A stretch of DNA of 64,000 nucleotides. It comes from Selaginella moellendorffii. Lineage: Eukaryota > Plantae > Lycopodiophyta. The stretch spans positions 459,989 through 523,988 of the forward strand of contig NW_003314354.1 in assembly GCF_000143415.4 (NCBI RefSeq). The letters run 5' to 3'. Positions 1 to 64,000 of the stretch are shown here, in pieces; the stretch's first letter is position 1; each line of letters starts with the position of its first letter. Made by a program: the position numbers and the translations under genes. The notes beneath the pieces are model-generated. The model was not told the origin of the DNA, ran no database searches, and worked only from the letters and a program-made list of their open reading frames with translations.

Positions 1-80
1 GTTTTAGCAGTGGGTGTGGCAATTATGCAGTGACAAATTCATTAACCAAGTCATAGTTTTTTATCTTGTCTTTGCTTGAT
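1..80 (-). repeat. Exact copy of Helitron Rep-domain segment 5479-5558 (fragment of a second Helitron copy running off the window start)
   Basis: Bases 1-80 match 5479-5558 base for base; both ORF-track peptides end SSKDKIKNYDLVNEFVTA. Confidence 0.92.
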
Positions 81-940
81 GGTGCTTTCCGCTGTGTTGT
101 TGATTTCTTCATTTCTCTTGCTCTGGACTGTTGTTTCAGAAGTAACAGGAGTATTTTTATCAATCGTGATAGTGGTTTCCACATTCCCAGATGGGTAATA
201 AGGACCAGGAGTGTAATATGGAGATTGTGGTAGTGAAATAAAATTAACATTCTCACATTCCTTTGCACTACAACTCTTACTCACAGATCTTGTATTTTCC
301 TTGCTTCCCATCTTCTCAAGAACCCTAAAAACTCTTTTGAATGAAGGAATAGTATCTACAGCTGTAAAAGTATTCAAAATATTAAGTAGTCAAATCAAAT
401 ATGATAGCTGTAACAGTTGCCATAATAAAATAATATAGTTTTATAAAAGATAGGTTCTCATGAACTTTGTCTTTTTTAAACAATTCAATCTTATAGAAAC
501 TTTTAACTTAGATATTTACGTATTTTAATATTTTAAAGTTTGCTAGAACCTTCATTTGTTCAATTTAGATCTCCTTTGTAATATTTTTTATTGACTATGT
601 TGACTTGAGTTGACTTGTGTTGAATTGAGCTCAACTCATGAGCTCAACTCAACTTTGGACCATCCCCCAAATGTAATTGTATTCTCCAAAACTTTATCAA
701 GCTTCCCATTGAGCTCCTTGCCTTCTCCAACTGTCAGCCCTTGAAGTAGCTTGCATCGTCTGTTACACAGCCACCTTCCTTGATCCTCTACACTATTCAG
801 AAACTTAAGAGCTAGATCTTCTTGCCCAGTCTCTACATTCAAAGTGTTCCAGGAGACAAGCGTGATCGGCTCAAGTTGTTGATCAGCAAATTGGGCTCAT
901 TTGTGTTTCTACAGTGTTAGTGGTGGTCAAGACACAATGG

Positions 941-1026
941 AAAGCATAGGAGGCTTTTTGAGTGCTCAACACAGCCTAGAAAAGGTGTGCCAATCCTCTG
1001 TCTAAGTTTTGTTGCTTGCTAGATTA
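941..1026 (-). repeat. Inverted-repeat copy A of an 86-bp segment (partner at 7461-7546)
   Basis: Reverse complement aligns to 7461-7546 without gaps, 73/86 identical by manual count. Confidence 0.85.
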
Positions 1027-1395
1027 GTGTTGATCAAATAGCAAACATAGGTAACCTTTGGCTTTCTTGAGCAAAGTGGAATAAGAATGTATTTTTAAAC
1101 CTGAATCTAAAATTAAGCACATTATTGAAACTTAAAGTTAAAACTAAGTCTAAGGCTATAAATGTATTCTCAAATTTTTGATTTTCTGTTTTTCTCCTCA
1201 TTAATTATTATATTGAATCCTACTCATTACACAAACCTAAATATGGAAATGTTAGCAATTTGATTAATAACCCCTTTTCCTTGGATGATATGAACTTAAA
1301 GCTAAACTTAAACATACAAACAAAGAATTATAAAGTAGATTATTTTGATCCTTTATTAATTAATCATTTTTATTTTAGATTAATTCTTTTTTTAC

Positions 1396-1806
1396 TTAAA
1401 GTTTTCTATGAAGACCACCTCCTCCAGATATATCTCCTCCAAGAAGTCCAGCACCACGAGCACCAGCACCCCCACCAGCACCACCACCAGCACCCCCACC
1501 AGCACCACCACCAGCACCACCACCAACGCCACCACCACCAACGCCACCAGTGCCACCACCAGCACCACCATCACCAACAGCACCAGTACCACCACCAGCA
1601 CCCCCACCACCACCACCACTCCCATCATCACCAGGACATAAATTTGTATCCATATCAGGATCATCTTTACAAATGCCATCAAAACAAGCAATATCCCCTT
1701 TACACTCATTATGACTTGAACAAGATTCACCACATGTTTTAAGTCTTGCTTCTACAGCTAGAATTAAACTTATAAATGCAAAGAATAAAACATAACTATA
1801 AGCCAT
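1396..1806 (-). CDS. Secreted Kissper-like (kiwellin N-terminal) six-cysteine peptide with a glycine-rich tail
   Basis: Intact 136-aa single-exon ORF; hydrophobic signal peptide ending VEA; C-x3-C-x5-C-x5-C-x4-C-x10-C with CKDDP, matching the Kissper spacing and CNDDP motif; GGGA-type repeat tail. Confidence 0.8.
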   Translation of the reverse strand: MAYSYVLFFAFISLILAVEARLKTCGESCSSHNECKGDIACFDGICKDDPDMDTNLCPGDDGSGGGGGGAGGGTGAVGDGGAGGGTGGVGGGGVGGGAGGGAGGGAGGGAGGGAGARGAGLLGGDISGGGGLHRKL

Positions 1807-3012
1807 ATTTAATCAAGAGAAAATTTCAGATTGTGTTATGAATCAAAACATCCTTCTTTTATACTACAACTAATTGTTAGTCCTCTTTACATTTCCTTAA
1901 TATTATGTTGACACTTGGCTTCAAATAGAACTTTGCATAGCTTCATGGCATGTGCCTTAAAATTGAAGTTTATAATTCTCTAATATATAAAATACAGCTG
2001 GATAAACACCAAATGGCTCATTATTATAATATAATATTAGAAATATAAAACCTTTAGTATTACATGGCATAATGTCATGCATGGTCTACCCAAAGATGGA
2101 TCACTTTACCCCTACCAGTCCATGGAGTGCACTCTCGAGTCTGATGGTCTCCAGCAATCCACAACAAGGGCAAGAAGCTATGGGAGATCAATGCGGACAA
2201 GCACGGCTACTGCCATAGTGTCTATTGGGTCCATGGTGATATGTACCATATGAGAACTCTCATTACCAGTTTCTTGGAAGGTGAGTGATAGAAAAATTTT
2301 CATGGCATTATTGACCAATGGAGATAGAATCTTCTTTAGACCAATGCCTAGATATTGTTTGTTACCCTTTATTTTATAACTTTTAAATACACCTGACCAC
2401 CAACAGCCAAATGTTTAGAAAAATACTTAAATTTATCTTGCTGCAGAGCTTTGCCTAATCCAATTGATAGATTTATGGCAGCAGCGAGGAAGGCACTGAT
2501 GAGCTAAGTGCCAAGCGAATAAGATTCTAGAAGATTTCTTCTAGGGTTTCATCGTCCGCCTTTGCTAGATGAGGAGCTGTGTCTTTTGCCCGATCGTTGC
2601 CCTGTTCCTAGATTCCATACAAGCATTGTCTTCAGGCAAGTTGCACTCTTCCATTTTGAACACAAAGAGCCCAAAGAATACTTCCAAGTCCATCTTTGGT
2701 GTAGGTGTTGCTACTTGCTCCACAGCCTGCTAGAGAGGTTCCTCCTAGGATGAGCCAAAAACCATTATACTGCAATGAGAGTTGCACTCAAGAAGCAATA
2801 GGATGAAAATTGTACCTTTGCCATTAGTAGCTCAATAGCACATTACCATAACCAAAATGACACACCACCCAATGCACACCACTCAGTGCCAATTTTCTTG
2901 TGGTGTGCACTTGAAACTCAAAATTGCAGGTCAAAGGTGGCTGAGTAGATAGGGATTTGGAATTATGTCATGTATTTGTTAGTCTACTTAAGAATTTCAG
3001 CCTAGACTGTAT

Positions 3013-6000
3013 TCATAGTATAAAAGTGTTGATCATATGGTATAAGATTGCCTTGAAGGGGGGTTGCAAGCATTTGAACACGAAGTTGTTTAGGTGATTT
3101 GCACCTTGAGAGAGCAATATAAAGTTGACAATATGTGAAAATAGGTTGGGGGAGAAGAAGGTCAAAAGTTTGGCTTTGGGCTTAGAAATAGTTAAGCAAT
3201 AACCTAGACAAATTGGGAATTGTCTTCGGGACATCTTAAAAGGGATTTTAACATCAGAAGATGTAAGGGTAATATGTGGAATAAAAACTTGCAATCCTAT
3301 GAATTGTCCTGTGATAATTTCATAATCTAAAATGTTTTGAGATGCTTGCTTGACCATTTCATAAACCAATTTGTGGAGATATGTTCCTAAGAAGAATCAA
3401 AATCACATTTTGTTTTAGAATTAATTTGTGTGGTGGGGTGATTGAATTTAAAAATTTAATTGGGAACTCTTCAGGGTGATCTAAGTCAACCGTGTCAATG
3501 CTCAAGTAACTATATGGAGCACTTGATAGTCTTCCAACAATGTCATTATTTATTTTGATCGTATCATCATTGAGTGGGGTGAGAATAATCTTTGATGTAG
3601 CTGTGTAAGTTTTTTATAATGTCATTTGTATTTGGGAAAATAAAGTTTACAATAGGTGTAGAGATAGATAGTGCATGTGGTATTTTGATAATATTTGGTG
3701 GGAGACATGGCAACTACAAACTACTATCACCAATTTGACAAGCCATTTAGAAAAACAAAGATTGCTTGAATGCATGTTTTTTATTAGTGTTAGTGTTGTA
3801 AAGAGTGACCATAGTTTATTCATTTTAACTAAGTTTGAAATAATAGAAGTTTGATAGCCATAGGGAACAACAAAAAGAGTTTGATGAAAGTCACCACTTG
3901 TAATCACTGTAACACCTCCAAATGGTTTAGAATTACATTTGAGATGCTTTAAACATTTATCAACTGTAAAGAAAGCATACATGTGGACCATATTAATTTC
4001 CTTCTATATAAGAATATTTGGTTGTTTAATGGTTTTTCTAGCAACACTATTAATTGTTAAAGTAGAGATAGAAGTCCCATTTAAAGGAATAAGAAGTTTA
4101 AAAGTTGTATGTGCTATTTGACTATATTTTAGTAAAAATACTTGCAATTCCAGTCCATGCCATACTTATTACTTTTTATTTTTTTAATTGTCATACTATA
4201 ATGATGTAGAAAAGTTTTCCCAGTACCATCAGGTCCATCAATAAAGAAACATTGATACTAGTTAGTGTCAATGGCATTCATAATAAACTCAAAAATATAA
4301 CATTTTTTATAACTAAATTTATTTATGTTTGTATTGATTTGGTCTTGTGATGGATCAAGGAGCATGTGTTCGATAATGGGAGTAAGAGTTGAAAGTGGTA
4401 AACCAAAATCACAATTAAATTTATTGTGTAGTTGGAATTTTGAGTTAATATTTAGTAAAGCAATATCAAAATAGTTTATATCATTTCTAACATAATCCTT
4501 AGACATATCAATTTTGAACTGATCCCATAATAGATTTGGATCTTTTAGTGAACAATACAAATAAATAAAAATAAATAACTATCTTAATTGGGATGGCATT
4601 TTAAAAGTAAAAGCTTTATATATGCAATGTTGCCATTTGCTAAAAGTCCCATTGCCATAACTGCTTGTTTAAAAGAAGATAAAATAACACCTTTGACAAT
4701 ACATATTTCCTCAAATGTTATAGCACCTTTTTTATGGAATAATATAAGCCATAAGTGGTATAACTCACTATTAGAAGGAGATATTAAATACATTCTTGGT
4801 ATGAGTTTAGCTTTTTATTGATGTAATTGCCATTTATGAAAGGATTTGTTATATATGTAGTGTAATGGAATTTGAGCATATATGTATTGCCTTGCATTAG
4901 TATCTTGTGTAAGCATTGTTCTATTTTGAGTGGCTCTTTCTAGTGCTTTTTATTCATGATCTGGTATGAAATAGATGTTTTAAAAATTAGGAAAATGAAT
5001 TACAAATTGTATAATAGTTAGTGATTTATCATGCATATGAAACTTAAATATATGCCACATAGCTTCAGAAGTAGAAATATATTGAGTATCAACAAAACTT
5101 GAGTTTTTGTCCCAATTTAAAGTTCCTCATTCTTCATATGCAATTAGGAATTTTAATGTTGCACAGTGATAACCTTTATATACATATTGAAATAAATATT
5201 TAATAGTTTTAATAGAAGTGCACATCTTTATATTGATATGTGCTTTATATTTCTTATAAAGGTATTTATTATAAAAAATAACCCATCTATTGTCAATAGT
5301 ATAATCATTTTTATAAAAGTCTATCTGTTATTAGGTTGGTCGTAATCAGAATAACCATCAACACAATAAATAGCTTCAATATTAAATTATTTTGGATAAT
5401 TTTTAGAGTATTTATTATTTATATGCTTCCCACATAGACCATATATCCTATGATTTATAATTATGTTATGCAATTTTGGTTTTAGCAGTGGGTGTGGCAA
5501 TTATGCAGTGACAAATTCATTAACCAAGTCATAGTTTTTTATCTTGTCTTTGCTTGATAACATTCCTAAGAAATGATAATGAGGCAAACCTCTTTTCTGG
5601 AATTCAATAACATAAATATATGCGATGCATTTCCCAAAAATTCCTTTGATACTTATATCATGTAGAAATTCTTTAAGTTTTAAGTTGAAAACTCTTGAAA
5701 TAAGATCAAGTCGATCCTCAAATAATTCATTCAACTCTAAGTTTTACAAAATTTCAGGCCACTTTAGGTTACATATAAATGTAATAAATAAATCAAATTT
5801 TCCAAAATGTATAACAATAACAATAGCATCTTGATAATATTATTGCATTGCTCATGAGCTACCAAGAAATGTAGAAGGTAAAATTATAACTTTTCCAAAT
5901 TTAACATTATTATTAGTAACTCTGTTATTAACATAGTCCATAAGACCTATGTAGTAATCCAAATTTAAGGTGTGAAAGAAATTAAAGTTGTTAAATTCAA

Positions 6001-7170
6001 CCTTTATATAAGCATCAATCATAAATTGTTGACTAAACTTCCCAGCATGTAGCAATTGATCATAAAGGAAAGAGTTGCCAATGCTATCTCATTGAGAAAA
6101 TTGATATATATAGTACTAAAGTACTGTTACATGTGACTCATTGTGGTAGGTTTTTTCATGCTAACATTTATCACCAAATGGTAAAAGTAAAGGATAAACC
6201 ATAGGATTATAATTTTCATTAAGAATAGAAAATTTTTTTGGCTATGAGTTAGATGGATGTATGTATATTCCTCTATCAAAAAATGCCTCACCCTCATCAA
6301 TAGCAAAAACAATAGTAACATCATTAGTCAGTGGCAAGTTATAACAATGTAGATTAATACCTTCACTTTTAACAATCATGTAAACACTATATTTCAGAGT
6401 TCCATTGCAAATTGAGAGACATTGTTCTTGTGATTCAAAATCATACATCATTTGAAAAGCTTGTGCGTATGGGTTTATTATTCTTAGCAAGTGATCTAAT
6501 TGTAATAGCAAATTAGGATCATAGTTTGTGTTGAATGGGTTTTGCTTTCTAATATTTGTAGCCTCAGATGCATCAAACATGTAAAGTTATCCATATGATG
6601 GTGGCACGTTTAGTAGCAGGATATGCTGAAACAATATTGTGATAAATTTGACCCTGTATTGTAAAGTAATATGGGACTTTACCACTTAAATTATCAACAT
6701 TAACACCCATTGATGCAAAAACCAAATGTTGATTTTATATGTTAATTTTAAAGTTTGAGTTTTTATTTTCATTAAAAAGCATACACAATATATGGGGAAG
6801 GGAAACCTTTCCATTCTTGCAGCATATTGATCTTGACTCATTTTCAAAATGTAATGCACCACAAAAGACATATATAAATGACATATTTCCAATATTAAAC
6901 ACATGTATTATATGGTCATTATAATTCTTTTGATGTGCTAATTTATAGACAATATAACTATGACAATTACATGCATTTATATTAGTTTCATTAGCATTTT
7001 AAAGGTCTATATTTGTATGATCTTCATCAGCATGTGCTATGTTTGTATTAGCATCGTCAAAATCTAAAGTAATTTTTGCATTAGCATGTTCAAAGTCTAG
7101 ATTAGTTTCTTCATTAACACATGCAAGGTTGTTGTGAGTGTGAATATATGTGCTAGTGTCAATAGTTGGA
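3013..7170 (-). mobile_element. Decayed Helitron RepHel gene (zinc knuckle, HUH Rep, PIF1 helicase) with many stops and frameshifts
   Basis: FCGALHFENE..CCKNGKVSLP at ~6800-6870; QQFMIDAYIKVE and VIILPSTFLGS; VIEFQKRGLPHYH (Rep motif 2); FFIDGPDGTGKTF Walker A at ~4215-4250; PFGGVTVITSGDFHQTL; RRQFPICLGYCLTISK. Element termini not identified. Confidence 0.92.
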
Positions 7171-7460
7171 GGCAACTAGTGAGGTATACTTCTTAATACT
7201 TGCGAAGCTAAGGTATATTTGCTAGGGAGGAAGTTTTAAATTAAATGAAATAACCTATCTAGTGCAAATTTAAACTTAAGGCAAGAAGTAAATGTGAGTG
7301 ATACATCAATCTAAAAGAAAATCAAAGCACTTATCTTAAAATTTTTAGAGATTGCCAAAACTTGCATTCTTCCACTAGAAAAAAATATATATAAAAAAAA
7401 TTGAAGACTATATAGTGAGAGCATAATCTGTACATGCCTTAAGCTATAAACAAAAGAGAT

Positions 7461-7546
7461 TAATCTAGTAACCAACAAAACCTAGACATAGGACTAGCAC
7501 ACCTTTTCCAAGGTGTGGTGAGAATTCAAAAAGCCTCCCATGCTTT
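7461..7546 (+). repeat. Inverted-repeat copy B of the 86-bp segment (partner at 941-1026)
   Basis: Ungapped manual alignment with 13 mismatches. Confidence 0.85.
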
Positions 7547-8550
7547 TTAGAATACAATGATGCTTGAGCCGTGAGAGGTGGGTGGGGTTTGCAAGTTCAA
7601 GAACTCACCTTAGGCTTGTTCTTTCTCGTGGAAGGATAGAGACTACAAACTCTCTAATAGTTCTTCATAAACCCAAATGAAGATGTCTCAAATTTCCACA
7701 GCACATAAAAATCTAGATTGTTGTGGTTGGGGGCAAAATTAGTGGCTGCCAACCTGACGCTAAACATGGATCTCCATAGGAAGAAGTGTAATTGCTGCAA
7801 TTGCTAGTGATCTAGCAAGCAAGTATTAGCTCAATTGCGGCAGAGCACCTAGGGTGAGCTAAAACGAATGGGCACAAGGGCAGGACACATAGGTGACACA
7901 TGTCAGATGCCTATGTTGCCTTGTTTGAAGCCAATGAGCACTAAAGTTGTGATGGCCTCCTATTGGCCAGGGCTAACATTAGGAAAATTATTCGTGCAAC
8001 CATGCAAACAAAGCTTGGCCTGGGTCTGGGATCCAATGGCTGGCAGGCCTCCTTGCTAGAGGGAATTGTTCATATTAGAGACCCACAGGCATATGCCAGC
8101 ATGCTTCTTGTCCAAATTTATAGACTTTCCTAAACACTTCCTAGTATATTCTAATTTATTTACCATCTAATGATTGATAGACAATAAGATAAATCTTGTG
8201 TTTATAAATTATAAACATACATTTGATCAATTGTTGAATAACACAACTATTAAATAAACCAAGCATTATTGTATGCTGTTCACATAGCAAATAATTTGAT
8301 TATCAATATCAGTTTTCATGTAGCTCTCACAAAAAAAAATGGTTTGAATAAAATGAAATTAGGCACATATACATATTTCAACATAATTCTTTTATATATA
8401 GCTATAAATCTGGAATTGAATATAGTTATCAATATATATAACATTTATGCAACTAAAATCAACCTGGTTTTTATTATACATAACATATACTTAAGAAAAT
8501 TATATTAGAAAATTATATATAAAAATTATAGTTCTTTGAAGTTTTATTCT

Positions 8551-8820
8551 GAAAGTGTAATATAATATAATTTTCAATATAGACAATGTTGTGGTGTATG
8601 TAATATGAAACTAGAAGACAATATTGTTTTTAGTGTAGATGTTATATCATTCTCTCAACTACTATAATAAAACTAGAACAAAATATAGTTTTTAGTATAG
8701 ATAATATTCTGTTGTATTATATTATACAAACTTGGAACATAATATAGTTTATAATATAGACAATATCAACAAATATTTTCAAACTGGAAAACAAAATTTA
8801 TGAAAACAAAATTTATTATA
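8551..8820. repeat. Degenerate AT-rich minisatellite, period ~55-62 nt, 4-5 units
   Basis: Recurring core close to AAACTAGAACAAAATATAGTTTTTAGTATAGA at ~8551, 8607, 8669, 8727 and 8780. Confidence 0.6.
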
Positions 8821-11800
8821 TGAATAACTTGCAATTTATAATACCTTGAACAATAGGCTAGTATGGTATTTTTTCTTAAGCTTATGATGTTTTATATGTA
8901 GGGCTGTTGGCCAGCCATGGACTGGGAGGAAAGTTGGTACTAGATATGACAAATATTTTTAGTGCCAAAAGTGGTGTGTAATGAAAAAAAGTAAATTGAA
9001 ATTACCCAAGAGAAACTCTAGTAGTGGATCACTATACTAATTGCATGTTTTAGCTCTAGGGATTGTTCAGTTTGATCACACTTGCATCCTACCAATGAAT
9101 ATTATACTCTAAAAAGGTTTATATTGTGCCACACTTAGAACCACTTCCATTTGATTTTGGATATGGTTTCTCTAAGAGGTGTCTTCAACAATGATAGTCC
9201 AATAGAAGTGGCAATAGGTGATATAGTCAAAATCCATGGAAGAACTAAATATATGATGAAGGTACAAGCCAAGTGGATGGAGTCTATAACCAATAATCTC
9301 AATATATACAGTATTAGAAGAGGATATTTGATAAAGAAGTAAATGTTTTATCTTGTATATCTTCCTAGGCAGAGCAAAAGAAAAAAGTTAAATGAAATGG
9401 AGTTACACTTAAGTTTAAGCATTCAAAGAAGAAATACTTAATATATGCAAGAAGTAGTTAGGAATAGTTATAAAATCAATAACACTTAAATGTATTGGAA
9501 AACAATTCTCACTCATTGTTGTATGCATTTGCATTGAATTAACCATATTTTTTCCCGCTTATATCTATAGAATTGAGAAAGTGACATATACTTATCCTTA
9601 CTCATGCTTTTAGAGTTTGGGGCTCAATACTTCTATAATCTATTTTCTCATTCTTTTTTCTTCTCTCCTTCTATGTTTTTGTCTTTGTCTATTTGACACT
9701 ATTTTGCAAGTAAGGGGAGAACAAGTACAGGCAGAAAAAGCCTTACTCAACATCCTATACTAAATAGTAGTAATATAAATTTATTTATCTTACTAAAAGC
9801 GTATGGGAATTTCTTTAGACAAGTTCTAGCTAGAGACATCATTAGTTTGCAAAATGGTGCAATGTCAAAAGAATATTGTCAAGGAGAAAATACACCATTC
9901 ATCCTTTATATGTAGTAGGTTTTGGAAAGAAGACAACACACTTCCAAATAAAAAGAGGACTTACATCTTACTAGAAGGTAGCAATAATGTGGTAATGGTA
10001 GAAGAATGTTTTTTACTTCTACTTGACACTTCTTCATCCTTGGATTTTTCTTTTACTAGTTTGTTGTTATTCTTGCAACAAGACAAACATCATGATGGAG
10101 GGATTAGCAAAGTAAAACTTTTAATACTAGTAGCATGTTTAAGTTCTTGTTGCTCTTTAGACCATAGCAAAAATTGACTCCTATCTAGACAAGTACAATA
10201 CAAGGAAAAGAAGTGAGAACTTAAAAGGCTTCTTTATTTCTCTATTTACTCACTTAAGTAGACAACTTGGAAGAATACTCATCTTTGTCCTAGATTACAC
10301 ACAGCCATCTAAGCCTTATAGATGAAGCTAATTTATTTCCTTGGATGGCCTCCAATCACTTCAATGCTTGTCTTAATTGTGGACTCTTGTCCTTGGTCTT
10401 GTAATAAGTTGCAATGCTAAGCGCAAAGAAAATCAATGCATTCCCAAACTATTGCAAGTTTATTGATGCTAGAGACCAAGAATATCAATAAGGGACCAAG
10501 AAATATCAAGACTGCTTATTGTCCCTAATATGTACTACAATTTTAGAAACCTTAGCCCCCACAATAGTATTCTAGAATGGAGGAGAAATCCCTAGTGCCA
10601 TGGTTTTTAAGCATTAGAATATTCATAGAATCTCCTTGCCTGAATTAAAATATTCATCCATTAGCTCAATCAGCTGATCAATATGCAGTCAGGATACATC
10701 CAAAATTGGCTTGGTACCCAAAATGAAGAGTTGGGCGATACATTGGGTCAAATTTATCAATTCTAAATGTGGTTGATAATAGTGCATAACAAGAATTAAC
10801 AACTATCACTAAAGTAGTATAGCATCAAATTATCATTTCTTCATTTAAAATGAACAAATATCGATAAAAGTTTGACATAGTAACCTTGAAATAAATATTG
10901 CAACTACTACTTGAATTAAAGCCTTCTTTTGCCAACATAAAGTGATACTTTAGAAGTGAGAAATACATCTACCAATTGCCAAATTCATAAAAAATTGAAA
11001 TTGTGAAGGCCTTAAGTACATTGCTAAATAGGCTGTGAAGTTTGGATAGATAATCATTTTTAAAGAGGTTTGGTCCAAAAATACTTGGGACTACCACAAT
11101 AATATTTACTAGAAAAATATACTAAAACTATATCTATTTTCAAAATATATTGTGAATCATTCTTTATTTATAACAATATATGTAAATTGTACTAAAACTT
11201 AAGTGCATAGAAAGACCAAAACATTATTCCAAACTTACTCTCTCCATTAGTTAATTTTAAACTTTATCTATATCGGTGAATTATATAGAAAACTATAGAA
11301 ACCACACTAAAAACCACTCCTAGACTGATTGTCAAATAGCATATAAATCATATTAAAAACCAGCAAAAGATTTGTTATAGTCCCAGGCTAGAGTATGACT
11401 GAATTAAAAAAACATTCCCAAAACCAGTCGTATATATAGATTTTTCTAGTTTATTTTTAAAATATTTTCTGTAATGTAGCATAAAATTTTATATACTTTA
11501 TTATGAATTGAGAAAATTTAAAAGAAATATTTATCTTAATAAAATGACTCAAAAGCATGAACTTATAATATTATCAGAGAATTTGATAAATTATAACTTA
11601 TGAGCTATAATTATGAAATATATTAGTAATATTATGTAGCTAAAAATAAGGTTAAAAATAAAAAGAAAAATTTATGAAAATTTACAATAAATATATAATT
11701 TTAGGAATGTGTGATTTAGAAAATCAAAATTACACGAGCCTAGAGTCGGAGCGTGCAAGGCCTTAAATGCGAGAAATGATTGTGGAATTCCTTGAATCCG

Positions 11801-12156
11801 CAAGAGATCTTACGCTGGATTCGGTTATGATTCTAGCTAGCGACAATCACTGACTGACTATGACCACTCTCAAAGCGAGGAAGGAAGAACGATGCCCATC
11901 GAATTGAATGTGCGACTTGCTATATAGGAGTCCGTATGGAGTCCGCACCGCAGGATTTTCTTCTTGCTTGCTTGCTTGGTCGGTCTCTCTTTCTCCATCG
12001 CTCGTGTGCCGTGCGTGCGTGCGCCTTACCTACGAGATCTTCTATCTAATCCCACGGGCACCCACTTTAAAATCGCGAATCCACTATATATCTGCTTGGT
12101 ACTCCCCTCCTTCGATCGATCGACCGATCGATCATTCGTTCGATTGCGAAATCATC

Positions 12157-12861
12157 ATGTCTGCTACTGCTACTGTTGCTGCTGGTACAAGTGATTCGAG
12201 CGCGCGAGAATCACCGCCTGGGCCAGCGGCGGCGAATCGGGGCCATGCGAGGAAGAAGAAAATCAGCAGGAAGAACAGCGAGTACCGGGGGGTGAGGCGG
12301 CGTCCATGGGGCAGATTCGCGGCGGAGATTCGCGATCCAAACACGAAGGAGCGGCGGTGGCTGGGGACGTTTGATACCGCCGAGGAGGCGGCGCTTGCCT
12401 ACGATGTGGCCGCTAGGGCAATGCGAGGGATTCGCGCGCGCACCAATTTCGTCTTTGATCAATCTGATCGTCCAGCGGTGGCAGCAGCAGCAGCCGCGCC
12501 GCGATCTTCCTCTTCTTTCTGCGGGATCTCGAAATATCCTTCCAGTTCTTCGATGATGATCCAGCAGCAGCCCGGCGGCGCCAAGAGCCCCAAGCAGGTG
12601 GAGATCGAGCAAGTCCTGGAGAAATGCCGCATCTATCAGCTTCAGATCCAGAGCAAGAACGTCCAGCACGATCAATCGAGGGAGCGCGCAATGGCTGGTC
12701 CGGACTTCCCCCTTGCGCGCGACGACGACAATCTCCTCCAGATCCTCCAGCAGCCATCCCCTCAGCAGGAATGGGATCTCGGGGCGGCGATTGGTTTCTC
12801 GAGCCAGGAACACGAGATGATCGATTACTATGGCGAATCGAGCTTCTACTGTTTAACATAG
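12157..12861 (+). CDS. AP2/ERF transcription factor, ERF group VIII-b-like (ESR1/DRN/LEP/PUCHI type), single exon
   Basis: [56 protein letters not shown]; start placed at the in-frame ATG 12157 (MSATATV). Confidence 0.92.
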
Positions 12862-13350
12862 AAATAAAAGAGTTTTTAGGGCTCTTGTGTATTGAGTATT
12901 CGAGGTCATGGCGCCCGCGGCTACCACGGCGATCGCGTCGGCTTCCACCACAGATCGCCTCCTCCGCCGCCAGCTTCCAATGGTATGCACTTCGATTTCT
13001 GGGGATTCTTAGCGAAATCTCAAGTTTTTAGCTGCCTTGTTGATGAGGATATTGCCGAGGCCTATACGTAGACAAATGTATATGTGTGGTGTGCCTTAGA
13101 TTGTTTACTGAGGCGCTGGAAGAGCTACACCGGCTGTGTTTCTCTCCCTCTGGATCAAGGTGAGCGTTTGATTCGTCTATCTCTTTGATTCATAATTCTC
13201 AAAATTTGTGGTCGTTTTTTTTGTTTTTGCCAGTAAGCCACTTTGGCACATTGTGGCACATATGGTAACGTCTGTGCCCACTCCTGGACACAGCCAAGTG
13301 TTGTTTCCGCTGGAAAGCCGTGAAGAGCTATCTATCTGTGTATAGATATT
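12859..13350 (+). pseudogene. Deletion-riddled partial duplicate of the SCD1 5' region (15228-16022)
   Basis: Collinear near-identical blocks (atggcgcccgcggctaccacgg; gttgatgaggatattgccgagg; ggatcaaggtgagcgt; cacatatggtaacgtctgtg); SCD1 intron sequence is retained. Confidence 0.9.
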
Positions 13351-13362
13351 GCTTGTTATTCC

Positions 13363-13455
13363 CTACTTCGCTGCTAGTGCTCCTAGGATTTGCTTGGAAG
13401 CAAGTTCCCGGGTGGAAAGAGGAGCAAAGAAAGCCACCGTGTGATCGAGGAAAGC
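13363..13455 (-). pseudogene. Degenerate copy of the MBOAT gene 3' end (~24887-25003)
   Basis: Shared blocks ctgctagt..gctcc, gcttggaagcaagttcccgg and ggtggaaaga.gagcaaagaa in the same order and orientation. Confidence 0.75.
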
Positions 13456-13889
13456 TTCTGGAGGTAAGTTTTTTTTTTTTCTAATTTGCTCGGTTGCCTC
13501 CACAATTCTCCTAAGGTCCCATCTTCTGGAAAATTCGCCGCTCTCTGTCTTAAGGTGGCTATATTTCCTCTCTCACTCACGCTATACACTTCGTCAAGGC
13601 GAAAGCACGGAGGCGTGAAGTGTTACAACAATGCTCTTTGCAACTCCTGCGTGTACAATATTGAATTTTCTGCCCTTGCGTAGTGGAACCCAAAGATGTG
13701 AAACACATCAATCCGGAGCAAGAAGAGGAAGAACGAAGTGGCAAAAATGTCCGTATCATTGATATAGAGGACAATGTCTTGCCAGAATCTTCCGAGGCTG
13801 AAAAGTTTCAAGCGGCTTTAGCTTACTAGAATCTTGTTGTAGCGGAGCGCGGCCAACAACAATGTGCTTACGCTGCTTTTGTTTTTCAG

Positions 13890-13985
13890 CCCTTTTCGAC
13901 TGTGGTTCGCCAGTCCGGCGGAAATCTTTTTTGCTGCGACCATTGTCCCCGCGTGTACTATCTCCATTGCCTGAGCCCCCTCAAG
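13890..13985 (+). pseudogene. Isolated, degenerate PHD-finger exon (CHD3/PICKLE-like)
   Basis: Exon bounded by tttcag and gtaag translates ..VVRQSGGNLFCCDHCPRVYYLHCLSPLK; the first Cys pair is lost. Confidence 0.65.
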
Positions 13986-14230
13986 GTAAGGGAATGCTTA
14001 AAGACGGTGCGCTCTATCTATAAGTTGTGGCGTGGCGATGTATAGAAGAAGAATGGCAGAAGCGGTAACTGCGAAGAACCACTGAAACTTCGAAACCACT
14101 GAAAAATCGCATAAGCTAAGCAGGGATTACATGATCAAAAGACTTCTCCATTCGTAAATTAATCCACTTGGCCAAAAACTAAGCCCTGCCTTTAAGAAGA
14201 TGGCGGAAGAACCCTAGGTGAGAGTGAGCA

Positions 14231-14869
14231 ATGGCACGCGTGTCGCTTGAGAATCTCTTGCCGGATCCCCGATTGTTTTCGGGGATGAGAGCTGGATTAG
14301 CAAGCATCTCCCAGATCCATGGAAGAATCCCGCGGGCTTCCTTGGCGGATATCTGGAAGAGTTACTGGCATACAGGTAAATCCTTTTGTTGTGTCTGTTG
14401 CTTGCGCATTGCGAGTCGCTCAATTTGCAGTGGCGACTTCGACGGCAGGCGGCCAGGCGGGATCCTCTTCCTGTGCGCCAAATGCTATTACGACATGTAT
14501 GCTGCGCTAGACGAGAAGCTTGAACAGGTCGACGATGATCGAGAGAGCTACGCTCTCTACGGCGTGTTGCTCAATCGGGGATACCGAGTCTCGTTTTACA
14601 AGTGGGAGCGGCATCCTGATGGCACGGTCACAAAGGCGGTGTGCCACACAATCTACACTTTCAGGCGTCCCTACGAAGTGCGTGAGATAATTGGGCCAAC
14701 CATTCGGGGCATGCTCAACGAGGTGCAGGACAACAGCGAGCTCGAAGTTCTTGAGGGTGGCACAAGTGAGAGGATGGATCCAAAGTGGCTTGACTACCCT
14801 GCTATAATGTTTAAGCCCTCAATGTGGCGACTCAATGAAGAAGTTCCATCTGGGGTTTCATCTTCGTGA
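14231..14869 (+). CDS. Hypothetical protein, no recognisable family (5' structure uncertain; possible intron 14376-14430)
   Basis: 212-codon open frame with coding-like GC content; CCCTA motif just upstream of the ATG, as at several other genes here. Confidence 0.45.
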   Translation: MARVSLENLLPDPRLFSGMRAGLASISQIHGRIPRASLADIWKSYWHTGKSFCCVCCLRIASRSICSGDFDGRRPGGILFLCAKCYYDMYAALDEKLEQVDDDRESYALYGVLLNRGYRVSFYKWERHPDGTVTKAVCHTIYTFRRPYEVREIIGPTIRGMLNEVQDNSELEVLEGGTSERMDPKWLDYPAIMFKPSMWRLNEEVPSGVSSS

Positions 14870-15278
14870 ACATTTACAGCTGCAATGCTGAAGCCTCGTC
14901 CTCACACCAAGCAGCTCCTCAACCATACAATAACTGCGAGATATCTTGTAAGAGGAATTACCACCTTTTTATTGGTTCAAAATGGTAGAACATCCACAAT
15001 TGATGCAAGATTAACACCACACATTTTTAGCATTTCAAAGGCACAATATCCATTTTGAACCATTATAAGAAAGCCTTCTTGTAAAAATGGTTCCAAGAAT
15101 TATAAGATTTCTCTCCAAAATCTCAAGAGCAAGTCGTGGAGAAATGTCGCATCTAAGATCCACCCAAAATATAAAATTTCTTGCCCGTGACGACGACAAT
15201 CAATGGGATCGACGAGATGAGATCGAGTAGAAATAAAAGGTTATCTCGAAATTTTTTAGGGTTCTTGAGTATCATGTC

Positions 15279-18200
15279 ATGGCGAAGTTAGTGGAGTATT
15301 TCCTCGTCTGCGGCCTCGGTCCAGAGGTCCAGGCGTCGAATGGCGCCCGCGGCTACCACGGGAGTACCGGCGTCTCCTATAGTCCATCGCTGCTGGATCA
15401 GTTCCCTCCGGCTTCCACAGATCGACCTCCTCCGCCGCCCCAACTTCCAATGGTATGCACTTCGATTTCTGGGGATTCCTAGCGAAATATCGATTTTCTT
15501 AGTGCGTTCTACCGGGTGGAGTGGCATTTCATTCGACTGGATTCATAATCACGGACGAATCGAGCTATCCTCGCAGCTATCCAATTATCTTAACTGGTAG
15601 TGTTGATTGTTTATTCCTCTTACAGTCCTATCTTGAGTTCTCTAGACGGCGATGGATCTAAGATCTACGTTAGCTGCGTTGCCTTTCGAGATCCAGTTGA
15701 TGAGGATATTGCCGAGGCATACCGCATTCCTGCGAACTCATACGTAGACAAATGTATATGTCTGGTGTCACACTCGCCTTGCTTTAGATTGTTTGCAGAG
15801 GCGCTGGAAGAGCTTCACCGGCTGTGTTTCTCTCCCTCTGGATCAAGGTGAGCGTATGATCTGTTATCTCTTCGATTCCAATTTTGTGTTCGTTTTTTTT
15901 TTCTTTGCCAGTAAACCACTCTGGGACATTGTGGCACATATGGTAACGTCTGTGCCACTTCCCACTCCTGGACAGAGCCAAGTTTTGTTTTCTCTGGAAA
16001 GCCGTCTTCTGTGTATAGATATGCCTCCGAAGGGCGGTTTTCCTCACGCAGACGTACGATTTCCATTCACAGGACACTAAAATTTTTACTAACCATTGGA
16101 GTTTTGGTTTGCAGATGTCATTTCAACCTCTCCTACAATGCTTGGATGTAGATAATGTTTTGCAGCTCTTTGTTTCTATTCTTCTTGAGAGACGGGTTCT
16201 TCTTCGGGCTAACAAGTAAGATGACGTTGTAAATGTTTCCATTTTATCTTTTGGTGTTCGGTACAGGCTTTCGTTGTTGACAATGGTTGCGGAAGCTGTA
16301 TGCCATCTTATCTATCCAATCAAGTGGCAGGTACATTCTCAGACGACTGTATGCATGCGTTTAAACTTTTTTGTGTGAGCAGCATGTGTACATTCCAGTA
16401 TTATTTTACGCTGGAGTCGACTACATTGAGGCTCCGACTCCCTATTTGATGGGTCTTCATTCGGCTGTTGACATCTCTAACTTTTCGCTGGACGGGGTAT
16501 GATGTCAAATGAACTTCGGTTTTTCCGCTTTACATGTCTTTTTACTCCACAGGTGGTGGTTGTGGATCTGGAAAACAATCAGATATTTTCCTCAGAAGCC
16601 ATACCTCCTCTTACGGAACCTGAAGGCTCAATTCTGCGAAGAGACCTTGTGCGCTTACTGTATCCAAATGTAGTTCATTTGGATCGTGCTCGTAAAACAA
16701 TTGGCGATCCCTGCTATGATGATCTAAGGCTTGGAAATAAGAAATGGAATGAGAAACATGATTTGGAACTGAGGTATGGCCTGATACTAATGTTTTTCTT
16801 ACGCGTGCTAAGCCAGTACCACATTCCAGGCTTATTTTTCTCCAGTTTTTTGCATCAGTTTTGCCTGACTACCGCAAATTTGTGGTAAGTGGTGCATCTT
16901 CTTTTAGATGCGTACTATCTAGTCAAATCTTACGACAGGGGGCTGCGATTGCTCTCCTGGATGCAGGGCAGTGCTCACGTAGCGATGAATGTTTTCAATA
17001 CGCAAGCTTTCTTGAAAAAACGTGCAAGAGCCCTTGGACGTCAACCTGATCCCATGGCAAGTCTTTGGCTTTTTCGTGGTTTGTTTTTTTTTTTTTTACT
17101 GGTTTACGGTGTGCAGATTTTTCAGCTATTGAACTCCCAAGGATTTATGGATTTTCTGGATCGAGGATATGGTGCACCTGATGCGGGTTTAAATCTTGTG
17201 GATAAACTTCAGAGTGTTATCGCTAATAGCGAATCTCGTGGAGCAATTCTACCTCTGCCGTACGACGAGCCTGAAATCATAACCGTTGCAGATATACAGA
17301 GTAAAGGTCCAGGTGAGGAGAAATCGTTCGTTGGTTTTCTATCGATTCAACCACCTGTGTTTCAGCTGCGAGGTCAAGATTTTGTTATGATCGATTTCCT
17401 GCCAACGTGAGGACTCAGTTTGAGGAGGAGAAACGAAGTGCGATTTTGGCTAAAGCAAACGCAAGTTTCGACCGTCCCAATAGACCAGCTGTTTCAAGGT
17501 GAATGCAATTTTATCTGCTGGAAAATGTTGTCTAATCAACTTTTGTTTTTACAGTCCTGTTTCAGGGAGTTTCAGTCCACGAGAAAGAGCTGTAAGTATT
17601 ATGGTTTTCTGCACACTTATAGTAAAAGACTCATTCAGGCTGAGCGGGACCGCATGGTGCTCGACATAAAAGTCAAACTCCAGGTACTTGCTAACTTGTC
17701 AATACGCAATCTTACGGGTTTTTAAAACTCAGGGATTGTGGCTACGGCTTCTCAATTTAAGTTCTGTAGAGGATCCCTTTTCGTCGTTTGAATATGGCAC
17801 CATACTCGGTAAGATCTCGTTCTCATTACGTAGTGCTCCTAAGCTTTTTTTCTGCAGCTTTGATTGAGTCCGATGCGGAAGGTATTGGTGGAAGTGGATT
17901 TGTTGAGTGTGTCAGGGAGCATATTCACTCGGTAAGCTAAATGGTTTTGGTACACGCTGTTCTAAAGCTCGAACCTTTGCAGGGGTGGCAATGTCGTGTT
18001 TCCGAGGAACAATTTGTGGCAGTTAAAGAGCTTGTAAGTACTCTTTTGTTTTCTTTAAGTTCTCTCCAATCTTTATTCTTTTCCTTTGCAGGTGAAAACC
18101 ATTGTCAATCGTGCTACTTCACGCAATGATATGGAAACAGTTCGGGATGCACTGGAGATTTCTGCCGAAGTTCACCGTCGTGATGCTGGCAATATTTTAG

Positions 18201-20524
18201 ACTTTGTACAACGTCATTTGGGGTCTTTGCCAGTTTGGGACGACATACGGTGAGCCTAAGTTGTTTCTTAAATATCTTTTAACTGTAAAATTGCAGTTTC
18301 TGGGAAGGATATTGTGAGTATATAATGGAACGTTCCTCTGATAGGTATTGATTTCTTTATAAATCTTAATTCTCTTGGTGAACATGTGTTGCCTGTCTTA
18401 GGACTGGGAAGTATGCTGATCTTGTAACCGAACAACTTGTCGTCATAGCTCGGCACCTGGTACGATATGATTTGAATTCTACGTTTTATTGCTTGATTTT
18501 TATAGGCTGGTTTGAAAGTTCCGGATCCAGAGGCCTGGCTAATTCTTGAGTCATTAGCATTGAAGAATAATCTTGGATCAAAGCAACTGGTGGGTGTGCA
18601 CACTTTTTTCAATCACGTCCAATGACATTTTCCTTTTTTTTTTCTGCAGATAAAATTAAGAGGCATTTTAGCTCATGTACAGAATGTGAAACAAGGTTAC
18701 TGGGGAAAACTACCTACATCAAGAGCACAGCCAGTAGCCTCTTATCCTCAAGATCGACAAGAAAACGATGACAGTCAGAGCTCTCAAGCGGCGGGTGCTG
18801 GAAGAAGCTGGATGCAAAGTATGTTTAGCAGGGATCGCGCCTCGTTCAGACAACCTGCCAACGACGGTCGAGGTCGTACGGACGCACCTGTTTCAGGTAA
18901 GTTCTTTATGAAATAAAGTGTTTCTGTTGATGGTTTTCCCGTTTAGGCTCAAGGCAGAATCAGCGAGCCAATGTAGACAGTACGCAGGCAGTGAAACGGT
19001 CTCCAGCTTTGCGAAACCTTCGTGGTCATACAGGTCCTGTGACAGCATTGCACGTGGGAACGAGAAGTGAAATGGGGGATCTTGTCGGCGAAAATGAACC
19101 AGGCATGTTTATAAGTGGATCTGCTGACTGCACGGTTCGTTCTAGTCTCGGTTCTCTGATTTAGCATTGACAAAACATTAAGTGCAGTTAAAAATATGGG
19201 ATCCAACCGTGCGTGGTTCTGAGTTTCGAGCAACATTAGAAGGACACACGGCGTATGTTTTAACTGTGTGGTTTGTTGATGTTTGTCCGTCTAACGATTC
19301 GTCTACAGGACAATTCGTGCAATATCGTCCGATAAGCTGCGTATAGTTTCCGGTGGCGACGATACTCTTGTACTTATCTGGGACAAGGCTACGTCTCAGA
19401 ACAGCATGAAGCTCGACGGTCACAGAGAAAAGGTACTCTTTATGTCTTTACTTGAAATAGTTTGTGAAGCATGGAAATCGCAGATAAGCTGCGTGAGGAT
19501 GCTGTCGGAGGAACGAGTTCTTTCGGCGTCCCATGATGGCACGGTCAAGATGTGGGATGCCAGAACGGACGCATGCGTTGCCAACGTGGGACAATCTTCG
19601 AGTGCAATTCTATGCATGGACTACGATGACACTACGAGAATCCTTGCTGCCGCAGGAATGGACGGGTATGCTTGTTGTTACGTCAAGCATCTATCTTGAT
19701 GCTATTTATTTTGCTCAGAGTTGTGAAAGTCTGGGATGTCCGAGCTGGGAAACAGGTTCATATGCTTCTCGGTCACAAGAAGTGGATAAGGTAAAGCTGG
19801 TTGTTCTTGGCTTGTGAGACTGTGTTTTCTTTTGCTGCCTTGGCCAGAACTTTGAGAATGGTGAAGGATACGATCGTCACTGGAAGTGACGACTGGACAG
19901 CGAGGGTGTGGTCTGTGTCTCAAGGTTCTTGCGACGCAGTCCTTGCATGTCACGCAGGTGGAATCACCTGCGTGGAGTACTCTGCTACAGACGATGGAAT
20001 CATCACAGGTTTGTTGCTTCACTTCTACTTGTGCTACTTACACATTGCTCTTTTCATACAGGTTCGGCAGATGGTCTGGTTCGCATTTGGGAGTATCAAA
20101 ACGGTAAGCAGAGTTTTCATTTCTTCGCTTCCGAGAGTAACCAATGATGTATAATGTGTGCATCAGGAGGCTTGCTTCAGTGCGTGAAAAACGTCGGTGT
20201 CCACGTTTCGCCCATTCTCTCCGTGAAAGCAGGGCCCCGGTGGCTGGCAATAGGCGCCGGAGATAACTCCATGTCCCTGTTCCACAAGGCGGAGCAAAAC
20301 GACCAAGCAAAGGGAATGGCGGGATGGCAGCTCTACCGCACTCCACAACGTAGCGCCGCAGTGGTACGTGTCGATTGATCTTTATCTTCCAATTCTCTGG
20401 ATCTATGTATAATAAGAACTTTCACTCTTTCCAGGTGAGATGCGTTGCTTGTGATGCGGACAGAGGAAGGATTTGTAGCGGCGGCCGCAATGGGCTTCTT
20501 CGTCTCTGGGAACCAAACCTCTAG
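15279..20524 (+). CDS. SCD1: STOMATAL CYTOKINESIS DEFECTIVE 1 (DENN domain + C-terminal WD40 repeats), multi-exon
   Basis: MAKLVEYFLVCGLGPE uDENN start; YVSCVAFRDPVDEDIAEAYRIPANSYVDKCICLVS; WD40 repeats (LSASHDGTVKMWD, TGSDDWTARVW); ends ICSGGRNGLLRLWEPNL*. Confidence 0.95.
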
Positions 20525-20765
20525 AAATTTTAAAACGAAGTGAATATGCGTTTTTTTTATTTTTGTAAGAACTCGTGATCTAAGTCATTGGCGGGACGAA
20601 ATCCTGGTTGGTTTTGTGTGTAAAGTACACCAAGGATCTTCCGAGCACCATGGACGTAGAACTGCCTATAGTAGTCTCAGTAAGTTCCGAGGTGTACACG
20701 CTAGTTCTTATAATCGAGAAAGGAATATCCGGCGAACATCTTCTCGGATTTAGGGCTTTTCCACA

Positions 20766-23700
20766 ATGCTGAAGAACAAGGCGTTTTTGAAGAAGAATCG
20801 AGGCGGCCGGGTTTTCAAGGTGAGGGATGCTCTTGCGGTCTTGCTTTCGATGGATTTGCGTCTTCGTCCAGGTCGTTCGCGAGCACTACCTGCGCGATGA
20901 TATTCCCTGCGGCGCTACGTTTTGTTCCAGCTGCGACACCTCCACTGCCAATCTCGTTGCGGCCGAGCGGCTTGTTGTGGTCGATACAAATGTGGTGTTA
21001 CACCAGGTGCTTGTTCTTGCCTCTCTTTTTTCTTCTATTAGCGATTTTTTGCGATCTTCTATCTAGATGGATTTGCTCGAAAATCCGGCATTTCGCAACG
21101 TGATCATTTTATCCGTTGTTCTGGAAGAAGTGAAGAACAAGAACTTGAGTGCTTACAATCGCCTGCGCAACATTTGTGCGAATCGATCACGTCAGTTCTT
21201 CGTTTTCTCTAATGAACACCACAGGCAAGATATCAATTATGTCTTCTTCCTAAATCTTTTTCTCTCAGGGAGACTTACATCAAGGCAATGGCGAATGAGA
21301 GTGTTAACGACAGGAATGACAGAGGTACTTGGTTTTTGCTGTTTCCTTTTTCGAAGCGATTTTTCTCTCGAATCTCCAGCTATTCGCGTCGCAACCCAGT
21401 GGTTTCAGAAACACCTCGGAGATGCGTGCACTGTTGTTCTTCTGACAAACGATCTTGACAATAGATCCAAGGCCAATGCAGAAGGAATCAACGTTTTTTC
21501 TGGTACGTTTTCTAGTGAAGTAGATATAACACTTAATAAACTCCTCTTTTAGTGGACCACTTTGTTCAGTCGCTAGACAAGCCAGAATTACTGGATTTGG
21601 TTGCTCGGAGTGAGTCCGAGAATGCCACTCCGATGGAAATAGAGGACTCGAGACCGTCAAAAAGAAAGATCATCTATTCAGAGGTACATGTAACCCAATT
21701 GTCACCGGCGCTTACATTGCATCTTTCAGCACAAACCTATGTCCGAAATCACTGCGGGCATACATCAAGGAATATATCACCAAGGAAAGCTGCGAGTTAA
21801 CAGATATAACCCGTTCCAAGCCTACGTCGGTAGCGAAAGTGTTGGCGACGAGATTTTGGTTCAGGGAAGACTGAATATGAATCGAGCATTTGATGGGGAT
21901 GTGGTTGTCGTAGAGCTTCTCCCGCACCAGTCTTGGCAAGGCGACATGACAATGATTGCTGAAGAGGAAGGTACATAGCTCTAAATCTCCATTTTGTTCT
22001 GAAGCGTTTTACAGACGGCGATGGTGATGAAAGAGTCGGGCTTGCTCCTGACACCTCGGATGAGGCTGCTGTGAACAAGACGGATGAAGCCAGTGAGAAA
22101 GCAACAACGTCCGGTGGATCCAGCAGACCGAATGGACGTGTCATTGGAATAATCAAGCGGAACTGGAGGGCGTAAGAACTTTTCAGTTCGTCATGCTATT
22201 GGGAACGAACGTTTTCACGTTCCTTCTTCAGGTACTGTGGCTCTCTGGAGCCAATGACAACGCCAGCAGGAGCGGGAAGCGTGGCAAATGCATTGTTCGT
22301 GTCAGCGGACCGTCGAATTCCAAAAATCCGTATCCAGACTCGTCAGTTTGGTAATTTGGTTGACAAACGCATCGTGGTGTCTGTCGACTCCTGGGATTTA
22401 AACTCCAGATATCCTTCTGGACATTACGTGAAAACTGTCGGCAAAATTGGCGATCGTGACACAGAAAGCGAGGTAAACGCCTCGTTAAGAACTTGAAAAT
22501 CAGCTCTACGTGTTTTGTTTTCAGGTTCTTCTTATTGAGAATGACATCAACAATAGGCCATTTTCGGACCAAGTGTTGGCCTGCCTCCCGCCGTTGCCTT
22601 GGTCGGTACCCGCAGAAGCGTTGCACGATCCTCATCGTGAAGATTTACGAAATTTGAGGGTGTTCAGTGTAGACCCCATTGGTAAGGATGATCAGTGCGT
22701 AATGCTGCTTTCATTTACAATTGCTGTTAAAATGTGTAGGCTGCAAGGATATCGATGACGCTCTTCACTGTACCTTACTGCCAACTGGCAACTATCAAGT
22801 CGGAGTCCGTATCCAATCTTGTGTTTATATTCTTTTCTCTGTTCCATCCTTAATAACTTTCCAGATATTGCGGATGTAACAAGCTTTGTTCATCCTGGTA
22901 CACCTCTAGACATTGAAGCTCAGGAAAGAGGAACATCTGTTTACTTGGTTGAACGTCGCATTGACATGCTTCCCAAGCCGCTTACTGAAGGTTAGCTCGA
23001 ATTCGTGGATTTTCAGTGGTATTTACGTATATACAATGCAGATGTGTGCTCTCTCAGAGCGGATGTAGAAAGATTTGTTTTCTCGGTCATTTGGGTAATG
23101 CCAGCTTCGTTAATTTCTATTCATTGTCACTTACAATTCTAAATTCAGGAGATGTCCTCAGAGGCGGATATAATTTCAGTTCGATTTACAAAGGGCGTAA
23201 TCAAGTCCTCCGCTGCTCTTTCGTACGTTGAAGCTCAAGCCCGAATGGATGATAGGTACGTACACTTGCTCCGAATTTTCTTGAAGTGGAGAGTAACTTG
23301 TACGTCAGCCGAATGTCGGACCCCTTAACTACTGATCTTCGGAACATGAATCGCCTCGCTAAGGTTGTTAAGCTTTTTGTCTCTGCCATGCTCATCGGCA
23401 AACTGCAGGTTTTGAGGCAAAGGCGAATTGAACGCGGGGCTCTTACTCTTGCTTCTCCTGAAGTGAAGTTCGAAATTGATACAGAAACACATAATCCTTT
23501 GGATGTTGGTCAGTATTCTGCGTTTACGTTTGCAAAGTTAATCTAAACTAACAGAAGGTTGTTTCAGGCATGTACCAAGTAAGAGAATCAAATCACATGG
23601 TCGAAGAGTTTATGCTGTTGGCAAATATTTCAGTCGCGAAGAAGATATTGTCGAGTTTCCCAGTGTTTTCTCTTCTCAGGTATTTTTCTTTTTTCTTTAT

Positions 23701-24803
23701 TTTTTTTTTCAGCAAACCTTGGATTGAACTTGACAGACGGCATCCTACGCCAACATCGAAAATGTTTGAGCCTCTTCTAAAAATTGCTTCGGCAGTAGGC
23801 ATCAAACTGGACATCACTTCGTCTATGACTCTCGCAAATACTCTTGACCTTGCAGTGGTATGTGTAGAACTTTACATGTTTTTTGTTTACCGCCTCACGT
23901 TTACATGCATATAGGGGGATGATCCATACTTCAACAAATTGATAAGAATTCTTGCAACTCGGTGCATGACCCAAGTAAGCTGATTTTATAGCGTTTAGTA
24001 GCTCATATTTGCGTTGTTGCCTTTCAGGCGGTTTACTTTTGCAGTGGCGAGCTAAGCCCTCCAGAGTTTCAACATTACGGACTTGCATCAGCAATATACA
24101 CACATTTCACGTCTCCCATCAGGCGATATGCTGGTAAGTGACCACTTATGCTGTTGATGTGAATCTTATTAAACAGCGTCTCAACGCAGATGTGATTGTA
24201 CACCGGTTGCTGGCTGCAGCTTTGGATTTGGAAAAGCTGTCACCGTCCTTACGCGACAAATCCGAGGTCACGAAGATCGCAGACAGTAAGGCTATGGCGT
24301 TTCTTCAGTGACCTCATGTCTCACTTTACTCAAACAGATTTGAACTACCGGCATCGAAACGCGCAAATGGCAGGCCGAGCATCAGTGGAGCTCCACACTT
24401 TAATGTTTTTCAGAAACAGGTTGTTCTTCACGGATCTTTTGTGCGGTTTCTCACGCATTGTCTCGTTGTAAGCAGGCCTACAGACGCAGACGCAAGGATT
24501 GTACAGATCCGATCCAACGGGCTGATAGTGTTTGTTCCAAAGTATCTATTCTCCTCGTTGTTTGCAAATCTCTGTACTGAATCTGGAATTCGCTTTGCAA
24601 GGTATGGCATTGAAGGGCCCGTGTTCCTGGTTGACAAGGCAAGCAAGTCGAGTACCAACTGGATAATGGACGAGGAGCAACAGTGTGCCAATGCTCGGGA
24701 TGGTAGTTCCAAGTACAAAGTGCTAGACAGCGTGAAGATTCGCATTCAAGTTGTGGAGCCGCAGCCAAACAGGCCCAAGTTGGAACTTACTTTACTGGCA
24801 TAA
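20766..24803 (+). CDS. RRP44: Exosome catalytic subunit RRP44/DIS3 (PIN + RNB + S1), multi-exon
   Basis: [25 protein letters not shown] (PIN), [14 protein letters not shown] (RNB), [20 protein letters not shown]. Confidence 0.96.
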
Positions 24804-24886
24804 CAGGTAGATCATGTTAAAGCTTCTCTTCGTTTTCTAAACCTCTCGCCTCTTACTCGCAGCGATTCTTCAAACTTTGTTACTGG

Positions 24887-26014
24887 CTATTTCACTGCTA
24901 GTAGTGCTCCGAGCATTTGCTCAAACTCGTCGAGAGCTTGGAAGCAAGTTCCCGGCCTTTGAAGCGGTGGAAAGAAGAGCAAAGAAGCCGTCGTGAAGAT
25001 AAAGCCCAGCGTTATCACTACGCACATTACCTTGGGCAGCTTTGAGACGAGCGGGCCAAAGTTTCTTCGCAGTGCCACCTCCACGACCATCGCGAGGCCG
25101 TTGACCAGGAAGAACCCAGTCACCTGCCACGTCGGCGTTGACTTGGTGGTGTAGAGAAAAATCACTTCGTGCATGAGACCAGAGACGAGGAAGACTGCCA
25201 TGGTTGCCGTGGCTCTCACCCAGAGCGGTGACCGCGTACGGTCTGGTCCGGCTCGGCCCAACCTGGTTAGTACGGAGAGTACGGGCTCGTATACCGAGGC
25301 CCTGAGCATGCTGCTAACGAGTCGATTCCAGCGCTTGCCCCAAAACTCCGAGATGGATGCCGCGAGGAAGGGCTTGTCGAATTGCGGCTCGAGCTTCACA
25401 CCGATCGTGGCGGCGGCGATGGCGGGGATGGCCTCGAAGATGAGCGAGCAGGCAAGGTAGATATGGAGGGAATAGATGAGGTAGAGGAGGAGCTCGGGCA
25501 TGCCGCGGTCGCGGAATGCGTAGGCGGAGAAAAGGAGCACGACGAGCAGGACCTTGATCGAGGCCCGGATGATCACGGCCTGCCAGGCGAGGGATTCTTG
25601 GAGCCATATCCAGGAGGATTTCCAGGATATCGGGGCCGATCGATCGTCTGGAGCTGGAGCGGCATTGGATTCTGCCGCATTGCTGCTCGCATCGATGAGG
25701 CTGCGCGGGATGTTGATGGAGAGCGCCATGGCCGCGAAGAATCGGGGGAAGCTGGCCGTGACGGATGGATCTTGGACGGCGCCGAGGTTCCAGCAGAGGA
25801 GGAGGAGCTTGGACGGGATCATCCACAGGAAGAAGAAGGAGAGGACCGCTCTTAGGTGGATGGTGGGAACGTCCCAGGCGGATCGATAGAGGAGAACGAT
25901 CCATGGCAGCAACGCGACGAGCCGAGGGATTCCAACGGGCAGGCGGAGGAGGACAATGTAAGCGAAGACGATGCAGCCAATGCCTCCAGCGGCGACGTCT
26001 CCTCCCCTGACCAT
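24887..26014 (-). CDS. MBOAT-family wax synthase / long-chain-alcohol O-fatty-acyltransferase-like, single exon
   Basis: LEPQFDKPFLAASISEFWGKRWNRLVSSMLRASVYEP and FLVSGLMHE motifs; multiple hydrophobic segments. Confidence 0.92.
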   Translation of the reverse strand: MVRGGDVAAGGIGCIVFAYIVLLRLPVGIPRLVALLPWIVLLYRSAWDVPTIHLRAVLSFFFLWMIPSKLLLLCWNLGAVQDPSVTASFPRFFAAMALSINIPRSLIDASSNAAESNAAPAPDDRSAPISWKSSWIWLQESLAWQAVIIRASIKVLLVVLLFSAYAFRDRGMPELLLYLIYSLHIYLACSLIFEAIPAIAAATIGVKLEPQFDKPFLAASISEFWGKRWNRLVSSMLRASVYEPVLSVLTRLGRAGPDRTRSPLWVRATATMAVFLVSGLMHEVIFLYTTKSTPTWQVTGFFLVNGLAMVVEVALRRNFGPLVSKLPKVMCVVITLGFIFTTASLLFFPPLQRPGTCFQALDEFEQMLGALLAVK

Positions 26015-26027
26015 TTGCCCCCGGAAG

Positions 26028-26043
26028 AGCCCTAATTAGGGCT
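26028..26043. promoter_or_regulatory. Perfect 16-bp palindrome AGCCCTAATTAGGGCT (two telo-box-like half sites) between divergent start codons
   Basis: Self-complementary sequence seen directly; lies between the MBOAT ATG (26014) and the HRD3 ATG (26052). The regulatory role is inferred. Confidence 0.55.
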
Positions 26044-26051
26044 TGGGCGAG

Positions 26052-28386
26052 ATGCTGGTAGCGCGGGTTGTGCTGCTCTTCCTCCTCCTCTCGACGACCT
26101 TGCTGGGGGCGAGGGNNNNNNNNNNNNNNNNNNNNNNNNNNNNNNNNNNNNNNNNNNNNNNNNNNNNNNNNNNNNNNNNNNNNNNNNNNNNNNNNNNNNN
26201 NNNNNNNNNNNNNNNNNNNNNNNNNGAGGATGGATCGGTGCCTCCCGAGCCCGAGGAGTCTTTTTCCGACTGGGATTTCCCGGATTTGGACGGGACGGAG
26301 ATCGAGGAGCCGGATCCAGGATCGTGGAGGTTGGTGATGGAAGAAGTGGAGCACGGCAGGAACGATTCTTACGGTGCCGCGGTAGCCCAGCTGATCAATT
26401 CGGTGAATGATGGGGAGCTTGAGTTGATCCAGACTGCGGTGAAGGAGCTCCAGGGTCTAGCGGATCAAGGCCATGCTCATGCTCAGTCAACACTCGCGTC
26501 GCTCTACGGACACGGCTACGGTATGGAACAAAGTGACCTCAAGTCGTTTTTGTTCCACCATTTTGCTGCTGAGGGAGGGAATTATCAATCAAAGATGGCG
26601 CTCGCCTACAGCTACTACAGACAGCAAGTGAGTTATTTCTTCTTTTCTCTCTCTTTGGATTGATGATGAGTGTTGTTTTTCCCAGCTCTTCGAAGAGGCA
26701 GCTCATCTTTACGCCGAGCTCGCAGCAGCCGCTGTGGCCAGTTTTGTGTCTGCCAAAGAGGGGCCTTTGATCGAACACGTCCGTCTGAATTACGGTCCCG
26801 AGGAGAGTAAAGACTCGCTCAAGAAGTTCCGAGGTGAAGAGGATGACGATTTCCAGTTCCTTGAGTACCAAGCACAGAAGGGGAACTCAGCCGCAATGCA
26901 CAAGATTGGTGTCATCTATTACTACGGACTGAGAGGTATTCCTCGTGACCACATCAGGGCGTTGTCGTGGTTTACGAAATCAGTCGAAAAGGGAGACTCG
27001 GCCTCTCTGGAATTCCTTGGCGAGATTTATGCCCGTGGTTTCGGAGTGGAGAGGAACTACACAAAAGCGTATGACTATTTCAAGAAGGCTATACGTGAGA
27101 AGCGTTTCTCGGCTTATAACGGGATCGGGTACTTGTACTTTATCGGGCAGGGAGTCGACAAGAAAAACATGACAAAGGTGAGACAGCGTTCTAATTTTTC
27201 CTTTTGCGTGTTCTTAACAACACTCTGGCGTGTCTGCAGGCCAAGGAATTTTACAAAAGAGCGGCAGATCATAATGATCCCAATGGTTTTTATAACTTGG
27301 GAGTCATCTATCTCAAGGGTGCCGGCGTCAAGAAAAGTATCAAGATGGCAAGTCGGTACCTGATCCTTGCGGCTAACACCGGTCATCCTAAAGCGTATTA
27401 CCAACTTGCAAAAATGCAGCAGAGGGGCCTTGGTATGAAAAAGGACTTGCCTACGGTAAGTTCTTAATTCCCACATTCGTCCTCACATTACAATTTTCGA
27501 CTGCAGGCTGTGGATTTGTACAAGGCCGTGGCCGAAAGGGGTCCATGGGGAGCTCTACTGCGATGGGGACTTGAAAGTTACCTGAAGGGCGAGATCGCTC
27601 TTTCTTTGCTGCTTTACTCCAGAGCTGCCGAGCTTGGCTACGAGGTGGCCCAAAGCAACGCGGCATGGATACTCGACAAGTTTCATGAAGAAGCAGTCTG
27701 CATTGGCAAAAATGGTTACTGTACCGTTGAAGAACGCCATCACCGTGCGCACACGCTGTGGCGTTTTGCGTCGGAACAGGGAAACGAGTATGCGGCTTTG
27801 TTAATTGGTGATGCGTACTACTATGGACGGGTATATTACTTTTCTTTGCCTGGCTGGGAGGCACTCACTATTGGTACTTTTTGCAGGGAACAGTGAAAGA
27901 TTTGGATCGTGCTGCAGAGGCATATATGCGAGCACGTTTACAGTTTAACGCACAGGCAATGTATAACATCGGCTACATGCATGAACACGGTTTGGGCTTA
28001 CCCAAGGACTTCCATCTCGCCAAGAGGTACTACGACCTGGCCCTGGACGCAGACCAAAGCGCCTTCTTACCAATCTATCTTGCTCTGGGAGTTCTCTGGC
28101 TGCGGCAGCGTAACGAGGAAAGCATGCTGGTAAGTAGGCTACCTTTCTCTTTCTCAGATATGTTTCCTGATTCGAGCTTTAACAGGTGAAAGCTATTGAC
28201 ATGCTCCCGGAACTGAGTAAACAATTCACGACCTGGGCCCGAGACTTTACTACGGCTTTCTCCATTGAGGAAGGCAACGCGACTTTACTCACTCTGGTGG
28301 TGTGCCTGGTGACTGTTCTATACCTGCGATCTTTACGACGCCAGCAAAGGCAGCAAGAGGATGCCGTCTATGGTGAACAGGAATGA
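26052..28386 (+). CDS. HRD3: ERAD component HRD3/SEL1L (Sel1-like repeats, signal peptide, C-terminal TM); contains an assembly gap
   Basis: [20 protein letters not shown]; [20 protein letters not shown]; [17 protein letters not shown]; [14 protein letters not shown]; [21 protein letters not shown]. Confidence 0.95.
26116..26225. other. Assembly gap (N run)
   Basis: Run of N bases. Confidence 0.97.
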
Positions 28387-28945
28387 GGTCGTATGATATC
28401 ATTGTATACGTTTAGAGCAGCGGACTAATCATAATCGAAAGCGCAAGGAAAATTTTTGTTTTATCACTTTGTCTGGCTTACTTTGGTGACTGGCAGGAAG
28501 CGAGGCAGGCATCGCTATCAGCTGGGGAGAGAACTTATCCCCTCGGGACAGGGAACTTTTCATTGGTCATCCTGGATTCTGCCAGCTCGGCACTCGCGTT
28601 TTTCAGCAGCCAGCTTTGGGTTGGAGGAGCTCTTGGGCCTGCAAACATATGCCACAAGTAAGTTCGTCTGGGTGTTTTTCTTTTTTCGTCAGCCAGAGTA
28701 ACTAACCGGGAGCTCTTTGATTCAGTGGGGACGAGGAACAGTGAGCATCGCTAAGATGGTGTGCTCAATTGTCAACCTCAATCGTTCTGCCATGATCCCA
28801 GACCATGAACAGACGTCCTTCGCTGCTCCTCCACTAAGCTAGCCACCACAGCTCACGGCCATTGGGGAAGAAAGCTAGAAAAAAAAAAGAACAAGAACAG
28901 AACGAGGACACTGGGAACAAAAAAAACTTGGGAAATTGCTACGTG

Positions 28946-31001
28946 ATGGCGGTCACTTCGAGCAAACGCGTTGGTCGAAACAGCTTCAGCATGAGGCGCA
29001 CCAACGATTGGTAAGTTGGATTCATCATGACTTGGCTCCGGGTTTTACTGCTTTCTACCGTTTTCTCATCGCAGGGTCATGTCGACTGACGTCCCGACGG
29101 ATATCACGGTAGACATCTGCGGAACCAGCTTTGCCCTCCACAAGGTAGCGGAGCTTCTTCCTTCACTCTCCACCAACAGAATTTCTCATGAATTTTGGTG
29201 CGGGTTTCATGCTCTCGTGGTTACAGTTCCCCCTGGTGTCGAGGAGCGGAAGGCTGCGAAAGCTCGTCGCGGAAGCCAGGGACTCGGACCTGTCCCGAGT
29301 CGAATTCAATGACATCCCCGGCGGGCCGGAAGGATTTGAAATGGCTGCGAAGTTCTGCTACGGCATCAACTTCGAGATCACGGCGTCCAACGTTGCAATC
29401 CTCCGGTGCGTAGCAGAGTATCTGGAGATGACGGACGACTTTGGCCAGGCAAATCTCGCGTCCAGGAGCGAGGCCTTCATCGAAGACGTGGTGATGCACA
29501 GCTTCGGGAGCTCAATCACGGTTCTCCACAGCTGCGAGAAGCTCCTTCCAATGGCGGAGCAGCTCAACATTGTCAACCGGTGTGTCCAAGCAGCAGGGGC
29601 CAAGGCCAGCCACGAGGCGCTCTCCCTCGCAGCTCGTCCAGAGTACCGCAATGCCAAGACGCCTCCGCAGCTCGACTGGTGGGCCGAGGACCTCTCCATT
29701 CTCAGCCTCGACTTCTACCAGAGGGTGCTGGCCGTGATGAGAAGCCAGGGGATGCCGCAGGAGAACCTGTGGGGGAGCCTCATGCACTACGCGCAGCAGG
29801 CTCTGAAAGGATTCAACAGCACCAGCAGCAAGAGCCCCGGAAGATCGGTCACCGGACTGGAGCACGAGCAGCGGATGCTCGTGGAGACCATCGTCGGTTT
29901 GCTGCCACCGGACAAGAGATCTGCGTCTTGCGGCTTCCTCTTCGGGCTCTTGCGGACGTCGATCATCCTGGACACCACGGTTGCCTGCCGACTAGAGCTG
30001 GAGAGGCGGATCTCATTGCAGCTGGACGAGGCGACGCTGGACGACCTGCTGATACCATCGTTCTCGTTCGCGGCCGATACCCTCTTCGACACGGACCTCG
30101 TCCATCGCCTGCTCTCGAGCTTCCTCCAGCACCATCTCCAGGACGAGTCCAAGGCGTCGCAGAGCTCGCTGGCAAAGGTGGCGAAGTTGATGGACAGCTA
30201 TTTGGCGGAAGTAGCGCCGGATGCCAACCTCAAAGTCTCCAAGTTCATCGCGCTGGCCGAGTTGCTGCCCGAGCACTCGAGGATGGTCGAGGATGGATTG
30301 TATAGAGCGGTGGATATCTTCCTCAAGGCAAGCTAGCTTTCTTCCTTGTGTTTTTCCACTTTCTTCGTTGGCGAAGAACACCTCTTTGATCCAAACTCTT
30401 CCTGTTCCTCCAGGCCCATCCTTTGCTCGTCGAGGCCGATCGCAAGAGAATCTGCAAGCTCATGGATCCCCAGCGCCTGTCCCAAGAGGCGTGCAGCCAT
30501 GCCGCGCAAAACGAGCGCTTGCCCGCGCACTTCATCATCCAGGTTCTCTACTTCGAGCAGCTGAGAATCAAGACCGCGCTCGCAAACTATGCCATCGAGA
30601 TGCCCAAGGGCGATCACGGCCCGACCCCCATCGCCGCGGCGCTGCGATCGTCCACGGCTGCTGCCAATGCCGCTGCTGCCGCCGCTGCCGCCGCTGCCGA
30701 TGCGAATCCCCAATCCGCGCTGCGGAGGGAGAACAAGGAGCTCAAGATCGAGCTTACCAGGATGAAGATCAGGCTATCAGACTTGGAGAAGGAGCAGAGC
30801 CCGGGAGTATCGAGGGCGAGTGAGGAGAAGAGGCTGAGCAGCCCGACGTCGTCCGCCGCTAGCTCGCCTGGATCCGGCCGGTTCTTCCACACTGTGTCGC
30901 GGCGCCTTGGAAAGCTTAATCCGTTTGGGAAGAGCTCGCTCAAGCCGCCGGCCACGCCCGAGCTCCAGAAGCCGCGGCGCCGCCGGCATTCGATCTCGTG
31001 A
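28946..31001 (+). CDS. BTB/POZ-NPH3 (NRL family) protein, 4 coding exons
   Basis: W|VMSTDVPTDITVDICGTSFALHK|FPLVSRSG; PGGPEGFEMAAKFCYG; DWWAEDL; DGLYRAVDIFLK|AHP; HAAQNERLP; C-terminal RRRRHSIS. Confidence 0.94.
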
Positions 31002-31092
31002 CGCTCGATCGAGAAGCTCTCGATCGCTCCAGCAGAAGAAGAAATCCAATTTTTAGTCTCCAAGAACTCCAAGAACCCTAGAGTATTGTCAA

Positions 31093-31932
31093 ATGGATAG
31101 GCAGGAAGCGCGCGTGGAGATGGTGGTGATCGCCGGCGAGGATCTCAAGAATGTGACGAGCTTGCTCATGTCTGGCAGCAAGATGAGCTCCTACGTGGTG
31201 TGCTGGGTGGATCCGTGCTCCAAGCGCTCCACCAGGATCATCAAGAGAGGCGGTAGGGATCCCGTGTGGAATGAGGCGCTGTCGCTGCCCGTGGATGCGA
31301 TTGCGCTCGCCAATCCCTACGCCTGCCTCACGCTCCAGGTGATGAGCAGCCGATCGGGGGGGGACGATGCGGTAGTGGGCAAGGCGTGGATGCCGCTCCA
31401 CGAGATCGCGAGGCTCTCCACCACGACCTCGGCATTCGATAATATCATCTCTCTCGGCGTCCAGCGGCCGTCTGGGAGGATGCAAGGCTCGATCCGGCTG
31501 TGCGTGTGCTTGATCGGGGCGGGATTCCACAATGCTGGTTCCACGAGTGGGGGAAATTTCCATCCGGGCAAGCCGATGCTCCAAATCCAAATGCCCCAGC
31601 ACCAGATTTCTTCTCCTGTTGAGAGCTCGCTTGAGGAATTCGCGAGTCCATCGTCATCCTCGGGAGGAGGAGGGGCACCAATCCAGCCGGTGGAAGGGAT
31701 CCCAGTGATTGGCTTTGCTGCTGGGGCAACGAGCTACCATCAAGGCCACCACCACTTCCAAATGCCGCCATATCTTCCATCTCCATCGGCACCACCAGTT
31801 CTTCCTGATCACAACGGTAACGGGAATGGTAACGCTCGTGGTCATGGTCATGGTAATGGTAATGGTCTACTTCTGGGGCTTTTGGGTGGTGCCTTGGCTG
31901 CGCTTGTGCTGGGTGATATTTTTTTCCAGTGA
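31093..31932 (+). CDS. C2-domain protein (SRC2/BAP-like) with a Pro/Gly-rich region and hydrophobic C-terminus, single exon
   Basis: VEMVVIAGEDLKNV..YVVCWVDP..STRIIKRGGRDPVWNE..VGKAWMPL..RPSGRMQGSI; tail GLLLGLLGGALAALVLG. Confidence 0.88.
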   Translation: MDRQEARVEMVVIAGEDLKNVTSLLMSGSKMSSYVVCWVDPCSKRSTRIIKRGGRDPVWNEALSLPVDAIALANPYACLTLQVMSSRSGGDDAVVGKAWMPLHEIARLSTTTSAFDNIISLGVQRPSGRMQGSIRLCVCLIGAGFHNAGSTSGGNFHPGKPMLQIQMPQHQISSPVESSLEEFASPSSSSGGGGAPIQPVEGIPVIGFAAGATSYHQGHHHFQMPPYLPSPSAPPVLPDHNGNGNGNARGHGHGNGNGLLLGLLGGALAALVLGDIFFQ

Positions 31933-32134
31933 AGATCTGGCTGCTTGGGTGACATGTTTTTCCAGTGGGATCTGTTGCTTCTCTTTTCTTTGTGGATACT
32001 GTGCTTGCTTGCTGCTGCTTGGGATTTAAAATTATTCTGAGTGCGTTGCTGCCGGCCTCGAGTTTGTCATTATCATCACCTCGTAGATGTGTTCGTCATT
32101 TTAGTCGAAGGTGTTCTTCCTGGTTGTTTGGGTC

Positions 32135-35100
32135 ATGGCGGAAGTGGGTCTCGCCTTGGGCTCCTTGCCGGTGTCCAGGCAGATTGTTTCTTCGAGAAAA
32201 GCAAGAATTAGAGCTGCTGGATTTGGGTCCTGGTTTCCTGGCTTTCAGCTGAAATGCTCTCGGCTAACAGCCGAGGCGAAGGCTCATCCGCGAATTGTCC
32301 AAGCCGAACACAATCTGGTAAGTAACTAGTTTCTTCAACTGGGTTCCTGATGGCTTTTTGTGTTTCACAGAGTCTGGAAGATGTGAAGGAGACATCGGAG
32401 GTGGAGAAGCCGCTTAAAGTAGCTTTAATTTGCGGGGGACCTTCAGCCGAGAGAGGGATATCTTTAAACTCTGCAAGATCCGTTCTTGATCACCTCCAGG
32501 TGGTGTTCTCTTCTTATCCATTTTTTTTTTTTTTCGCAATTTGTGTAACGAAAACGTTGGTGCAGGCGGAAGATGTTGAAGTTGATTGTTACTACATGGA
32601 TCAGCAACTTCGTGCCTATGCAATTTCACCTTCTCAGGTTCGTCACCTTGCAAAATGATGAAGTGGAGAAATTGTGGGCTATGCTTGATACTTCTGCAGA
32701 TGTACTGTAACACGCCTTCTGATTTCGATTTTAAGCTGCACAGGTGACAGACGAATTCATGTACGCATTTTTTAATTTTTTTTCTCATCATTTGTATTTT
32801 GGCAGCTTGGCTCAATGCTTCACGTCCCAGGCCGATTTCTTGCGACGGTTAAAATCTTCCGTCGATATTGTGTTCCCGGTGATACACGGGAAATTTGGTG
32901 AAGACGGAGGCCTACAGGTTATAGAAAGAATTGCAAAAGCTGTAACCTTTCAAATCCCGTGAACTGTGCAGGAACTTCTGGAATCCGCTGGAATACCGTT
33001 CGTGGGAACTGGTTCTTCAGCAGCCCGTTGTGCCTTCGATAAGGTAAGCTTTGATGGTATTTTGTATTGCCTTAATTTTGGATATTGCAGTATGAAGCAG
33101 CAAAAGAGCTTTCCCGTTTTGGATTTGTGACAATTCCAAGCTTTCTTATTGACGTAAGTCCCTTTTTCTTGAGCCAACTTGAAAATACTTCCTTCCAGAG
33201 TCCCGAGATTGATAAGGCAGCATTGGTAGAATGGTTCAAGGCTAACGATTTGAATCCTTCTTCAGATCGTGTTGTGGTAAGGCTTCACCAGGAGATAGTT
33301 GACTCTATCCGCTTTTCAACAGGTGAAACCAGCCAAATCGGGATCAAGCATAGGGGTTACTGTGGCTCATGGACTCGACGAGGTCATCCGTGATGCTGAG
33401 ACTTTACTTAAAGAGGTGAGTGATACCGACAAGTTGTCTTTGTGTTTAAAAGAAGAATTTATTTTGTCCAGGGCATTGATGACAGAATCGTGGTGGAAGT
33501 TTTTCTGCAAGGCTGTACAGAATTTACCGTCATTATTCTCGATACTGGTTCTGGTGAACAAGTTCAGCCAGTTGCTCTTCTTCCCACAGAGGTATACATT
33601 TGCGTGCTGGGCCTACTTAAACGTATTTTATCGCTGTAGGTGGAACTGTTACATGCCGATGGGCAGTCGATAGGTGAAAAGATTTTCAATTACCGGAGAA
33701 AGTATCTTCCAACTAGACAGGTATGGCATGTATATCCGTTTCATTTGTACTTAAGATCTTTCAGGTTTCTTACCACACACCTCCTCGTTTTCCTGTTCAA
33801 ACCATTCAAAGCATACGTTCTGGTGCCTCGAAGCTTTTCACACTCCTGAATCTACGTGATTTTGCTCGAGTAGATGGCTGGTTACTTCCACCTTCAAGTT
33901 CATTCAACAAATCAAATGATTTTTTGGTCGTCTTTTCGGATGTCAATCTGGTAGTAAAGTCGTTTCTCATTTATATGTGAGTGCAACTGACTCAGTGAAC
34001 AGGTTAGCGGCATGGAGCAAACAAGTTTTCTGTTTCAACAAGCTGCACAGGTATAAGTTCAACAAGTACGTTTTATCATGCTGTATTGACACCATGTGAA
34101 GGTTGGTCTGAGCCACAGAGATGTTCTGCGGTTAGTCCTGAATCGAGCGCGCACAAGATATCCCAGCCTTTCAAATTTTCCTCAGGTGGGATTGCATGAA
34201 GTTGATGGCACTCCGCAAACAAGTAAACGAAAAGTCTACGTCTTGTTTGGAGGAGGAAGCTCAGAACGACAAGTGTCATTGATGAGCGGAACCAATGTTT
34301 GGCTCAATCTTCGCGGCTGTAAGGACGTAAGTTTTGGTCACCTGAATCAATGGATACTCAACCGTTTGTATTTCCTACGACAGCTCGATGTCTCTCCATT
34401 TGTTCTTGTACCCCAATCAAGGGGTGAATCGCCGGAATCAAGATCAATTTGGGCACTTCCGTAAGTTTATTTACTCGTCCTTTTCGCGAATAACAGTATT
34501 TTGCATGACAAGGTATGCTTGTGTGCTTCGTCACACTGTGGAAGAGGTGGTTGACGGTTGTTTAGAGGCACTGGATCCTGGTTTTTCTGCTGTTTCTGGC
34601 TCACTCAAAGCACAAGTGATGTCAGAACTTAGTTCCAGTGGTTCTAAAGTTGATTACAATGTGGGATCCGGCGTCCCAACGAAGTTGTCCATGAGTGAAT
34701 GGATTCAGCATGCTAAGGATGAGGACGCTATTGTTTTTATAGCAGGTAAAAACTCTGAATTTTTTGCTGTTTATTGTAGTAACCGCGCGCCTTGTGCAGT
34801 GCACGGTGACATTGGGGAGAACGGGATATTGCAAGAGATGCTCGAAGCGAAAGGCATACCATTTACAGGTGACATGATTTTGCATTTGCAAAGCTTCTTA
34901 CCGCGTGTATGGATTAGGATCTGGCGTGAAGGCATCCCGGATATGTATGGACAAAGCCGTTACAGGTCATACGATTTCTCCTGTAAGTCAGCTCTAATCG
35001 TTTTCTTGTTTTAATATGAGTTGTTTCGTTCCTTGTAGTTGAGTTCGAATGGAGTTTATAGTGCCCAAAGAGTTGTCTATAAGACAGCAGAGCTGCTTCA

Positions 35101-36145
35101 TGACTGTGGAGATAACAGGCAACTTTGGCTCTCGTTGCAAGACAAACTGGAAGATTCTAGCATATGTGTGAAACCAGCAGCTGATGGATGCTCCACGGGA
35201 GTTGCGAGATTATGGTAAGGAAGTCTAGTGACATGAAGAACGTTGCTGATAAAATTGCCGCAGCTGTGCAAGGGACTTGACGGTATATCTCACGGCATTG
35301 AAGGAAAAGCTACCTCGTTTGCTCCCAGGATCTCTCGGCAAGGTAAAAATTGTCATGACCTCCAGAAACCGATTCTAAGCTTGTACTTTGCAGCCGCATG
35401 GAATTATTGAACTTCCTACCACTATCCCGGATAGTTTGATCTTTGAACCGTTTATACAAACGGATGATATACTTGTGTGTGAAGAATCTCAAATCGCATG
35501 GGAAGGCAAGCATAGATGGGTGGAAATCACAGCTGGTGTGATTGGTAAGAAGGGTGCCATGCATGCTTTGCATCCAAGCATCACACTGAAGGAATCTGGC
35601 GACATTTTGTCCTTGGAAGAAAAGTTTCAAGGTTTGAACAATTCCACCCAACAAGTTAATTACGTTTTATTTTTGTTTCTTTCTTTGCAGGTGGTACTGG
35701 CGTCAATTTGACTCCACCACCTCCTCTCATTTGCAGGTTAGTTGTAAACCTTACGTTTGGCGTAGAGTCACAGGTTCTTTATTATCTTTCTGCAGTGAAG
35801 AAGCAGTACGTTCGTGTAGAGAGCGTATTGAACTTGTTGCCAACACCCTCCAATTGGAAGGATTTGCTCGAATTGATGCTTTCATGAATGTGGACACTGG
35901 AGAGGTATGGTTGTAATCACTTTCGAAATTCTTGACTCAAAATTGGCGACAGGTGATTGTTATAGAAGTGAACACGGTCCCTGGAATGACTCCCTCGACA
36001 GTTTTAATTCATCAGGTTTGAAGACAGATTCTAAGCTGCGTGTACAAACTGCTTACGCTGAAAATTTCAGGTGCTTGCGGAAACCACGCCATTATTTCCA
36101 CGAGAGTTCTTCCGAGCAGTCGTTGATTTAGGCTCAAAGCGGTAA
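32135..36145 (+). CDS. DDL: Plastid D-alanine--D-alanine ligase (tandem-duplicated Ddl domains, transit peptide), multi-exon
   Basis: LICGGPSAERGISLNSARS; FPVIHGKFGEDGG; KPAKSGSSIGV; second half VLFGGGSSERQVSLMSG, KPAADGCSTGV, SLEEKFQGGTG, EVNTVPGMT. Confidence 0.95.
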
Positions 36146-36423
36146 TCGCATCACAAGGAAGCTTTGATACCCGGTCGCATTTTCTCGAACATCCATTCCT
36201 AGTCGTTTCTTAACGACTCGGTTTTAATTTATACCATTAGCATATTGAAACCAATATCTGTTTTAGTTGAATAACAATGATTTAAACTAGCAGAAATTTA
36301 CCTAAACAATAATTTCATTTTGATTAATGGAATTCCAGAACTCGTATCTCATGCTCCGCTCGATCGCAGCCCACAGGGATTTCGATCCTGCCACGCTCCT
36401 CGTGGGTCGCTTTTGCCCTCTCC

Positions 36424-37373
36424 ATGAACGAAAGCGGCAACTCCGTCTCAGACGTGGACGAGATCCGGGCATACTCTGCAGCAGCGGGCGGGCGATGGTC
36501 TCACAGATCAGACTCCATTTGTCATCACCGGGAACCCAGCACAAACGATCTGGACCAGTTCCTCTTCGTGGGAACCAACACTAGAGGAGATGCGGCAATT
36601 CCAGATGAGGATTTCAAGAAGCTATCCTACACAGAATCCAGGAGTGTGCGTCCATACAGGTCGCGCTTGGTGTATCAGCGGTTCAAGGCGATGAGGTAGG
36701 AACTCATCATCGACGAGTCTGGAGTTCATCACTACATACATGCGATGGATGACTTAGGCAGTGCAGTTGCCTCGTTTGTGGGAACTCTTCACATCGTCCG
36801 GAATGGATCAAGGTTTAATGGCAGAGCACGTCGCCCAGCTGGAATGGTATCGCTGGTTCGCTGCGAGGGTTACTGCTTGTCTGCGGCTCAATGTCTGGAA
36901 GGTTTCGATGGTGACGACAACACAATCTTCGTCAGCTTCCCACGGATGAGCGATCATTCGTGTTTTTACGAGTGCAAGATTGCCAAGGCCGAAGAGTTTG
37001 TGGTGCACTTGGAAGCTAAAGAGCAACAAAGCTTCAAGACTTGCATGGCTACCCGGTTTGGACCGCGTCTGCCTCAGTTTTCAAGTTCAGCGGCCCCAAC
37101 AGCACGCAACTCGTGGAGTGCCCGATGGTTGATTCGTTCGTATGTCCATTCGAGGGCATTGTATTGCCTAGCGCAAAGATTGACCACAAGCTGTCGCTGG
37201 GAGGTCCTGTTGTCAACTGTGCCGGCGAGATGAGAGGGGTGATTATTGCACACAGCCTACTGAAGAAGAGCAGCGACCGGAGAAGAAAAGCGTGCGTTAC
37301 CCGGAAGTTGAAAGTGCAAAGTGTTCCGGACTTGCAGGAGTTTCTAGATGATGTGCTGAATGGAAGAACGTAA
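36424..37373 (+). pseudogene. Trypsin-like (Trypsin_2/HtrA fold) protease homolog, catalytically degenerate, with a frameshift
   Basis: GYCLSAAQCL resembles G.ILTAAH.V; LSLGGPVVNCAGEMRGVI resembles GNSGGPLVN..GEVIGV; 1-nt deletion at ~37064 relative to the duplicate; in-frame TAG at 36697. Confidence 0.6.
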
Positions 37374-38092
37374 ACAACAAGCTGGGCAGGACTGGAGGCG
37401 ATGCAAATTATGAGAGTATTGGTACTTCTTTCTGGTTCTCATTCTTCCTTTTTCTTTCTTGTCTTTTAGAGTGGAAAAATTGCTTGGAACTCAGGAGGTT
37501 AGTCCAGTCTTGTTGATCTAGTAGTTACCAATGTATTCCTCGCTTGCAGAATTTATCGACAGCGCTGTGACGGAGTTTAATCCTTCTAAGCGTCCGAAAG
37601 TTAAATACGTCCCCATGTCCGAGGAGTTTTACAAGGAGCAGGAAGCTGTCAGAGAGGTTTTTAGATCTTGTTGTCAAGATAAGCAATGTCTTTGTCGCAT
37701 TTTTATTTTACTCCAAATGTCAATTGCTGATCATTCCGCAAGATGCATGGATTCCAATGGCCCCGGATGGATTCGATAGCCACATTCATACACGGGGAAG
37801 GAAGTTTTTCCCGCGACTTTGGAGATTTAGGATAGGGTGTTTTCTTGCCAACGCCAACTCGCACCTCACGTGAGTTGCTAGAAAGACACAGTCTCTGTAG
37901 CGTTTCCTTTATGTCGATTTGCGATTCTGTAATCCCACGGGTTTGGAGGTTGGCATGATGATGAGTGTTTTCTTCGCACCTTGGCAGGTATTTTGGCTGG
38001 TACAGGTGCCCGTGCTCTTGGAGCTGATTAATCCATGACCGCCTGGATCATCCCAATGGCGGCCTTCTTGCAGATTTCCAGTACTGCGCAGC
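36969..38092 (+). repeat. Tandem duplication unit A (protease 3' half + eroded methyltransferase 5' region)
   Basis: Collinear with 38708-40372, from cgagtg.aagattgccaagg through cttgcagatttccag.ac.gcgcagc. Confidence 0.88.
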
Positions 38093-38707
38093 AGGAGGTA
38101 ATTATCAAACGTACACTAAATACCTTAAGATTCTCTCGATTATGGCAAGAACGAAGAACAAAACTTTTAAGTAGAGATGTCTAGAGATCCTAAAACAAGA
38201 GAGTTTCTTCGAACCCGATAATCTACAATCGCCTTTTCAAAAATACTCCGCAGAAAACTTCCAGAAAAATTCAATACAATTACAGTTAAATTTGGAGATG
38301 TCTGGATCTACCTCAGGTGGAATCTATTCTTAAAGCCTATTCTTCATCTTCTCTTGAGCCAATTCTCACAATCAAAACACTCTAACATCCAATGGCTGGC
38401 TGCCATTAAACCACCTAGGCTAAAGAAACAAACCATCTCGCCTTTTTAGAGTCGTTAGGAGTGCTTTCTTTTGGGATCATCAGGAACATACATTTTAAAT
38501 TTTCCTCGATTGAATTACAATGCCTTTGGATCTTGTCTCCATGCCTGATTCATTCTGTTTCCTTGGCTGCTTCATCTTCCACAACTTACCACAATAATTT
38601 CAGAATCACACTCAAGCACACCAGGAGAACTCTTCCAATATCTTCGAATTTAAATCTGCTAGAGCTTTCATCGTCAACGTTTTCCTTCTCGTAATGCTTT
38701 TGAGCAG

Positions 38708-39480
38708 CGAGTGTAAGATTGCCAAGGCCGAAGAGTTTGTAGTGCACTTGGAGGCTAAAGAGCAACAAAGCATCAAGACTTGCATGGCTACCTGGTTTGG
38801 ACCTGCGTCTGGCTCCTAACAGCACGCAACTCGTGAAGCGTCCGATGGTTGATTCGTTATCCATTTGAGGGCATTGTAGTGCCGAGCTCAAATATCGACC
38901 ACAAGCTTTCACTGGGAGGTCCTGTTGTCAACCGTGCCCGCGAGATTATAGGGGTGATTATTGCACACAGCCTACTGAAGAAAAACAGTGACTCGAGAGG
39001 AAAAGCGTGCGTTACCCGGTTTGAAACCAAGATGTGTTTCGGACTTGCAGGAGTTTCTAGATGATGCACTGAAATGGAAGAAGCACTCGAGGCGATGCAA
39101 ATTATGACAGTTAAGTTCATTGGTACTTCTTTCTGGTTCCTATTTCTTTCTTGTCTTTTAGAGTGGAAAAATTGCTTGGAACTCAAGAGGTTGGTCGAGT
39201 GCACGGGAGCCGACTTCACTTCTCCCCTTCAGGAGTGGTATTCGCAGCATCCACTGACAGGTTCTTAAACATCTATTTGATTTTGTTGACACTAATGTAT
39301 TTTTCGCTTGCAGAATTCATCGACAGAGCTTTGAGGCAGTTTAATGCTCGTCCGACGTCCGCATGTCCGAGGAGAAAATCCAGAACTTCTACAAGGAGCA
39401 GGAAGGTGTCAGAAAGTTCTTCCATCGATGGAAGAACCGAATTTTCGCCTGTACATCTAAAAGACTCCTATTCTTTCGTT
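38708..39480 (+). pseudogene. Second, 5'-truncated copy of the trypsin-like gene (duplication unit B)
   Basis: PFEGIVVPSSNIDHKLSLGGPVVNRAREIIGVIIAHSLLKK; nucleotide match to 36969-37650. Confidence 0.75.
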
Positions 39481-40305
39481 CACAATCGTGTGCTTCTTTC
39501 TCTCGGATGAGAGATCTGGAGGAATTTGGGAGTTCTTTCTCTAGTTTCTTCGTAGTTCTTCTTCACAGATTTAAATTTGCATAAGCAAAGATCATGGTGA
39601 AAGCATAGATCGAGCGCCAGTTTTTCTGTCGAGCAGGAGTGTGACCTCATGGAAAACCAGCTCCGCATCTTCGACACGCCCAAATATCCTAGCATATCTG
39701 CAAAGTTGCACGATGGAACAATGCAGCCTTAGAATATCTAGATCTTGTTGTCAAGACTGATTCTAATTGTCAAGATAAGCTCGAAAAAGCAATGCCTTTG
39801 TCTCATTTTTATTTTACTCCAGATGTTGTCTTTCATACATCTCAACCGATGATTATTCCGCAAGATCCTCTAACTTGCTGTCTACTCTTGGTGTATGATC
39901 TCTCTCGCTTTCTCCTAATTTGCTAACAGACACGGTCTATACAAGAAGACTGTGGCTTTTCCTCTACGTCGATTTGCGATTCTAATCTTTGCTTGGACGT
40001 TTCACATACGAGTGCTACGTGCTAAATTAGCATTCATAGGCGATGACTATGCATGGATTCCAATGGCCCCAGATGGGGACACGTCATGCCCACACATCGA
40101 TGGACACATTCATACACAGGGAAGGAAAATTTTCCCGCGACTTTGGAGGTCGGCGGTTCGATTTATGATAATGGGTGTTTTCTTGCCAACGCCAAGCAAC
40201 TCGCATCTTGGGCGGTATCTTTGGCTGGTTCACCGATCAAGAAGAAGCGATGGCGCCCACGCTCTCTTCTCTCTTCTCATCTACCGGCATGTAGCCGATC
40301 AATCC

Positions 40306-42482
40306 ATGGCCGCCTGGATTATTGGGATGCTGGCGATCGCGGGATTCTTGCAGATTTCCAGCACCGCGCAGCTCAATCTCTCCAGCAACATCGAAATTCT
40401 GGGGTTTCTTGATGGCCAGGGCTCGGTCGCGATCGAGGGACTGATAGGGATTGGGAAGGAGGAGAGCGTTGCTGTGGCGGAGGTGGAGGAGGAGATTATC
40501 TCGTCGCGGCTCCCACAGAATTCTACTTCCGACAATTCAAGGCTCAGGGACTTGAGGCGCTCGATTTCTTCCCAAGCCTGCAAGTCGATCCCAACGGATT
40601 CAATCCCTTGCCAGATCGAGGATGAGTCTAATTCCTCCAGCTGCGAGCGCCGGCGCATTGAAAATCCCTGTCTCGTTCCGCTGCCACGGGGATACACGCG
40701 CCCGGATGCCTGGCCTTCTTGCGTCCACAAGGTTCGCGCCGCTTGCGATTCCTTCCCTCCAAGCGAAGAGGAATTCTAGGGTTTGATCCTTTCGATTTGA
40801 TGCCAGGCAAGGGCGGAGAACATCGGCAATGGCGATCTTGCGCGCTCGACCGCCGCTGCGATCCAAATGCACGGCACCAAAATCTCGTTTCGATCTGCCG
40901 AACTGGACGCCGCCAGGAAATATGTCGATGAGCTCCTCCAGGTAGTAGTGACATTCTTGAGATGTACAGAAGAACTCTTGCTTTCTACAGTCGCTACCAG
41001 GATTTGAGCCCCGGTTGGCCCTGAATCTAGAGGCCGGTGTGGGGAGCTTGAGCGTGGAGTTTGATAGACATGGAATTTTGGCGCTTTCTATCGCATCGAA
41101 GAAATCGAGAGCCGATGCCATCCAGCTTGTTCTCGAGAGAGGCTTTCCCGGAATGGTCCAGAGTTTTGCCAGAGAAAGACTTCCATATCCAAGCGAAGCC
41201 TTTGATCTCATCCATTGTGGGAGCTGTAGTACTTCTTGGGCCAGGAAGAGTGAGTGAGCATTGGATGTCTAAGCAATTGACAAACTGGTTTCTTGCTTGC
41301 AGGAGCGTTGCATCTTTTCGAAGCTGATCGAATTTTGCGACGAGGTGGTTTTTTCGTTTGGAGCAATACAGGAAAAGAAAAACTATGGAACGGTTAGTCT
41401 TTTTCAGTTTTCTTTTCATCTTGATGTTCTTGATTGATAGAAGCTTTCTCTGCATTTGGCAGATATGTTGAAAGCAGCAGTTTCGATGTGTTGGATCCTG
41501 GCTTCGAGAAAGAACAAAGTTGCTATTTGGCAGAAGCCCGCGAACAATTCCTGTTATCAGCTACAAAACCACTCGGTGTTTTGTGATCCTGGAAGTCCAC
41601 CACCTGATGATACTTGGTAAAATACTCGCGAAGGGTATGTGATAAGCTGTTGGACTCACACTCAGGTTTTATGCTTTTCGCTGTCAGGGGCATTCCATTG
41701 CAAGCTTGTATATCCGGTCCTTCAAAACTAGCAGCAGCAAGTGAAAGACGCAGCTGGCCAACGCGATTGCTAAATGCGATGCGCCTCAAGACCATCCTTT
41801 CTTACAACAGCTTGAAGTTGGCCACAGTGGAGGCGTATGAAGCTGACCTGAACTACTGGAAAATGCTGACGGATTTTTACTTGACATCTTTGGGTCCATC
41901 AAGGATTCGGGAGATTCGCAACGTTCTCGATACAAACGCTGGATATGGCGGGTAAGAGAGAGGCTTCTTGCATTTTGGAAGCTGATAAAGCTTGGAGATT
42001 GTTACGCAGGTTTGCTGCTGCATTGGCATCACGAAATCCTGCTCTGTCATGGTGGGTGCTCAACGTTTCTCCGGTGGACAATCCTCACAACCACCTCGCA
42101 AACATATTTGATCGAGGACTGCTGGGAGTTTATCACGATTGGTGCAAAGCTCTGCCCATGTATCCACGCTCCTTCGACTTGGTGCATGCTTCTCGACTCT
42201 TCTCCGCCAAGCACAAGTAAGCCCCTTGTGATAGTTTTGATTTCCGTAGTTTGCTAATCGCTGATCTGGTGCAGTTGCTCAATGGTTGTCATCCTTCTCG
42301 AGATCGATAGATTGCTAAGGCCTGGAGGTTTTGCGATATTTCGAGATGACATAGGGACGCTGCTAGAGGTGAAGAGCATTGCCAACGCTTTGCATTGGAA
42401 GACAACGATTCAGGACACTGATAGTGGACCTCAGGGCAAAGATAAAGTCATGCATTCCCAAAAGACTTCCTGGCAACCATAG
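40306..42482 (+). CDS. Putative SAM-dependent methyltransferase, PMT/DUF248 (Methyltransf_29) family, multi-exon
   Basis: N-terminal anchor; CLVPLPRGY..P..WP; LERGFP..RLPYPSEAFDLIHC; IRNVLDTNAGYGGFAAAL; IFDRGLLGVYHDWC..YPRSFDLVHA; LLEIDRLLRPGGFAIFRD. Confidence 0.9.
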
Positions 42483-42999
42483 TGAGGCGAGAGAACTGTG
42501 TATTTTGTTTCCGAATTTAAGAGCACGTCTTCCATTCAGTTTCAACGTTGATGGTTTCATAAGGTGATTCATGCTGAGAATATTCTTTATTTCTAGTCAG
42601 TTCAACTGTCTGTACTTGCCGTCGCCCACTTCACGCCCATTTCATTTGGTCAGTAAGATGCAACGCTCTGGATGATCGCCCGGGTGCAGCGCCATCAGAG
42701 AAAATATGTAGCTCCGATACCATGTTGGAATGAGGAAGTGTGGACAATGTGTCTATTATGGATCCATTGTCCATGTTTCCTCATTCCTTCATGGCATCAT
42801 AGCTGCATATGTGCTTTGATTGGCTAGTTGTTTCCCACCTGGTCTAGTTATAATGCAAATGGAACGGTTCTAGTTCATGGAAAAGGATCTGTGGGACAAA
42901 GTTTCCAGAAGATAAGGGAGAACAACACAGGGGAAGGATCTCCTTGTGAAAAGTAGCATCTGACATTTTGGAGGCGCCAACCACGGCGACGACACAGTG

Positions 43000-43343
43000 A
43001 GGACCTACGGTGTACAAGACGATCTTGGTCTTCAGTGCTACACCAAGGGAATACATGCAGGAAATCGTGAGCAAGAAAGTGGATCCAAGTGGCAGTCTTG
43101 TGGCAGGCTTCTATTCCGCAGAGGACATGGAGTGGATGCAGAGTCCAGCAAGCCGGGACAGGATTAAGGACTTGAGGACTGGACAAGGGCTTGAATAAGC
43201 TTGTGTGGCTGATGACACTCCAAGCTTGTATCCCTACAATCCATCCCATGAGCGGGATCGCGGTGTCACCTTTCATGGGTGATCCTGGTGACTAGGAGCT
43301 GCAGGAACTTGCTAAGTGTCGGGATGTGGTTGATGCTCTTCGC
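43000..43343 (+). pseudogene. NIF/FCP1-SCP-like phosphatase relic (C-terminal part of the domain)
   Basis: Across frameshifts: ILVFSATPREYMQEIV..VDPSG..IKDLR..LNKLVW.DDTPSLY..PMSGIAVSPFMGDPGD*ELQEL, matching NIF consensus VVFTAS..YAD.V..LDP..VKDL..VIVDNSP..P.NGIPI..F.GDP.D.EL. Confidence 0.7.
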
Positions 43344-43345
43344 AT

Positions 43346-43446
43346 CAGGACACTGATAACGTCGGGGCAAAGATAAAGTCATGCACACCTCTATAGTAAA
43401 GCGAGATCGTTTTGAAAGAATTGTGTATTTTGTTAACACGTCTTAC
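43346..43446 (+). repeat. Eroded direct copy of the methyltransferase 3' end (42411-42532)
   Basis: Shared caggacactgata, gggcaaagataaagtcatgca, tgtgtattttgtt and cacgtctt in order. Confidence 0.8.
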
Positions 43447-43459
43447 AAGTGGCATGGTT

Positions 43460-46400
43460 TCATACTTTTCCATATCGCCAGTATTGTGCCCAGCGATGCA
43501 TTGTATCCACCACTTGAGGAAAAAGAGCATTAACACTCTCGTTTATCAGTAATTGGAAAAACTGGATAGCTTCCTCGTCGTCCAAAGATAATTGGAATTT
43601 TTCTTGCAACTACAAGCAAAACACGGCACGATTACTGCTGCTGACATACAAGCAAAACTTACCTTCAAGATTGCAACTTCGGAATTTGACATTAAATAGA
43701 AGAGGTTCAGTATTAAGTTGCTGGACTTCCTCAGAATGTTGAATGCCTCACAGCAGTATAGCTTAAACTTCCCGTAGTATTCACTGTAAACGACATGGAT
43801 AAATTGGTTTGAAAAAGGACAAATCCCGTTACCTGTTAATACCTCCCATGGCGTCGACCATTTCTTTACACAGCTTCATAGGTGGAGGGAAAGGCTTTGG
43901 ATCCTTGCCAAGAATGAAGCCAAAATCTACATGAAATAATCGTCCATCGTCTCTGATCAGTAAGTTTTCCAAGTGCCTGTAGATGGAGAAGCTTCAAACC
44001 CGTTAACAAGCACTAACAAGAATGCTTGCCTGTCTCCCACACCCAAAATGTACGTTATAACACAATATCCAGCGCAGCTCTTCACAAAAGTTTCGAGACA
44101 TGGTGCGCTGATCCCGAATTGACCCTCTGGATCGGGATGGCATTGTCGAAAGTAGTTGATGATAGACCTGTGACGGACCAAAATCTGCAACAATAATTAA
44201 CGCCTGAAAAGAAGAAGAAGGAAAAAAAAAAACAACAAAAACAAAACAAAACATACCGTTTGCAAATTCTTTGATCCTGTCACGAACTCGAGCAATCCCT
44301 CGTCCTTGTTGGTAGCAAGAACCCTGTAAGGCGTGAGCTGCAGATCAAGGTTCTCCACTTTCAGGAGCTGGTCCATCAGAGTGATAAGTTGGATCACCTA
44401 TAACGGAGTAAGTTACTTTCCTCGCAAAACAACGAAAAAAGAAAAGGAAAAGCTCACCAGCTGATCTTGTTGGAGATCATCACCTTTTTTGAACATGACC
44501 TTGCAGCTTCCACCAGCCACAGTTCGAAAAGTTAATACTAGTGGACTACGTGAACTCGTGAACACTGATGATTCACATGGTACGATCCCCGTGATTATAA
44601 TTTTCGGATCCAAGGGGGAAGGCAGCTCCTCAAATGAGGTCAAGTCGCTAAGCAGTTGACGAAGCTTCTCGTCCTTGTCAGCAACATCCTTGACAGCCGT
44701 GGCAATACTGCAGAGCTTAGAAACAAGCTCAGTTTGACGGTGAAGCTGGTCCAGCAGCGGCTTTCCGCTATAATCCATAGGCTTCTCCTGAAACAAAATT
44801 TATAGCAGAAGGAAATCGATATAACATGCACACACCTTCAACATCTGTGTCTCAAACAAGTCGTGCACGGAAAAAAATCTCTTCGTTTTGTTTGAGGGTT
44901 CTGTCGCTTTGGCGAGTTCCTTCATCACATACCAATGAAAAGAATTAGCCAGGTCTGGGATTTGCACCGCTGTAGGAAGGTTGTTTGTCAGACCAGCCAG
45001 ACTTGGTAGCACAAGAATCGGCTTACCTTTCTCTACCAAAAAATAAGCAAGCGGGGACTTGTCACATCGTTCAAACTGAAGAGCTTGTACTAGCTGCAAC
45101 CAGTAGCACTGCAGCTCCTCCGCCGTTGTTTTCTTCCTCAAGGCCTCAACTGCATATGCTCGTACCTGGAATGCACCTAACGTGGTAAGGATAAAAGAAA
45201 CTGCTGTGGGACTAGTACCTCCTCACTCTCAAAATCAGCAGATAAGAGCTCCAGAGCATCTGGAATATCAACAGGTTCCCACTTATGCATCAATTCCGTC
45301 GCTTGCTTTGCTTCCTGCACAAATAAAGAAGTAATTAGGAGAAAAAACTCCAGAGTACACCACCTGTGCGTCATTCCAATCAACGCATCGAAGAAACTTT
45401 GTAAGCGCCTTTTTGTCGGTCGACAAGTAGAAACGAAATTTCCACAGTAACATTTTGTCATCGCTAGTCAGCTTTTGCGTGGGAGGAGAATTACACACTT
45501 GCATGAGTACTCTGCAAAAACATAATGTCTGAAAGAAACACCAATGACGAACTGTAGCGCACCTCTTTTCTTTGGAGCTTGGTTTCAAGTCCGGGTCAAT
45601 GACAAGTCTTGAAATACTTCGAGCCAGTTTGAAGTGCTTGACCTCACAGGGATTTTCACGACCAATCTCGGTATCCCATAGTGCACACAAAGTTCTAGAA
45701 GTCGGTGGCTGAGAAAGTAAAGCTTCAGCTCGTTCCTGGAACAATTGTAAGTTAGAAGGGAGAAAAGCGGAAACACGAGGTAAAACCTGGTACTCGACGG
45801 CGTGTCCGAATGACCACAACTTCACTGTCAAAAAAATATGAGTGCTGCTCTTTTTCTGCTCTGCCATGATCTTGTCGATAGCTTTCAAAGCCGAGTTGTC
45901 CAGCCAGTCAATGTGTTCGATGTCTCCTCTTTCATACTTCGAAAGGAGCTTGTCAAGACGTTCCCCTTCCCCTCTCTCACCTTCCGGCACCTGAGAATAC
46001 TTCGTTTGGCCAGTAAGTGATCTAAGCACGTAAATACCTTGCCAGGCGTGGTGCTTACAGCGGAACCATCGGCAACACGCCCTCGCCAAAGCCTGAGCCT
46101 CTGCTTTCCAGTTTTAAGCTGCCCCTTACTGTTAAATAGCCTAAGAGTTGAACCACCTACGGCGATTTCTTGCAATGGGTTCGATACATCCCACACCTGT
46201 AAACAAATGAATGGTCACAAAAACGACACAAAGCGGAAAACACTACACTTAACAGTGAAAGCTAGCTGCGCATTCAAAGACAAATCTCTGTACTTTCCAG
46301 TAAGTGTGATCGCCTCGTTCCATTTATAAGGCTTTTCGATTGCCAATCTTCATGGGAATAAAAAAAATTAAAAAATTTACCAAGAGAGGTCTACGTAGAT

Positions 46401-46634
46401 TTAACCATACCCAGTTCTTGTGACGAGGCCAAAAGGCGATCCATCAATGTAGAGCGCGCATTCCACATAGAGCGCAGGAGAGAGATCTTCTGCAGTGGAA
46501 GAAAAGAGTATATAAACAATAAAATTTTCCCTTGTACCTTGAGAGCTTGGACGCGAGCGCAAATCTCCCTGCAAGGACTCTACAAGAGCTGTTACCGGAA
46601 AATTGATGTCCGAGGAGAGGAACACTTGATCCAT
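43460..46634 (-). CDS. VPS34: Class III phosphatidylinositol 3-kinase VPS34, multi-exon
   Basis: [10 protein letters not shown] start; [11 protein letters not shown]; [12 protein letters not shown]; LVQALQFE; FKKGDDL; [17 protein letters not shown]|HLENL; [22 protein letters not shown]; HRWAQYWR. Confidence 0.95.
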
Positions 46635-46687
46635 TCGTTCCCCTTCTGCTAAGAAGCCCTAAGCCCTAGGTAATAATGGAGGGAAGT

Positions 46688-47119
46688 TCAAGCGACTAAG
46701 GCCAAGGGCCGTCGCTTGCGTGAGGAGGGGCAGCCAACAGACTTGTCCTTGTTCTGTGACGATGATCTTGGCTGCCTCCCGGAATTGGCACTGCTTCTTC
46801 TCTTGCTGGGCGGAGGAAAATCTTCCCAAACAAAGAATTCTGTCGAATCCATCGTTTTGGCCCCAACTTCTGGAGCAGCGTAGTGCTGCGCGCGTGGTCC
46901 CTGCAGAGAATCGAGCTTCACCTGTTCTAATTTCTCCGCAACTACATCCTGATTGCTCTCACTCTCATCTTGTAGCGGCTGTCGATCCTGCTGCTGCTCG
47001 GGACCTAATTCTACCTCACCGCCGAGCTCCTCGGGATGGCACACAAGCTCTAGAAGCTCCGCCTTGCGGACAATCTCCTCGATTCTCCACCCGATCTCCC
47101 AGAGCTGCTGCTGCGCCAT
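46688..47119 (-). CDS. Hypothetical 143-aa protein (acidic N-half, basic C-tail), single exon
   Basis: Open frame with gcaATGGCG start context and TAGGGTT 16 nt upstream, as at neighbouring genes; no family recognised. Confidence 0.5.
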   Translation of the reverse strand: MAQQQLWEIGWRIEEIVRKAELLELVCHPEELGGEVELGPEQQQDRQPLQDESESNQDVVAEKLEQVKLDSLQGPRAQHYAAPEVGAKTMDSTEFFVWEDFPPPSKRRSSANSGRQPRSSSQNKDKSVGCPSSRKRRPLALVA

Positions 47120-48638
47120 TGCTCTCTCGCCAGAACCCTAAAAGCGTTTCCCGCTCTACGCTTTAATTTTAAAATTTAAGCCCGTTAGAAGTGCCGACGT
47201 GGCATATTCTAAAAATCATCCAACGGTCTGTAACCCTGCAAATTTCTAGTATCTCTGAGCCCAACTAGTGCCCCAGTGCGCTCTCGTAGTCTCCCTGACA
47301 AAAGAACGTGTCGCCTTGGGCCTAGAAACAAGAAAAGTTCTCAGAGCACTCACAAACAACTAGACCAAAGATCGAAAGATTCATCAATTCCAACACACAC
47401 ATGAGCACTATGAGTTTATAGGATGATAACTGCATTGAAATATGTTCTAATCTAAAATTTATTCACTGATATCCTCTCATGAACTTGAAGATCTCAAGCT
47501 CTCCCCGCATTTGTGAAGAAGAAGTAAAAACCCTAGGATAACAGGCACAATTTCTGCCAAGGTTAAGAAAATCATGTACGAATTCATTTATTTAAATATA
47601 ATTTGTGTACATAAAGGCATAATATAAAATTTTATATGATTTACTGCTTATAAACTAATTTTTAGAAAAAACTACTCACAAAATCTTAAAAACCGCTCAT
47701 TAAACTTATCCTAAGTCAGTCCATTTATGGCTCAATATCCGTTTGTTTATGGCCCAATTTTTTGTCCATCGATGGCCCTAATATTGTCCATTTGTTGCTG
47801 TGAGGAGGAGTGAGGGCAGTGTGGGCAACAACATTCTCTAGGTAACTATAAGCATGCCCAGAGATATTAGAGTGAAAACAAGCAAATTCATTACTTTTGT
47901 TTTTGGTGTTTGCTTATTAGAGATTCCAGGACTTCATTCTTTCTCTTATTTTTTTTTTTCTCATTGCTTCCTCTTCTTTCTCCTTTTTTTTTTCAAGGCT
48001 TCCAATTTTTTCTTCTCTATCGCTTCAACTTTTCTAGCTGCTATTTCTTCCCTCTCCTTTTTCTTGATGGCTGTTGCTTCTTTCTTTTTTATTGTTGTTT
48101 CTTCTCTTTCCTTTTTCCTTGAAGCCCTTTCAATTGCTTCCAATTTTTTCTGCTTCTCATGTGCTTCTTTTGCAGTGGCAATTGCTTTAACCACACTAGT
48201 GAATTCTAGACTTGTTAAAATAGTTCCAACACTAGCTTGCAACACTAGTCCAAGTCGAAGACAACTTTGCACCCCTAAAAATAATTTTGCATGTAAGTAT
48301 GCCACCTTGTTGTTTTCTGATTGCCATCCAGGCACATCCATGTGTTGCTCATGCTGCTCAACTTGATGCTCTAGCGAAGCTCCTGGGAAACAAAGTTGTA
48401 AGTGAATGAGAATTGAGTAGTGCTTTTTACCTAGTTGCTCAAGTTGTCTAGGAAGTTCAGGATGCTCAAGCTGGTCACAATCACTGCTTGCTTGTTGCTC
48501 AGGCTGCATTGGATGCTATAGATGGACCTCAGCCTGCACTAAATCCTCATGCTGTTCAGGCTTCACTAGATTCCTAGTTCATGATTGAGGTGGCTGCCAA
48601 TCTCTGGTCTCCCAGTTCCAAAGTGTTTTTGAAGTCTG

Positions 48639-49743
48639 TGTAAGGAACCGACTCCCCGAGATGTCGTAGGCTAAAGGATCCCCAAAAGCTTGACCGAAAT
48701 GACAAAGAGTTCATCGGATGGGACCAAGTCGAGGATCGAGTCCAAGACCGACTCTAGGACCGAGTTCGAGTCCGAGTTCGAGACCGAGTTCGAGACGGAG
48801 TCCGAGATCCGAAATCAGGTCCGAGACTGAGTCCGAGGTCGAGTCCGAGGTCGGGTCCGAGATCGGGTCCGAGATCGAGTCCGAAATCGAGTCCGAGACC
48901 GAATCCGAAGTCGGATCCGAAATCGGGTCCGAGATCGAGCCAAAGACTAAGTCCAAATACTAATACGGGTCAAGGGGTGAAAGCCCAAAGCGTGCGTCTC
49001 CAGAGGGGGGGGGGGGGGGCTGCAGGGGGTTCCAAAAGTATAGTAGGGATAGTGAGGTCCAGGAACCAGTTTTGAAGGGACTCTCCAATTGGGCTTCCAA
49101 ACCGACTTGAGGTTGAAACTGGGACCGAGGGGCCTTGGGTGGGAGTGAGCATGGACTTGGCTGGTGCCGGAGGGGCCATCCAAGGAAGTGCTCAAGAGCA
49201 GCTCCCACTCCCGAAAGGGAAACCGACTGCAGTGCTCTCGGCTCAGGTGGAGTGGTGCCCCACTTGAGTACCTTGTGGCTCATTGGTCCTCGCCCTTCCG
49301 GGGGCTTGGGCCTTCCCTTCGGGATGGAAGAGGGGGGGTAGAGGTACCCATACCGGGCCGTTAGGCCACGGTGTTTCGCCCCGACGTCCCGAAGCAAGTG
49401 CTGCACCCAAGGCTTGGGATTTAGAGGGTCCCATGATCAAGTCTTGTGGTACCAAGGGGTGTTAGGAATCTAGAGGCTTGGTGTGCTTGGCTGCTTGTGC
49501 CTGCGGGGAGTGTAGCCGAACCTTAAGTCCAGTCTAACCCGGGGAGGGGGATTGGGAGAGATTTGGGAATCCATAAATGGATGGCTAACACTCCGTTGCT
49601 CGTGCAGTGAGTAGCTGAAACCAAGTAGTAGCTGGTACCATAGGCGAGAACCTTGGCGAGGGAACTTAGCACAAGCCAAGGCAGAGTTGGTCGGATAGAC
49701 GAGGTAAGCTGGCAAATTGGAAAGGAAAAATTTGTGGCTTACA
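48639..49743. mobile_element. Solo LTR (1105 bp) with a 5-bp target-site duplication
   Basis: Begins TGTAAG, ends CTTACA; flanked by GTCTG at 48634-48638 and 49744-49748; GC-rich relative to flanks; no internal gag/pol. Confidence 0.9.
48755..48945. repeat. Degenerate 6/12-nt tandem repeat (GAGTCC/GAGATC/GGGTCC) inside the solo LTR
   Basis: Repeating units such as gagtccgagatc and gggtccgaaatc. Confidence 0.85.
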
Positions 49744-51735
49744 GTCTGCTTCGAAGTCGTCGAGAGATATTACATGGAGTGTACTTGGACCAAAGTGAGT
49801 GTCTATAGCATTCTTGTTCAACGGCCATAAACCACTTACTCTAAAACTGGACTAGATGTTTGCAGGTGTCAAAGCCATAGCCATGGCTCTACTGGATAAC
49901 TATGTGAGATCTCAACAATTGACTTCGTGTCCTAGATGTCCAAGAGTGTGTTCGTCCATGCCAAAACATGCAATGTTTAACAACTGCATGTGGTGAGAAG
50001 TATATGCTAGAAGAAGAATCACGTCCACACATAACATTCTTGAACCTTTGTGACATGGGATCCGTGGCCATCAACAATGAGAGCATGGCGGTTTGTAGGC
50101 GAGCATCCACCAGGTACTGATTTCACAAAGTGTTCAAGCCACTATGGCCACAAGTCTGTCATCCAAGCTTTCTTGCTGATGGCAAATGCAGCTCCAACTT
50201 CACAATTTGCAATCCAATTTTGCATCCTCTACTCACCTTTGAAGATATAAAAGCTAGGTATTCATCCACCTACTACATTTATGGCCACTAGAACAATCAT
50301 GTGCTTTGTGTGTTGTTTGGGACGATTTGGCGAACAGCTAACACTTTGACACCTCTAGAACAATTAGCCCGAACACTAGTTTCATCAGCATTCCAAATGT
50401 GATTTGCCTCATAGTAGTTTCCAATGTAAGTTGCTTCCAAGTTTTTGTAGAATTGTGCCACAACTACTTGATTCAAGGACTTTGCTCATTACAGCTCCAA
50501 AGCTTTAACAACTTTGCTACTAATCTCTAGATGTCTTTTCATAAAACCTTTGCACCATTTTTGACTTATCCAAGTAGTTACTCTACTAGCAACTAACAAC
50601 TTTGCTGCATTTTTCAGTTGATTGAAAGTGAGTGGATAACTGATTTTAACTTGAGCTTTCACCATAGATGCAATCACAAAGTCGTCCAAGGTACATTGAA
50701 TTCTTGAGCAACTTTTCTTTTAGACATGCCACACTCTTCCACCTCATGTATAGCCTTCTTTATTGATTCTTCATTCCATGTTCTAATCGCATGCTTTTGG
50801 CTACATGCTTTGGCTGAAGGCTGACTTACAAGACATGGACAAACAAGAAGTCAGACATTTCTTTTTCTTTCAACCTAACGATCTTTTACCTTTGCAGTGC
50901 TAGGACATTGACTTTCAGGTACACTTTCAGGGATACGAGCTACCAGACTTTTCTACACCATAGGCTGGAAGCAAGTTCAATTAAAAAATCTGAAATGGAA
51001 ACCGATAGTTACCTCTTGCTGCAAGGATAGGCCAGAATGGGACAGCCTCTAAGAGCTGCAAGTGTTTGTGCACGAGCTTTTGAAAGTTGTGTTCTTTTGC
51101 CTTATAGTATGCTGGTTTCTTGTTATAGCGTTTTGACCATGCAAGGAAATGGCATGTGATGTGCTTTATGTATGCATATTGTGTTGGCTGAGCTTTGTAG
51201 TTGATTGAACAATAAATTTTGTGATAGGATCTAAGAAATTATTAAGAATGTTTTTCTTTTTCAAAAAAATAGCCTACCTCAAGATTTGATATGTTCTTTC
51301 CAACTTTTTCACTTTGTTTACCCACTTGTGAGATACTTTGACCCTATGATGAAATGTAACTTGATGAATAGTTGAACTTAAAAGATCTCTTTCTTTTATA
51401 GTTTTATTAAACTCTCTTCTAAACTCAAGAATATAATGGAATAGGTTCCTTTTCTTCTAAATGGCTAAATTTATGATTGAGAAAAGTGATGAATGTTTAG
51501 ATGACAATCAAATCCATTATAACCTAAAATGCTATAAAACCCACCAAAAAATTGCTATATAATTTTCCATTTATCACATGAACAAGGTTTGGGCCAGGGG
51601 TGGCCGGAATTAAGGACCCGTGGGCCAGTTACCCTAAAAGCTCCATTAAACTCTAGCGCGTTTTGTTTCTAAATTCCCGCGTTCGCCGTAAATAATATTT
51701 TCCTTGCATTTTTTATTTTAGGGCAACCAGGGGCA

Positions 51736-52893
51736 ATGGAGGCGGTCGTGGCGGATCTTCACAACCAGCTCGGGAAGAAGAGCAGCTTCGAGAGCGCGGC
51801 CACGGCGCTGGCATCTCTCTTCCGCGATCGCTATGACGGGGCCACGGCGGCGGAGAAGAGAGCGGTGAGTGAGCGATCTGATTCCTGTGAGAGGATTGAT
51901 TTGAGCCAGGGAGAGTGTGTAGATGTACGCAGCTGCTTGCCGAGCGGGCTCGCTCCTTCAGAGCCGCTACACTGGAAAAGGATTCTGGATTGCTGGGCAG
52001 ATACTGTTTGAGGAAGCTGGAGATGCCATCACAGACCCGCAAGAGCAGGAGAACATGATGAACTGGCTCACTAAGGCTCGCGAGTTTCTCCACGAGGACG
52101 AAGACAATTCACAGCCACAGCAGCAAGCGCGAGCAGGACCAAGTGCGTACGCAAATTTTTCTTTTAGTCTTTGTCTCACACCGCCTCGTGAACAGGCTCA
52201 CCATTTTTGTTCGAGGGACAATTGACTGTCGATCCGGAGCCACGACCTCCGCTATGGCTTCTCGCTCCGACTACGTATCATTACGGACCGGCACAGCTTG
52301 ATGGTGAAGGCGAACATGACGATGAAGAGCTGGAGGATTATGTGCAGTCACTCACAGCGCTGGAGAACTTTGTGATTGAACAGGCAGTTCGGCTAAGCCA
52401 GGTAACGGGTTAGATGCCACCAAACTTCACAGCGACTCGAGTTATCTCTTCTTCTGTGCCTTGCAGGAGCAGGATACTCAGAAAGGACCACCTCCAGCTT
52501 CCAAGGACGAAGTCGCGAAGCTTTCCATCGTACGCGTGACCGAGGAAGTGCTGAAGGGCCTGGGCGATGGAACCGAGTGTGCAGTTTGCAGAGAAGTTTT
52601 GGTGGTCGGCGATGAGATGCAAGAGATGCCTTGCAAGCACTACTTCCATCCTCTCTGTCTCAAGCCATGGCTGGTACGTGTGCTTTTTTTTTTTTTTCTG
52701 GATTCGTGTCTTGGCTGAGAAACGTTATATGACGTTCGCCCAGGAGGAACACAACTCGTGCCCGGTTTGCAGGTACGAGATGCGCACCGACGACCACGAG
52801 TACGAGAGCAGAAAGGAGCGCGAAGCGGAAGCCGAAGCCGAGAGGAAAGGTGCGGCCAATGCACTTCCGGGTCTCGACTTCATGTACGTATAA
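51736..52893 (+). CDS. AIP2: RING-H2 E3 ubiquitin ligase, AIP2-like, multi-exon
   Basis: QLGKKSSFE..LQSRYTGKGFWIAG..LFEEA; LFEGQLTVDPEP; PPASKDEVAKL; CAVC..MPCKHYFHPLCLKPWL|EEHNSCPVCRYEMRTDDHEYE; ends FMYV. Confidence 0.92.
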
Positions 52894-52966
52894 GTAGATT
52901 AGAAGCGATTGTGGAACAACTTTTGTTCCCCTAGGGCAGTACGTACTAATAAAACAGGATAGATCT

Positions 52967-53632
52967 TCAGCGCCATCTCGATCCAACCAGGCTAAAATCC
53001 TGGCTATCTTCGTAGAGAATGCTTCTGATGGTCATGGCGAATGCTGCTGCCGCAGAAACGCCGCCGGTGTTTGTCACGGTTTGGACGTATGGTGGAGCAG
53101 GCCCGATTGCAGCCTAAGAAAGACAAAAAGAACAAGCTTGATCGAGTTTCCGAAGTACCTCAACAGCTTGTAGTTTCCTGAGGTACCACTCTCGCTCGAA
53201 CAAAACACCAAGGTAAGATTTATCCAGCTCGTTTTCTGCCTCACCTGTAAGCAAGAAACGTCTCTGGTTCTCAAGAACTAGCCGAGGCGAGGTCTTACGG
53301 ATCATAGAGTGGACTTCCAGTAGTCGCCGGAGATGCATGATGGGTTTCTTTAAGAGAGCCTTGCTCTCGACACTGATAACCTCGAGTGTGTGTTACTTTG
53401 CCAAGATCTAATAGCAAGAAACATATTTTTGAGAGACCTGCTGGACTGGGAGTCTATGTCTTGAAAAATCTCTCGCAAGTTCTCCCACACGTCAGTGCTG
53501 GTGCTCTCCGAGTTTTGCGTTCCATCGTTGTCCAGAGGAAGAGCCCCGCCTGGAGAGAAAACATGAGAAAAAGATGGCAACACTTATCTCCATACCAGCG
53601 TCAGAAGCTGCATTGTGGAGCTCTTCTTCCAT
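52967..53632 (-). CDS. 151-aa protein with an EB1 C-terminal (EBH)-like domain and no CH domain; exons 53632-53596, 53549-53438, 53372-53299, 53244-53159, 53113-52967
   Basis: Manually spliced model with four GT-AG introns gives 456 nt in one open frame; the C-terminal part LFEREWYLRKLQAVE...TIRSILYEDSQDF resembles EB1 LEKERDFYFGKLRNIE...IVDILYATDEGF. Confidence 0.7.
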
Positions 53633-53821
53633 GGAAGCAAGAAAGAAAACAAAGAAAACTAAAGACCTAGATTCCAAAATATACCCGTAGTTCAAATTAT
53701 TTACAAGCAAGCTATGTACAATATGTACGCGAAAAAAGAGAGCAATCACTTGACACTTACACCGTTGGTCATCTCACTCTCACTCCTCGTTCACTACTCT
53801 CGCTTCTACCATTCTACAAAA

Positions 53822-56800
53822 CTAATAAGCCAGTGACGTGAAGAGACCAACACCCCTGTTTATCCAGTGTGATTGATCTTCCTTGGAAGGCAGCTCTATA
53901 TACATGACAAAGTTTGTCGAGTGACCAGTAGTCGATAGTGTTCCTGAAAAACGAGAGAGATTCTTGTGAACTTAAATGTTTGAACTCCCAAGGAGGGAGT
54001 GATCTGCGTACCTGCGCGAACCAGTGTCTTGTAAACCGGGCACTCGTAGATGCCTTCCGTGGGAGCCTTCCTAAACTGGAGAGGCTTGAGCCACACCACC
54101 GGGAGCTCCGTGTACAACTCCTTGGGCCTGGATTCGTCCAGGACGTGCTGCTCGTAGTTCCACCGGCATCCCTCGAGGTATAGGCCCCGGATGTAGCAGC
54201 CATCGTCCGGGGGCTGCTTGATGGTGTCGTAAGTTCTGTCGTCAATGATCACGAAGTCGAAGCCCACGGTATCGATGGGGTATCTGTACTTTCTCGCAAA
54301 GTTTTGCAGTGTTCCCGTCAGGAAGGCCTGGGCGTGTTTGAGAGATGAGTTTAGCTTGCTGCTCGGAGACGTAAAGAAAAACAGGAGAAGCAAACCTGAG
54401 GGAAGAAAAATCCTGAAATCCAAAACACGGGAGGAGCACCGTTCCTTATCCATGTACTGATGAAATTTGTTCGCTCCAATAGATCAGCCACCCAAGCCGA
54501 AAGAGGTTTCAACGAAGGATAAGCCTTACCAGCCCACATTTCAGGCACCTGCAAATATGCTCCAAAGGTTTAACAATCTATACTACGAAACGGAAGAACG
54601 AATGACCAGAAAGTTTACCTGGTTATTGAAGATGCTAGAGCACACCATCTCAAGTTCCATGGACATGACCACGAGACCTTTGAGAGCCTTGAGAGCGTCA
54701 TTCAGCGATATCTTCATGACCGAGAGAAGACCATTGTACCGAATGCACTCCTGCGTCAGCACGGTGTTCATACTCTCGCTATACATGGTGGGATACAACT
54801 GCAGGACCGCCTCCACGTCAAACACCGAAGGCAACTTCTCCAGAATGTCACGGCACGACTTCTCGATCATCTCTTCCCGGGACAAGCCCCCTCCTCCGGA
54901 GCTCTGCTCCCTTGGTTGCAGCATGAGCACGGTGTTGAAGAGGTCGTACGACTCGTTCTGGTCGCAAGTGATGTCCGCGTTCTCGTGAAGTCCAAAGATT
55001 TCTGGCTTTGGTGCAAGTGGTAGCTCTTTGATGTAAGCCAGGAACTGATTCACGTTGGAGGCTTCTGGAACTCGAAACACACCCGATGGACTGAAGAAGT
55101 ATTGAGATGTTTCTACCACCTGAGAGAAAAAGTGGAAATAGTGAGCGTAGAACCAAGGGAAAAACACCATGTGTCGTACATTGGGATTGATAAAAATCAA
55201 AAGAAGATTGTTGATGAGCCTCCTGTCTTTGTCGTCTGTAACTCGTCCTCCATAGTTGATTTCTCCACACAAGAATCGAATGACCTGCAAGCAATGCGGG
55301 TAGTTAGATTCGGATCTTTGCTCGCAGCAGTACAAACCTTGTATGGGATTTCCTGATAGTCGTTCAAAAACATTCTGATCTGAGTTTGGCATACACTCAA
55401 ATCTCCGTCAGTAAACTCGTACCGGATGTTCCAGCCAAGTGGTCCGAACTTGCGTCTCTCTTGAATGACAGCATGGAACAAGCAGCTTGCAAAAATAAGC
55501 TTCTTCCACTCGTCTGGTTTTGCGCAGTCGCTCAAGATCTTGTCGGTGAAACGCAAGTAGGACCTCGCAAGATTGGATTTCAATCCCTTGGGTGGTTCCA
55601 GCGTCATCTTTACACCATTTTGAAGGATAGAAACAGGAAAGTCTGGACTGGGCATGCTTGTCAGCCACAGCCGGAAATCCTTGTGAACCTACAAAGGAAT
55701 TCTTCCTTGTAATTCACAAAAAAAAAAAGAACTCCACTCTGTACCTTCTCTGGATCAATATTGTCCACAATACGCTCCAAAGCTGGCATCCATGACTGGG
55801 ACAAGTGGCAATTCTGTAAGCACACCCACATTCCTCGTTCCATACCAAGCTCTAGCAACTTTTCTGCCTTGGGACCTTGTCCTTGGCCCAAAGACACCTG
55901 GTGATAGTCAAACGGTTAAGAACAAGTTCTAACGAGCTCGTGTACGTACCTTTTCGAACTTCTTGGTAAACCTCAGTTCATCAGCAAGCTTCAGTAGATC
56001 TGCCATAGGATCTGCACCTGCTGAGAGAACGAATATAAGCGGTGATGAGTTGGATCCATCCTTATAACATGCACCCAGATCAAATGCTGGCGGCTCTATG
56101 AATCGCTGTCCCATTGTTGCAGCAACGAAGTCTTGAACACCGAGAAGAGCCTTGTCTACCCGAAGGCATCGAAGTATCAGCAACTTTTGGAGCATGCTGA
56201 GCTTTGTGTCCCATTCACCAGCCAGGGGCTCTCGATGAGCTTCCGGGCTGTCAAAATACTTTCTGTAGTGTCCTATGTTCTCGGCCACGTGTTTATCAAG
56301 GCCCTGGTAGTTTGGAAGCTTGCTAAGGTTGGCAATTTCAATCCAGGACTGAAAGGTAGGCCACCGTAACGTTCAGTAGGGTGAGAAAAAAACAGGAAGA
56401 ACCAGATGTACCTTGTCAGTAAGCCATGAAGGTGCTGGATTTGGACTGAGTGCACTTGAACTGGCAGCACCAGCCAGTAGAAACCGCCACTCGGTGGGAT
56501 CAACTTCTTTCCGTCCCTGTAGATATATGTCAGAAAGAGTTCGACAAGAACATAAATTCCATGCCTGCATAATCTTGATGCAAAGAAGGAACGAAAACAT
56601 GAGCTTGTGCTTCTCGAAGAGCGACCGACAGATATTCACGTACAAGGAATACGTGAAGTATTCGTTTAAATTCTCAATTCGCTTGTCAATGATAGAAGCT
56701 TGCGCAGCACTTTCAATAGCTCGACCAAATAAGTTGATGAACCAAGCAAGACTGTACTGATACATGGGATCCACAATGGCCAAGTCCGAAATACAGAAAA

Positions 56801-59800
56801 ATAGAATAGAGGCCCTTGTTGCCACTTTGCGATACACCTGACCATAGACCGAACTTTTCTATTGAGTTTGGGACACGATAGAAAGCTTACTTCACGTGTC
56901 TCGTCAATGGCAATTTCTGTCTTCTCGGCTTCAGCAACCTTAATGGTGATTTCATCCGAAGTTACCTTGGACTGTGCTAAAGTATTTATAAGTACTTCAT
57001 CCTCTAATATGTCACCCTGTAGCAACGACACAACTGTGAGAAAATGGCGGAGACAAGCACAACGGTGTCACTGACCTGAGCATTTGATAGAAGAAACAAT
57101 ATTTTGGACTCAATTTCCTTAAGCTCGCGCTTCATGTTGGCATTCGAGACGACAAGCTGGTTCTTCATTTCAGCAAGATCAGGCCTTTCCTTGGTAACAA
57201 CTTGACCCAGAAGCTGATCCTCAAGACCCTCCATAGTCACGAAAAAATTAAGCAGTGTTACCTTCACGCACACCTGTCCGGAAACAAAGGCATTCAAAGA
57301 AACATGACAGTTTCCATAGCCATACCTCCGGTGCATAGTGAGGATTTCGAAGCTTTGTTGTCATATAAAACCGGAAATCTTTATGGTATGGAATAAGATT
57401 GTCGCCTATCTTAATGACTTCTGTTCCTCCCTGCTTGAAAGTCAACCTTAGCAGAAGAGGTTCCAATGCTGGCTCTAATGTTTCCCAGATGTTTTCTAGC
57501 AGCACCACTCTGCCAAACCGGACAGCATTTTCAAGAGTCCGTAGGTAATCCCTTTCGCTAAGTTTAATCACGTCCAAACCAGTTTCTCTGTACATGTTTT
57601 TCACCCATTTGTTTGCTTGACCCTGCGCATGAGAAAAAAAGAAAAGAAAAAAGAGTACAGGAACCAATTTTATTGTGCTCAATTCACCTGTGGATCAATC
57701 ATGAGAGGCCAGCGTCGCGCTTTGAAGACAATAATGCCGTTGTCCTCACTTAGAGAGTCACTAGGAAGCCCAGCAATATTCCAAGCTCGCATCTTCACGG
57801 GGTCTTTAAGCACAGCTTGAAGAGTAACACCACGCGTATGTGGCAGCTGAAAGACGGTAACGGTCAGTTCAAGTAGATGCAAGTTACAACATGGTCACTT
57901 ACTTGCAGCGTTTGCAACAGCTTTACCCATTCCTGATTGAGACGTAGCCTGTATTGGGGGGTAAACGGCCCTGTATAGGCAATTGCTCCAGCGGCAACAG
58001 CAACATCACCAACAATGTTTTCCATGTCATCGGTGAGGTTTATAATAGTCTCGTTCCACCTCTTCCTTTCACCACCCAAGCCTCCGATCAGTTTTGAAGC
58101 ACGCTCCATTTTTTTCTCGCAATCGCTTTTTTGCTTGGCAAGGTCTTCCTTCTTCTTTATTGCAGCATTCAGCTGTGCTTCCAACCTAGCTATTTTTTCT
58201 TCCACCTATAATGAAGGATATACAGTTAGACATAAGCGGAGCATACTCAAAACGATACCTCTTTTAGCTTAGCCTGTGCCGCCTGGAGTTTTCCCATCGT
58301 TTCATCAAGTAACGCTTGAGCTACTGCAAGTTGCTCCCGCTTCGGACGGACTATCTTAAGCACCTGATAATACTGGTGCATTGCTCGCACCCACATACAT
58401 ATTGATGTGCAAGCCTTTGAAACTCTAGCGACCTGCAGCAAACGTATGAGAAACCTGCAGGTCGTTTTAACATTACGTACCTGTTCTGGCGTGAATGTTT
58501 CCAGTGCAAGATATGGTTCAATTTTCTGAATCGTAGCCTCTTGTATATTCTCTCTGTCAAACTGCAATAGAGAGTCTAAAAACTTCTGAGGGTCTGTCAG
58601 TAACTTTGTGCTGGGATCCCAATAGTCGGGTATTTTCTTTCCAAGCTGTTCAAGTTGAAAAATTTGGAGAGTCAGCATCGATCCAGAAACTCAAAAAGAC
58701 TTACTCTGTTGGGATCATTGACCATCTTCGGTGGCACGACAAACATGATACAAGTGGCTTCCATCACAAGCTTAACTCCTTCTGGTGGGTTTCGCAAGGA
58801 CTTGACTTCGACAAGATCATTCTTCGTGAGAGCTTTCAAAGCGGACAAGGCGGACTCCAGTGCAGGCATGGCCTGATCAAGGTCGTTTTGTGCACTGTCA
58901 GCAATTGCTTTGGCGTCAGCAGCTTGAGCATTAGCGTCTGCTTCTTGTTGAGACACCTGCCAAAAACCAAACACATCTAAGTTCAACGCTTCACGTCAGA
59001 TGATCAAGTTACCGCTTGCTTCGTAACATCTGCATCTTTCTTATCTTGCCCGATGGCAACCATCATTTCATCAGCTTCTTTCGCAGTTGCTTCGAGAATA
59101 GGCTGCAAAGCAACCAGCTCCTTTTGCATGACTTCAACATCAGCTGCCGTAGTCAGCAGCTTGTCCAATCCTATCTCCAGCCTCGATCGAAGTCCCTCAA
59201 GTTCGTCGCGCTTCTCCTCCAGAAGCTTGATGTATGTCGAGAGAAGTTCGAGGTAGCTCGTTGGTGTCACGTAGTTGTACCGACGTAGTTCCTCATAGAA
59301 CTCTTTTGAACGCCTCTCCACAGATTGATGAATATACACACAGACTGTAACTATCTTCGCAATCTGAAAGTACCACAGGGGGGCAACAGATTGAATAAGA
59401 AAAGAAAGAGATTGTATACATACCTGTTCATTGTCCAGCATTTGAGTAGCATTCAAAAAGTTCCTCGCGACCGACTGAAGGGCCTCTTCAGGCCATTCAC
59501 GAAACCAGTCGATGGTACAGCAGTTGACAAGAGAGGGGAACATGCGAAGCCGGGTCCGAAATGCGTCTCCTATGGGACTCATGCAGATGACAAGATGGAG
59601 ATTTCGCCGCACGCGCTTCAAAAATAACGTATAAAGTGCAAGCTTCGTGGCCGGAAGCCCCAGGGACAAGAGAATAGGCCGCATTGCATTTGAGATAAGA
59701 TCCATATCCTCGTTTTTCCATAGGTTTGGCACCTGAAGTCTTCGTAAGGAAGGGATTAAACGTGAAAAAATGTTACCTCGCCAGAGTTCAGGATATTGTT

Positions 59801-62800
59801 GATATCTTCAAGAAAAGATTCCGTTAGGATCTGTGTGTCAGAGAAAAGGAACGTTGTTTCTTTGTCGTCAACGCCAGCTTTCATAAGACTCTTTTCAGTC
59901 ATCTCTCCATTCTGTGNNNNNNNNNNNNNNNNNNNNNNNNNNNNNNNNNNNNNNNNNNNNNNNNNNNNNNNNNNNNNNNNNNNNNNNNNNNNNNNNNNNN
60001 NNNNNNNNNNNNNNNNCGCCAGCTTTGTTAGACTCTGCCTCCCGCTGCCTCCAACCTCCAAGCAGCAGCGCATTTCCAAGTGGCAGACGGATGACCTCTG
60101 CACACTCTTGAAATATGTTCTATAGCGTCGAGAAATAGAACCAGCTTCATTGGGGCGTTGCTAACATTATTGTACTCCTCCAAGTAATTTTCCACAACAG
60201 ATGGTAGTTTCACGAGGTCAGTGATCTAGCAATGGGAGAAAGTTAGCTTCCACGACGATTAAAAGACATAGTGTACCTCCTCGTAAATTTTTGGTTCTGC
60301 ACCGGGCACTAGGAAATCCCCAAACATCAGACGTTCTCGCCTTACAACTTCGTTCCATTCAAGGTCGAAGTGTTTACGGATAAGATTTGCAAGCAAATTG
60401 GAAAACCATGTCCGATCCTCGTCATTGATGAGGCGATCCTGCAAAGCGCGAGAGTTAGAAAATCTGTTGCAAACAACCAAACACCTACCTGAAAAACACG
60501 CATGGCCTCATGAAGCCAGATAGTAATCATGGAGTTGAAGCTCTTGCTCTGATTCGGATCGGCGCGAAGAACACCTTGTATGGTCTTACTAAGATCTCTC
60601 AGGTTGAAAGTGTAATGAGACTTCGAAGGAGTTGGCAACAATTCCTGGCGTATAGTGTTGTACACATCAATGCTGGCGAGAACAATCGGAGTTGCGGCTC
60701 TATGCACATCTTCTTGGAACTTTTGCGTAAAAGTCGCTCCCAAGATGGTGGAGAAAATCATCGCCAAGCTCTCGTCAGACATGTCGTTGAAGGACAGAAA
60801 GTTAAAATGCCGTAGAAACCTGAAAGTGACGGGATTCCGTCCTCCTCCCGGCGGCCCCATGCAGCCAACAAACTGTATCTCGATCAGAGTTCTAAAGGCG
60901 CAAGGTGGCTTCCTGTCATACCATCCCTTGTGATCCATCCACTGACGAAGTATCTCGATTGGAGGCTGCGCGAAGTACTTCTCTCTCTGTGGCATGTTGA
61001 CATCATCCACGAAGATAATGTACTTCTTGTTGATGGGGGGACCGAAAACTCCCTTCCGCCTCTTCTCGGTCTTGGAGTCTATCAAATCCTGTGTCTGGTT
61101 GGCACTTGTTCTTGCAGAAAAGTTGACGAAAATGGGGATGAAAGCAGCGTCCATGTGATTCAGTAACTGATCTTGCATGACCAGAGTCTTGCCCGTCCCG
61201 GTCTCTCCGACACACAAAACGTGCTTCCCGATCTTCAAGAGCGTACTGATTACAAACTTGGATCGAACCGAATCCACTGTCGGGACAATGAGCTCCGAAA
61301 ACGGCTTGTCTGGGTTACAGACATACTTCGGAATGGTCTGCATCCAATCCAACCACTCCATAGTCAGATGGTTGAAGTGATAAGAAAAGACGTCCATGTC
61401 GGCTGGAGGAGGCTTTTCTAACGCCAGCGGCCCAAGCAAAGCCCGTAGCTGGTTATCGAACTTCATTCGTCCGGTGTTATCGCACGTAACTCCAATGGAC
61501 CAGACAATAGAGAAGATAAATAGAGGCTCGATAATCTGTGACACAAGCGTCAGCTTCGAGCCGGTAAAACACGCAGAATAGAAAAACACCAAACCTGTGG
61601 CAAGCGTTCCTTTTCCTCGTCATTTAGATCCTGACCGATATCCTTGGCATAGGGGGCCATCATGCTGTCCATAACATTGAACAGGCTCAACACAAGATTG
61701 TCTTCCGTCGTCAATACAGTCTGCTTGAGATTCTTCTTTGTGTACTTAATCGCGTGACAGGCAACCTCGTTGAACAAAAGAGTGAGCTTTTCACTGTGAG
61801 CTTTGATAGCCGGGGACAGTCGCTGGAGCCATGAGACTATAAGAGGGTCAAATCCCCTGGCAGTAGGCTCCATATAAATCATCCCGCATCTGCTAACTGT
61901 GGCCGGTGAGGCCACTGCCAAGTCTTCCACCTCAAACATCATCGTCATAGTAGAAGTCAGTTGAATAATCTCTCCACTGACGAGACACAGCTTTTTATTG
62001 TCGTCAAGAACAGTGTTCTACGCAGCAGAAAACCCGGGGATAAGTAAAAATAAAAACGAGACAGAAACATACCATGTTTTCTATCCAGACTGCATCCACT
62101 GGACCGTCAAACATAAGCCATTTTTTATCTTGTGATGGTTCTTCTGCCAAAGCGCGCATGTAACATGCTAAAACGCCATCAGTCCACTCGTGAGTGTTTT
62201 CGTCAAAATCACCATAAAGCTGACCCATTGTGATGGATTTGGGATTCAGACAGACTATTTGCACCTGCAAGTCACCATGGATATAAGTCATTAATAGCAT
62301 ACACGCTTATAAATACCTTCTTATATTTCACGGAGCCTTCTTTCTCAAGTGTTGTCATAGCCATGGAGAGAGAACGATAACACATAGTCTTGCCGGCTCC
62401 AGTTGGTCCCACCAACATCAGCCCGTGCCTCACTATGGTTGTTTCATAGAGTTGAATAACCTTCAGAGGTAGAAAAAAAAACATGAAGAAACAATGCGGC
62501 CCAACACCTTTACATATACCTTGTTTGTAAAGGCAGGGACTGGTTGAATATTCAGCTCCACGGATGCTCTTGCCAAAGCATCAAGAAGATCCACGTACGA
62601 TATTTCCGGTGGCTCTACTCCCGGAAACAAATCCGTAATGATACCGGCAAACAGGGGCAGATCCTGGCTAAGAAACTTGGGAACATTGACATCACGTAGG
62701 CCGCAAAGAAGCAGCACGTCCTCGTCTTCATCGGGATAAGCTCGCTTCAGATTACCAGCAGCGACAATAACACTTTTCACTGCTCTCATTCCGTAGTCAT

Positions 62801-64000
62801 AGTGGTCCTGCCGCGATTCATATGTTAGGAGTGACAAACAAAAATGAAGAGTAAGGACACTAACCTGTGAAGATAATTGCTCAGAACAAAGTTTGAATGT
62901 GGCAACCATCTTTCTGGCAAGATTTTTGGCGCGACGAAATCCAAACGAAAATAGACTGATTTCGCCAATCAGTTCGTAATTGGGAACCATCATTGCGCAG
63001 GGCCTGAAAAGAGCCTTAAGATTGTCTGGTAGCTCCGAGCGTCCGGCGTATCTGATCAACAATGTCTTTCGGATCAATGCGAAAGAAGTGTAGCTGTCAG
63101 TTACTTACCCGGGGTTCATAGTGATGTAAACAGAACATGATGGATCGAGCGAAATCTCCGTATCTTCGAAAATAAAACGCTTTAACTTTTGTTGGATAGC
63201 CAGTTGAATAGTTAAAATCTGCTGAGCAACCACGGAGAGCACTTCCAAATCAATCCGATTGAATTCATCAAAACATGCCCATGCTCCACTGCTAGCAAGT
63301 CCTTTGAAAAACTTTCCCATAGCCAGGTAGTCAAGACCATCCGAGCAGTTGAAAACTACACACTGCTTTGCTAGCGCCTGCAGAATTTGTTCGTTACAAG
63401 ATCACGCATGCATGTTGCGAAGCGTTTTTACCTTCGCAAGATCTTTTGTCGTCTCAGTCTTTCCAGTTCCGGCAGGACCAGCAGGAGCTCCACCCAGATT
63501 CAAATGCAAAGCTCCCATAAGTGTCATGTAACACCTATCTGTTAGAGGCGTTATAACAAGCCGTGGAGTGTTTCCCAGATACTCATAGCCATATGGAAGC
63601 GATGCTTGGACCATCTTCACATAAACTCCCTCATTTTCCCAGTAATAACGGAGCTGGCTCACCCATTCAAAATCTGTCACTGCTTTCACCTGCAGGTCGT
63701 GAAACTTACTTAGAAACCGAAGACTGATAAAAAAAAAGAAGCCACTGACGTTCTCGTCAATGAGCTTTTGAGTGACATCACGAGCATGAACGTCAATGAC
63801 AATAAGAGCCCCGAGGGTCAATCGGGCAAGTGCTGACAGAGGTTTTCGCACAAGATCCGTTAAAGCCATCAATTGCTCAACCTGTATAAGAACTGGAACA
63901 CCATGGTTAAACAACGGCCTCGCCAAAACATAAACTCTAACCTGTATATTCGTGAAATAATCTTGTAAATTATTCTCGTTGATAGCATTTTCCACTTGTT
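53822..64000 (-). CDS. Axonemal inner-arm dynein heavy chain (DNAH1-like single-headed type); 3' portion, 5' end beyond the window
   Basis: AAA1 [28 protein letters not shown]; AAA2 GPTGAGKT; AAA3 GETGTGKT; AAA4 [12 protein letters not shown]; stalk coiled coil; RWPLMIDPQ; ends [28 protein letters not shown]. Confidence 0.95.
59917..60016. other. Assembly gap (100 N) within the dynein gene
   Basis: Run of N bases; sequence next to the gap shows apparent frameshifts. Confidence 0.97.

Follow-up and report, generated by a model that had tools for sequence, protein, structure and literature searches.

EB1 is the hub of microtubule plus-end networks. Its calponin-homology (CH) domain binds growing microtubule ends, and its acidic EEY/F tail recruits CAP-Gly proteins. 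To our knowledge, the tail domain of EB1 (EBH) is known almost only together with the CH head. MicroProteins are small single-domain proteins that titrate larger relatives. C-terminal fragments of EB1, when over-expressed in mammalian cells, form heterodimers with full-length EBs and remove these from the tips of microtubules; between EB1 and EB2, heterodimers hardly form (PMC2686402). A literature search for natural CH-less relatives of EB1 found none, and a search for the locus tags of the proteins described below found no mention in the searchable papers.

Here we analyze a gene in a stretch of 64,000 nucleotides of the Selaginella moellendorffii genome (contig NW_003314354.1, positions 459,989 to 523,988), hereafter the window, to which all coordinates of this species refer. 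The gene, LOC112341900, is a genuine, transcribed and evolutionarily conserved gene of Selaginella moellendorffii, unnamed so far. Judging from sequence comparisons, the CH-less EBH proteins to which its product belongs are a distinct and previously undescribed family, whose members are annotated as 'uncharacterized' or 'hypothetical'.

Gene model and isoforms

Joining the five exons on the minus strand of the window (53632..52967) gives a computed frame of 456 nt and a product of 151 amino acids (Table 1). This spliced product is identical to the NCBI entry 'uncharacterized protein LOC112341900 isoform X2' (P0001) of Selaginella moellendorffii. The five-exon GT-AG model put forward in the preliminary description of this DNA was thus right, the use of intron 4 in the sampled tissues apart, and agrees letter for letter with RefSeq isoform X2. 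The mechanical ORF list does cut the 151-aa frame into pieces, as had been noted, and the gene had been called hidden on that occasion. It is not hidden from annotation, since RefSeq already lists three isoforms of it, unnamed. Isoform X1 (169 aa, P0005) retains intron 3 and gains 18 aa, isoform X3 (128 aa) skips exon 4 with a shift of frame, and the acceptor of intron 4 is used by the RefSeq models X2 and X3. The alternative forms of LOC112341900 are extensive for so small a gene.

Table 1. Position of the exons and introns of LOC112341900 and of the adjoining exons of its neighbours in the window
Feature	Position	Strand	Remarks
Last exon and stop codon of an axonemal inner-arm-type dynein heavy chain gene	53822..53941	-	Upstream; Pfam Dynein_C, 275-308 of 309
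Exon 1	53596..53632	-	ATG at 53632; residues 1-12 and first base of codon 13; as in RefSeq isoform X2
Intron 1	53550..53595	-	46 nt, GT-AG; weak RNA support (loose end of an X7 contig)
Exon 2	53438..53549	-	Block 1, DVWENLxxIFxDID, residues 32-45 (53493-53452)
Intron 2	53373..53437	-	65 nt, GT-AG; joint 53372>53438 in X5 and X7 contigs; position common to Diphasiastrum
Exon 3	53299..53372	-	Block 2, LLKKPIMHLRRLLxxH, residues 56-71 (53356-53309)
Intron 3	53245..53298	-	54 nt, GT-AG, in frame and stop-free; joint in X5 and X7 contigs
Exon 4	53159..53244	-	First, long EBH helix, including LGVLFEREWYLRKLQAVE, residues 86-103 (53212-53159)
Intron 4	53114..53158	-	45 nt, GT-AG; in-frame stop at 53116-53114
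Exon 5 and stop codon	52967..53113	-	Loop, then second EBH helix and tail, F128-F143 (53041-52994: ...IRSILYEDSQDF)
Last coding exon of a RING-H2 finger gene	52743..52893	+	Convergent; ends at 52893; called AIP2 in the preliminary description

Transcripts and splicing

RNA contigs from four runs, belonging to four studies, were compared with positions 52300-54700. These contigs have the character of RNA, since both the RING gene (GT..AG introns) and the dynein gene (CT..AC introns) are spliced in them. Introns 2 and 3 are spliced in contigs of X5 and X7, two of the four runs, and the joints have CT..AC ends; therefore the transcript comes from the minus strand. One contig of X7 stops at 53550 and carries eight further letters, an exact match to positions 53597-53604 of exon 1, which weakly indicates that intron 1 is spliced. 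Exon 1 and the 5' end were assembled in none of the four runs, and no contig of these runs covers 53596-53676. Intron 3 is unspliced in contigs of X1 and X6, and wholly unspliced stretches extend over 52743-53550 (X1, joined to spliced exons of the RING gene) and 52750-53470 (X6).

Splicing of intron 4 was seen in none of the contigs of the four runs that cover 53114-53158, and record 12 of X7 still contains this intron with introns 1-3 removed. As to the RNA junctions anticipated in the preliminary description, two were thus found in two runs, that of intron 1 is suggested by the loose end, and that of intron 4 was not recovered. The contigs keep only the dominant path, and the antisense transcript of the RING gene (see below) overlaps the locus, so that the unspliced contigs do not prove that intron 4 is never used. 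When it is retained, the computed protein ends 14 residues past exon 4 and has 117 aa, without the second EBH helix; this product may be frequent in the tissues sampled.

The use of intron 4 in Selaginella is the weakest point of the gene model. We infer it from the conservation of exon 5, the position of the intron in Diphasiastrum, orthologue mRNAs that lack the intron and the RefSeq models. The residues I135, L136, Y137, E138, D139, D142, L145, G147, S148 and W150 of exon 5 are invariant among the orthologues. In the Diphasiastrum gene, introns occupy the same positions as introns 2, 3 and 4 of Selaginella, and a Logan contig of 944 nt contains a Sphagnum-type ORF of 163 aa that is uninterrupted.

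Neighboring genes

The neighbors and the distances were as first described, with a space of about 930 nt holding the gene and about 190 nt from its ATG to the stop codon of the dynein gene. The latter lies at 53824-53822, 189 nt above the ATG, and Pfam confirms the dynein end. The closest PDB relatives of this dynein are of the inner-arm DHC2 / DNAH1 type. On the other side, the exon preceding the last one of the RING gene matches zf-RING_2 at E 6.7e-8. The stop codons of the RING gene and of LOC112341900 are only 73 nt apart, so that the 3' ends of both genes must overlap, and the two are possibly a natural antisense pair. The RING transcript appears to run about 650 nt beyond its own stop, antisense through the whole of LOC112341900 (X1 contig 52743-53550). 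Spliced 3'-UTR contigs of the dynein gene reach 53685 and 53704, about 50-70 nt short of the ATG of LOC112341900. The promoter and the 5' end of the gene may be situated within the 3' UTR of the dynein gene; alternatively, read-through may extend into the gene. Elsewhere in the window, positions 1-12000 have a G+C content of 26-37% (41-58% in the remainder) and are likely rich in repeats or transposons.

The preliminary description had taken the adjacency to an axonemal dynein as a hint of a role in sperm or axoneme. In Diphasiastrum complanatum (CM055103.1, 16.283-16.349 Mb) there are two copies of the gene (L001 and L002), about 44 kb apart and inverted, which encode an identical protein of 141 aa. 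Within 10 kb of each copy, one side is free of called genes and the other has only a retroelement fragment. Since the synteny is absent at both copies, the adjacency is not conserved and carries no weight. One of the Diphasiastrum copies lies near a Ty3-type integrase fragment.

Similarity of the C-terminal region to the EBH domain

The preliminary description had recognized the EBH pattern of EB1 in the C-terminal half of the protein, and profile searches bear this out. The residues of exon 4 align to ERDFYFxKLRxIE of Mal3, Bim1 and EB1, and those of exon 5 to ILYAT.EGF of EB1, the C-terminal end being LVGSRWR. A profile of the C-terminal domain, built from 21 members of the family and searched against PDB, matched Mal3 (E 2.2e-8), Bim1 (E 5.1e-8) and, more weakly, EB1 and EB3 of human (about 5e-4 to 1e-3). 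EB tails or EB1 chimeras account for 29 of the 31 PDB matches, and the alignments extend over the two EBH helices, correctly ordered and spaced. The same profile matched the C-terminal coiled coil of a Tetrahymena centriole protein of the A-C linker (PDB 9qzc chain q, 380 aa, 'centrosomal protein, putative') at E 3.7e-4, where NVKLLAENSSYLEKLRKTEE is aligned with NVGLLVEASSFLHKLRGLED of prasinophyte members. This protein is probably the short CEP135 homologue; the match covers the coiled coil only, without the ILY helix, and is probably coiled-coil noise.

In Pfam, P0001 alone reached 13.6 bits (E 0.086) on the EB1 family PF03271, below the gathering score of 27, so that the profile check suggested at the outset fails for the single protein; it succeeds for the family, PF03271 being matched by 14 of its 24 members, with a best E of 2.3e-7. 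The Andalucia protein scores 28.4 bits, above the gathering score, and Chlorokybus matches at E 3.3e-5. No other Pfam family was matched by more than one of the 24 members. Searched exon by exon, the gene gives almost nothing in Pfam, with a trace of EB1 at E 0.16 on an open piece of 74 aa, because the domain is split by intron 4. As a lead only, the nearest clusters in a language-model comparison were EB1-like C-terminal domains (0.88).

The AF2 model has helices at 24-46, 51-106 and 124-137, with a mean pLDDT of 80 for the whole protein and 78 for its C-terminal part; the long helix 51-106 is at pLDDT of about 90. The hairpin of the monomer superposes on EB1 (1txq_B) with Z 5.1 and 2.5 A over 56 residues, a Z value that is ordinary for helical hairpins. 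Foldseek searches with the whole model and with its C-terminal part ranked EB tails at the top, at non-significant values (E >= 1.3). VIA-align (48,161 chains) and a shape search of the ESM Atlas were dominated by generic helical hairpins and were uninformative. Because the structure searches are not significant, the homology to EBH rests on sequence profiles, with which the structure is consistent. These profiles support the C-terminal 70 residues or so as a divergent EBH domain, in which a loop connects a long helix to a short return helix.

Features of EB1 kept and lost

The SxIP-binding pocket of human EB1 is formed by F216, Y217, F218, K220, L221, R222, E225, Q229, L246, Y247 and A248 (PMC5686072). 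Equivalent residues were counted in 21 members of the family, from the HMM alignment and the EB1-SxIP contacts of the same paper. The equivalents of E213, K220, L221, E225 and L246 are invariant or nearly so (K220 in 20 of 21), and Y217 (15 of 21), Y247 (16 of 21) and F253 (18 of 21) are mostly kept. In Selaginella, the pocket residues Y217, K220, L221, E225, L246 and Y247 are identical to those of EB1, F216>W and F218>L are conservative changes, and R222>Q, Q229>G and A248>E are also found. Across the family, too, W stands for F216, L for F218, E for A248 and G for Q229, and the R222 equivalent is Q in land plants and R in 12 of the 21 members. Given the changes at F218, A248, Q229 and R222, SxIP binding may be lost or retargeted.

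Neither a CH domain nor any other N-terminal Pfam domain was detected in P0001, P0003, P0004, the ten longest relatives or any of the 24 members, which include the longer proteins of Ginkgo, Pyramimonas and Andalucia. The lack of a CH domain, which had first been argued from the short distance to the dynein stop codon, thus extends to all relatives analyzed, and orthologues bearing a CH domain, which would have made this gene a truncated relic, do not occur among the family members. The acidic EEY/F tail is also absent, the Selaginella protein ending in ...DFSLVGSRWR. Without CH domain and EEY/F tail, this is not an EB1/MAPRE protein, and it belongs to a distinct EBH-bearing family.

A family of CH-less EBH proteins

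Orthologues of 141-176 aa were found in Diphasiastrum, Sphagnum, Ceratopteris (KP509_38G018100) and Adiantum, together with two transcript-derived proteins; they share 47-66% identity and 38 invariant columns. An exhaustive HMMER profile search of 1.84 billion representatives detected 43 proteins at E<=1e-3. The named matches are from Ginkgo biloba, Klebsormidium nitens, Mesostigma viride, Chlorokybus atmophyticus, Chara braunii, C. vulgaris, Pterosperma, Pyramimonas, Rhodelphis marinus and the jakobid Andalucia godoyi; the rest are unnamed transcriptome or metagenome proteins. Angiosperms, animals and fungi are absent from the named matches, although they dominate the databases, and Chlamydomonas-type green algae are not among these matches either. 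In the same search no canonical EB1 was found at E<=1e-3. A word-index search with the alignment of 24 sequences added no named taxa among the matches listed.

The alignment contains three ordered blocks, DVWENLxxIFxDID, LxxPLxxLRRLLxxH and the EBH with ILYE..(D/E)F.L, and all three are present in P0001. Block 1, an amphipathic N-terminal helix, is invariant across six land-plant members, and the C-terminal consensus of the family is F.L.GS.W. The preliminary description had missed the two N-terminal blocks and regarded the protein as a bare EBH microprotein; their conservation argues for a distinct family instead. The maximum-likelihood tree is weakly resolved, with ferns, lycophytes, land plants plus Chara, and prasinophytes grouped as for vertical descent, and it roughly follows the species tree.

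Proteins of about 100-157 aa with blocks 1 and 2 and the coiled coil, without the ILY return helix, are abundant in marine metagenome and Logan clusters (P0027, P0029, P0037-P0039, P0041 and P0048). One such cluster member is filed under a 'bacterium' MAG (MDB9924856.1) and is probably misbinned eukaryotic (picoalgal?) DNA.

Possible function and alternative explanations

Taken together, LOC112341900 is probably best explained as a conserved gene of the CH-less EBH family, encoding what we infer to be a dimeric, motif-docking adaptor for the microtubules of motile cells. By analogy with the EB1 tail, the long helix would dimerise into a parallel coiled coil capped by a four-helix bundle. Because the EB1 pocket is largely preserved, the hydrophobic pocket of this bundle is probably the docking site for a short linear motif in a partner. 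Without a microtubule-binding CH head, the protein should not be able to track microtubule ends by itself. Its role would rather be that of an adaptor, either soluble or anchored separately, and the conserved N-terminal helix, packed against the long helix in the AF2 model, would offer a second interface.

Two alternatives concern the nature of the protein. The ER.[FW]Y..KL..IE and ILY motifs could have arisen by convergence in an unrelated helical protein, a coiled coil that only resembles EBH. That P0001 alone is below the Pfam threshold, that the fold searches are not significant and dominated by generic helical hairpins, and that the same profile matches the Tetrahymena coiled coil at E 3.7e-4 would agree with this. 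However, both EBH helices are matched in the right order and spacing, the columns invariant in the family coincide with key residues of EB1, 29 of the 31 PDB matches are EB tails with a best E of 2e-8, and bridging members pass or approach the curated cut-off of Pfam; we therefore regard convergence as quite improbable. A decayed EB1 gene that has lost its CH exons, either a pseudogene or a relic, would also lack the CH domain, and the tight spacing of 189 nt to the dynein stop would agree with it. Yet the same architecture is conserved in short orthologues without a CH domain, from streptophyte algae through Ginkgo and further, the frame is intact, the transcripts are spliced and the intron positions are conserved. 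With no CH domain here or in any relative, the protein is not a truncated relic, and the orthologue set practically rules this explanation out.

The other two concern the product and its action. The reading preferred in the preliminary description was a dominant-negative microProtein, which would exchange subunits with EB1 to form one-headed heterodimers, or soak up SxIP partners, and so damp plus-end networks in certain cells. EB1 C-terminal fragments act in this way in mammalian cells (PMC2686402), and the Selaginella domain is EBH-like and lacks a CH domain. But the family is old and strongly diverged, with E values against EB1 of only about 1e-3 to 1e-8 and no canonical EB1s at E<=1e-3 in the exhaustive search; the coiled-coil surface differs, even EB1 and EB2 barely heterodimerise, and the two additional N-terminal blocks, being conserved, suggest that the protein has a function of its own. 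Because of this divergence and of the extra blocks, interference is rather unlikely as the main role. The role of an adaptor seems more probable than interference alone, a natural antagonist competing or heterodimerising with EB1 being the less likely form of action. It is also unlikely, if slightly more so, that the main Selaginella product is an mRNA retaining intron 4, translated into 117 aa or an NMD target, with the full EBH form minor or restricted to some tissues. In its favor are the unspliced contigs over 53114-53158, that of X7 record 12 included, and the other alternative isoforms, X1 and X3, listed by RefSeq. Against it, the contigs hold the dominant path only, unspliced words are supplied by the antisense RING transcript (X1 and X5 contigs join both genes), and exon 5 is under strong purifying selection.

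For the adaptor, a role in motile cells is suggested by the taxon distribution. The named members, some 13 taxa among many unnamed matches, are all from flagellate lineages (streptophyte algae, moss, lycophytes, ferns, Ginkgo, prasinophytes, Rhodelphis and a jakobid), with Ginkgo as the only seed plant and none from angiosperms. The phylogenetic profile proposed earlier, flagellated against non-flagellated plants, thus agrees with the idea of a motile-cell role, which had been drawn from the dynein neighbor; the new ground for it is circumstantial, and the old one has fallen away. The family would serve the microtubule apparatus of motile cells, in land plants that of spermatogenesis. Motile cells of streptophytes share a multilayered microtubular root (PMC6492006). 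A more speculative and rather doubtful reading is that of an ancient, pre-Archaeplastida family in which EBH docking works without EB1. Its N-terminal helix would be anchored at basal-body-associated microtubule roots, namely the MLS and spline of streptophyte sperm and zoospores and the comparable roots of prasinophytes and jakobids; the protein would recruit SxIP-like ligands there. Most seed plants would have lost it along with sperm motility, and Ginkgo would have kept it. If true, this would be the first molecular handle on the organization of the spline / MLS microtubule array.

A natural family with the tail but not the head, and with an N-terminal module of its own, would mean that EBH, as a docking platform, has been put to use again apart from tip tracking. 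Among the named taxa the family is confined to organisms with flagellate cells, being kept in Ginkgo and missing from angiosperms; this makes it a candidate component or regulator of the plant sperm microtubule apparatus, which is poorly understood. Proteins annotated only as 'uncharacterized' or 'hypothetical' in several genomes gain a name, and the family is directly testable in tractable species such as Ceratopteris, which has a clear orthologue, and Sphagnum, with a moss member.

Comparison with known systems

The closest described proteins are those of the EB1/MAPRE family (human EB1-3, Mal3 of S. pombe, Bim1 of S. cerevisiae and EB1a-c of plants), which have the same two-helix layout of ER.[FW]Y..KL..IE, a loop and ILY....F. 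The Selaginella family differs from them in lacking the CH domain, the linker and the EEY/F tail, and in having two conserved N-terminal blocks that are absent from EB1. Between its helices, the loop exceeds that of human EB1 by about 12 residues. Its named members are from flagellate lineages only, while EB1 is nearly universal.

The engineered fragments EB1-C and EB1-C-deltaAc (PMC2686402) are similar in being headless and consisting of the dimerisation region and EBH module, and the latter also lacks the acidic tail. However, these are artificial truncations of EB1, with an identical coiled coil, whereas the Selaginella protein belongs to a natural, paralogue-like family that appears to have diverged anciently. 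Plant microProteins of the LITTLE ZIPPER type resemble it in their small size (151 aa in Selaginella) and in having kept, from a larger family, no more than the domain for protein-protein interaction. Usually microProteins have arisen recently from their targets, while the CH-less EBH family is older than the land plants and contains additional conserved sequence. This extra sequence and the age of the family suggest that its members play an independent role.
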